From an uncultured Pseudomonadales bacterium (GTDB lineage: Bacteria > Patescibacteriota > Microgenomatia > UBA1400 > PJMF01), in NCBI GenBank assembly GCA_964611955.1, contig CAZTBN010000003.1, positions 1-40,861 of the forward strand: a DNA stretch of 40,861 bases. The letters are read 5' to 3'. A program made the translations under genes and the position numbers. Below the pieces are notes generated by a model. It saw only the letters and a program-made list of their open reading frames with translations, did no database searches and had not been told where the DNA came from. This document shows, in pieces, positions 1 to 40,861 of this stretch; within the stretch, counting starts at the first letter, position 1; each line of letters starts with the position of its first letter.

Positions 1-120
1 GTGGAGCTTACATTACAAATATTATTATGTAAGCGACAGAGGAGCAGATCAAGCTGAAAGCCTGGATCGCTCCAGGAGTGAAACTCCTTAGAAAGGAGCG
101 AAGCGAATTTATTATAACTA

Positions 121-155
121 AAATACAAAAAAGCGCCTAATAAATAGGCGCTTTT
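121..155 (-). terminator. Intrinsic terminator hairpin downstream of the 176..532 gene (could act in both directions)
   Basis: AGCGCCT (132-138) pairs perfectly with AGGCGCT (146-152) across a 7-nt loop. On the minus strand the stem is followed by TTTTTGTATTT. On the plus strand it is followed only by TTT. Confidence 0.7.
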
Positions 156-175
156 AAATTTAAAAATAATTTAAC

Positions 176-532
176 TTAACTGAGTTTTTGTTTAATTTTA
201 ATCACAAAAGCTCCCACTCCAGAAATAATGGTGCTAATAGTAGCAGTCATCATCTTGGTATCTAAAGCAGTATCAGCCACCTGATGAGTTTTGGTTGAAG
301 CTGTAGCGTTCTCAGCATAAACAATTTTTTGAGATTGAGTTTGTGAGAGTTCCACTTTACAACGAGTGGTGGTTTGACCATAAGCACCAACCACAGTTTC
401 GGTTTCGCATTCAGCAATACCATCTTGAGACTGGGTTTGCTCGGTTGAAGATTCAGCTGCAAAAGCAGAACCTACCATGGTGGTTAAACCAAGTAGAGTG
501 ATTAAAGATAAAATAATTAAAGTCTTTTTCAT
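176..532 (-). CDS. Small secreted, C-terminally anchored hypothetical protein (118 aa)
   Basis: Sec-type signal peptide MKKTLIILSLITLLGLTTMVGSAFA/AE. C-terminal hydrophobic helix ISTIISGVGAFVI followed by a basic tail KIKQKLS. No family recognised. Last gene of the ftsEX-strand block, followed by a terminator. Confidence 0.6.
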   Translation of the reverse strand: MKKTLIILSLITLLGLTTMVGSAFAAESSTEQTQSQDGIAECETETVVGAYGQTTTRCKVELSQTQSQKIVYAENATASTKTHQVADTALDTKMMTATISTIISGVGAFVIKIKQKLS

Positions 533-707
533 AATCTTGCTGTTTGTTATATATTGATATATTTTGATTAGTTACGATATTATATTATAAGCTGTGATAA
601 TGTCAAGCGGTAATCAAGTAAAAACTCTGTTATAGGACGAATAGTTTTATAAGATAGTTATGGGAAATCAATTAGAAAGGGATTTTAAAGAAGAATAATA
701 CTCTTAC

Positions 708-2009
708 TTAATTAGGGGTAAAGGTTCTCACGCTGTCAATTTGTAGTAAAGCATACTTGCTGCCAAAAGGAAGATCTGCTTCATAAAGAGGATCATTCAT
801 GGTGTAACTACCGTTAACTCCAGACTTAAGTACAATAAAATGGCCATCGTCGTTTCCAGAGTCAATGTGAACAATAACTGGTCTGCCAGCGCTTAATTCT
901 TGATCAATCACACTCAAATTTTGGCCAAAATAGCGGGTGTAGGCATATCCAGGTGGTGACGGAGGGGTACTCATATAAGCAGTATTTAAGACAAAATTAT
1001 TGGGATTGCTACCAATGCTGACCGGATTAATATCATTACCATATTTTTTCCAGATCATAGCCACACTGGTAATAAAGCAACCAACTGAGCCAATAGTTTC
1101 CTGAGAATTACCAATGCGAGTATTACACCAGCGAGAGTCTCTTTGACTGTAAAACCAACCATCAGGCTGTGCCACCGGCCCACTGGTACAATAAGATGAG
1201 CCAAATCTAGAGGTGACAAAATCTCGATATGAAGCTAGTTCTCTCTGAGCTTGTGCCAGTAGTTGTTGATAAGTGGCTTCGCTATTTTTAGTTTCAGCTA
1301 ATAGTTTTTGTTTGCTCGCCCTGTTTTGTTCTACTTCGCGACGTTGCTTCTCTAACTCGGCCCGTTTTTCTTCCAATTGAGCTTGCTTAACTTCTTTTAA
1401 ATTTTTTTGTTCGTTATAAAGCAATCTCTGATTCTCAGCTTCTTGCATAGCACGAGCAATCTGTTTTTCTGCCTCTTGCAAATATCTTAGCTGGGAAATG
1501 AACTCAGGAAAATTATTAGAAGTAAAGAGAGCAATCATGGGGCTGGTGCGCGTCAGTTTATAGGCCGCTTGTGATCTGACAATTAAAATTTGAGTCAAAC
1601 GATCCAGCGATAAACTTAAACCATTAATTCTTTCATTCAGATTAGTTAGCTCTTTTTCTAGTAAATTAATCTCATTTTGGGTTTGAGCAATTTGAATTTG
1701 TTGTAATTGAGCTTGAGTATTAATAATATTGATCGCATTAGTTAGAGTTTGGGCTTGTTGCTGAGAGTTAGCAATTTTTCCTTGTAACTCTATACTCATG
1801 TCATTTAGACATCTGGTGTATGCGCCTACATCATCCTCTTTTTTTTGATTACATTCTTCAATAGTAATCGCCTGGACGAGATTAATTCTTGTTGCTGCTA
1901 GACTTAAAACAATCAGCAACAGTATTCCAATGCTGTACTTAAAAACATTCTTCAGCTGGAGAAAAAACCATTTATTGACCATAGCGATTTTTAGACTGGA
2001 CTGTTTCAT
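708..2009 (-). CDS. Coiled-coil protein with a C-terminal C39-like (papain-fold) cysteine peptidase domain; candidate FtsEX-coupled cell-wall hydrolase
   Basis: The ORF track gives 708..2012 (TTG); ATG is the second codon (2007-2009). N-terminal TM/signal IGILLLIVLSLAA, then about 200 aa of Q/E/L-rich heptad-like sequence. C-terminal domain has the Cys motif GSVGCFITSVAMIW, the His motif DDGHFIVLKSG and NDP. Lies 37 nt downstream of ftsX. Confidence 0.75.
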   Translation of the reverse strand: MKQSSLKIAMVNKWFFLQLKNVFKYSIGILLLIVLSLAATRINLVQAITIEECNQKKEDDVGAYTRCLNDMSIELQGKIANSQQQAQTLTNAINIINTQAQLQQIQIAQTQNEINLLEKELTNLNERINGLSLSLDRLTQILIVRSQAAYKLTRTSPMIALFTSNNFPEFISQLRYLQEAEKQIARAMQEAENQRLLYNEQKNLKEVKQAQLEEKRAELEKQRREVEQNRASKQKLLAETKNSEATYQQLLAQAQRELASYRDFVTSRFGSSYCTSGPVAQPDGWFYSQRDSRWCNTRIGNSQETIGSVGCFITSVAMIWKKYGNDINPVSIGSNPNNFVLNTAYMSTPPSPPGYAYTRYFGQNLSVIDQELSAGRPVIVHIDSGNDDGHFIVLKSGVNGSYTMNDPLYEADLPFGSKYALLQIDSVRTFTPN

Positions 2010-2049
2010 CAAAAATATTAGTTATCTTGTTCAAGGCTGATCAAACAGT

Positions 2050-2916
2050 TTACTTTTTGATTAAATTTTTGGCAGCTAAAATACTAGCCAGACCACTAAA
2101 CAAAAGGGCAAGACCAGTACCAAGTGCAAGTTGTATGAGGAAGAACTCGATGGCAATGGGGAAGGAGATGATCTGACCCACTACAGAACTTAACCAGGGG
2201 CTGATATAAAGGAAAACAGCATACATAAGCCCCCAACCAGCCATTGATCCAATTGCTCCATATAAAAAACCTTCGTAAATATAGGGAGTCAAGATAAAAC
2301 CGTAATTGGCTCCAATATAACGCAAAATTGCTATTTTTTTCTTTTGATGGCTGATTTTAAAGCTAATAGTGCTGGTAATGATCAGTAAAGACAGCGTGAT
2401 TAAGATGCCACTCAAAACTAGGCCAATAATTCTGATTGAGCTAATCCATTGCGTTAATTGTTCAAGAACATCTTGCTGAATCGAGATATCATCAATTTGG
2501 GAAAACCGTTTCAATTCTTGATGAATTTGATTCAGACTTTCTGGGTTGGCTGCAGCAATCTCAATGCTGGCTGGCAAAATATCAGCGCTTACCAGCTCTA
2601 GCAATAAAGGATTATCTTGTTTTTCTTGATAATAGTTAAAAGCATCTTGTTTGGAAATGACTTTAATAGAGTCAACATAAGACAGTTGCTCTAAACTTTC
2701 TTTAACCTCGTTAATGTCTGCATCTTCAGCTTTAATATTAAAAAAAGCAATGATCTTTGGCTGAGCTTCAAAATATTGCAAAACTTGTTGTGAACCCAAG
2801 AGAAAGATTGAAAAACCATAAATTACAAAAAAAGTTAAGGCAATCATCACCATAGCCATTAAACTTTTATATGGAGTCCGTCTCAGGTTGATTAAAGTAG
2901 TTTTGAATGCTTTCAT
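2050..2916 (-). CDS. ftsX: Cell-division ABC transporter permease-like protein FtsX
   Basis: 288 aa. N-terminal TM, a large extracytoplasmic loop, then three C-terminal TM helices (FtsX-like permease topology). Starts 15 nt after the ftsE stop. Confidence 0.85.
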   Translation of the reverse strand: MKAFKTTLINLRRTPYKSLMAMVMIALTFFVIYGFSIFLLGSQQVLQYFEAQPKIIAFFNIKAEDADINEVKESLEQLSYVDSIKVISKQDAFNYYQEKQDNPLLLELVSADILPASIEIAAANPESLNQIHQELKRFSQIDDISIQQDVLEQLTQWISSIRIIGLVLSGILITLSLLIITSTISFKISHQKKKIAILRYIGANYGFILTPYIYEGFLYGAIGSMAGWGLMYAVFLYISPWLSSVVGQIISFPIAIEFFLIQLALGTGLALLFSGLASILAAKNLIKK

Positions 2917-2931
2917 GGCAGATTAATTAGC

Positions 2932-3906
2932 TTATGATTTAGCTGAGTTTTTTTTAGTTTTTTCTTTCAATTTTGATTGTGAATCTGATTCTGTTGTTGT
3001 TTTACCTGATTTCATGGCGAGTTTTTTAATTTTATTTTGAATTTTTTGGGCAAAACCAGAAATTTTCTTTGGTTGAATCTTGAGTTTAACTGGTTTTTTA
3101 AGCTCATTTTCTTGATCCGCTTCTTGATTTACTTCTTGTTTTATTTCTTGAGTATCAGTTGTTTTTTTGGTTGCCTTGACTATTGCTTGTGGTTGAACCT
3201 CCTTTTTATGAGGTTTTTCTGCCAAATTAGCTGTTAAATCTGAGCAAATTTCCTCTGAGTCTGCTGCTTCTAGATCAACATGTTTAGCTTTAATTTCTTT
3301 AATAATCACCGGATCATGAGTAGCAATAATTAAGGTGGTACCAAGTTCATTAATTTTTTTAAGTAAATTAATAATGTGATGAGCTGTTTTAGCGTCTAAA
3401 TTACCAGTGGGCTCGTCAGCAAAAATTACACTCGGTCCAGTAGCTAGAGCGCGAGCAATGCTGATGCGCTGAGCTTCTCCGCCCGAGAGTTGTTTGGGAA
3501 ACATTAAAGCTTTGCTGGTAAGTTGCACTAAAGATAAGAGGTCAGTCACTCTTTCCTCAATACTGGGTAGACTTTGCCCCTGAATGACTAAAGGCATAGC
3601 AATATTTTCCCAGACGTTTAATTCTTCAATTAATTTACAATCTTGAAAAACTGCTCCGATTTTTCTTCGGTGTAATGGCAGTTGCTTAGGTTTTATCTCT
3701 CGCAAGGACTGACCATCCATAGTAATATCACCAGATACAGGTTGATATTCTTTAATTAACAAATTTAGGATGGTGGTTTTACCACTACCTGAAGGACCAG
3801 TGATCAAAACTAACTCACCATCCTCAATATTAAAGGAGAGATTGGTAAAGGCAACTGTGCCGTCAGTAAAACGCTGGGTTACATTTTGAAATTGAATCAT
3901 AACCAT
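2932..3906 (-). CDS. ftsE: Cell-division ATP-binding protein FtsE with a roughly 100-aa Lys/Glu/Gln-rich C-terminal extension
   Basis: Walker A GPSGSGKTT, ABC signature LSGGEAQR, Walker B VIFADEPTGNLD, H-loop ATHD. The tail from about residue 225 is low-complexity (KKEVQPQAIVKATKKTTDTQEIKQEVNQEADQENELKKPVKLK...). Confidence 0.93.
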   Translation of the reverse strand: MVMIQFQNVTQRFTDGTVAFTNLSFNIEDGELVLITGPSGSGKTTILNLLIKEYQPVSGDITMDGQSLREIKPKQLPLHRRKIGAVFQDCKLIEELNVWENIAMPLVIQGQSLPSIEERVTDLLSLVQLTSKALMFPKQLSGGEAQRISIARALATGPSVIFADEPTGNLDAKTAHHIINLLKKINELGTTLIIATHDPVIIKEIKAKHVDLEAADSEEICSDLTANLAEKPHKKEVQPQAIVKATKKTTDTQEIKQEVNQEADQENELKKPVKLKIQPKKISGFAQKIQNKIKKLAMKSGKTTTESDSQSKLKEKTKKNSAKS

Positions 3907-3975
3907 GAATCTAATATCTTTATATTAAATCACGTTTGAAGGAGTATCTGCAACCGAACTTTAAATTAAGCTAAT

Positions 3976-4581
3976 TTAAAGTTCTTCTTCTACAGGAGGT
4001 TGGGCATCAATATTGATAATCTCGATTTTACCCACATCCATCAGCCATCCAGCTACTTGCCCATTATAAGTTTCTCCCCAAACCTTAACTTCCATTCCTA
4101 CTAATTTATCTAGATCAGTCACAGTTGATGTTAAATAAACAGTTTGACTTACTCCGCCTGCTCGCAGCAGCTTATGAGAACCTTCGCCCTCAATTCCGCC
4201 AGCTTCAAGAAAACCTTGAGCACTATCTTTAAAATTATCAGAATTTGTAGAGCCAAAAACATCGCCATTAGAAACATTATCGCCAGCAATCTGTTGTAAA
4301 GGTTCAGGTTGAGAACTAGCACCAGTTTGAGTTTGTAAACGGTGAGCTCCAAACCCGGTGGTAGCACCGGCAATCAAGGCTACTAAACAAATAACGATTA
4401 ATCCTTTTGTTTGTTTCTTTTTCATAGTTATTTCATCTTGACTAAAAGCAATCGGTCGGACAGGTGAAGATTGTTGCGAAGTTTGATTTTGACTGATTTT
4501 TTCAGTGGCGTCAACCGCAGTTATGGGTTGGGTTTCAGTTTCATTATTATCAGGTGAGGCAGTTAAATTTATTTTTTTCAT
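3976..4581 (-). CDS. Hypothetical single-pass membrane protein (201 aa)
   Basis: Disordered N-terminus, one TM (LIVICLVALIAGATTGFGA), and a C-terminal region that looks beta-rich. No family recognised. Same strand as ftsE and directly upstream of it. Confidence 0.6.
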   Translation of the reverse strand: MKKINLTASPDNNETETQPITAVDATEKISQNQTSQQSSPVRPIAFSQDEITMKKKQTKGLIVICLVALIAGATTGFGAHRLQTQTGASSQPEPLQQIAGDNVSNGDVFGSTNSDNFKDSAQGFLEAGGIEGEGSHKLLRAGGVSQTVYLTSTVTDLDKLVGMEVKVWGETYNGQVAGWLMDVGKIEIINIDAQPPVEEEL

Positions 4582-4680
4582 AATTTAATCTTACACTATC
4601 GTGCTGAGATACAAAATAGGATTATTTAAGATTATTATAGGATTCCACCATAAAAAACTGACCATGGTCAACTTATTTTT

Positions 4681-5772
4681 TTAAAGTTTAACTTCAGCTT
4701 CGATAAATAGATCAAGATCACCATCTAAAACAGCTTGAGTGTCACTAGTTTCAACTTGAGTGCGAGTATCTTTAACTAGCTGATAAGGATGAAGCACATA
4801 ATTGCGAATTTGTGTGCCCCAACTGGCTGGGTGATAGCTTCCCTTCTCCTGTTGCAAGTTTTTTTCTAGTTTTTCTTCCACTATGGTAGCGAGCTTTGCC
4901 TTAAGAATTTTAAGAGCAGTTTTTTTATTATCGACTTGGCTTCTTTCTTGCCTACTTTTCACTGTTATACCACTGGGCAGATGAGTTAGCTCCACTGCAC
5001 TACTAGTTTTATTAACCGATTGACCGCCAGGTCCACCTGATCTGGTAAAATGCCAACTTAACTCTTCATCTTTAATCTCAATCTCAGTATCAGTATCCAC
5101 CACCGGCATCACTTCCACTAGAGCAAAAGAAGTTTGACGCAAACTATCTGCATTAAAAGGACTAAGTCTGACCAACCGATGCGTGCCACGCTCTTTTTTT
5201 AAATAACCATAAGCAAAAGGGGCTTTAATCTCATAACTCACTTCCTTGATGCCAGCCTCTTCCCCTCTGATTTCACTGATGAACTCAACTTTCCAACCTT
5301 TGCGCTCAAAATAACGAGTATACATGCGAGACAGCATCTCTGCCCAATCCATAGCCTCGGTCCCACCCTGACCAGGGTGAATAGATAGAATAGCGCTATT
5401 TTGATCATAGCGACCGCTTAAAAACTGAGCAATATTAAGTTGTTGTACCAAGGTTTGTAACTTTTCAGCAATGGTTTGAGTTTCCAGTTGCATTAATTGC
5501 AGTAACTCCTCATCAGTTGTTTCTGCAGCTAAAGTTTGAGAAGTGATTAAATCTTGGGTTAGCTGTTCTAGTTCTTTAATCTGTTCTAACTGTTGAGTGT
5601 GCCAGCTAATTTGCTGCATCACCTCTTGAGCATCAGCCCGATTCCAAAAGTTAGGTTGCACAGTCAGAGCTTGCAACTGCGCAATTTTGTTTTGATGCAC
5701 TAAAGCATCAATCTTTTGAATCAAATTTTGAGCTTGATCTATGAGTGGAGCAAAAGTTTTAGCGTCGGCCAT
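4681..5772 (-). CDS. prfB: Peptide chain release factor 2
   Basis: GGQ motif SGGPGGQSVN and the RF2-specific SPF tripeptide (RLSPFNA). 363 aa in a single frame, with no +1 frameshift site. Confidence 0.95.
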   Translation of the reverse strand: MADAKTFAPLIDQAQNLIQKIDALVHQNKIAQLQALTVQPNFWNRADAQEVMQQISWHTQQLEQIKELEQLTQDLITSQTLAAETTDEELLQLMQLETQTIAEKLQTLVQQLNIAQFLSGRYDQNSAILSIHPGQGGTEAMDWAEMLSRMYTRYFERKGWKVEFISEIRGEEAGIKEVSYEIKAPFAYGYLKKERGTHRLVRLSPFNADSLRQTSFALVEVMPVVDTDTEIEIKDEELSWHFTRSGGPGGQSVNKTSSAVELTHLPSGITVKSRQERSQVDNKKTALKILKAKLATIVEEKLEKNLQQEKGSYHPASWGTQIRNYVLHPYQLVKDTRTQVETSDTQAVLDGDLDLFIEAEVKL

Positions 5773-5838
5773 AAACTGTGGTAATTATAATTTTTAGTTG
5801 CTAAAAGAATGATAGCTTATTATATACCCTTATGATGG

Positions 5839-7557
5839 TTAAAAACTTAAGTTTTGATCAAGTTGTTGTTCTGAAAATTGATCAAAATAATTAATGTAAT
5901 AGGTAGTGGCTGGCAATCCCGGTTGTCTGAAAATGGTCCAAGTTTGTTGGGAATTAAGAGCTTGCTCAGGCGTAATCAGATAACTGCAGTTTTTGTTTGT
6001 TTGCTCTGGCAGAGTGATTAAAAATCCTAACTGAGTAGCCTGACCTTGCCAAATGGGAATAATGCCATCTTCTTCCAGTTTCAGTTGCTCATCTCCACAT
6101 TTAAGACTGACCTTGTTAATCGGTAAATTAGTTACCAGGCGCTGATAATTAACATAGCCTAAGTGAGTAGCCTGGAGCAAATCAGGGTTATTCTCAATCA
6201 AGGCTATCTCTGCTTGTGATAGCGGTTGATTCTGATTTTGAAACTCTGTTTGAATGATAATTTGATGAGGTTGAAAATGTAGTTCTACTTGGCGTTGTAT
6301 GGCTTGATTGGCCTTGTTAATGCCGACATTTGACTCTATTAAATATAAAAAATAATCAGTCGTGAAATTAAGCGTTCCTGCTAGTTGAGCTTGAACCAAG
6401 ATGGCTTGAATCTCAGCATTAGTGCTGTAAGCCATTAAATCTTTGGAGTTTTTAGCTTGAGCTAACATCAATCCCAGTTGTTGAAACTGTTGCTGATCAA
6501 GTTTTACTAATTCTAGTTTGAGTACTGAGTATAACTGTTGTAAAAACTGTTTTTTTTGTTTATCGCCAGCGAAAAATTGTAATCGTTGTTGCCGAGCCAG
6601 TTGAGTCACATTTTCAGCTGTCACTGTTTGATTTTCTGGCTGATTACCAACAGCATCTGGCAAATAGACTGGGCCAGTAACAGTTAATAATTCTTTGATT
6701 AAGTTTAAATTAACTGAAATGAGTAAATCAGTGCTAGGTAAATTAGTTTGAGCTAGTAAAGCCAGAATATCAGTCGAGGCTTGACTAAAATCAGCTGCCC
6801 AGTTGGCATCGGTGAGCGCCAAACCTTTGCCTGCGCTGAGATATTGTTGCACTCCAGAGGGAGCACTCAGAGTGTGCGTGATTTGATTAGATAAATCGTA
6901 GATATCATAAAAAACTGGTTCAGTAAGAGCACCATGATTTAAAGTCATGGTGGCTAAAGAACCGGTAAAACCACCACCCGAGCGCAACTCATCGCTATTG
7001 TTAAGCAGTAATACGATGTGATGCTGACCTTGAGCCAAATGATTGATCACAGTGGTAAACTGTGTTAAGTTTTTTTGTGCTGACAGGAGTTGTTGTTGCT
7101 GAGTTTGAGTGCTGAGTTTTTGTAAAAGCCAACTTTTCTGAAAATGATTAAAAAATTGTTGATAATAGCTATTTAGTTGCACAAGATCGTTAATATTGTT
7201 TGTAGAAATAAGTTGGTTGGCCTTTGTTTCTTGACTTAACTCAAGGTTATAAGCCGGCGTGAAAGAATTGATGGTGTTTTGTAGATCTTGATGAAGGTTG
7301 GGAGTCAGCTGAATAATGCGCAATCCGTTACTCCAAGCCTCGATGATCTGAAGCTGATGGAACGTTAAAAGTTGAGCTGGTTGTAACAATAAATTAGCTA
7401 TTTGTGCAGAGTTGCTAGCACTGGCAAACTGAAAATTTTGTAGCGATCGCACGCTTAAAAAAGTTAAAACTGCGGCAACACCTAGAAAAATTAATATTCC
7501 ACTGATTATTTTCACCAAAATTTTGAACAGAAGTTTAGTTTTGTGCGTCAACAGCAT
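5839..7557 (-). CDS. DUF4012-like membrane-anchored protein
   Basis: The ORF track gives 5839..7629. The internal ATG at 7555-7557 (MLLTHKTKLL...) precedes the TM helix IISGILIFLGVAAVLTFL and avoids overlap with the divergent gene. The motif SDELRSGGGFTGSLA resembles the conserved DUF4012 core as I recall it. Confidence 0.6.
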   Translation of the reverse strand: MLLTHKTKLLFKILVKIISGILIFLGVAAVLTFLSVRSLQNFQFASASNSAQIANLLLQPAQLLTFHQLQIIEAWSNGLRIIQLTPNLHQDLQNTINSFTPAYNLELSQETKANQLISTNNINDLVQLNSYYQQFFNHFQKSWLLQKLSTQTQQQQLLSAQKNLTQFTTVINHLAQGQHHIVLLLNNSDELRSGGGFTGSLATMTLNHGALTEPVFYDIYDLSNQITHTLSAPSGVQQYLSAGKGLALTDANWAADFSQASTDILALLAQTNLPSTDLLISVNLNLIKELLTVTGPVYLPDAVGNQPENQTVTAENVTQLARQQRLQFFAGDKQKKQFLQQLYSVLKLELVKLDQQQFQQLGLMLAQAKNSKDLMAYSTNAEIQAILVQAQLAGTLNFTTDYFLYLIESNVGINKANQAIQRQVELHFQPHQIIIQTEFQNQNQPLSQAEIALIENNPDLLQATHLGYVNYQRLVTNLPINKVSLKCGDEQLKLEEDGIIPIWQGQATQLGFLITLPEQTNKNCSYLITPEQALNSQQTWTIFRQPGLPATTYYINYFDQFSEQQLDQNLSF

Positions 7558-8334
7558 GTGCGTGTCTCCATAAGACCTATTATAATAGGCTCTGTGCAAA
7601 AACATTCTCCAAAAAAACAAAATTATCATTTTTTAATTGTTCATGGTTGGTCATTAGATTCGACCATGAAAGGTCGTTGGCAACCTTTAATTAAATTATT
7701 GCAAGCAGCAGGGCACCAAGTAGAATATCTAGATTTACCTGGTTTTGATAAGCCTCTCGATGTTAGTTGGGATTTAAATGCTTATGCCAGGTGGTTAAAT
7801 CAAAAAATCGCTCAAACTAAAAATTGTTTTGTGATTGGTCATTCTTTTGGTGGGCAGATTGCTTGTCGAGCTGCGGCCACTCACCCCAAAAATTTATTAG
7901 GTGTGGTATTAATTGGGCCAGCTGGCATTATTGATCGCAGTTGGACTAAACAGCTTAAGCGAGGTATGTTTAAAACTATGGCTAAAGTTGGTCAACTGTT
8001 GCCTTTTCACCAGAGTAAAAAAGTTTTGAAAAATTTGCTTTATAAAGTTGCTCGTGAACAAGATTATCATCAAGCTCCAGCTGTTTTAAAGAAAACCATG
8101 AGCAATGTTTTGCAAGATGAAGTGATTCAAGATTTACCCAACATTGAGGTACCAGTTTTAATTTTGTGGGGAGAGGCTGATAGTTTTACTCCTGTTAAGC
8201 ATGCCTCAATTTTTCAACAGGGCATTAAACACAGTCAACTGGTTAAAATCCCTCAAGAAGGTCATCGACCTTATTTTACCCAGCCTCAATTAGTTGTTAC
8301 TCACATTAATCAATTTTTAACTGATGTTGCTTAA
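7543..8334 (+). CDS. Alpha/beta-fold hydrolase
   Basis: HGW oxyanion region FLIVHGW, nucleophile elbow GHSFGG, acid GEADSF and His EGHRPYF. The start is uncertain: GTG at 7543, 7558 or 7594 are all possible, and none has an obvious SD. Confidence 0.75.
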   Translation: MRQQHVRVSIRPIIIGSVQKHSPKKQNYHFLIVHGWSLDSTMKGRWQPLIKLLQAAGHQVEYLDLPGFDKPLDVSWDLNAYARWLNQKIAQTKNCFVIGHSFGGQIACRAAATHPKNLLGVVLIGPAGIIDRSWTKQLKRGMFKTMAKVGQLLPFHQSKKVLKNLLYKVAREQDYHQAPAVLKKTMSNVLQDEVIQDLPNIEVPVLILWGEADSFTPVKHASIFQQGIKHSQLVKIPQEGHRPYFTQPQLVVTHINQFLTDVA

Positions 8335-9814
8335 ACTGATTTTTTTTATTTTTTTTGCCATTAGTTATGTCATTAGAGCATTGTTGTGGTTAACGCGCCT
8401 CCAGCAAAAAGAATATCGTCGTGACAGATTATGGTCGTATTTAGTCACTCCAGATGGCATTAAAGAGTTATTAAAGATTTTTCCTAGGAAAAAAGAGTTC
8501 ACTCGCATCGGACTAGTGAGACCTAAATTCACTTTAAGAATATTGGCAGTGAGTTTGCTCTTGAATATTTTGGTTGTGGTTTTATTAATTAAGTTTTATC
8601 CGTCTTCGTTATTAGAGCAACTGATTTTTTCTTTGCTGATAATTTTTTTTGTTCCTTTTTTAAGTTTGCTAGCCAATCTGCCGGCTGCTGTAATTTTTGA
8701 GTGGCAAGTGGCACAAAAAACTAAGCAAGCTCAAGCCAAAATTGCTCAAGGAAAACCTAAAATTATCGGCATTACTGGTAGTTATGGTAAAACCAGTACT
8801 AAAATTATTCTGCAACATGTTTTACAACAAAAATATTCGGTTTATGCCACTCCTAAATCTTTTAATACCCGCTATAGTTTAACCAGAGACATAGCCGATC
8901 ATTATCAGGGCCAGGAGATAGCGATTATTGAGTATGCAGCTTATAAGCCTGGTGAAATTCAGGTTGTGGCGCAGAAAATAGCACCTGATTGGGCAGTTAT
9001 TACCGGTTTTACCCAACAACATTTGGCACTGTTTAAGTCTATAGATAATATAATTCAGGCGAAAGCAGAATTGATTAGGGCACTTAACTCTGATGGTTTG
9101 GTGTTTTACAATGCTCAGGATGAGGGAGTGAAACAAATCATCGCCTTGGCTCGCGCACATACCAATGAGTTGACTGATGAGCAGTTTATTGCCTGCAGCG
9201 GTTCTAACTCTTTAATTAAGTTAACAGCACCGAAATTAAATTCTCAGGGAAAGCTCAGCTTTATTTTTTATAACCAAGAAATTCAGACTAAATTGGTAGG
9301 TTATCGTTATTTAACTATTATTCAAACAGTGATGACAATCGCTACCCAGCTTAAGCTCAGCTCAAAGCAAATTATCACTGGCTTGCAAACATTTCAACCA
9401 CCGATCTTTTTTGTGAACTTTTTTCAACATCAAGATCAATTTTGGGTGTTAGATGATGGTCGGACCACCAATCAAGTTGCTTTTATGGATGTCATGGCTT
9501 TAACTCAAACAATTTCAACTAAAAAAAAGTTAACTGGTAAAAAATACTTGCTCACGAGTGGTATTGTGGATTTAGGTAGTCAATCAGACTCGATTCATTT
9601 AGAATTAGCTAAGCAGGCTAAAACAGTTTTTACCAACGTCATTTATAACGGCAATGTTGGTCAAGAGCAGTTTCATGCGGTTTTTGGTGATCAATTAATT
9701 ACTAACACGCACACCATAACAACAATTTTAGCTTCTTTGTCCGATCAAGATTTGTTAGTGATTGAAGGTTTTATTCCTTTGTGGCTACAAAATTATTTAA
9801 TTGTTAAAAAATAA
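8324..9814 (+). CDS. Mur ligase family protein (MurF-like) with an N-terminal polytopic membrane domain
   Basis: P-loop IIGITGSYGKTSTK at about residues 148-160 and a MurF-like DDGRTTN region. Residues 1-125 contain three hydrophobic helices (LIFFIFFAISYVIRALLWL, ILAVSLLLNILVVVLLI, LIFSLLIIFFVPFLSLLANL). The ATG at 8324 overlaps the upstream gene by 11 nt. Confidence 0.75.
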   Translation: MLLKLIFFIFFAISYVIRALLWLTRLQQKEYRRDRLWSYLVTPDGIKELLKIFPRKKEFTRIGLVRPKFTLRILAVSLLLNILVVVLLIKFYPSSLLEQLIFSLLIIFFVPFLSLLANLPAAVIFEWQVAQKTKQAQAKIAQGKPKIIGITGSYGKTSTKIILQHVLQQKYSVYATPKSFNTRYSLTRDIADHYQGQEIAIIEYAAYKPGEIQVVAQKIAPDWAVITGFTQQHLALFKSIDNIIQAKAELIRALNSDGLVFYNAQDEGVKQIIALARAHTNELTDEQFIACSGSNSLIKLTAPKLNSQGKLSFIFYNQEIQTKLVGYRYLTIIQTVMTIATQLKLSSKQIITGLQTFQPPIFFVNFFQHQDQFWVLDDGRTTNQVAFMDVMALTQTISTKKKLTGKKYLLTSGIVDLGSQSDSIHLELAKQAKTVFTNVIYNGNVGQEQFHAVFGDQLITNTHTITTILASLSDQDLLVIEGFIPLWLQNYLIVKK

Positions 9815-9815
9815 T

Positions 9816-11036
9816 ATGGCTATTTTTAATAGTTTAGGCTCTAACTATCGCTGGCGCGAGATCATGATTGCCACTAAGCAAATTTTTTGTTCTAGTAAAA
9901 AAGCTTTTGCTCAAATGCAGCAAGAGTTAGAAAACTTTTTTCAAGGAAAAGCAGTTTTTTTATTTAATGGCAGAGACGCGATTGAATATTGTTTGCGCTC
10001 TTTTGAGATTGGCTCAGGTGATCAAGTCTTAACTCAAGCCTTTTCTTGTTCTTCATTGGAAGAAGCTATTAATCGAGTCGGAGCTCAGGCTGTTTATTAT
10101 GATTTGCAACCGGAAAAACTTCAGACCAGCTTGACTCAAATTCAAACAGCTTACCGTCAAGCCAAAAATCCCAAAGCAGTGATCGTCCAGCACACCCTAG
10201 GATATGTTGATGAGTTATCATCAATTGCAGCATTCTGTCACGAGCACAACTTATTATTAATCGCTGATTTAGCTCAAGCCGTTGGAGCAACTGCTGCTAA
10301 TGGCCAAGCATTAGGTTTGCAAGCAGATGCAATTATTCTCTCTTTTGGCAGAGATAAAATTTTGGATGCTGTGGTAGGTGGGGCAGTGATCTTAAAAAAA
10401 CTGCCTACTCAGGATTTGTCATCAACCTTAACTCAACCGATTAAAACTAATATTTTACCGTTGTTACTTTACCCACATTTAACCTGGAAAATTAGAACAC
10501 TTTATGGTTTAGGCATAGGTAAATTTTTTCATTGGTTGGCGCAAAAACTGGGTTTAATGACCACTGCCATTGCCAGTCCACACTCACATTATCAATCTTT
10601 TCCGAAAAAATTTTCCTTATTACTTTTGCATCGTTGGCAACATCTGTCAGCTCAGTTGCGTCATCGTCGCAAGTTAGCCCAGTTTTATTTTAGTCAGTTG
10701 CAAGGTTTAGCTTATGTTAAATTACCCATCACTGAGTTAGACATAAAATCAGGCACTAATCTGCGTTTTCCCTTATTGTTGAATAAATCAGAAGCAGTGG
10801 CATCACTGCTCACATTTTTAGCCCAACATCAAGTTTATTTATTTGATCGTTGGTATCGGCAAGCTGTAGACAGTGGACAGATGAAGTTTACAACCAGCTA
10901 TGTAGCTGGCTCTTGTTCGCAAGCAGAAATTCTAGCCCAGAGAATTATTAATTTGCCTACACATCAAAATTTATCACTTAAACAAGCTCAAGAGATTATT
11001 AATTTAATTATTAACTGGAATCAATCTCAATTATGA
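9816..11036 (+). CDS. DegT/DnrJ/EryC1/StrS-family PLP-dependent enzyme (aminotransferase-like)
   Basis: GRDAIEYCL...GSGDQVLTQAFSC...IADLAQAVGA...LSFGRDKIL (Lys in the SFxxxK position). The ORF track starts at TTG 9801; the ATG at 9816 lies 1 nt after the upstream stop. Confidence 0.8.
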   Translation: MAIFNSLGSNYRWREIMIATKQIFCSSKKAFAQMQQELENFFQGKAVFLFNGRDAIEYCLRSFEIGSGDQVLTQAFSCSSLEEAINRVGAQAVYYDLQPEKLQTSLTQIQTAYRQAKNPKAVIVQHTLGYVDELSSIAAFCHEHNLLLIADLAQAVGATAANGQALGLQADAIILSFGRDKILDAVVGGAVILKKLPTQDLSSTLTQPIKTNILPLLLYPHLTWKIRTLYGLGIGKFFHWLAQKLGLMTTAIASPHSHYQSFPKKFSLLLLHRWQHLSAQLRHRRKLAQFYFSQLQGLAYVKLPITELDIKSGTNLRFPLLLNKSEAVASLLTFLAQHQVYLFDRWYRQAVDSGQMKFTTSYVAGSCSQAEILAQRIINLPTHQNLSLKQAQEIINLIINWNQSQL

Positions 11037-12064
11037 CTCAGATCTTGATCGAACCAATTACAGATAAACCAAGATGGGAAAAATTTGTTAAGGTTCACCC
11101 AGATGCTAATTTTTTGCAATCTTATAACTGGGGCTTATTTAATCAAAAGTTGGTTAAAAAATTTTTTCCCTTAGCTATTTTTGCAACTGGGCAACAGGTT
11201 GGTGCTGCCATGGTGATTAAAGAAACAGCAAAACGGGGTAATTATTTAACAATTGCAGGAGGGCCATTGTTAAATTGGCAAGCTGCAGACACTAGTGAGC
11301 TTTTTCAAGCATTGATCAAGTATTTGCAACAACTAGCACAGCAAGAAAACTGTATTTTTATTAGAATCAGGCCACAAGCTTTAGCTAGTAGTGCAGTTAA
11401 AAATATTTTTACCCAAGCCGGTTTAAAGCCAGCACCAATGCACTTAACAGCAGATTTAACTCTGCAACTAGATTTAACCCAAACCGATGAGCAGTTATTG
11501 GCTCAGATGAGGAAAAATACTCGTTATGAGATTAAAAAAGGTTTGAAAATTGGTGTGAGCACCAAACTGATTACTGATCTAAATTTTATTGATGAGTTTT
11601 ATCAACAGCAACTATTTTTAGCTAAGAAACATAACTTTGTGCCTTTTGCTTATGAGTTTTTGCGTTTACAGTTTGAAACTTTCTTGGCAGATAATCAAGT
11701 TGCTTTTGTAAATTCGTATCAGAATGAACAGCTTTTGGCTTCTGCTTTTGTGATTTTTTATCAAAAAGAAGCGGTTTATCATTATGGAGTTTCTACAGTG
11801 GCTAATGAACGTTTACCAGGATCTTATGTAGCTCAATGGGCAGCTATTAGAGAAGCTCGAGCCAGAGGCTGCACAGTTTATAATTTTTGGGGAGTTTCTC
11901 CTTTAACTAATCCAGATCATCGTTTTGCTGGAGTGTCTTTATTTAAGCGTGGTTTTGGTGGGCAAGAAATTCAACATCTGCCTGCTCAGGATTTAGCCAC
12001 CTCGCCTTTATATGGTGTAACTAAAATTTTTGAGTTGATTAGAAAAAAAACCAGAAATTTATAG
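11033..12064 (+). CDS. FemABX-family peptidyltransferase (peptidoglycan bridge formation type)
   Basis: FLQSYNWG, MRKNTRYEIKKG, YHYGVS, PGSYVAQWAAIREARARGCTVYNFWGV and SLFKRGFGG. ATGA overlap with the upstream gene. Confidence 0.8.
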   Translation: MTQILIEPITDKPRWEKFVKVHPDANFLQSYNWGLFNQKLVKKFFPLAIFATGQQVGAAMVIKETAKRGNYLTIAGGPLLNWQAADTSELFQALIKYLQQLAQQENCIFIRIRPQALASSAVKNIFTQAGLKPAPMHLTADLTLQLDLTQTDEQLLAQMRKNTRYEIKKGLKIGVSTKLITDLNFIDEFYQQQLFLAKKHNFVPFAYEFLRLQFETFLADNQVAFVNSYQNEQLLASAFVIFYQKEAVYHYGVSTVANERLPGSYVAQWAAIREARARGCTVYNFWGVSPLTNPDHRFAGVSLFKRGFGGQEIQHLPAQDLATSPLYGVTKIFELIRKKTRNL

Positions 12065-12068
12065 GGGA

Positions 12069-13481
12069 CTATCCTCTTCTAACATCATAGCTAATCAAAT
12101 ACTCTAGAAAAATGGCAGCTGGATCTTCCAATAAAAACTGTTGAAATTCTTGATAAATAACCTGTCGCTCATTTTGGTTTAGAGTTTGTCTGCCAGTTTC
12201 TAATAAACTGTCAATTCTAGTATTTCTATAGTTTGAAAAATTAGTGCCTTGTTCTGAGTGCCATAAAAAATATTGATCTGGATCAATCGGAATTTCTTGG
12301 CCAATTAAGAGTAGCTGAAAATTCTGTAAATCGGGAAAGTTAGTCACCTTTAAGTTAACGGTAATTTTTAAATTAGCGCACAACTCTTTTTCTTTAATAT
12401 CGCTACTAGATTGACAGCTGTCTTGAGCTAAATTGCCTAGTTCTTCCCATTCTTGGGCAATACCTTCTGCTCGTTGTTGATAAGTTGAGGTAGTAGTTAG
12501 GTTTAATGCCAAAGGCTGATCGGGCAGACTGCTAAGTAATCTTTCCACTGCTCGATCTAAATCTTTAGTGTAGTCCTTACCGCCTTCTAAATAAGCCCAG
12601 GAGTTAGGATTAATTGGCCCGGTGGCCTTAAGATCATTGTTGAGTTTTTGCGTAGCATAGGCCAAAGCTTGTTTGACATTTTTAGTTAACATCGGATCAT
12701 TATGATTAAAAAAAACAGCCAAGTATTGGTCATAATTTATTTTCTCACCAATGACAACCGATTTATCAGGCCAATCAGCAAGTTCTCCGCGTTGCTTAAT
12801 ATCTGATAAATAGTCAACTTCTCCTTTTTCAAAGCCAATAATAGCATCTTGATCAGTTAAATAAAAACGATATCTGAGATTATCTTTTGGTCCTTGAAGA
12901 GTAATCTGCTTGAGTTTATTACTTTTCATTTGATAGGAAATGATTTTATAGGGGCCGATGCCGATTAAAGTTGGTCTTTTGAAAAGGCCCAGATAGCGAT
13001 CAACTGCAGGTTTTAACAGTGGCTCAGTGACAACAGCAGGAAAGGGAGCAAAAGTATCAGGTAGTTTAAAAATAATATCATTAGGAGTGCTAATGGTTTC
13101 TACATCTTTAAAATTATAATTGATATCATCTGGAGTGAGATCTTCACCATTCTGCCATTTGACCCCCTTTTTAATAATAAAACGATAAGTTTTACCATCG
13201 TTTTCTGTGACCCAACGTTCTGCTAATAAGGGTTTAATCGTTTGATCTTCTGGATTAACTGTTGTCAAACCAACACTAAGTTTATTTTTAATTTCTTGAG
13301 GAAGATTTTGTAAATTGTACTCACCCACAATACCAATGTATTTGTTGGGTTTAATGGAGATTTTTTTAGCCAAGTATGGCATGAGCAGTGAGAAGATCAG
13401 TACAGCTCCAATCACAGATACTACAAAGGTTAAACCATGTTTTTTTACATAAGCTGTGATGTACCAATAAAGTTTGCGCAT
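12069..13481 (-). CDS. Family-5 (peptide/nickel type) ABC solute-binding protein, N-terminally membrane anchored
   Basis: N-terminal TM LTFVVSVIGAVLIFSLLMPYL. SBP_bac_5-like segment YRFIIKKGVKWQNGEDLTPDDINYNF. No permease or ATPase gene is adjacent. Confidence 0.7.
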   Translation of the reverse strand: MRKLYWYITAYVKKHGLTFVVSVIGAVLIFSLLMPYLAKKISIKPNKYIGIVGEYNLQNLPQEIKNKLSVGLTTVNPEDQTIKPLLAERWVTENDGKTYRFIIKKGVKWQNGEDLTPDDINYNFKDVETISTPNDIIFKLPDTFAPFPAVVTEPLLKPAVDRYLGLFKRPTLIGIGPYKIISYQMKSNKLKQITLQGPKDNLRYRFYLTDQDAIIGFEKGEVDYLSDIKQRGELADWPDKSVVIGEKINYDQYLAVFFNHNDPMLTKNVKQALAYATQKLNNDLKATGPINPNSWAYLEGGKDYTKDLDRAVERLLSSLPDQPLALNLTTTSTYQQRAEGIAQEWEELGNLAQDSCQSSSDIKEKELCANLKITVNLKVTNFPDLQNFQLLLIGQEIPIDPDQYFLWHSEQGTNFSNYRNTRIDSLLETGRQTLNQNERQVIYQEFQQFLLEDPAAIFLEYLISYDVRRG

Positions 13482-13534
13482 TAATTTGTTAACAACTTAA
13501 TTATTGCAAATAATCACCTATTTTCTACATACAA

Positions 13535-13759
13535 TTAGTAAATTAAGTTTAAGATCGAAATGACAATAAAAAGCACCAAAGCAATAATCGTGCCAGTAAA
13601 AATTATTTTTTCAATCCCTTTGCGAGTATGATAGGTTTCACCGCCTCCGCCTCCGCCACCCCAAGCAGCGCCAATACCGCCTCCTTGAGATTGCAGTAGA
13701 ATTAGAACAATCAAAAAGATTGAAATAATGATTTGAAAAATAGCTAAGGTTTGTTGCAT
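13535..13759 (-). CDS. secG: Preprotein translocase subunit SecG
   Basis: Two TM helices flank the Gly-rich loop LLQSQGGGIGAAWGGGGGGG. The start was moved to the internal ATG (MQQTLAIFQIIIS...); the ORF track gives 13535..13786. Confidence 0.8.
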   Translation of the reverse strand: MQQTLAIFQIIISIFLIVLILLQSQGGGIGAAWGGGGGGGETYHTRKGIEKIIFTGTIIALVLFIVISILNLIY

Positions 13760-13821
13760 ATACTTCTTTTTATTTGAGCTTAACAATTCACTAGTTAATA
13801 ATAAGCCTAGCGTAATTAAGG

Positions 13822-15465
13822 TTACTTGGCAATTGCCTGACTTCTAGTTTCTCTGATCACATTCACCGTGACTGTGCCAGGATAAGTGAGCTTATCTTGA
13901 ATTTTATCTCTGATTTTAGTTGCCAATACAGTGACATCATCATCTTTAGATTGTTTAGGATTTAAGATCACTCTAATTTCTCGACCAGCTTTAACTGCAT
14001 AAGCCTCTTCAACTTCTGAATAGCTGGTAGCAATCTGTTCTAGATCTTCTAATCTTTCCACATACTCGTCAATGTTTTCATATCTAGCTCCTGGACGAGC
14101 GCCTGAGATAGCATCGGCAATATAGACAACCATGGCTTCAGGGCTACTGAAAGCTGTGTCTTCATGGTGTTGAGCAATACAATCAATCACTGCCTGGGGC
14201 ATATTGAATTTTTTAGCAATTTTAACTCCTATTTCTACATGACTACCGTCTGGAGTTTCAGATACTTTACCAATATCGTGTAATAAACAGCCGAGTTTAA
14301 CTGTATTAACATCAACCCCTAATTCATGAGCCAATTTAATACCAATCTTGGTTTCTTCCAAGGTGTGTTTAATCATATTCTGCCCATAAGAAAAACGATA
14401 TTTAAATCTACCCAGAATTTGAATTAAACCTGGTTGTAGATTATAAACTCCCACTTCTTGACATAATTCCTTGCCCGCTTCCATCATTGATGCATCAATA
14501 TCTTCCTTAACTTTAGCAATTGTTTTTTCAATTCTTTCAGGCTGAATGCGACCATCTTTAATAAGTTTTTCTAAGGCAACTCGAGCAATTTCTCTTCTAA
14601 CTGGATCAAAACAAGACAACCGAATTTCAGTGTCAGAATAATCAAGATCTAAATCAACTCCAGTTTGACGCTCAAAAGAGTGAATATTTCTACCTGATTT
14701 ACCAATAATCTTGCCTTTCACTTCTGCAGAGGGGATAGCCACAATTGAAACAGTGTACTCAGAAACGAAATCAGTTGCTCCATGGCGCATGGCATCGATG
14801 AGAATTTCTTTTGATTTTTCTTTAGCTTCCAGCTGCGCTTCTTCTTCTTTTTGTCTAATCAATTGAGACATTTCTTGAGTTAGTTTTTTTTCTAACCCCT
14901 CAATTAAAATATTTTGTGCTTCTTGAGCAGTAGTGCCAGAAATTTCTTCCAGCCTTTTAAGCATTTTATTTTTAGTAGTCTCAATTTTTTGTTTAAGTTG
15001 CTCAATTGCCTCTTTATCTTGAGTTAAGCTAACCTCTTTAGTTTGGATCTCGTCTAATCTACGGTCAAGTTTATCAATTTTACTATCCAAAGCTCTTTGA
15101 TGTTGATTAAATTCTGCTTCTTGTTTGCGAGCTTCTTGCTCTGCTTTAGCTTTAACTTGTAAAGCTTGATCTTTAGCCTCCACAATAATTTCTCTAGCTT
15201 GAGCTTGAGCCTCACGCAACATGGAAGTGATTTCTTGTTGAGTAGCTTGAGATTTAGCTGCAGCTGTTCTGGCTTCATTTTTTTGATCAGCTATTGCTTG
15301 GGCTTGTGCCTGGGTAGTTTGGCTGCTAACTGGAGTTGAGCTTGGTTCTACTGACCTTGAGTCAACTGGTTTAATAATAATTTTTTCCTGTTTTTTTTTG
15401 GCTATTTTTTGTTTATTTACTCTGGTTTTTGAAAACAAAGACGAGAGATTGTTAAAAAATGTCAT
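13822..15465 (-). CDS. rny: Ribonuclease Y
   Basis: Charged coiled-coil N-terminal half, KH domain (KGKIIGKSGRNIHSFERQTGVDL) and HD domain (LLHDIGK ... QHHE). The recA-rny neighbourhood is as in Firmicutes. No N-terminal TM helix; an in-frame TAA lies 4 codons upstream of the ATG. Confidence 0.92.
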   Translation of the reverse strand: MTFFNNLSSLFSKTRVNKQKIAKKKQEKIIIKPVDSRSVEPSSTPVSSQTTQAQAQAIADQKNEARTAAAKSQATQQEITSMLREAQAQAREIIVEAKDQALQVKAKAEQEARKQEAEFNQHQRALDSKIDKLDRRLDEIQTKEVSLTQDKEAIEQLKQKIETTKNKMLKRLEEISGTTAQEAQNILIEGLEKKLTQEMSQLIRQKEEEAQLEAKEKSKEILIDAMRHGATDFVSEYTVSIVAIPSAEVKGKIIGKSGRNIHSFERQTGVDLDLDYSDTEIRLSCFDPVRREIARVALEKLIKDGRIQPERIEKTIAKVKEDIDASMMEAGKELCQEVGVYNLQPGLIQILGRFKYRFSYGQNMIKHTLEETKIGIKLAHELGVDVNTVKLGCLLHDIGKVSETPDGSHVEIGVKIAKKFNMPQAVIDCIAQHHEDTAFSSPEAMVVYIADAISGARPGARYENIDEYVERLEDLEQIATSYSEVEEAYAVKAGREIRVILNPKQSKDDDVTVLATKIRDKIQDKLTYPGTVTVNVIRETRSQAIAK

Positions 15466-15499
15466 AATAATTCCTTAATAATTTTTAAATAATAAAGTT

Positions 15500-15524
15500 A
15501 GGCAATTACTAACAGTAATTGCCT
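15500..15524 (-). promoter_or_regulatory. Perfect 11-bp stem-loop in the rny 5' leader
   Basis: AGGCAATTACT (15500-15510) pairs with AGTAATTGCCT (15514-15524) across a 3-nt loop. It sits about 35 nt upstream of the rny start codon on the minus strand. Function unknown. Confidence 0.4.
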
Positions 15525-15600
15525 CAAGAATTCGCTATCTATAACAAGACAGCTATTCTGATTTACAGAGACGTGAAAAGTTCAACATGGAGAAATAACA

Positions 15601-15705
15601 AATTTAAAAAATCAAAAATTACGACGCACTATGATTTAAGTCACAATCCAGGATTAATAGATGGGTTGAATTTAGAATCATAAATAAATAACTAATGTCG
15701 TAATT
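15601..15705 (-). terminator. Compound hairpin plus U-run; candidate recA 3'-UTR terminator or sRNA 3' end
   Basis: Outer stem AATTACGAC (15617-15625) / GTCGTAATT (15697-15705). Inner stem TATGATT (15630-15636) / AATCATA (15676-15682). On the minus strand the structure is followed by TTTGATTTTTTAAATT. Confidence 0.4.
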
Positions 15706-15932
15706 TCTAATATAAATTTGTATTTCATCCTTGCGCTATAATTTTGCTAACCTAAGACTCGATTTTCATTATCAACTTAGCAACAAGGTCACGCTTAACT
15801 TATCATTGAAGCTGTCACGCTTCTGTAAGTTGCATTATAAGCTTTACAGGCGTTACAGTCAAATAAATTTATAGCCAATAAATATTTAAAAAAGATTTAT
15901 TTATCAATGTTTTTCATTTATGTACCGAAAGC

Positions 15933-17015
15933 TTATTTTTCGTCTTGCTTGATCTTAGCCCAAATATCTTTTTCAATCTTTTCCATTAATTTTTCATTTT
16001 TTTCTAACTCTTCTTTACTCGATTCTCTACCTTGAGCGATCACTTCATCAGCATATTTATAAAAACTGCCGGATCTTTCCACAATATTCATGTTTACAGC
16101 TAAATCGAGCACATCTCCGCTTCTGGAAATGCCTTTGTCATTCATATCAAACTCTGCTTCTCTAAATGGAGGAGCAACCTTGTTTTTTTTGATTTTAACT
16201 CGATGACGACTGCCAGTGACAACCTCACCTTCTTTAATGGTACCGATTCTTCTGATATCAACACGTTGTGAGGCGTAGAATTTAATAGCATTACCTCCAG
16301 AGGTCGTTTCAGGACTACCAAACATAATTCCGATTTTCATTCTAATTTGATTGGTAAAGATGACCAAAGTGCCGGTGCGATTGATAGCAGCAGCAAGTTT
16401 TCTCATGGCTTGAGACATTAATCTAGCCTGAACTCCAACTTGAGAATCACCCATTTCCCCTTCAATTTCTGATTTAGGTACTAAAGCGGCAATAGAATCA
16501 ATCACTACAATATCAACACCACCTGAGCGAATTAAGCGTTCTGCTATTTCTAAAGCTTGCTCACCGTAATCAGGTTGAGAGATCAGCATTTCATCTAGAT
16601 TAACACCAATCTTTCTAGCCCGATTAGGATCAAGGGCGTGCTCAACATCGATAAAAGCAGCAACACCGCCTTTTTTTTGCACCTCCGCAATAGCATGCAA
16701 ACATAAAGTGGTTTTGCCTGAAGCTTCTGGTCCATAAATTTCAATAATGCGGCCTTTGGGATAACCGCCCACACCTAAAGCTAGGTCAAGTGAGATAGAA
16801 CCTGAAGGAACAGCTGGCATTTTGATCACGTTTTTAACAGAATCGCCCATTTTCATAATTGAGCCTTTGCCATACTCTTTTTCAATCTGTTGCATAGCAA
16901 TATTAACGATTTTGCTTTTTTCACTCATGGTTTGCTCTTGTTGAGTTTGTGATGCACTTACTTGATCATAAGTGACTTTTTTTTCTTCTGTTTTAGTAGA
17001 GGCTTTTTTAGTCAT
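15933..17015 (-). CDS. recA: Recombinase RecA
   Basis: Walker [10 protein letters not shown] and the typical [15 protein letters not shown] and [10 protein letters not shown]-like segments. SD AAAGGATG lies 6 nt upstream of the ATG at 17015, which supports the long form with a 29-aa N-terminal extension. Confidence 0.96.
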
Positions 17016-17229
17016 AAATCATCCTTTATCTTAAGTTAATAAATAATAGGTTTGGTTTTTGTTCACTAATTTACTATACTTAACCTTTAGTAAAAAATGA
17101 ATAGTGAATTTATTTTTTATCTGGATTAAAATAGAGTAACTTAAATATTAGCAATTAATTCTGACTTTTAGCTGACAAATTGATTGCAGTTTTAAGAAGC
17201 AAGAAGGAAGTAGTTTAACAAAATAGAAA

Positions 17230-17302
17230 ACGGGCTGTGGCTCAGTTGGTAGAGCACGCGCATGGGGTGCGCGGGGTCGCTGGTTCGAGTCCAGTCAGCC
17301 CG
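17230..17302 (+). tRNA. tRNA-Pro (anticodon GGG)
   Basis: Manual cloverleaf. Acceptor CGGGCTG/CAGCCCG (C1:G72, A73, as expected for Pro). D-arm GCTC-AGTTGGTA-GAGC. Anticodon stem CGCGC/GCGCG with loop AT-GGG-GT (G37). T-arm GCTGG-TTCGAGT-CCAGT. CCA is not encoded. Confidence 0.9.
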
Positions 17303-17304
17303 AC

Positions 17305-17346
17305 AAATTAGGAAATCTAGATTCGAATCTAGATTTCCTAATTTTT
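17305..17346 (+). terminator. Intrinsic terminator after tRNA-Pro
   Basis: Perfect 38-nt palindrome AATTAGGAAATCTAGATTC/GAATCTAGATTTCCTAATT (17305-17342), followed by TTTTG. Confidence 0.8.
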
Positions 17347-17467
17347 GGGGTTGCAGTGGATCAACCACTGTTCTGCCCTAGAGTGCGCAACACTTTTATT
17401 TAAAAATTTTCAATCTCGTGTAGCACCCGAGTAATACTGAGAGTTTTGCTGAGCAAAACGAACAGTG

Positions 17468-17492
17468 GAGTCCAGTCAGCCCGACAAATTAG
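17468..17492 (+). repeat. Direct repeat of the tRNA-Pro 3' end (25/25 nt identical to 17286-17310)
   Basis: GAGTCCAGTCAGCCCGACAAATTAG occurs at 17286-17310 (T-loop to acceptor 3' strand plus 8 nt) and again at 17468-17492. The sequence after each copy is a related but diverged hairpin. Confidence 0.85.
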
Positions 17493-17497
17493 AAAAT

Positions 17498-17529
17498 CCA
17501 GATTAAAATCTGGTTTTTTTATTTTTTTT
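17498..17529 (+). terminator. Intrinsic terminator-like hairpin after the tRNA-fragment repeat; also lies downstream of the minus-strand gene ending at 17557
   Basis: CCAGAT (17498-17503) pairs with ATCTGG (17508-17513) across a 4-nt loop, followed by TTTTTTTATTTTTTTT. Confidence 0.6.
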
Positions 17530-17556
17530 GTTAGGGATGCAAAAATTATTTTTAAT

Positions 17557-18585
17557 TTAGCCAATTGACTTATCACCACTCTCAACAATCTCTTTTTTCG
17601 CGTCTGCCCATTCTACAATCTGCTTGAGTCTAATAAAAGACAGATAACCGATAATGGCTTGCATGAGGGTGACGGCTGGCAAAATAATTAGGTCAATTAA
17701 TATTTGTATGAATTCACTCTGCACTGGTAACAAGGCAGTAGTAATCTCGCTAGTAAGGTTTACAAATATTTGAGAAACTAAACTAATAATTATAGCGACT
17801 GCGAGATAGTGCCACAGTTGCTTAAAATTTTTAAACCACATTTTAGTATAGTGAACGCTGGTAGTTAAAGCTTTTATCCCTTTAAGATCATTAAGGATAA
17901 CGAGATAGGGAACGTGCATAAACAGAACCGCTAGCACTAATCCAGGTAAGATTAAAAAAACTAAGCCGATCATAATAAAAAGAAACTGCATTAGTCCAGC
18001 CACCAGTAAAGGAATAATTTTAGCAAAAGCTTGTTTAAAAGCAGTGCCTACTTTAATATTTTCTTCTCGATAATGTAAAAAAATAATTGAGGCAATCTGA
18101 GAGGCTAGCATGATGATCATAGCAAGAATGAGAAATCCAACCAACATACCCATTCCAGGCATAAACAAAGAGCTAAAATCAATATTAGATGACTCTGAGG
18201 AGAGTAACCCAGCCATATTAAAAATCGTTACCCCAGAGAGGATCACGATTGCTAACAAGGCAATTATGGTAACAACAACTGATGGCCCTAAGATAACGAT
18301 TGCTAGTTTTTTCCAATGTGTGGCTAGAATTGCCCAGACTTCTTTAAAAATTTCAGTGATAGTTTTTTGAGATAACTCATCGCTATCACTATTATTGTTA
18401 GCGGTATTAACTTCAGTAGGAACTGCAGTTTCAGTTGCCGAGTTTTTATTTTTTGCTAGTGCTTCATCAATTTCTACTTCAGGCCATTTGTTTTCCAGTA
18501 AGATAGTTTTAATTTCCTGATCGGTATTGCCAGCTTCTCGGGAATTTTTTATCCACTTTAAAAGTTCTTGATTGATCATAGACAA
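17557..18585 (-). CDS. Hypothetical polytopic membrane protein (342 aa)
   Basis: Soluble N-terminal about 90 aa, then at least 6 hydrophobic helices. No family recognised. Confidence 0.6.
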   Translation of the reverse strand: MSMINQELLKWIKNSREAGNTDQEIKTILLENKWPEVEIDEALAKNKNSATETAVPTEVNTANNNSDSDELSQKTITEIFKEVWAILATHWKKLAIVILGPSVVVTIIALLAIVILSGVTIFNMAGLLSSESSNIDFSSLFMPGMGMLVGFLILAMIIMLASQIASIIFLHYREENIKVGTAFKQAFAKIIPLLVAGLMQFLFIMIGLVFLILPGLVLAVLFMHVPYLVILNDLKGIKALTTSVHYTKMWFKNFKQLWHYLAVAIIISLVSQIFVNLTSEITTALLPVQSEFIQILIDLIILPAVTLMQAIIGYLSFIRLKQIVEWADAKKEIVESGDKSIG

Positions 18586-18630
18586 CTCAATAATTGGTTA
18601 ATAAGGGATGACTAAATTTTCAGGGGGGTT

Positions 18631-19401
18631 TTAATCATCTGTATCTAAAGAAATGATTTTTTGTAGCCAAGCTGAGGCTTTTTCATATAACGTTAACTCT
18701 GGTTTTTTATGCAGGAGTACTTCTGATAAGATCTCGGTTAAAAGGGCTTTATTTTGTTTGCCCAATAACAAAGTTATCCTGCCAGGAAATCTAAAGCTGG
18801 CGATATTAAGCAATGTTTGATTATATTTTTTGTCAAACCAAAAATTACCTAGTTCTTCCCAGTAATAAAGATTTTTTTCGATATGGATACCATAAGTAGT
18901 TATCTTGTACTCAACATCAATCGGAGGAATCACTGACAGCACATAAACTAGGAAAACTATAGAAATTACCACAGTCACTGCAGTCAGTTGACCAGCAAAA
19001 CCCAGGATTAAAGAAATTAACAGAGCAATAATAGTGACTGTACTGAAATATTTTTTGTTATGTTTTCTAAATGGTCGACTCGGAGCCATCCACTCAATCA
19101 CCGTTTCCTCTGGCAAAGGACGATACATACCTGGAGCAATACGAGATTCCTCGATTTTGCTGTGAGGATATTGACTGGCATTAGTTTGAGCTGATTCTGT
19201 AGTTGGCTGATAGTTTTCTGGCTGCTGAGCTTGAAATTCTTGTTGATAAAGGTTTGAAGATTGATCTTGATCCTGTTGCGCAGGCTGTTCAAAAACTTGA
19301 TGCTGAGTACTTGCTTGATCATTGGCTGCAGCCTGATCTCTAGACTTAAATTCTGGAGTAGGGCTTGATTGCTGATCACTTGGTAGTTGAGCATTTGGCA
19401 T
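18631..19401 (-). CDS. Hypothetical membrane protein with a Gln-rich N-terminus (256 aa)
   Basis: Q/P/S-rich disordered N-terminus, two adjacent TM helices (VTIIALLISLILGFAGQL, VVISIVFLVYVLSVIPP) and a globular C-terminal about 90 aa. No family recognised. Confidence 0.6.
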   Translation of the reverse strand: MPNAQLPSDQQSSPTPEFKSRDQAAANDQASTQHQVFEQPAQQDQDQSSNLYQQEFQAQQPENYQPTTESAQTNASQYPHSKIEESRIAPGMYRPLPEETVIEWMAPSRPFRKHNKKYFSTVTIIALLISLILGFAGQLTAVTVVISIVFLVYVLSVIPPIDVEYKITTYGIHIEKNLYYWEELGNFWFDKKYNQTLLNIASFRFPGRITLLLGKQNKALLTEILSEVLLHKKPELTLYEKASAWLQKIISLDTDD

Positions 19402-19525
19402 ACTAAATACTATACAACAAAAAAAGCTTACACGCCAACCATTTATCTGCTAAAATTAGCAGGTTGATGATTGATTTAAAGCTAATGAGCTTTAAAAAGT
19501 TAAGCGATGGTTTGAGTTAAACAAA

Positions 19526-19611
19526 GGAGGTGTCGCATAGTGGTCAATTGCACTAGTCTTGAAAACTAGGGCTTCACAGCTACGTGGGTTCGATCCCCAC
19601 CACCTCCGCCA
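19526..19611 (+). tRNA. tRNA-Ser (anticodon UGA), long variable arm, CCA encoded
   Basis: Acceptor GGAGGTG/CACCTCC with G73. Anticodon stem CTAGT/ACTAG with loop CT-TGA-AA. Long variable arm GGCTTCACAGCTAC. T-arm GTGGG-TTCGATC-CCCAC. 3' CCA at 19609-19611. Confidence 0.9.
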
Positions 19612-19646
19612 GTTAGGAAAAAATTTAAAAATTACTATCTCAATTT

Positions 19647-19934
19647 ATGAAATCAGTTTCCTTTTTTACCCCAACGTTGTTGAAACTGATCATCGCCAGT
19701 TTGCTGTTTGTATTTTTTGTCCCTTTTATTAGTTATGATACAGGCATTAGGTGTGTTCAAGCTCCTTGTCCCAGTTTAACCAATATTCCCATTGCGACAT
19801 GGATGCTGATCAATCCTAGTTTTAGCAATCAGTCTTTTTCAACAATTAAGTTTATTTTGGGTTGGCTGAGTTCTTACTTGGTTGCTTGTTTTTTCATCTG
19901 GATAATTAAGAAAATAAAAAAAGTAAGAGATTAG
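19647..19934 (+). CDS. Small hypothetical membrane protein (95 aa)
   Basis: N-terminal and C-terminal hydrophobic helices with a Cys-containing loop (CVQAPCP). No family recognised. Confidence 0.45.
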   Translation: MKSVSFFTPTLLKLIIASLLFVFFVPFISYDTGIRCVQAPCPSLTNIPIATWMLINPSFSNQSFSTIKFILGWLSSYLVACFFIWIIKKIKKVRD

Positions 19935-19966
19935 ATTTTCTGGTAAAAGGCATGATATATCTTTTG

Positions 19967-19995
19967 TTGCAACTCCCACTAGCTATTTATAGTAT
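19967..19995 (+). promoter_or_regulatory. Candidate sigma70-type promoter for the cold-shock gene
   Basis: TTGCAA (19967-19972), 17-nt spacer, TAGTAT (19990-19995). This would give a roughly 140-nt 5' UTR, consistent with the long leaders known for csp genes. Motif match only. Confidence 0.3.
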
Positions 19996-20141
19996 TCACT
20001 GTTACAATATCTCTTCAATTAATTTATTTTTTATCTATCGAACAACTTCGGTTACCTATTTTGCTTTTAACTTATTTCCCTAAATTTTATATGCTTTTTA
20101 TGAATTATTAATTAGTTCTATTTTATAGAAAAGGAGATCAT

Positions 20142-20372
20142 ATGGAAAACAACGATCAAACAAAAGAACAAGGAACCGTTAAATGGTTCGCTTCTGACAA
20201 AGGTTATGGTTTTATCGCCCCTGATAAAGGTGGTGATGACGTGTTCGTTCACGTAAATAACCTAGTTGGCGTTAACACCTTGAAAGAAGGTGACAGAGTT
20301 GAATTCGTAATTGGTGAAGGCCGTAAAGGACCACAAGCCAATGAAGTTACTTTAGTCGCAAGTGCTGAGTAA
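20142..20372 (+). CDS. cspA: Cold-shock protein (CspA family)
   Basis: RNP1 KGYGFI and RNP2 VFVH within [40 protein letters not shown] lies 6 nt upstream. Confidence 0.95.
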
Positions 20373-20393
20373 TTTTAACGTTCAATTTAAATT

Positions 20394-20422
20394 AAGCCCA
20401 CTTTTTTAAGTGGGCTTTTTTT
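20394..20422 (+). terminator. Intrinsic terminator after csp
   Basis: AAGCCCAC (20394-20401) pairs with GTGGGCTT (20410-20417), followed by a T-run through 20422. Confidence 0.85.
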
Positions 20423-20488
20423 AGATCAAAGAAATTTATTTAGCAATTTTAATGATAAAATTAGCTTAACATTTATTATTGTGTACCT

Positions 20489-21520
20489 ATGCCACGTTGG
20501 TTACGTTATGTTTTACTAACATTACTAGGAGCCTTGCTGGGTTTGCTGTATTTGTGGTCTACTCAATCTCAAACAGAGCGCATTAATTTAGAATCTGATT
20601 CACTTTGGGTTGAAGAACATCCAATTGCTCCTGTGGCACCATCAACTACTATCACGATTTTGTTTGGTGGCGATTTGATGTTTGATCGCAATGTTAGGCT
20701 GATGGCAGAGCAGAATGGTTATGATAATTTAATTTCTCCAGCATTACGCCAGTTATTACTTGATCAAGATTTGGTAGTAGCTAATTTAGAAGGTCCTATT
20801 ACAGAAAATAACTCTTTAAGCGCAGGTACTGGTCCAGGAGATTTAAATAATACTCGTTTTACTTTTGATCCAGAGATAGCTAACTGGTTAGCCACCAACA
20901 ATCTCAAATTAGTTAACTTAGGCAACAACCATATGCTAGATTTTGGCGTAGAGGGCGCTCAAACTACTTTTAAATTTTTAGATCAAGCTGGGATCAAGCA
21001 TTTTGGCTGGCTATCAGCAAACTCAACTGCGTTATCCCTCAATAAAATTTCTACCTCAATCATTGTGAAAGGTAAAACTCTTGGTTTAGTCAATTACAAT
21101 CAGTTTGGTGAACAGCCAATTGAAATTGTAACGCAAACCATTGAGCAGTTACGACCCACAGTTGATTATTTAATAGTTTTTACCCATTGGGGTATCGAGT
21201 ATGCTTTGCAAGCTAATGCAGTGATTACAGAGCAAGGCAGGCAGTTTATTCAGTCTGGAGCTGATTTGGTCATTGGCACTCATCCTCATGTGATTCAACC
21301 TTATGAAGATTATTTAACTGGTCGGATTTATTATTCTTTGGGGAATTTTATTTTTGATCAATACTTTCAGCCAGAGGTGCAACAAGGTCAGCTAGTGCAG
21401 TTAGAGTTAGAGTTTACTGATGCAGAGGCTACTCCCAGTGCCAGTTTTAAAGAGTTTGCAGTTTTAATGCAACCCAAACAACCGGTGGAACTTGCTAGCG
21501 ACTCAGCCAGTTTAAATTAA
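20489..21520 (+). CDS. CapA-family (PGA_cap) metallophosphatase-like protein, membrane anchored
   Basis: N-terminal TM. Motifs GGDLMFDR, NLEGPIT, LGNNHMLDFG, THWGIEY, GTHPHVIQP and YSLGNFIFDQ. Confidence 0.8.
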   Translation: MPRWLRYVLLTLLGALLGLLYLWSTQSQTERINLESDSLWVEEHPIAPVAPSTTITILFGGDLMFDRNVRLMAEQNGYDNLISPALRQLLLDQDLVVANLEGPITENNSLSAGTGPGDLNNTRFTFDPEIANWLATNNLKLVNLGNNHMLDFGVEGAQTTFKFLDQAGIKHFGWLSANSTALSLNKISTSIIVKGKTLGLVNYNQFGEQPIEIVTQTIEQLRPTVDYLIVFTHWGIEYALQANAVITEQGRQFIQSGADLVIGTHPHVIQPYEDYLTGRIYYSLGNFIFDQYFQPEVQQGQLVQLELEFTDAEATPSASFKEFAVLMQPKQPVELASDSASLN

Positions 21521-21567
21521 GCTGAAAAGTTCAGGTTTTTGTAAGATTTTTTTATTAGGCTGTAATA

Positions 21568-21798
21568 ATGATTTTGTTTAAACTCAGAAATGTCTTTCTT
21601 CAGAATAAGATTACTAGAGGACAGCAAGAGTTTGTCGTAAATATTTTTAGAGAAATTGGATCTGGAATGGCGATAGCGAGTTTGTTACAACTTTTAATAG
21701 AAAGTGATTTTAACAATAATGTTGACCTCGCTCTTTTAGTCGTTATTATATTATGGTACATTGGTTTTAATATATCTAAAAACATAAAATATGATTAA
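21568..21798 (+). CDS. Small hypothetical membrane protein (76 aa)
   Basis: Two hydrophobic segments (GSGMAIASLLQLLI, LALLVVIILWYIGF). No family recognised. Confidence 0.4.
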   Translation: MILFKLRNVFLQNKITRGQQEFVVNIFREIGSGMAIASLLQLLIESDFNNNVDLALLVVIILWYIGFNISKNIKYD

Positions 21799-21943
21799 TT
21801 TTATTACTAACCTCGATCCTTTTAATAAAGGTGTTTTAATGATTGCTACACCTTTAATTTTGTTTTACTTTTGGTTAAAAATTTCTGAAAAAATTCTAGA
21901 TAAAGAAGATGCTGAAAAAGCTATGAAAAAATCAAAATGTTAA
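21791..21943 (+). CDS. Possible 50-aa membrane micro-protein overlapping the previous stop
   Basis: ATG at 21791 overlaps the end of 21568..21798 by 8 nt. Hand translation gives MINFITNLDPFNKGVLMIATPLILFYFWLKISEKILDKEDAEKAMKKSKC, with one TM. It is below the ORF-track length cut-off, so this is speculative. Confidence 0.25.
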   Translation: MINFITNLDPFNKGVLMIATPLILFYFWLKISEKILDKEDAEKAMKKSKC

Positions 21944-22082
21944 ATTTTTTCCGCAATATGCATCCAATGATTTAGGATTGGGATTTTTAACCTTAGTAGC
22001 TCGTCTTTTTTTACCTCTCAATTTTACTTTCTGAAAAAGTGCATGGCACCGGTCCCGATTCTAAAAAAGAAATCAAGTAAGA

Positions 22083-23054
22083 TTACTGTTTATTTCTCTT
22101 GTAACTCCCTAAACCTATCAAACTGCCAGTCATCACTGCTAGATCAGCTGTGATTTGCAATACTGGTAGCCAATACCAGCCCTGTGGTACAGCTTCAAGA
22201 TTTTTTTGGATTGCCCAGACTAAATAAATCACTAGCCAAAACCCTATAATCATAACAAGCCGCTCGATTGCCACTGGAGTAAAACTCAACAATCCTAAAA
22301 TTGCCAAAAGTGCCAGTAAATAACGTCCAAATACCAAGACGACCTTAGGGCGTAGAATGCCAGACTGAATATCTCCCTGAGCGAATCTAAAGATCATTGT
22401 GCTAAACTCTTTTAAATTTTTGCGAGGTAGCCAAGCCACTAAAGCATCTTGAGCAAAATTAAACTTTAATTGTAGTTTTTTAGCTCGATAGAAAAACTCA
22501 AAATCTTCATTTAAAGCTAGGGTTTCATCAAAACCGTTTAATTTTTTCCAGGCTGATTTTTGCATCAGCACGGAACGAGTGGTGGGCATGAAGTGGTCAG
22601 GATTTAATTTACCTGGTGTGATTAAGGTATAAGCCACCACGGCTTGTTCAAAAGCAGTAGCAGGCAAACCATAAAAATAGCCACCCACAATATCAGCTGG
22701 AGAGGCTTGGTAGGAAGCGACTAAGTTTTTTAACCAATTAGGTTGAGGAATACAGCCAGCATCAGTAATGGCGATTAAATCATGCTGAGAATGCTTGATT
22801 GCCCAGTTGCGAGCCTGTGAGCGATTAGAATTAGGCAACTTTTTTAAGGTAAAGTTAAGTTTTTTTTGAGAAGATAAAGGCAGATTATTAATATATTTTT
22901 CAATTATGACAACTGTTTGATCTTGCGATCCGCCATCAACAATAATAACTTCATTAGGCAACAGCGTTTGTTTGGTAATGGCCTGAAGAAGCAACTGGAT
23001 AGTATCAGCCTCATTTAAAACAGTCATGATTAAAGAAATCTGAGCTTTTTTCAT
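22083..23054 (-). CDS. Family-2 glycosyltransferase with a C-terminal membrane domain
   Basis: GT-A motifs ISLIMTVLNEADTI, IIVDGGSQDQT and AITDAGC, plus C-terminal TM helices. The start was moved to the ATG MKKAQISLIM; the ORF track gives TTG at 23147. Confidence 0.85.
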   Translation of the reverse strand: MKKAQISLIMTVLNEADTIQLLLQAITKQTLLPNEVIIVDGGSQDQTVVIIEKYINNLPLSSQKKLNFTLKKLPNSNRSQARNWAIKHSQHDLIAITDAGCIPQPNWLKNLVASYQASPADIVGGYFYGLPATAFEQAVVAYTLITPGKLNPDHFMPTTRSVLMQKSAWKKLNGFDETLALNEDFEFFYRAKKLQLKFNFAQDALVAWLPRKNLKEFSTMIFRFAQGDIQSGILRPKVVLVFGRYLLALLAILGLLSFTPVAIERLVMIIGFWLVIYLVWAIQKNLEAVPQGWYWLPVLQITADLAVMTGSLIGLGSYKRNKQ

Positions 23055-23174
23055 GGCCTTATTATAAATCTTTTGCTCTGATGTGTGTGGTCTGCACAGT
23101 TGATTGCTTTTCATTTCTGCATAAATTAAACTTAAGTTTAAGACCAATATTATTAATTATTTAATAATTTTATT

Positions 23175-25337
23175 GTGCCAAATACCTCAACAACACTCAA
23201 CCCACAACCGTCTGATCAAGCAGTGTCAGAAGCCAATAACCATCAAGCAGGCCAAGATAAGCTTGCTGCTGCGCCAAATGATCGTGCCGCTAAATCTTCT
23301 GGAAAAAAACCGTTAATCTTGGTGTTAATTATCATTTTCATTTTCACTTTTGTTGGTGGAGTGTTAGCTCACTCTTTGGGTATGTTTTCTTTTTTAAATT
23401 TAACTAATCGTGATATAGAGGAACCAGCAGTTACTTCAACAGATCAGAATTCAATCTTAGAGAATCTTGTTGAGCCAGGCGAGAATAACTCAGAATCTCT
23501 TTTTGTCGGTAAGCTGACTAAACTTGATCAAGATTTACAATTATATAAGCCTTCAGAGACTGATCAAAATACAGATATTCAGCTTACTAGTATTTATTAT
23601 TCGGCAGGTATTTATAATTCTGGCAGTTTACAAGGCTATACCAGAATTGTGGCCTTTCGAGAACCAGAGGGTCCAGGTGATGTTGAGGTTTATATTTTAG
23701 CAACTAAAGATTTTCAAACATACATCTTGCATGATCCGCAAAATTTAACAAAAAATTCTGCAGAAGATGATTGGGACAACCCTTTTCATTATTTAGATAA
23801 AAATAAGATTGCTAATACTCAAACTTTACCTACTTATTATGAAGAAACTATTAAGCTTGATAATACTTTTGTTTTGCTCTTTAAGAGTTACGCAGTTGAA
23901 TACTTAGTTAATGGGAAAGATTCAGCAGGGCAAGACATTTATCAGTTGGATTTACTTACTTCTTTATCTGGTTTTCAACCATTAACCTCTCCTGATAAAA
24001 ATCTTCAACTTTATTATAGAACTTTTGAGCCAATGCTTGAGTTCGAAGAGTTGACCCCTGAAGCAGTTAAAACTCAGCAAAAAATTGCCAATAAATATTA
24101 TGCGGGCGATACTACTGTTTTAGCTCTAGATTCAACTGGTTTACCAGTTTTTTATTCATTATCTACTAATCAAGAAGTTGCTAAATACAAGCAACAGCTG
24201 GTTAAATTTGATCAGCAGTATCAAGTATATCTTCAGGCAGTTCAAGATTATGATAATGGTCTCATGACAGAATATCCTGATTATCCAGAAGCTGCTGAGA
24301 AACCAACCTTGGGTTTTAACAGTTCGCAGATTCAAGCCAACCAAAATTTACCTTGGTTTGATAAATATCATGCTGCTTTTGGCAGTGTGTGCGGTCTTGA
24401 TTTAGCAACTAAACTTATTACAGTTGAAGAATCAGAGCTAGAACCAGTTGGGACAGTTTATGGCTTAACTCTCTACAAACTTAAAGATCAAAATCATGAT
24501 TTAAATAAATTAGCTTATGCGCATAAGTTTAATTATTACATTGAATCATTGGCTGATGGACACGATGACTTTTCTAGTATGAATCCTGGCAAAACCATAC
24601 CATCTTATGAAGCATATATTGCACAAAATCCATTATTAATCTTAAAAGATTATTGGCAAAGATGGGCAGTTGTGGGAGAGTACGACTTTGTGTTGCCCGG
24701 CGGTTGTGGCAAGCCGGTTATTTATTTATATCCAACCAAGCCAACTGAAATTGAAGTCAGGTTGCTCAAACCAGTCCAATTTTCAGCTGTTATGCCTAAC
24801 TATCATCAGCAATGGAAAGTTTTAGCCCAGCCCAATGGTATGCTGACTGATCTTCAGCCAGAGTTAACCTCATGTCAAGCGATTGACAGTAATATTCCTG
24901 GTTTAGAGTATGCGAAGCAAGCTTGTGAGAATAACAGTTATCCCTATTTATATTGGTCAGGTAATGTCCTTGATACTAATTATCCTAAAATTGATCAAGG
25001 TTGGGTGGTGAGTAGGTCAGCAGTGAGTGAGTTTTTAGCTACTAAATTAACTGAAATGGGCTTATCTAAAACTGAAAAAACAGAATTTTTACAGTATTGG
25101 TTGCCTCAGATGTTGGCTAAAAAGGCTAATTATTATCGTATTAGTTTTTTACAAACTCATCAGCTGAATCAATTTATTCCTATGGAGGTTAAGCCTGCAC
25201 CTGATACAGTTTTTAGAATTTTTATGGATTATAAGCCATTAGCAACCTTACCAGAGCAGTTACCAGCGCCACAGTCTTTGCAAACCTTGAATAGACAAGG
25301 ATTTACTCTGGTAGAATGGGGTGGGCTGAAACAGTAA
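23175..25337 (+). CDS. Large membrane-anchored extracytoplasmic hypothetical protein (720 aa)
   Basis: GTG start. N-terminal disordered region plus a single TM (PLILVLIIIFIFTFVGGVLA). The C-terminal region includes GGCGKPVIYLYP. No family recognised. Divergent from the GT2 gene. Confidence 0.65.
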   Translation: MPNTSTTLNPQPSDQAVSEANNHQAGQDKLAAAPNDRAAKSSGKKPLILVLIIIFIFTFVGGVLAHSLGMFSFLNLTNRDIEEPAVTSTDQNSILENLVEPGENNSESLFVGKLTKLDQDLQLYKPSETDQNTDIQLTSIYYSAGIYNSGSLQGYTRIVAFREPEGPGDVEVYILATKDFQTYILHDPQNLTKNSAEDDWDNPFHYLDKNKIANTQTLPTYYEETIKLDNTFVLLFKSYAVEYLVNGKDSAGQDIYQLDLLTSLSGFQPLTSPDKNLQLYYRTFEPMLEFEELTPEAVKTQQKIANKYYAGDTTVLALDSTGLPVFYSLSTNQEVAKYKQQLVKFDQQYQVYLQAVQDYDNGLMTEYPDYPEAAEKPTLGFNSSQIQANQNLPWFDKYHAAFGSVCGLDLATKLITVEESELEPVGTVYGLTLYKLKDQNHDLNKLAYAHKFNYYIESLADGHDDFSSMNPGKTIPSYEAYIAQNPLLILKDYWQRWAVVGEYDFVLPGGCGKPVIYLYPTKPTEIEVRLLKPVQFSAVMPNYHQQWKVLAQPNGMLTDLQPELTSCQAIDSNIPGLEYAKQACENNSYPYLYWSGNVLDTNYPKIDQGWVVSRSAVSEFLATKLTEMGLSKTEKTEFLQYWLPQMLAKKANYYRISFLQTHQLNQFIPMEVKPAPDTVFRIFMDYKPLATLPEQLPAPQSLQTLNRQGFTLVEWGGLKQ

Positions 25338-25542
25338 ATTTGTTAAAGTGAGCATTAAAGTTTGGATTAAGGTTAGGTGAATTGATTGTGATTCAGGCAA
25401 AAGACTTTGTTTTGCGATCAGCAGATTGGTAGGGATTTTTATCTAGAAAAGTTTGCTGAGGCACAAGTTGAAATAAGTCGCTCTTCTCAAGCTAGCTGTG
25501 AGTTATCATGCCCATGTGAAAAGAGTTAAACTATTTTTTAAA

Positions 25543-26610
25543 ATGAACTCAAACTTAAAAAAAACAGGCGCTCACAAAAATCTACTGATCATCACTCCCT
25601 ATTTCCATCCTCATTTAGGTGGTGTAGAAAAACATGTTTTAAAAATTAGCCTGTTATTGCAACAACAAGGCTGGCAGATCAAGATCATCACCCGCCAACA
25701 TGATCCAGCGCTGGCTACTCAAGAGCAAGTGCAAGGTTTAACTGTAAATCGCTTCAGTTTTCCTAATTTAAGAGTTTTAGGCTTAGTTGTAATCTGGTTA
25801 AAACTGTTAGCTCGCTATTTTCGGGTTTTTAAGCAGGCAGACATCATTCAGGTTCACGATGTTATGGTTTGGTGCCTTTTGATGCGTTTACTATTTCCCA
25901 GAAAAAAGTTTGTGCTTACGGTTCACGGCTGGGAAGGAGTTTACCCCATACCTTTAAAAAATATTTGGCTAAAACAGCTCAGCGCCAGATTGGCTAATAA
26001 AGTGATCTGCGTGGGTGCTTTTATTAAAAAATATTATGGCATTAGTTGTGATCAAGTCATTCTGGGCGCTGTTGCAGATAATATAGTTATTGGTCAGGAA
26101 AAAAAGAAAGCAACAAGTCCTATAAGAATTGTGTATGTGGGTAGATTGGCTAAAGATACTGGGCTATTAATGTTGTTAAAAGCTTATCAAAAGTTGCCGA
26201 TAAAAGTTCAACAAACTCTCAACTTAAGTTTTATTGGAGATGGAGAGCTAAGGTCGCAGTGTTCAACTGTGGGTGAAGTTTTAGGTATGGTTGACGAAAC
26301 AAAAATCAGCACCCAATTAGCACCAGCGCATCTCTGTTTTGCCAGTGGTTATTTATCAGCTTTAGAAGGCTTGAGTGCTGGCTGTTTAGTTGTAGTTGGA
26401 TCAGCAAATCAGCTGAAAAAGGACTATTGGTCAATGAGCGAATTAGCTTCTATAATTAAGATTTGTGAGACTGAAAATGAGTTGGTCACTGTTTTAAAAC
26501 AAGCTCAGCAATTAGTGGCAGATTATGATGTAACTGCGAATTCAACCTGGACAAAACAATACAACTGGCAAACTATTGCAGCGGTGTATAGTGAGATTTA
26601 TTCTTCTTGA
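25543..26610 (+). CDS. GT-B fold glycosyltransferase (GT4-like)
   Basis: N-terminus LLIITPYFHPHLGGVEKHV. C-terminal half has VGRLAKDTG, IGDGELR and LSALEGLSAGC. The start was moved to the ATG MNSNLKK; the ORF track gives GTG at 25498. The stop is TGA. Confidence 0.8.
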   Translation: MNSNLKKTGAHKNLLIITPYFHPHLGGVEKHVLKISLLLQQQGWQIKIITRQHDPALATQEQVQGLTVNRFSFPNLRVLGLVVIWLKLLARYFRVFKQADIIQVHDVMVWCLLMRLLFPRKKFVLTVHGWEGVYPIPLKNIWLKQLSARLANKVICVGAFIKKYYGISCDQVILGAVADNIVIGQEKKKATSPIRIVYVGRLAKDTGLLMLLKAYQKLPIKVQQTLNLSFIGDGELRSQCSTVGEVLGMVDETKISTQLAPAHLCFASGYLSALEGLSAGCLVVVGSANQLKKDYWSMSELASIIKICETENELVTVLKQAQQLVADYDVTANSTWTKQYNWQTIAAVYSEIYSS

Positions 26611-26675
26611 TAATTTTACCTTTCCTAGTTAGTGTTTCCCAATTAAAACGATAGTGGCTTAAAGTCCTATAATAT

Positions 26676-26704
26676 TTGACATATTGGACGTGTTTCTATA
26701 TAAT
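26676..26704 (+). promoter_or_regulatory. Perfect-consensus sigma70 promoter (TTGACA-17 nt-TATAAT)
   Basis: TTGACA at 26676-26681, exactly 17 nt of spacer (26682-26698), TATAAT at 26699-26704. It points toward the structured leader and the high-GC ORF. Confidence 0.6.
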
Positions 26705-26800
26705 TCGATATACTTAAATAATAAATGAACTATTTGTATTGAAATTGAAATAGTTTATTTTGATGCTTAAGCGCTAGTTAATAACTTAAATAAATTTTGG

Positions 26801-27161
26801 TCGACGGCTGATTGCTAATTAAGATTAGTAACAAGCTGTTGATCAGCATCAAGTTTGCCTGCGCTCTTAGCGAGTGTTAGGCGAATCGGTTGATTAATAG
26901 CGGATAGTTGTCTTTATTTATAAAGGCAACGGTTCTTTAACAAGACATACAGAAAGAAACGCGACATGCGTTTCTCCTTTCTGCTGTTTGCTATCACCTA
27001 ACGGTGAGTGGCTCTAAGTTGATTATAGATAACTATGGATAGTAGTTATAAAAGTTTAATCAGTTTGGAGCCACTCATTAACCTGATTCTTTGCCAACCT
27101 GGCAAGGATTCAGTGGGTGGTAATCAAATTGGTGGTATTTGCTCGCCCAGAGCGGGCGAGC
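26801..27161 (+). ncRNA. Unclassified highly structured leader or candidate ncRNA upstream of the high-GC lipoprotein gene
   Basis: Six hand-verified hairpins:
- 26801-26842: 17 of 19 positions paired.
- 26907-26930: 10 bp.
- 26950-26983: 13 bp with a 3-nt bulge.
- 27005-27077: 21 contiguous pairs plus an apical 7-bp stem.
- 27083-27113: 13 of 14 positions paired.
- 27141-27161: 8 bp, all but one G:C.
No credible ORF is present. The strand follows the upstream promoter. Confidence 0.45.
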
Positions 27162-27185
27162 CAAGAAAAAAAGGGAGAAGAGGAA

Positions 27186-27866
27186 ATGAACGCGAAAAAA
27201 ATGCTATTGGTTGGTTTGTTGGTTTTGGTCGCCGTGATGGCGGCCAGCTGCGCTCAGATCGAGGGCTACCAAGTGACGGCGCCAGATGGTGCCGTTTACA
27301 AGGTGGTCCAGGTCTCGGGGGCTGTAACCCCGACGATCATGGCGCCTAGCGCGACCGACATGCCGACGGAAACGGCCACGGTTACGCCGACGGCCACGGT
27401 CACCACGACGGCCAATGAGACGGCAACGGTCACGTCCACGACCATGGCCACGCTGGCCGCAACGGTCGCGCCTAGCGCGACCATCACCCTCACGCTGGGG
27501 GTCGAGAGCCGCGAGGAGCGGCTTGAGCGGCTTACTCAGGTCTTCAAGAATGGCCTCGAGCCCATGCTCAAAGAGGCGGGTTTCGCCTGGAGTTCTCTCC
27601 GGGTTGAGGCACGCCAGATCGAGGAGGAGGTCAATGTCGATGAGATATTGGCCTCAGGTGTCCAGGTTGAGGTTACTGGACTGACGGCCCCCTGGCCGTC
27701 GGGCTTTACCACCGACCGTGAGGTAGTGACGGGTCGGGGATATCAACCCGACCTAAGGAACCCGTCCAAAATCTGGACGGACGTGGTGGGCTACACAGGT
27801 CCGGCCACTTTGTGGCTGGACCTTTCGGACTGGGGCCAACTGGCCCCCGTCACGCCGACCCCGTAA
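27186..27866 (+). CDS. High-GC lipoprotein with a Thr/Ala/Pro-rich linker (226 aa), compositionally foreign
   Basis: SD GGGAGAAGAGGAA lies before the ATG at 27186. Lipoprotein signal MNAKKMLLVGLLVLVAVMAAS-C. Linker TETATVTPTATVTTTANETATVTSTT. Strong G/C third-position bias (ACG, GCC, GTC, GAG). The ORF-track frame 27117..27866 is the only frame with this codon periodicity and a signal peptide. Confidence 0.7.
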   Translation: MNAKKMLLVGLLVLVAVMAASCAQIEGYQVTAPDGAVYKVVQVSGAVTPTIMAPSATDMPTETATVTPTATVTTTANETATVTSTTMATLAATVAPSATITLTLGVESREERLERLTQVFKNGLEPMLKEAGFAWSSLRVEARQIEEEVNVDEILASGVQVEVTGLTAPWPSGFTTDREVVTGRGYQPDLRNPSKIWTDVVGYTGPATLWLDLSDWGQLAPVTPTP

Positions 27867-27968
27867 GGGGTCGGAAGGGGGTCGCCTCTCGCGAGGGACC
27901 CCCAGCGCGATCTGTATGTCTTCATCCCCCCTCTCTTTGGGCAAAAAAAAAGCTCTTAGAGAGGGGGA
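27855..27968 (+). other. Three GC-rich stem-loops at and after the lipoprotein stop codon
   Basis: First: CCGACCCC-GTAA-GGGGTCGG (27855-27874), with the TAA stop inside the tetraloop. Second: GGGGGTC(G)CCTC-TCGC-GAGGGACCCCC (27877-27903). Third: TCCCCC(C)TCTCT ... AGAGAGGGGGA (27925-27968), with a 21-nt A-rich loop. No clean U-run follows any of them. Confidence 0.5.
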
Positions 27969-28042
27969 GATCCCTTAGTTTAGAATTTTCTTTTCTAGTT
28001 TAAGGAATCTCTTTGAAATTTTATCTGCTCAATAAAAATATA

Positions 28043-29362
28043 ATGATAAATAAATTAATTAAACAATTTAATACTAGTGATACTAGTTTGATTATCTCTG
28101 GTTATCCTCAAGAAAAAGGAAAGCAGTCTAATCATGGTATTGCCTGGTACACACAACAAAGTATTGAGCCAATTGCTGCTAAATTTGGCAAACAGTTTGT
28201 GGTGCTTACTGAAAATAATGCTAATACTACTGTCTCAAAATTAGAAAAACATGCTCATAATAAGGTTTTAGTGTGGAGATTGTTTGATAAATCTAAAATT
28301 TATTTATATCCTCAAATTTTAAGAGCTTTAAAGAATTTTCCAAAAATTAAACAAGTTTTTGTTCATAGTGAGTTTGGTACTAAAGGCATGTGGCATTTCG
28401 CTTTGCTGATCCCTTTTCTGTTACTGATAAAACTTACTGGTAAAAAAATCACCTTTTTTTCTCATAATGTTTTAGATAATGTGCAGATGTTGTCAGGACA
28501 TTTAAATTTAAGTTCTAACTCAATCTTGACTCATTTTTTAAATTTAGCTTTGAAAGTGTATTATTTTTTACTTGGAGCTTTAGTTAATAAAATTGTAGTT
28601 TTAGATGAAGTTTTGGTTAAAAGACTTAAAACTTATGTTCCAGAACACAAAATAGTGTCTTTACCGATTCCAGTTGAGTCAAAAAAACCTAAGATTACCC
28701 AAGCTCAAGCTAAAAAACAGTTGGGTTATAAAAAAACTGACAAAGTTTTGTTATTTTTTGGCTTTGTTACTTGGTACAAGGGTGCTGACTGGTTAATTAA
28801 AACATTTGATAAGTTAGTTTCAAATAGCAAGGAACCAGTTAAGCTTATTATTGCTGGGGGCCCTTCTTACTCACTTAAAAATAAGCCATATTATCAAGAA
28901 TATTATCAACAGTTGGTTCAACTGGCTGATAAAAACCCCAATATTACTCTGACTGGTTTTGTCAAACAAGAACTGATTGAAACTTATTTTCAAGCTGCTG
29001 ATCTTACAATTTTTCCTTATCGCGGTTTGATGGGTGCTAGTGGCAGCATGAATCATGCCCTTTCTTATCATAAACCATTTGTGGTTAGTCAAGACATGAA
29101 AGAAATTTTGCTAGCTACTGATATTAAAAAAATCTTAGCAATTCATAAACTTCAAATTAATGATCTCACTTTCTCTTTAACTACAGATGGGCTAAAATCA
29201 GTCATATCATTAATTAATCATGGTTATAAACTTAGAGCCTTATCAAAGATTTCTAAAGCTATAGCTCAGTCAAGAAATATTACTCAACAAGTTGATGAAG
29301 AATATTGTAAAATTTATCAAGACCAAACTTTGCTTAATCAATCAGCCTATCAATTGGGCTAA
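28043..29362 (+). CDS. GT-B fold glycosyltransferase (group 1 family)
   Basis: FGFVTWYKGADWL, LIIAGGPS, LTGFV and FPYRGLMGASGSMNHALSYHKPFVVS. The ATG at 28043 is preferred over the TTG at 28013 in the ORF track. Confidence 0.8.
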   Translation: MINKLIKQFNTSDTSLIISGYPQEKGKQSNHGIAWYTQQSIEPIAAKFGKQFVVLTENNANTTVSKLEKHAHNKVLVWRLFDKSKIYLYPQILRALKNFPKIKQVFVHSEFGTKGMWHFALLIPFLLLIKLTGKKITFFSHNVLDNVQMLSGHLNLSSNSILTHFLNLALKVYYFLLGALVNKIVVLDEVLVKRLKTYVPEHKIVSLPIPVESKKPKITQAQAKKQLGYKKTDKVLLFFGFVTWYKGADWLIKTFDKLVSNSKEPVKLIIAGGPSYSLKNKPYYQEYYQQLVQLADKNPNITLTGFVKQELIETYFQAADLTIFPYRGLMGASGSMNHALSYHKPFVVSQDMKEILLATDIKKILAIHKLQINDLTFSLTTDGLKSVISLINHGYKLRALSKISKAIAQSRNITQQVDEEYCKIYQDQTLLNQSAYQLG

Positions 29363-32300
29363 GAGTTTAAGCTGGGCCATTCTCCTTCTCGTTTTAAGTG
29401 TTGTTATCATCACTAATTTTCATGGTAGTTATTGGTTAATTGGCTGGGATAATATTCAACCTGAATTTGACACAACTGGTAATATTTTTAAGGCCTTAAC
29501 AGCTGTTTGGCAAAACAATCAGGGTTTGGGACATGTGGGAGGTCATGGTTATGCCGCTTTATTACCTCATGCCATTTTTATTTTTCTGTTGGATTTGTTT
29601 TTACCAGCTCATTTAATAAGACTAATCTTTTGTTTTTTAATGCTTGTAAGTGGTGTGATTGGAGCGAAAGTATTATTGACCCATTTTTTTGAAAAAGATG
29701 ACAATAAAGCTTGGATAAGTTTAAGCGGTGCTTTATTTTATTTATTTAATTTAGTTACAATACAAAATTTTTATGCGCCTCTTGAAACTTTTATTATATT
29801 TTATGGTTTGTTGCCCTGGGTTATTCTGTCGTTTAGTAAATGGTTTAATCAACCCAATCTTACTAATATTATAAAATTTTTTGCTATTAATGTTTTGTTT
29901 TCCAGTATCGGTTTTATTCCTCCTGTTTTTGTGGTTTACAGCTTGATGATTGGTTTTATGTTGTTTTTTGCCTTGTTCCAGAAAAAAATTAAGCTAAAAT
30001 CAGCATTGTTAATCCCCTTAGTTCTTCTAGTAACTAATGCCTACTGGTTATTACCAGTTGGCTATTTTACTTTAACCCAGCCAGACGTTTATTTAAATTC
30101 TTATAACAATCAGTTATCTACTCAAAATTTTAATTATGAAAGCACTGACTATGGTAATTTATTAGACACAATGTTATTCAGAAGCTTTTTTCTAGATGCT
30201 TTAGATAGCAAATCTAGCGAAGAAAGTGGTGTTTTTTTTATCATGGATAGTTGGCGTAATTTAAGCCGAGCTCCTCGTTACATGATAATTGGAATTATTT
30301 TTTTTATCGTGACTTTGGCTGGTCTTTTTTATAGTTCTGTTAAGAAAACTAGACAATTATCAAATAGTTTTTTATTGCTACCATTTTTTATTTTTTGTTT
30401 TATAGCGTTAGCTCCTAATGTACCAGTTATTGAGCAAATTAATGATTTGTTAAAGAAAATTCCCATAATTAATCAAGCGTTTAGAGCATCTTTTACTAAG
30501 TTTTCAGTGGCTTTTTTGTTAAGTTATGTCATATTTTTTTCTGCAGGCATTGCGTGGTTACTCACTTTTGTTCAAAAGCTATTTAAATTTTCTAAATATC
30601 TATTTTTAGGAATAGTTATTTTTATTCTGCTTATCTATCTCTATCCGATTTATAAAGGAAATTTATTTTATAATCGTTTGCGATTAAATGTTCCCAATAG
30701 TTATCAAGAAATGTTTGCTTATTTTAAAACGCAAAATAAAGATGACAGAATTCTTAATTTGCCTATCGTTTGGAATTGGGGTTGGGTAGTTTATGATTGG
30801 GGATATACTGGCTCTGGTTTTCTCTGGTATGGTTTAGATCAGCCCATTGTTGATCGGTCATTTGATGTGTGGAGTAAATACAATGAACAATTTTATTGGC
30901 AATTTGATCATGCTTTGCTAGAAAACGACTTAGTTTTATTTGAAACAGTTTTAGATCAATATCAAATTACTTGGCTTTTGGTTGATGATAGCTTAATTAT
31001 TGATAATTCTAAAAAGCAACAATATGACAATTTAGAAAAATTAATAGCACAGACTCAAGCATTTCACTTGGAGAAAGAGTTTGATCATTTAAAACTTTAT
31101 CAAGCTAATCAGCAAGGACAATTAATTGAACCAATCAATCAAGTTGAAAAAATTCAACAGTTGCCTGATTACAAGTATTTAGACTTTGCTTATTTAACAT
31201 CAGGAAATTATATTGAAAATAATCTTGAAGATACAATTTATCCCTTTGCAGAGCTGTTTGCCAAGCGAGCTTTAACAAGTTGGCAAGTGCAGGATAATTC
31301 TTTGCTAAAAGTTTTAAATTTAAGCACTGATACTTATCAAGTTATCAATACCAATGATATTGCTCAAGAAGTTACATTTCAAGTAAAACTTAATAAGGAT
31401 CGCGAAAGTCTTAAAATTCTTTTGGAACCAGTTTATCCCACTATTATTGGAGATCAAACATATCATCGTCAGTATCAAGAATTAGAAATTGTTATTCCTC
31501 AATTTATTAACCCATTAGCTAAAGTGGTGATTGGCAATCAAGTTTTTGATCTTCTAGATGGTCAATCTAATTTAGGTGAAGTGACTCTTGCTGCCAGAGA
31601 TCAAATAGTTGTGAATTTTTTCAGTTTTAAAGAAGATAAAAAAATATCTCCCACAGCACAGGAATTGTCAGATTCTGCACGAGTTATTTGGTATAAAGAG
31701 GGTGCAACTATTAATTATCAAGTTACAGTATTAGATCAAGAGATAATTAGTTTTGAGTCAAGTAATTCATTAATAGTTTTTCCTACAAAACTTGGTGATT
31801 TCGAAGACAGTGTCGTGGTTGATATCAGCGGGTTGGTGGCGGATCAACAGCGTCCTAATTATTGTGTTAGTAAGGAAGGTGACGAGCAGTATCAATGTTA
31901 TCATTCAGCACCTTATGCTGATCATAAAATCGATGACAACTGGAATGCTTTTAAAAAATCAGTTTATTTAAATCAAGAAGGTGCGTATTGGCTAGATTTA
32001 TTGGGCTCAGAACCTTTTGTAGACGATCAAGTTGTTTATCAAAAATATAAGGACGTTAGCTATCAGATTTATCAGCTTGAAGAAACAGTTATTTTAAAAG
32101 AAGATATTTGGGATAAATTACTAGATAAACAAGAAGTAGCTTTCAATAGTCAGCAAGCAAATATATGGACTATAAATCTGCCAGTTTCTGACCAACAAAT
32201 TAATTTTTTAGGATCTGAAGTCTTGGCTAATTGTGATTTTTTAGCAAGAGGAGAAATTTATTCTTCAATTATAAATAATAATTTATTATTATCAGCCAAA

Positions 32301-32966
32301 CACAATGGTAATAGCTGTATTACTATTCCTATAACTGAAAAATTAACCCATAAGCAAGTTGTCATTAGAGTGAAGGGCAAGAATGTTCAGGGAAAAGATT
32401 TAAAGATATATTTTTCTGATAGCTCTGGCAAAATTGGAGAAACAGAGTATCCTTTGAAAGGTAAAGAATTTGATTCCTTGATACCACTCACGATAGATCC
32501 AACCAAGAAATTAAATATTCATTTTGAATCTAAATCATTTCAAGCAACTGAATCAGAATCAGTAATTGAATCTATCAGTGTGTTAGAAATTTTAGATGAT
32601 TCTTTTGATTCTTTCAAATTACAGCCAGTTCAAGATATCAATAAGCAAAACTCTTTAGATTTTGGAGAATTTAACCATAAAGGTATAGGGGATTTTGCAT
32701 ATACAGTTGATTATCAAAAAAACGAAGCGGGTTTAATCAGTCTTTCTCAAGGCTTTGATCAGGGCTGGCTAGCTATCAACTGGCAAGGTCTTGCTGATGT
32801 TGAAATTTTGCCACACTATAGGCTCAACGGCTGGGCTAATGCCTGGCAAGTTCCGGCTGGTGAACAGCAACTGATTATCATTTTCTGGCCACAGTTATTG
32901 CAATTTGGTGGTTTTGCCTTGCTCATTATTGGCGCAACTGTTTTAATTATCAAACTGCGTCGCTAA
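29295..32966 (+). CDS. Very large polytopic membrane protein, GT-C-like (YfhO/AftD-type architecture)
   Basis: About 12 or more hydrophobic helices in the first 470 aa, a roughly 730-aa soluble region, and a terminal TM LQFGGFALLIIGATVLII. The family call rests on architecture only. The ATG at 29295 overlaps the upstream gene by 68 nt. Confidence 0.6.
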   Translation: MKNIVKFIKTKLCLINQPINWAKSLSWAILLLVLSVVIITNFHGSYWLIGWDNIQPEFDTTGNIFKALTAVWQNNQGLGHVGGHGYAALLPHAIFIFLLDLFLPAHLIRLIFCFLMLVSGVIGAKVLLTHFFEKDDNKAWISLSGALFYLFNLVTIQNFYAPLETFIIFYGLLPWVILSFSKWFNQPNLTNIIKFFAINVLFSSIGFIPPVFVVYSLMIGFMLFFALFQKKIKLKSALLIPLVLLVTNAYWLLPVGYFTLTQPDVYLNSYNNQLSTQNFNYESTDYGNLLDTMLFRSFFLDALDSKSSEESGVFFIMDSWRNLSRAPRYMIIGIIFFIVTLAGLFYSSVKKTRQLSNSFLLLPFFIFCFIALAPNVPVIEQINDLLKKIPIINQAFRASFTKFSVAFLLSYVIFFSAGIAWLLTFVQKLFKFSKYLFLGIVIFILLIYLYPIYKGNLFYNRLRLNVPNSYQEMFAYFKTQNKDDRILNLPIVWNWGWVVYDWGYTGSGFLWYGLDQPIVDRSFDVWSKYNEQFYWQFDHALLENDLVLFETVLDQYQITWLLVDDSLIIDNSKKQQYDNLEKLIAQTQAFHLEKEFDHLKLYQANQQGQLIEPINQVEKIQQLPDYKYLDFAYLTSGNYIENNLEDTIYPFAELFAKRALTSWQVQDNSLLKVLNLSTDTYQVINTNDIAQEVTFQVKLNKDRESLKILLEPVYPTIIGDQTYHRQYQELEIVIPQFINPLAKVVIGNQVFDLLDGQSNLGEVTLAARDQIVVNFFSFKEDKKISPTAQELSDSARVIWYKEGATINYQVTVLDQEIISFESSNSLIVFPTKLGDFEDSVVVDISGLVADQQRPNYCVSKEGDEQYQCYHSAPYADHKIDDNWNAFKKSVYLNQEGAYWLDLLGSEPFVDDQVVYQKYKDVSYQIYQLEETVILKEDIWDKLLDKQEVAFNSQQANIWTINLPVSDQQINFLGSEVLANCDFLARGEIYSSIINNNLLLSAKHNGNSCITIPITEKLTHKQVVIRVKGKNVQGKDLKIYFSDSSGKIGETEYPLKGKEFDSLIPLTIDPTKKLNIHFESKSFQATESESVIESISVLEILDDSFDSFKLQPVQDINKQNSLDFGEFNHKGIGDFAYTVDYQKNEAGLISLSQGFDQGWLAINWQGLADVEILPHYRLNGWANAWQVPAGEQQLIIIFWPQLLQFGGFALLIIGATVLIIKLRR

Positions 32967-33027
32967 CTTTTTTAAGTTGCTTGTTTTTTGAAAGCTTGAA
33001 GTCAGTAAACTCTGTTTTACTGATAGC

Positions 33028-34998
33028 ATGTTTTTCTTTTTCTTCATATTTAAACTTCTTAACTTCATTTTTCAACTTATCTTATTAATTTTGCAACCGT
33101 TTTATTTTCCAAGCTCACATCTAAAAACAATAATTTTCAATATTTTTTCTCCCCCTCCAGTCTTTGCCGCCACTCACCAGCCCGATCCCATTTTTGCTGA
33201 TGATTTTTCATCCGGACTAACAAAATGGAAACAAGTGGCTGGCTTGCCCAAGCATTGGCAAATTAGTGCTGATGGTTGGCTAGATGTCAGGATCAATACT
33301 CCTCAAACCATTACTGTGTTGGTGCCTCAAGATCAGGTGTGGCAACAGTCGTGGCGTAATTATCAGCTTGAGTTTGATTTTGAGATTTTTTCTTCGGCTG
33401 ATATCAATTTTAATTGGGGTTTTACTGATATGAGCAATTGGTATGAGATTCATTTTTACAATGGTTTTTTTTATTTGATTAGAGTCAAAAATGGTCAACT
33501 GATTTTTTCTCACACTGGCGAGTATGATCTGCCCATTAATTCTCAACATCGAGTGACGATTATTTTTAACTATGGCAGAATTCAGGTTATGATTGATAAT
33601 GATCTGGTAGTTTCAAGATTAGATAGCAGTTATGAAGCTAACTCGGGCAAGATTGCTTTGCGTGTTACTACTGGCGCTGCTTATCCCACTCATGTCAGGT
33701 TTGACAATTTAGCTGTTTATTTATTCACTGATTCTGTTGATCAGGTTTTATCCCTGACCAAATTTTCTCAGCACGTCTTACCTTGGAGCAATGATGAATA
33801 TGATCAAGCTTTGAGTTGGCCTAGTTGGGGTGATTGGCAAGCGCGCGAACCATTGGTGGTGCCTAAGCGGGTTAGGATTAGCCACTGGGGTTGTGCTTTG
33901 AGTTCACTAGCTATGATTCTGGATTATTATGATTTAAACTTGATTCCCGCTGTTGATGCGAGCAGTAATTTTTTAGCTGTGCCTCTTAATCCAGGTACCC
34001 TGAATGAGTGGCTGAAACAGCAAGCTGATGGTTATCTTGGTGAGGGAAGTATAAATTGGTTGGCTGGTTCTCGTCTCTCTAAAAAAATCAGTGATGAGTT
34101 TTCAACAGCGCTCAATCCTCTGCCTAAACTAGAATATCATCGTAATTATTCTGCTGATCAACAGTTTGTAAAAGACATGATTAGTCATAATCGGCCAGCA
34201 ATTTTGCAAATTCCTGGTCATTTTTTAGTTGCCCATGGCTATGCCCAAGCTGATGATGATTTTTATATTACTGATCCTGCTTATAAATATGATAAGTTAA
34301 GTCAGCATGAACAGTCCTTGCTTTCAGTCATTGATTATCAACCCAGCCAGACCGATCTAAGTTATTTAATGTTGGTTTATGATGCCAAATTGAAACTTGA
34401 TTTATTGGATGCTGATATGCAAATTATTGATCAAGGTTTTTTTGCTCAGGACACTGTAGCTCAGCCAGAATATGATCATGAACAGTGTTTGCTTGAGAGT
34501 GAGTATCCCAGCGATTGTTTTAGTACTCATGCCACTCCAATGGTGCAATATTTTAGCAAATTAGCCACGGCTGATTATTATTTGCGAGTCAGTTTGCAGG
34601 ATGCAGTTGAACTGTCGAGTTTATCCCTGCCTTTACATTGGCAAATTTTTGTTTACGATACTGCTGGCGAAGTTAAAATGATGGATCGCTATTTTTTTGC
34701 TGATGAAGAACTGCTTCAGTTGCAGGTTAATCAGCAGGATCTGACCTTAGTGTCAGCTCAAAGTTTATTAGTGCCTGATTTGGCTGAGTTTGCTCAATCT
34801 CTAGCAACCTTAGCTGATTTTACTCAACTGTCTCCCTATCTTTATTTTAGATTACAAGAAATAGCTACTTGGTCAATGGCTGTTAGCTCTAGTGAACAAA
34901 AAGATCGCTATCAACAGTTAATTTTAGCTTTACTAACTGCTTTTTCAGCACAAATAACTCCGTCAGCTAAAAATCAGTTGTTTTTGAGCTTACTCTGA
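33028..34998 (+). CDS. Secreted protein with a concanavalin-A-like (DUF1080/LamG-type) domain plus a C39-like cysteine peptidase domain
   Basis: Hydrophobic N-terminus. Lectin-like region FADDFSSGLTKWKQ...WRNYQLEFDFEI...GKIALRVTTGAAYPTHVRFDNLAVY. Peptidase motifs HWGCALSSLAMILDYY and PGHFLVAHGY...ITDP. The stop is TGA. Confidence 0.7.
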   Translation: MFFFFFIFKLLNFIFQLILLILQPFYFPSSHLKTIIFNIFSPPPVFAATHQPDPIFADDFSSGLTKWKQVAGLPKHWQISADGWLDVRINTPQTITVLVPQDQVWQQSWRNYQLEFDFEIFSSADINFNWGFTDMSNWYEIHFYNGFFYLIRVKNGQLIFSHTGEYDLPINSQHRVTIIFNYGRIQVMIDNDLVVSRLDSSYEANSGKIALRVTTGAAYPTHVRFDNLAVYLFTDSVDQVLSLTKFSQHVLPWSNDEYDQALSWPSWGDWQAREPLVVPKRVRISHWGCALSSLAMILDYYDLNLIPAVDASSNFLAVPLNPGTLNEWLKQQADGYLGEGSINWLAGSRLSKKISDEFSTALNPLPKLEYHRNYSADQQFVKDMISHNRPAILQIPGHFLVAHGYAQADDDFYITDPAYKYDKLSQHEQSLLSVIDYQPSQTDLSYLMLVYDAKLKLDLLDADMQIIDQGFFAQDTVAQPEYDHEQCLLESEYPSDCFSTHATPMVQYFSKLATADYYLRVSLQDAVELSSLSLPLHWQIFVYDTAGEVKMMDRYFFADEELLQLQVNQQDLTLVSAQSLLVPDLAEFAQSLATLADFTQLSPYLYFRLQEIATWSMAVSSSEQKDRYQQLILALLTAFSAQITPSAKNQLFLSLL

Positions 34999-35124
34999 AA
35001 TTACTTGATTCTTAGGGTAAAATATAAGTTCTGATTAAATAATCTGCAATTTATAATGAATTTATAATCAGATTTAGGGTTCTAAGGGAAATTTCCTTTA
35101 GCAATGAGTTAAAACGCAATATCT

Positions 35125-36222
35125 ATGTCTAATTTTTGGGAAACTTTACCCAGGCCTTTTGTTGGTTTAGCGCCCATGGATGGTCTGACCGATCAACCTT
35201 TGCGCCAGATTGTCAAACAGTATGGCAATCCAGATGTTGTTTTTACTGAGTTTGTGAATGTTGAGGGTCTGTGTCATAACGCTGAGCGATTATTGGCGCC
35301 TCTGCTTTATGATGCGACCCAACGCCCGATTGTAGCCCAACTTTATGGTAAAACTCCTGAATCTTTTCGCCAGGCTACTATTTTGGTAGCTCAATTGGGT
35401 TTTGATGGCATTGATATTAATATGGGTTGTCCTTCCAAAAGCGTAGCTGGTGGTGGTGCCGGGGCTGGTTTGATTAAAACTCCTGTTTTAGCCGGCGAAA
35501 TTATTACTGCGGTTAAGCAAGGTATTGCTGATTGGTCTAATGGCGCTACTTGTGCTGACTGTACTGATTTTTCAGAAAAATTTTGTGTTTTATTAGAACA
35601 GCAACGCTTACAAACCGGTTTAACGCCTATTAATGAACTTACTACTCATGAGTCAATCCCGGTCAGTGTTAAAACTAGATTGGGCTATGATGAGCCAGAA
35701 CTGGCAACTTGGATTAAATTTTTATTAGGTTGTGAGATTAATGCGCTCACAATTCATGGCAGAACTTATCGACAAAGTTATTCAGGTTTAGCTAACTGGG
35801 AGCTGATTGGCGAGATTGCCGAGTTAGGAGCGCATCTCAATCCTGACCTAAAAATTATTGGTAATGGCGATGTTAAATCTCGTTTACAGGGTGAAGAACT
35901 GGCTCAAAAATATAATCTGGCTGGAGTTTTAATTGGTAGAGCTGTGCAGGGTAATCCCTTTGTTTTTGCTCAGGATAAGAAGTTTTCTAATCTTAATGCA
36001 GAACAGCAAAGCCAAGTTTTGGCCAAGATTGCACTGGAGCATACGCTAATTTTTGAAAAAACTTTCGTGAGTCAACATAAGAATTTATTTTTGCCCATGC
36101 GCAAGCATTTGGCTTGGTATATGAAGGGTATACCTCAGGCTAAGGAGATTCGAAAAAAGTTAGTGCGCACTAATAATAGTCAGGAAGTTAAACAAATTTT
36201 ACAGGAATTCGAGTTGCTCTAA
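35125..36222 (+). CDS. tRNA-dihydrouridine synthase (Dus family)
   Basis: LAPMDGLTD, AQLYG, GIDINMGCP (catalytic Cys), VKTRLG, LTIHGRT and IGNGDV. Confidence 0.9.
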   Translation: MSNFWETLPRPFVGLAPMDGLTDQPLRQIVKQYGNPDVVFTEFVNVEGLCHNAERLLAPLLYDATQRPIVAQLYGKTPESFRQATILVAQLGFDGIDINMGCPSKSVAGGGAGAGLIKTPVLAGEIITAVKQGIADWSNGATCADCTDFSEKFCVLLEQQRLQTGLTPINELTTHESIPVSVKTRLGYDEPELATWIKFLLGCEINALTIHGRTYRQSYSGLANWELIGEIAELGAHLNPDLKIIGNGDVKSRLQGEELAQKYNLAGVLIGRAVQGNPFVFAQDKKFSNLNAEQQSQVLAKIALEHTLIFEKTFVSQHKNLFLPMRKHLAWYMKGIPQAKEIRKKLVRTNNSQEVKQILQEFELL

Positions 36223-36278
36223 ATTTAGTCAGCTGCCTTAAATTTAATAAAATAAAGTTATACAATTACTTCTAATTA

Positions 36279-39200
36279 ATGCTTGAACTTAAAACAACTC
36301 CAGCTTTTATTAAAGCCTATCAGCAACTCAACCCTGCTCAAAAATTAGCAGTCGATACTTTAGAAAATCCAGTCATGGTTCTGGCTGGTCCAGGATCTGG
36401 AAAAACTCAAGTTTTAACTACCAGAATTGCTAATATTTTACTTAAAACTGATGCTAATCCCAGTAATATTCTGGCTTTAACTTTTACTGATAGTGCTGCT
36501 AAAAATATGCGCGAGCGTTTGGTTCAGCTGATTGGTAAAACCGGTTACTATGTGAACATTAGTACTTTTCACTCTTTTTGTAGTGATGTGATTCGTCATA
36601 ATCCTGAATATTTTCCTTTGGCTAACGATAGTGAACCGCTAACAGAGTTAGAGCGTTATGATCTCTTTGAACAGTTGATTGACTCTAATCAGTTAGAGTT
36701 TATCAAACCGTTAAATGCTCCTTATTTATATTTAACGGCCCTAATCAAAAGTATTTCTGATCTCAAGCGGGAAGGCGTTGGGGTGAAACAGTTTGCTCAG
36801 ATGATGACACAAGAAGAACAGCTAGTTACACAATCTTTAGCTACAGAAAAACTCACTAAAGCTATACAAGAAAAAAAGCAGAAAACTCTTCATAAACAGC
36901 AAGAATTGCTCAAAATATATCAACAGTATCAGCAAGAGCTTAAAAAACGTCAGCGTTATGATTTTGATGACATGATTATGTTTGTAGTTGAGGCCTTTAG
37001 TGAACACGAGTTATTATTGCGTGAATATCAAGAGCAGCTGCATTATTTTTTAGTTGACGAGTATCAGGACACTAATAATGCTCAAAATAAGGTGGTGGAT
37101 TTACTGGCTAGTTATTGGGGTGAAAAAGCTAACATTTTTGTGGTGGGCGATCCTCATCAGGCAATTTATCGTTTTCAAGGCGCTTCCATTGAAAATATGT
37201 TGGGATTTGTGGAGAGATATCAGCAGTCGACCGTGATTAATCTGGATATTGGTTATCGTTGTCCCCCATGTATTTATCATGCTGCCCATAGTTTGATTGT
37301 TAATAACCAGTTAAGTCAGCCCACAGAGTTGGTAGCCAGTGATGCCAAAACTATTGCTAAGGAAAAATTATTAAAACTGTTAAATGAACCATTGGTTAGC
37401 AACGCATCTCTGAGCAATGCAAGTAAAAATAAATCCGACAACTTATTGCCAATCAAGGTTTTTTCTGCACCTGTGCAAACTTTAGAAACCGTGTTTGTGG
37501 CTCGGCAAATTCAGCAACTGATTAAGCAGGGTGTTGATCCTGATCAGATTGCGGTTTTGTATCGTTATAATTCTGATTCAGTTGAGCTGACGCGAGCTTT
37601 AACTAAATGGGGCATCCGTTATGACATTAATGGTGGTGATGATATTTTAAAATCTGAGTTTATCAATCAACTGTTATCTTTTTTTCAAGTGATGTTAGAT
37701 TTGCGTGATAATCAAGAAGATGAACTAGTTTATAGAATCATGCACTTTCCTTGGTTTGAGCTTGATTCTCTGGCTGTGATGAAGCTGGCTAGAGTGGCAG
37801 GCAAGCTGCAGCTGTCATTATTAGAAATCATTGATCGAGGTTATGAAACAGTGGTAACAGAAAAATTGGATAAAGTGATTAGCGAGTCAGAGTTTAACAT
37901 TATTGCTGAGTTTGTGAAGAAATTATATAACTTCAGTGCTTTAGATCATCAATTAACCTTCACCGCCTGGTTTGAGCAAGTTTTGCAAGATTCAGGTGTT
38001 TTTGCTTGGGTGCGCGCTAGCGATAATCAAGTAGAACTACTCAATGAGTTGAACTCTTTGTATAACCAAATTAAAAGTATGGTGGCGAGCGATCATCAAT
38101 TTAAATTGGTTAATTTTTTACAAGCGATTGCAGTCATGCAAGAACACAAATTGAAGATTACTGTGGAAGATTTAAATATTTCACAGGGAGCGGTGCATTT
38201 GTCAACTGTGCACAAAGCCAAGGGCCAAGAGTGGCAACATGTTTTTATTTTACAGTGTGTGGATGGTAAGTGGGGTAACCGTCGTCAAACTGAACTGATT
38301 AGTTTACCAGAAGAGATTTTGCCTAATACCAAAGTTACAGACAAAGAAAAAAATGAGGATGAGCGTCGTGCTTTTTATGTCGCTCTTACTCGTGCTAGTA
38401 AAAGCGTTATTGTTAGTTATCCTGAAACTGTGGTTGAGAATAATCGCACTGATGAAAAAGTACCGAGCTTATTTTTGCAGGAAATCGGTGCAATTGAAAA
38501 CTTGGTTGATCCTGATTTAACCAGCAACGCAGATGAGTTTTTGCAACGGTTATTAGAGCCTGCAATCATTAAACAGCCAACTCATAGTGAAAAAGAGTTT
38601 TTTCAAACTTTAGTGGCAGATTTTTCTTTATCAGTCACTGCCTTAAATTCTTATTTGCGCGATCCTCAGGAATTTGTTGAAAATAATTTGTTAAGATTGC
38701 CTCGCGCCAAAGCTATGCCCATGGTTTTTGGTACTGCAGTGCACTCTGCTTTAGAAAAATATTATTTAGCCTATTTAGAAACAGGGGCTAAACCTTCAGA
38801 AAAATCATTATTGGATAATTTTACTCAGGCTCTAAAAAAAGAAGTGTTAACCCCAACAGAGTTTGCTGACAGACTTAAATATGGTTTAAAAATTTTGAGC
38901 AATTATCATGCTCAAACTCTGGCTGATCAGCCTCAGGTAATCGAGGTGGAAAGAAAAATCGGTACTGGTTACAGACGAGCGATTTTAGACAACGACATTC
39001 ATTTAACTGGAAAAATCGATCGCATTGACTGGATTGATAAGGAAAAAAAGTTAGTTAGAGTGATTGATTACAAAACTGGCAAACCTAAAACAACCGGTTT
39101 TATTGATGGTAAGGTGAAATCAATCGGTTTATCAGCTAGAGAACAGGCTTTGCCTGACTCGATTCGTGGTCCATACAAGCGTCAGTTAATTTTTTATAAA

Positions 39201-39404
39201 TTGTTAACCCAACTGGATCGAAGTTTTAATGCTCAAGTTGCTGAGGGTGTGTTTGAGTTTGTTGAGCCTTATAAGACTAACGATAATCGGTTGATGCCGA
39301 AAAAATTTACTATTACCCAAGAAGAAGTCAATGATTTAAAAAAATTAATTAGAGTGGTGATGAAAGAAATTAGAGGCTTGGAGTTTTTGAATTCAACAGA
39401 GTAA
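36279..39404 (+). CDS. UvrD/Rep/PcrA-type superfamily-1 helicase fused to a C-terminal RecB-type PD-(D/E)XK nuclease
   Basis: Helicase motifs: Walker A AGPGSGKTQ, motif II LVDEYQDTN and motif III VVGDPHQAIYRFQGA, with the C-terminal helicase motif VALTRA. Nuclease motifs: GTAVH, GKIDRID, VIDYKTGK and YKRQLIFY. There is no Cys cluster. Confidence 0.85.
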   Translation: MLELKTTPAFIKAYQQLNPAQKLAVDTLENPVMVLAGPGSGKTQVLTTRIANILLKTDANPSNILALTFTDSAAKNMRERLVQLIGKTGYYVNISTFHSFCSDVIRHNPEYFPLANDSEPLTELERYDLFEQLIDSNQLEFIKPLNAPYLYLTALIKSISDLKREGVGVKQFAQMMTQEEQLVTQSLATEKLTKAIQEKKQKTLHKQQELLKIYQQYQQELKKRQRYDFDDMIMFVVEAFSEHELLLREYQEQLHYFLVDEYQDTNNAQNKVVDLLASYWGEKANIFVVGDPHQAIYRFQGASIENMLGFVERYQQSTVINLDIGYRCPPCIYHAAHSLIVNNQLSQPTELVASDAKTIAKEKLLKLLNEPLVSNASLSNASKNKSDNLLPIKVFSAPVQTLETVFVARQIQQLIKQGVDPDQIAVLYRYNSDSVELTRALTKWGIRYDINGGDDILKSEFINQLLSFFQVMLDLRDNQEDELVYRIMHFPWFELDSLAVMKLARVAGKLQLSLLEIIDRGYETVVTEKLDKVISESEFNIIAEFVKKLYNFSALDHQLTFTAWFEQVLQDSGVFAWVRASDNQVELLNELNSLYNQIKSMVASDHQFKLVNFLQAIAVMQEHKLKITVEDLNISQGAVHLSTVHKAKGQEWQHVFILQCVDGKWGNRRQTELISLPEEILPNTKVTDKEKNEDERRAFYVALTRASKSVIVSYPETVVENNRTDEKVPSLFLQEIGAIENLVDPDLTSNADEFLQRLLEPAIIKQPTHSEKEFFQTLVADFSLSVTALNSYLRDPQEFVENNLLRLPRAKAMPMVFGTAVHSALEKYYLAYLETGAKPSEKSLLDNFTQALKKEVLTPTEFADRLKYGLKILSNYHAQTLADQPQVIEVERKIGTGYRRAILDNDIHLTGKIDRIDWIDKEKKLVRVIDYKTGKPKTTGFIDGKVKSIGLSAREQALPDSIRGPYKRQLIFYKLLTQLDRSFNAQVAEGVFEFVEPYKTNDNRLMPKKFTITQEEVNDLKKLIRVVMKEIRGLEFLNSTE

Positions 39405-39429
39405 TGATATAATTACCGCCACTATTTTT

Positions 39430-39600
39430 AATTCTGATTTATTTTCCGTTAGCTTACTATAATGAATAAATCAGAATGGGGGTTCAAAAAGGGAATCCCC
39501 CTTGTGTGACACTAATCAAATATAAATAGCAGTCACAGGGGAACAGACCTTGATCCCGCTTAGCGGGACAAAACGCTGAGGGGCGAAGCCCCTTAGAAAT
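39430..39600 (+). other. Structured intergenic element (several stem-loops), unclassified
   Basis: TTCTGATTTATT (39432-39443) pairs perfectly with AATAAATCAGAA (39466-39477). Other stems: GGGGG...CCCCC (39478-39501), TGTGAC/GTCACA, CCCGC-TTA-GCGGG (39555-39567) and AGGGGC-GAA-GCCCCT (39579-39593). The strand is not established. Confidence 0.35.
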
Positions 39601-39656
39601 GAGTTAACTATAGATATTTATATACATTATCGTTGTTAACGAATTAATTCTAATTT

Positions 39657-40628
39657 ATGGCAAAAAATAACTTGAAATATTTGGCAACAGTGACTGATCA
39701 ACAGGGATTTGTAACAGGTTTTAAAGATGAACAGGTGATTGCTTTTGTTAAAAAATTTTTTAAAAAAAACTATAAAAATTTTTTTTATCAAAATAAACAG
39801 GCATCAGTTCAGCTTGTTGACACTACTTTTAAGTTATTAACTAAAGCCAGTCAACAAAAGGATAATCTGATTGCGTTTAATCAGGCTGTAGAAGAGATTA
39901 TTATCAATGTTTTTAAACACAATGATAAAAATTTTTGGTACAAACAACGTTATAACTATTATAAATCTGTGGTGAAGCCTGCCTCTTTTTTACAAATTAT
40001 TGAACCCAAACTTAATGGTAAAAAAATTTTGGATTTTGGTACTGGTAAGGGGTATTTTTCCGAGTTGCTTTCTTTAAGAGGTTATCAAGTCAGTGCCACT
40101 GATGTGATTGACCAATTATCAGAGGATGTGACTGATATAGAATTTAGATTAATGCCTAACAATGTTATGATTCCTTTTGATCAACGCGAATTTGACACTG
40201 CTGTGGTCAATACCGTCTTTCATCATATTGAAGAAAATGATATCAAATTGATTTTTGGTGAGTTAAGTAGAGTGGCAAAAAGTTTAATTGTGATCGAGGA
40301 TAACTGTTTTATTAAAGATCTTATTTTGGATAATAACCATCACCAAACCGATTTAAAGCATGAGTTTTTAGTTAAGCTCAGTGAACCTCAGCGCTTATCT
40401 GCTTGTAAAATAGTAGATTATTATGGCAATGCTTTAGCGCAAGGATTATATTATATTGATTTCCCTTTCAACTTCAAAAGTTCAGCAGAATGGCAAAAAT
40501 TAGCCAAACAAGCAGGATTTACTCTTACAGATCAATATACCTTAAATCTTTCCCCAAAGTCTTTGCACACTATGTTTCAAACCTTATTTGTTTTCACTAA
40601 TCAGGCTAAAACTGAGTTAATCAAATAA
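39657..40628 (+). CDS. Class I SAM-dependent methyltransferase with an N-terminal extension of unknown function
   Basis: Motif I ILDFGTGKGYF, post-I acidic VSATDV and motif IV-like VVNTVFHHI. The N-terminal about 115 aa are unassigned. Confidence 0.7.
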   Translation: MAKNNLKYLATVTDQQGFVTGFKDEQVIAFVKKFFKKNYKNFFYQNKQASVQLVDTTFKLLTKASQQKDNLIAFNQAVEEIIINVFKHNDKNFWYKQRYNYYKSVVKPASFLQIIEPKLNGKKILDFGTGKGYFSELLSLRGYQVSATDVIDQLSEDVTDIEFRLMPNNVMIPFDQREFDTAVVNTVFHHIEENDIKLIFGELSRVAKSLIVIEDNCFIKDLILDNNHHQTDLKHEFLVKLSEPQRLSACKIVDYYGNALAQGLYYIDFPFNFKSSAEWQKLAKQAGFTLTDQYTLNLSPKSLHTMFQTLFVFTNQAKTELIK

Positions 40629-40806
40629 CTGTTTTTATATATCATGTTTCAAACAATTTTAGCGGTAAGTTGTGATTCCAACTGTCATAGTTAAAATATT
40701 TGTTCGCGAACAGACTGAGCAAATGAGTTGGTATAGCCTGATTTTCAAATCAAGGAAGCAAATAAATTACTAGTAGTTAGGCAACTACTTACTAATTTTT
40801 ATATTT

Positions 40807-40861
40807 TTAGTAGGTAATTAGTAGGTAATTAGTAGGTAATTAGTAGGTAATTAGTAGGTAA
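40807..40861 (+). repeat. Perfect tandem repeat, 11-bp unit TTAGTAGGTAA x5, truncated by the window end
   Basis: Units at 40807, 40818, 40829, 40840 and 40851, all identical. Degenerate copies lie just upstream: TAGTAGTTAGG at 40771-40781, and an inverted CTACTTACTAA at 40785-40795. Confidence 0.9.

Follow-up and report, generated by a model that had tools for sequence, protein, structure and literature searches.

Organization of the locus

The window (the whole 40.9-kb stretch of DNA analyzed here) is chromosomal in context, with genes for RecA, RF, FtsEX and RNase Y, and contains a single GC-rich island that carries a lipoprotein gene. The features at and around this gene, all on the forward strand, are:

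26676–26704, + strand: sigma-70-type promoter consensus (TTGACA-17-TATAAT, 12/12), with the ATG about 480 nt downstream
26705–27185, + strand: leader/intergenic region, AT-rich (36% GC), a hyper-structured chain of long hairpins
26907–26930 and 26955–26975, + strand: two terminator-like hairpins that flank the conserved leader motif
26931–26954, + strand: conserved leader element of about 24 nt, consensus RGCACWTTRAMAWAGRYATACAGG
27171–27181, + strand: SD-like purine tract GGGAGAAGAGG, read from the sequence
27186–27866, + strand: 226-aa lipoprotein gene (62% GC, GC3 0.76), with excess secondary structure via synonymous codons
27186–27251, + strand: signal peptide with lipobox (AVMAAS-C; Cys22 at 27249–27251)
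27252–27500, + strand: Thr/Ala/Val/Pro-rich stalk with 23 Thr in 83 residues and a mucin-like look
27501–27848, + strand: conserved C-terminal domain (HMM match; motifs EARQIEEE, APWP, QPDLRNPSKIWTD, GPATLW and WGQL)
27855–27971, + strand: three GC-rich hairpins (27855–27874, which spans the stop codon, 27877–27903 and 27927–27967), then a T-rich tract
28043–29362, + strand: GT1-family glycosyltransferase, the invariant downstream partner, of low GC (GC3 0.22)
29292–32966, + strand: large GT-C-like membrane protein with a weak AftD-type match, the second conserved partner

The open reading frame at 27186–27866 is a true coding sequence, because its homologues are 44–63% identical in amino acids while the DNA is not alignable, the differences between strains are in-frame indels and one synonymous change, and the AF2 model of the C-terminal domain has a pLDDT of 93.7. 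The sequence-only reading, an earlier examination of the same DNA, had called a genuine lipoprotein gene with an SD and a lipobox signal peptide, and both calls stand. The N-terminus (MNAKKM-LLVGLLVLVAVM-AAS-C22) consists of a basic n-region, a hydrophobic h-region and the lipobox, which was called by eye against a PROSITE-type rule, [LVI..][AST..][GAS]C; the homologues have lipoboxes of the type AAAC, TGC, GGC or VGC. The stalk, which includes degenerate 18-nt tandem repeats at 27372–27414, is a candidate O-glycosylation region. There is no LPXTG-type sorting signal at the C-terminus, which ends ...APVTPTP, and in three related loci (L004–L006) LPxTG-like signals sit on the neighboring DUF11/CLIPPER proteins, beside a sortase. 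The protein is predicted to be membrane-tethered through its lipobox, outside the cytoplasm, and the genomic context suggests a surface (glyco)protein that could be made or decorated by the GT1 and GT-C-like enzymes.

The C-terminal domain (~125 aa, beta-rich) defines a family of about 128 representative clusters, and this family is undescribed and uncharacterized. In Pfam the lipoprotein has just a sub-threshold match to Mucin, which comes from the Thr-rich stalk, and there is no match in NCBIfam or PHROGs. A sequence profile search against PDB gives no significant match (E at least 0.41), and Foldseek searches with the domain find no fold match in PDB or BFVD (best E of 0.46 and 0.29 respectively, TM at most 0.24). 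The match of the GT-C-like protein to PF11847 (E = 1.7e-5) is under the curated Pfam cut-off. A confidently modeled domain without a known fold, locked to a pair of GT1 and GT-C-like genes near sortase and DUF11 genes, offers an entry point to the CPR cell surface, where episymbiosis is mediated.

Base composition and boundaries of the island

The segment 27100–27970 is 60.7% GC, whereas other 871-nt windows of the 40.9 kb have a mean of 35.9% (sd 2.6, maximum 41.9); it lies ~9.5 sd from the mean and is the sole such peak. The reading frame has GC1/2/3 values of 0.60/0.51/0.76 and six neighboring genes have GC3 of 0.22–0.34, so that codon usage as well as composition is atypical for the host genome. 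These values bear out the island in a low-GC genome and the strong G/C third positions described from the sequence alone; the hand counts of G+C given there (38/60, 40/60, 21/60 and 9/60) are all exact, and the six overlapping reading frames listed are all present. The sharp switch to AT-rich sequence on the right side is likewise recovered, with the 30-nt GC falling abruptly from 0.4–0.6 to 0.2 at about 27975. The left edge lies within the signal-peptide codons, where GC is about 0.37 to about position 27214 and at least 0.57 from 27215, and the codon style changes from AT-type to GC-type within the h-region (27204–27248). The GC boundaries thus match the start-proximal codons and the terminator. 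AT-rich first codons were considered as a sign of translation-initiation logic; the trend exists here, but genes in general show it, and it has no discriminating value.

The leader upstream of the gene is AT-rich yet strongly folded (z = -9.2 for 26705–27190 and z = -12.1 for 26611–27185), and the matching upstream regions of L004, L005, L021 and L023 have z-scores of -4.9 to -8.9. Transcription from the predicted sigma-70-type promoter may yield either a long leader or an independent small RNA of about 200 nt. The leader element RGCACWTTRAMAWAGRYATACAGG has one good match in the window, with a chance expectation of 0.29, and is found upstream of homologous GC-rich genes in at least eight other lineages; in L024 it precedes a second GC-rich gene. 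A role for this element as a sigma-70 promoter was rejected, as the spacing does not fit. At the other end, the 3' hairpin region has folding z-scores of -6.0 and -6.9, with the third hairpin (27927–27967) forming part of a wider stem that reaches 27971. The hairpins and the T-rich tract together likely represent the transcript 3' end and the right edge of the island.

Conservation of the locus and origin of the gene

Orthologues of the GT1 gene lie directly downstream of the family gene in every low-GC locus for which downstream sequence is available (about 17, including L004–L008, L011–L018, L021, L023 and L024), and GT-C-like orthologues follow GT1 in L005, L006 and L011–L015. The relationship extends to distant genomes of the Microgenomates group, with L005 belonging to Levyibacteriota and L006 to Blackburnbacteria. 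Among ten sampled family representatives, nine are in a GT1-type locus and one is in a high-GC genome. The fourfold-site GC (GC4) of the family gene ranges from 0.14 to 0.81 between lineages, and that of the GT1 gene from 0.20 to 0.38; in L006, L017 and L024, GC is raised across all reading frames between a DUF11 gene and GT1. The sequence-only reading had suggested looking for the gene in relatives, and had held that high-GC homologues at the same locus throughout the lineage would argue for an old, selectively maintained composition. This is what is seen: the homologue is at the GT1 locus, usually GC-rich, across the Microgenomates group, and the patchy presence expected of a recent import is not observed.

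That reading had offered an assembly chimera, recent acquisition from a high-GC donor or host, and a locally constrained sequence as possible origins, and the evidence favors the last of these. A chimera is excluded, as the same junctions are present in four independent assemblies (Logan SRR8925740 and SRR8925806, ENA ERZ27247358 and JGI Ga0172380) and about 17 other lineages have analogous islands. The sequence-only reading had also seen neither flanking direct repeats nor a mobility gene, and this is confirmed: the island edges are free of tRNAs, integrases, reverse transcriptases and repeats, the only tRNAs of the window are at 17231 and 19526, and no integrase or reverse transcriptase was found in the 27 long reading frames scanned. 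When the island is searched against the whole window by blastn and tblastn, no second copy, silent cassette or repeat appears. A diversity-generating retroelement target was rejected since the window reading frames have no RT domain and the island is not repeated in the window, and a phage origin is unsupported, with no relative found among viral contigs. Among 5.8 billion proteins there are no close homologues beyond the organism's own strains; only these exceed 61% identity to the window protein, and the best non-strain match is 49–61% identical. The metagenome scan used an alignment of 10 closer sequences in place of an overly diverse 40-sequence alignment.

The family gene and GT1 appear to have diverged together. 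Their nearest neighbors agree (window with L004, L011 with L018, L016 with L021, and L005 with L006), and residual synonymous identity is alike for the two genes; the conserved domain is slower-evolving than GT1. Global congruence of domain and GT1 distances is weak (Mantel r = 0.23, p = 0.07), and the case for co-divergence relies on the nearest-neighbor agreement and the synonymous-site comparisons rather than on this test. At fourfold sites of conserved residues, identity between GC-rich alleles is 0.354 versus 0.331 expected by chance (n = 611), whereas the decaying relic of a single import, at a GC4 of about 0.7, would need at least 0.54. With fourfold identity at chance, the composition is maintained and stationary. 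The GC richness of this gene is not imported, and it is a stationary composition kept locally in many lineages, although not in all. Recent acquisition is not supported, as there are no mobility signatures and no close homologue, the gene is syntenic in distant relatives, and its divergence tracks that of GT1. The island is best explained as the transcription unit of a gene that has long resided in the Microgenomates group (CPR) and is inherited vertically.

Two further forms of import have to be weighed against this. One is that the gene was replaced repeatedly, lineage by lineage, by alleles from GC-rich donors such as hosts, followed by amelioration to give GC4 values from 0.81 down to 0.14. 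The GC4 gradient does resemble successive stages of amelioration, the synonymous sites of the GC-rich alleles have evolved under a GC-favoring regime, and one family member, fused to an S8 peptidase and beside an rve integrase and a methylase, resides in a genome of 65% GC and shares 60% identity with the L016/L021 subtype, so that at least one transfer between CPR and high-GC bacteria must have taken place. We nonetheless consider repeated replacement improbable, as insertion at the same intergenic spot in about 17 lineages requires flanking homology that only other CPR genomes have, mobility genes, scars and donor-like close homologues were not found, only one of the sampled representatives is in a high-GC genome, the nearest neighbors and residual synonymous identity match those of GT1, and the hairpin excess described below is absent from genes of a genuinely high-GC genome. 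The other is that the common ancestor received the gene from a high-GC donor in a single ancient event, with amelioration still incomplete, for which the conserved locus and the family-wide tendency to raised GC could be cited. It is hard to credit, since the fourfold sites of GC-rich alleles are fully turned over, the sister alleles L016 and L021 are 0.27 apart in GC4, and the GT1 synonymous sites are saturated over the same divergences.

Islands of this kind are usually taken as evidence of horizontal transfer, or thrown out as contamination when CPR genomes are binned, and composition-based filters would mis-call an island of 25 GC points that is native, ancient and maintained. It offers a testable single-locus case of base composition decoupled from genome-wide mutation bias, and bears on the long debate over selection, gBGC and mutation in bacterial GC content.

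Hairpin excess in the coding region and UTRs

There is an excess of hairpins at synonymous sites and in both UTRs. For the whole reading frame the dinucleotide-shuffle z-score is -10.4, and three permutation designs that involve synonymous (z = -7.3 and -6.0) or local (z = -5.8) permutation agree, with controls at about -0.6. The excess is present in the stalk (27252–27500, z = -3.4) and in the domain segment (27501–27848, z = -8.0). The domain segments of 15 CPR loci have a mean z of -2.9 (window -8.0, L005 -5.0, L013 -4.5 and L006 -4.4), compared to -0.64 ± 1.16 for 38 control segments (Mann-Whitney p = 1.3e-4), and six segments of a genuinely high-GC genome (L019) range from -1.6 to +0.6. 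Further island reading frames in L005 and L006 are structured too. Several GC-rich alleles lack the excess, including L024 (0.1, 0.4 and -0.1), L009 (-0.5), L016 (-0.7) and L021 (-1.8), and GC4 correlates only weakly with z (rho = -0.41, p = 0.13); structure alone therefore cannot account for all of the GC enrichment.

The hairpin positions are lineage-specific. MFE folds of 16 homologues contain 1764 column pairs, of which just five are common to four or more sequences, which offers no covariation support. The signal derives mostly from Watson-Crick inverted repeats, and the sense strand has a more negative z than the antisense in five of seven genes, a modest contrast. The hairpins overlie conserved residues (e.g. 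T-A-P-W-P-S) with no insertion relative to homologues. GC-rich, strongly folding islands in AT-rich genomes are usually structured RNAs, and the folding scores here are extreme, but the reading of this island as a structured non-coding RNA mistaken for a gene has, together with the chimera, next to no chance. The only Rfam matches in the window at gathering are the two tRNAs, and a permissive scan of 26500–28200 (E of 10 or less) gives no family match, its best hit being at E = 0.47 and all hits far below gathering. The base pairs are not kept between lineages, and it is the protein that is conserved in the absence of alignable DNA, with in-frame indels, a confident model and a family of 128 clusters.

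Variation among strains is informative. Between two strains with about 2% divergence in the flanks, positions 26775–28000 are identical; this 1.2-kb block of full identity sits, in L001, between flanks that differ by 1.6–3.2%. In L003 and L007 there are about 17 mismatches confined to 27204–27248, with near identity on either side; apart from this h-region no stretch diverges strongly between strains, and the mature protein hardly varies. The lack of diversity in the island was considered as proof of synonymous constraint and rejected, because the identity block covers part of the leader too and could equally reflect a recombination sweep.

Proposed selection on the RNA and competing explanations

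Selection at the RNA level on a long-resident surface-protein gene best explains the GC richness in our view, and we would put its chances at somewhat under even. The RNA would be saturated with hairpins from leader to terminator, those in the coding region being made by synonymous codon choice, where G/C-ending codons would give stable stems, and in the unconstrained leader long A/U stems would do the equivalent job. The pay-off is probably an mRNA for an abundant envelope protein that is unusually stable, RNase-resistant and/or slowly translated. That the predicted hyper-structure covers the transcript, including the AT-rich leader and the 3' hairpins, that the coding-region excess is at synonymous sites, and that the sense strand is modestly the more strongly folded in five of seven genes are in keeping with this reading, in which selection would act on RNA rather than DNA, with mRNA stability as its putative purpose. 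There is also precedent in S-layer mRNAs, which are stabilized by long structured 5' UTRs, as in Lactobacillus slpA (PMC3666127). Against it are the GC-rich alleles with no hairpin excess and the non-conserved hairpin positions; the Watson-Crick inverted repeats and modest strand contrast are compatible with a DNA-level cause, and the 26775–28000 identity suits a recombinational sweep of an allele more than constraint alone.

In eukaryotes there are highly recombining, GC3-rich genes, and a bacterial counterpart would be a recombination hotspot in which frequent strain exchange, with GC-biased gene conversion or recombination-enhanced selection for GC, leads to local AT-to-GC fixation. This accommodates the mosaic strain pattern (the L001 identity block and the L003/L007 burst of mismatches), the regional nature of the enrichment, which in L006, L017 and L024 takes in the neighboring reading frames and here the 3' UTR, the wide variation in GC4 between sister lineages, and the reshuffling of N-terminal architectures across the family. 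In most bacteria GC is reported to rise with recombination, but the effects are a few GC3 points, not 40–50, and are ascribed to selection and not to gBGC (PMC11879095). As gBGC does not predict a hairpin excess at synonymous sites, and an adjoining leader that is AT-rich yet hyper-structured is not expected either, we regard the hotspot as unlikely. A vls-like or pilE-like expression site for antigenic variation, in which the role of the high GC and the non-conserved inverted repeats would be to promote segmental conversion of the gene by silent cassettes elsewhere in the genome, mirrors what is known of Borrelia vlsE (a lipoprotein, an AT-rich genome, raised GC and non-conserved inverted repeats), and the variable block at 27204–27248 illustrates that localized sequence replacement occurs. 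However, no second copy or cassette is present in the 40.9 kb at the DNA or protein level, the mature protein is nearly invariant between strains rather than variable, the conserved domain evolves more slowly than GT1, and the GC skew is far from that of vls (see below); such a site is very unlikely.

A bolder extension of RNA-level selection, which we find possible but on balance doubtful, is that a few envelope-protein genes of the Microgenomates, those that carry the 24-nt leader element, are kept as 'armored' messages; selection at synonymous sites and in the UTRs would have packed these transcripts with hairpins, raising GC3 by 40–50 points in AT-rich genomes throughout the history of the group. 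If so, the base composition of a coding gene would be set by RNA-level selection and not by mutation bias or transfer, the armoring could be an adaptation of ribosome-poor, slow-growing episymbionts, and the RNA might have a second, non-coding role. The pervasive synonymous-site hairpins, together with the hyper-structured UTRs, suggest that these organisms, of whose gene regulation very little is known, exert a form of control at the level of the mRNA.

Relationship to known systems

Borrelia vlsE is a surface lipoprotein gene in an AT-rich genome. The chromosome is 28.6% GC and the vls cassettes 49%, a difference that the authors of that study infer to be kept up by strong selective pressure; inverted repeats are a constant feature, although their length, place and sequence are not conserved, and the GC skew is about 0.52 (PMC11499132). 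The locus described here is similar in having a surface lipoprotein region about 20 GC points or more above an AT-rich genome, judged to be selectively maintained, and inverted repeats that are present but unconserved. It differs in that there are no silent cassettes within the 40.9 kb, the GC skew of the island is 0.06, and the protein is near-invariant between strains; the proteins are unrelated, and the gene here is chromosomal and tied to glycosyltransferase genes.

Stabilized mRNAs include those with the 5' hairpins of E. coli ompA and the 3' retroregulator of B. thuringiensis cry. Stabilized envelope mRNAs share with the transcript predicted here a long, strongly folded leader and stacked 3' hairpins around a secreted surface-protein gene, along with biased codon usage, but here the predicted structure runs through the whole coding region via synonymous codons, with a GC3 shift of about 45 points. 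To our knowledge there is no other case of a coding-wide synonymous hairpin excess with a GC3 shift of this size.

The sharp compositional break and atypical codon usage recall classical horizontally acquired genomic islands, although here there is no integrase, tRNA, direct repeat or donor-like homologue, the same locus is occupied in distant relatives, and the composition is stationary and not decaying. Rickettsia palindromic elements and yeast mitochondrial GC clusters are in-frame palindromic selfish elements, and they too place GC-rich palindromes in coding sequences of AT-rich genomes; the hairpins here differ in lying on conserved residues without insertion and in not being repeated elsewhere in the window. 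The actinobacterial proteins LpqH and Apa are O-mannosylated Thr/Ala/Pro-rich lipoproteins, modified by the GT-C enzyme Pmt. The protein described here has no sequence relationship to these, its GT-C neighbor has a sub-threshold match to AftD, and its glycosylation is only a candidate modification, but it shares with them a lipobox, a Thr-rich stretch just past the lipobox Cys, and a position beside genes for GT-C-like and cytoplasmic glycosyltransferases.

Composition and setting of the island

The GC-rich island at 27100-27970 is confirmed, with 60.7% GC compared to a mean of 35.9% (sd 2.6, maximum 41.9) for all other 871-nt windows of the 40.9-kb sequence, and it is the only peak of this size. 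The hand counts of G+C in the sequence-only reading (38/60, 40/60, 21/60 and 9/60) are all exact on recount, every overlapping ORF that it listed is present, and the sharp right edge it described lies at ~27975, directly past three GC-rich hairpins. The left edge is at ~27215, within the signal-peptide codons of ORF 27186-27866; this ORF has GC1/2/3 values of 0.60/0.51/0.76, and GC3 in six neighbouring genes is 0.22-0.34.

The window is ordinary chromosome, and encodes RecA, a release factor, FtsE/X, RNase Y, a Mur ligase, FemAB, Dus, an AddA-like helicase and a glycosyltransferase cluster. A protein-family scan of the window ORFs found no integrase, transposase or reverse transcriptase, and the window's only tRNAs lie ~8 kb or more from the island. 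We note that a 720-aa ORF in the glycosyltransferase cluster (23175-25337) has no Pfam or NCBIfam match, and that two ORFs of 342 and 256 aa (17557-19401) are without a Pfam match. Intergenic segments 15466-15932 and 39405-39656 fold far better than their shuffled versions (z = -5.1 and -5.6; negative z denotes more structure) and have no tRNA or Rfam match.

Strain comparisons

The lipoprotein ORF is a real gene. Its exact protein sequence recurs on two Logan contigs of the organism's own strains that were assembled independently, L001 (15.9 kb, 98.2% identical) and L002 (99.98% identical), and a 95%-identical protein is encoded on ENA contig L003 and JGI contig L007. The window's junctions recur in all four contigs, which rules against the assembly chimera offered earlier as one reading. 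Within the ORF, the strains are separated by a single synonymous change, two 3-nt indels that keep the frame, and one substitution block that preserves the hydrophobic signal peptide and lipobox Cys; apart from one synonymous change and an indel of one codon, the mature-protein part of L003 and L007 is unchanged. For homologues with 44-63% amino-acid identity, blastn gives no DNA alignment.

L001 is identical to the window across 26775-28000, with flanks that are 1.6-3.2% different. Divergence between the two changes abruptly: the 250 nt at 26500-26750, which take in the GT4 gene's 3' end and the first part of the intergenic region, have 26 mismatches and directly adjoin the 1.2-kb mismatch-free block. 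In L003 and L007, 45 nt of the signal-peptide h-region (27204-27248) have ~17 substitutions and a 3-nt indel, with ~600 nt on each side virtually identical. This patch coincides exactly with the switch from AT to GC codon style, and reflects either recombination over a very short tract or hypervariability confined to this spot.

The protein family and its locus

The protein has three parts:

Part 1 of 3: signal peptide and lipobox (MNAKKMLLVGLLVLVAVMAAS before the Cys)
Part 2 of 3: stalk of 83 residues (23 Thr, 15 Ala, 10 Val, 6 Pro) with degenerate 18-nt repeats
Part 3 of 3: conserved domain of ~125 aa (27501-27848, forward strand) with motifs EARQIEEE, APWP, QPDLRNPSKIWTD, GPATLW and WGQL

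The lipoprotein has no match in Pfam, NCBIfam, PHROGs or PDB sequences. An AlphaFold model of the C-terminal domain from a 40-sequence alignment has pLDDT 93.7 and pTM 0.85, and Foldseek finds nothing similar to the fold in PDB (best E 0.46) or BFVD (0.29), with TM <= 0.24. Exhaustive profile searching places 128 representative clusters in the family (109 of them at E <= 1e-10), with N-termini that differ between a lipobox, a TM anchor, a plain signal peptide and collagen-like repeats. Many members also contain a second, Cys-bounded domain (...AGAQ..F...W..P.GW..Q..G...S.WSPE.CRPL), in one to four copies. This uncharacterised ~65-aa 'domain B' accompanies the family both in fusions and as stand-alone GC-rich genes (L024 7498-8622, L006 8335-9303, L017 911-2887, and the C-termini of representatives P0002, P0012, P0029 and P0035). 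The L017 protein (911-2887) has collagen-like GXY repeats, and matches phage tail-fibre PHROGs through those repeats only.

A scan of species-representative genomes gave two matches, one Candidatus Levyibacteriota and one Candidatus Blackburnbacteria genome, both within the Microgenomates group; a metagenome scan added 11 family loci, and look-ups of ten family representatives nine more of the same type. An orthologue of the glycosyltransferase gene GT1 (28043-29362) is the next gene in every low-GC locus with downstream sequence, followed, wherever sequence extends further, by an orthologue of the large membrane-protein gene, GT-C-like (29292-32966). The upstream neighbour is usually a DUF11/CLIPPER protein carrying an LPxTG-like signal, often with a sortase, in place of which the window lineage has a GT4 gene. 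The sole locus exception is P0081 (L019 2624-5275; L020 728-3379), a fusion of the domain to an S8 peptidase that lies between genes for an rve integrase and an N6 DNA methylase; it shares 60% identity with one CPR subtype, and no other member was found in a truly high-GC genome (65% GC in this case). In essence, then, the family is specific to one locus in Microgenomates, with evidence that the gene has passed at least once between CPR and a high-GC bacterium, in either direction. The start of the GT-C-like ORF is a mechanically called TTG that creates a 71-nt overlap (29292-29362) with the end of GT1; the true start is probably further downstream, because orthologue alignments begin only at ~residue 41.

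GC content across lineages

In nearly all loci the homologous segment is 0.41-0.68 GC compared to 0.30-0.44 in the flanks. The anomaly is lineage-wide but variable, as seen at fourfold sites (GC4) of the domain:

GC4 of the conserved domain
L008 0.14; L022 0.20; L018 0.26; L011 0.30; L014 0.40
L023 0.46; L004 0.50; L016 0.51; L013 0.61; window 0.67
L009 0.69; L006 0.72; L005 0.73; L021 0.78; L017 0.81

GC4 of the adjoining GT1 gene is 0.20-0.38 in all loci. Where islands have several ORFs, every one is GC-rich (e.g. three in L006 and two in L024), and L024 has an additional GC-rich domain-B gene past GT-C.

The domain and GT1 have matching nearest neighbours (window-L004, L011-L018, L016-L021 and L005-L006), with similar residual synonymous-site identity in these pairs, which points to co-divergence of the two. 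This co-divergence, and the lack of mobility genes and of any donor trace, leave the earlier suggestion of recent horizontal transfer unsupported. A decaying relic of one GC-rich ancestor is also rejected. Decay to ~0.33 requires that 55% or more of the sites in each lineage have not changed, and thus fourfold identity of at least 0.54; at conserved residues, GC-rich alleles of different subtypes have 0.354, with 0.331 expected from composition (611 site comparisons). The silent sites have therefore fully turned over while staying 65-85% GC, and on this comparison the GC-rich composition of the family gene is judged stationary. Repeated fresh imports of GC-rich alleles could likewise yield turned-over, GC-rich silent sites, but ~17 insertions would be needed at one same spot without mobility genes, and the donors have left no trace.

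A hairpin-rich transcription unit

The ORF, its leader and its 3' end all fold unexpectedly strongly against dinucleotide shuffles, and the ORF also does so against synonymous-codon permutation, in which protein, codon usage and GC3 are held constant.

Folding z scores
ORF, dinucleotide shuffles: -10.4 (-353.5 kcal/mol vs -285.5 ± 6.6)
Leader 26705-27190, AT-rich, dinucleotide shuffles: -9.2
Leader 26611-27185, dinucleotide shuffles: -12.1
3' end, dinucleotide shuffles: -6.0 and -6.9
ORF, synonymous-codon permutation: -7.3 and -6.0
ORF, permutation within 30-codon blocks: -5.8
Domain segment, synonymous-codon permutation: -8.0

Control segments (22 from window genes and 16 from neighbouring genes at other loci) give z = -0.64 ± 1.16, and six from the high-GC genome L019 range from -1.6 to +0.6. 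The domain segment of 15 CPR homologues has a mean z of -2.9, with seven at or below -3.6 (Mann-Whitney p = 1.3e-4 against controls); other island ORFs of L005 and L006 are at -2.4 to -5.3, and upstream regions of other lineages are likewise strongly folded (-4.9 to -8.9). The hairpin excess is absent from some GC-rich alleles (L024, L009 and L016), GC4 correlates weakly with z, and sense-strand z is somewhat below antisense z in five of seven genes.

The stems are short perfect inverted repeats produced by codon choice, for example:

GACGGCC-CCCT-GGCCGTC, over Thr-Ala-Pro-Trp-Pro-Ser
GGTCGGG/CCCGACC and CCGTCCA/TGGACGG
CCGACCCC-GTAA-GGGGTCGG, spanning the stop codon

No conserved stem positions were found in other lineages, and the island region matches no Rfam family.

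Maintenance of the island

The best-supported account, whose mechanism is only partly established, is that the gene is native and old and encodes a tethered surface protein that would act with the GT1 and GT-C-like pair, and whose Thr-rich stalk is a plausible O-glycosylation substrate. Its GC richness is kept up locally, and the force behind this would be, at least in part, selection for a densely folded transcript, which the unconstrained leader would achieve through A/U stems. Such selection is suggested by the match in extent between the island and the transcription unit, by structure that sits at synonymous sites and by the A/U stems of the leader, and there is precedent in S-layer mRNAs stabilised by structured leaders (PMC3666127). 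The 'locally constrained sequence' option of the sequence-only reading is thus supported, and extended.

Transcript selection leaves unexplained the GC-rich alleles lacking a hairpin excess and the block of complete identity between strains, and there is therefore real room for recombination-driven GC bias, a link between recombination and GC having been reported (PMC11879095), and for gene conversion of the vls type. The Borrelia vls system resembles the island in its maintained high GC, lipoprotein product and non-conserved inverted repeats (PMC11499132), although the island has no cassettes within the window, no GC skew and no protein variability between strains. Searches of the literature turned up no account of such a locus.

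Leader elements

The leader has two recognisable elements:

26676-26704, forward strand: perfect sigma-70 consensus, TTGACA-17-TATAAT (sequence match)
26931-26954, forward strand: conserved 24-nt element, consensus RGCACWTTRAMAWAGRYATACAGG

The sigma-70 consensus is followed by ~200 nt of long hairpins, closed by a terminator-like hairpin at 26907-26930 and a T-run; 26676-26935 has no Rfam match, and could be an independent small RNA instead of part of the leader. The 24-nt element, with a single good match in the window, is kept between lineages with protein identities of only 45-60%. It precedes the homologous genes at L004 866, L005 8987, L021 3848, L016 1924, L017 584, L009 505 and L010 2176 and 2997, and the second GC-rich gene at L024 7319. 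Its spacing is not sigma-70-like, which argues against a promoter of that type; candidate roles are those of an alternative promoter, a regulator site or a site of RNA processing. In L010 (2136-3060) the leader is duplicated, including the 24-nt element, and the copies flank ~820 bp with two minus-strand ORFs (106 and 155 aa), which looks like an insertion with target duplication.
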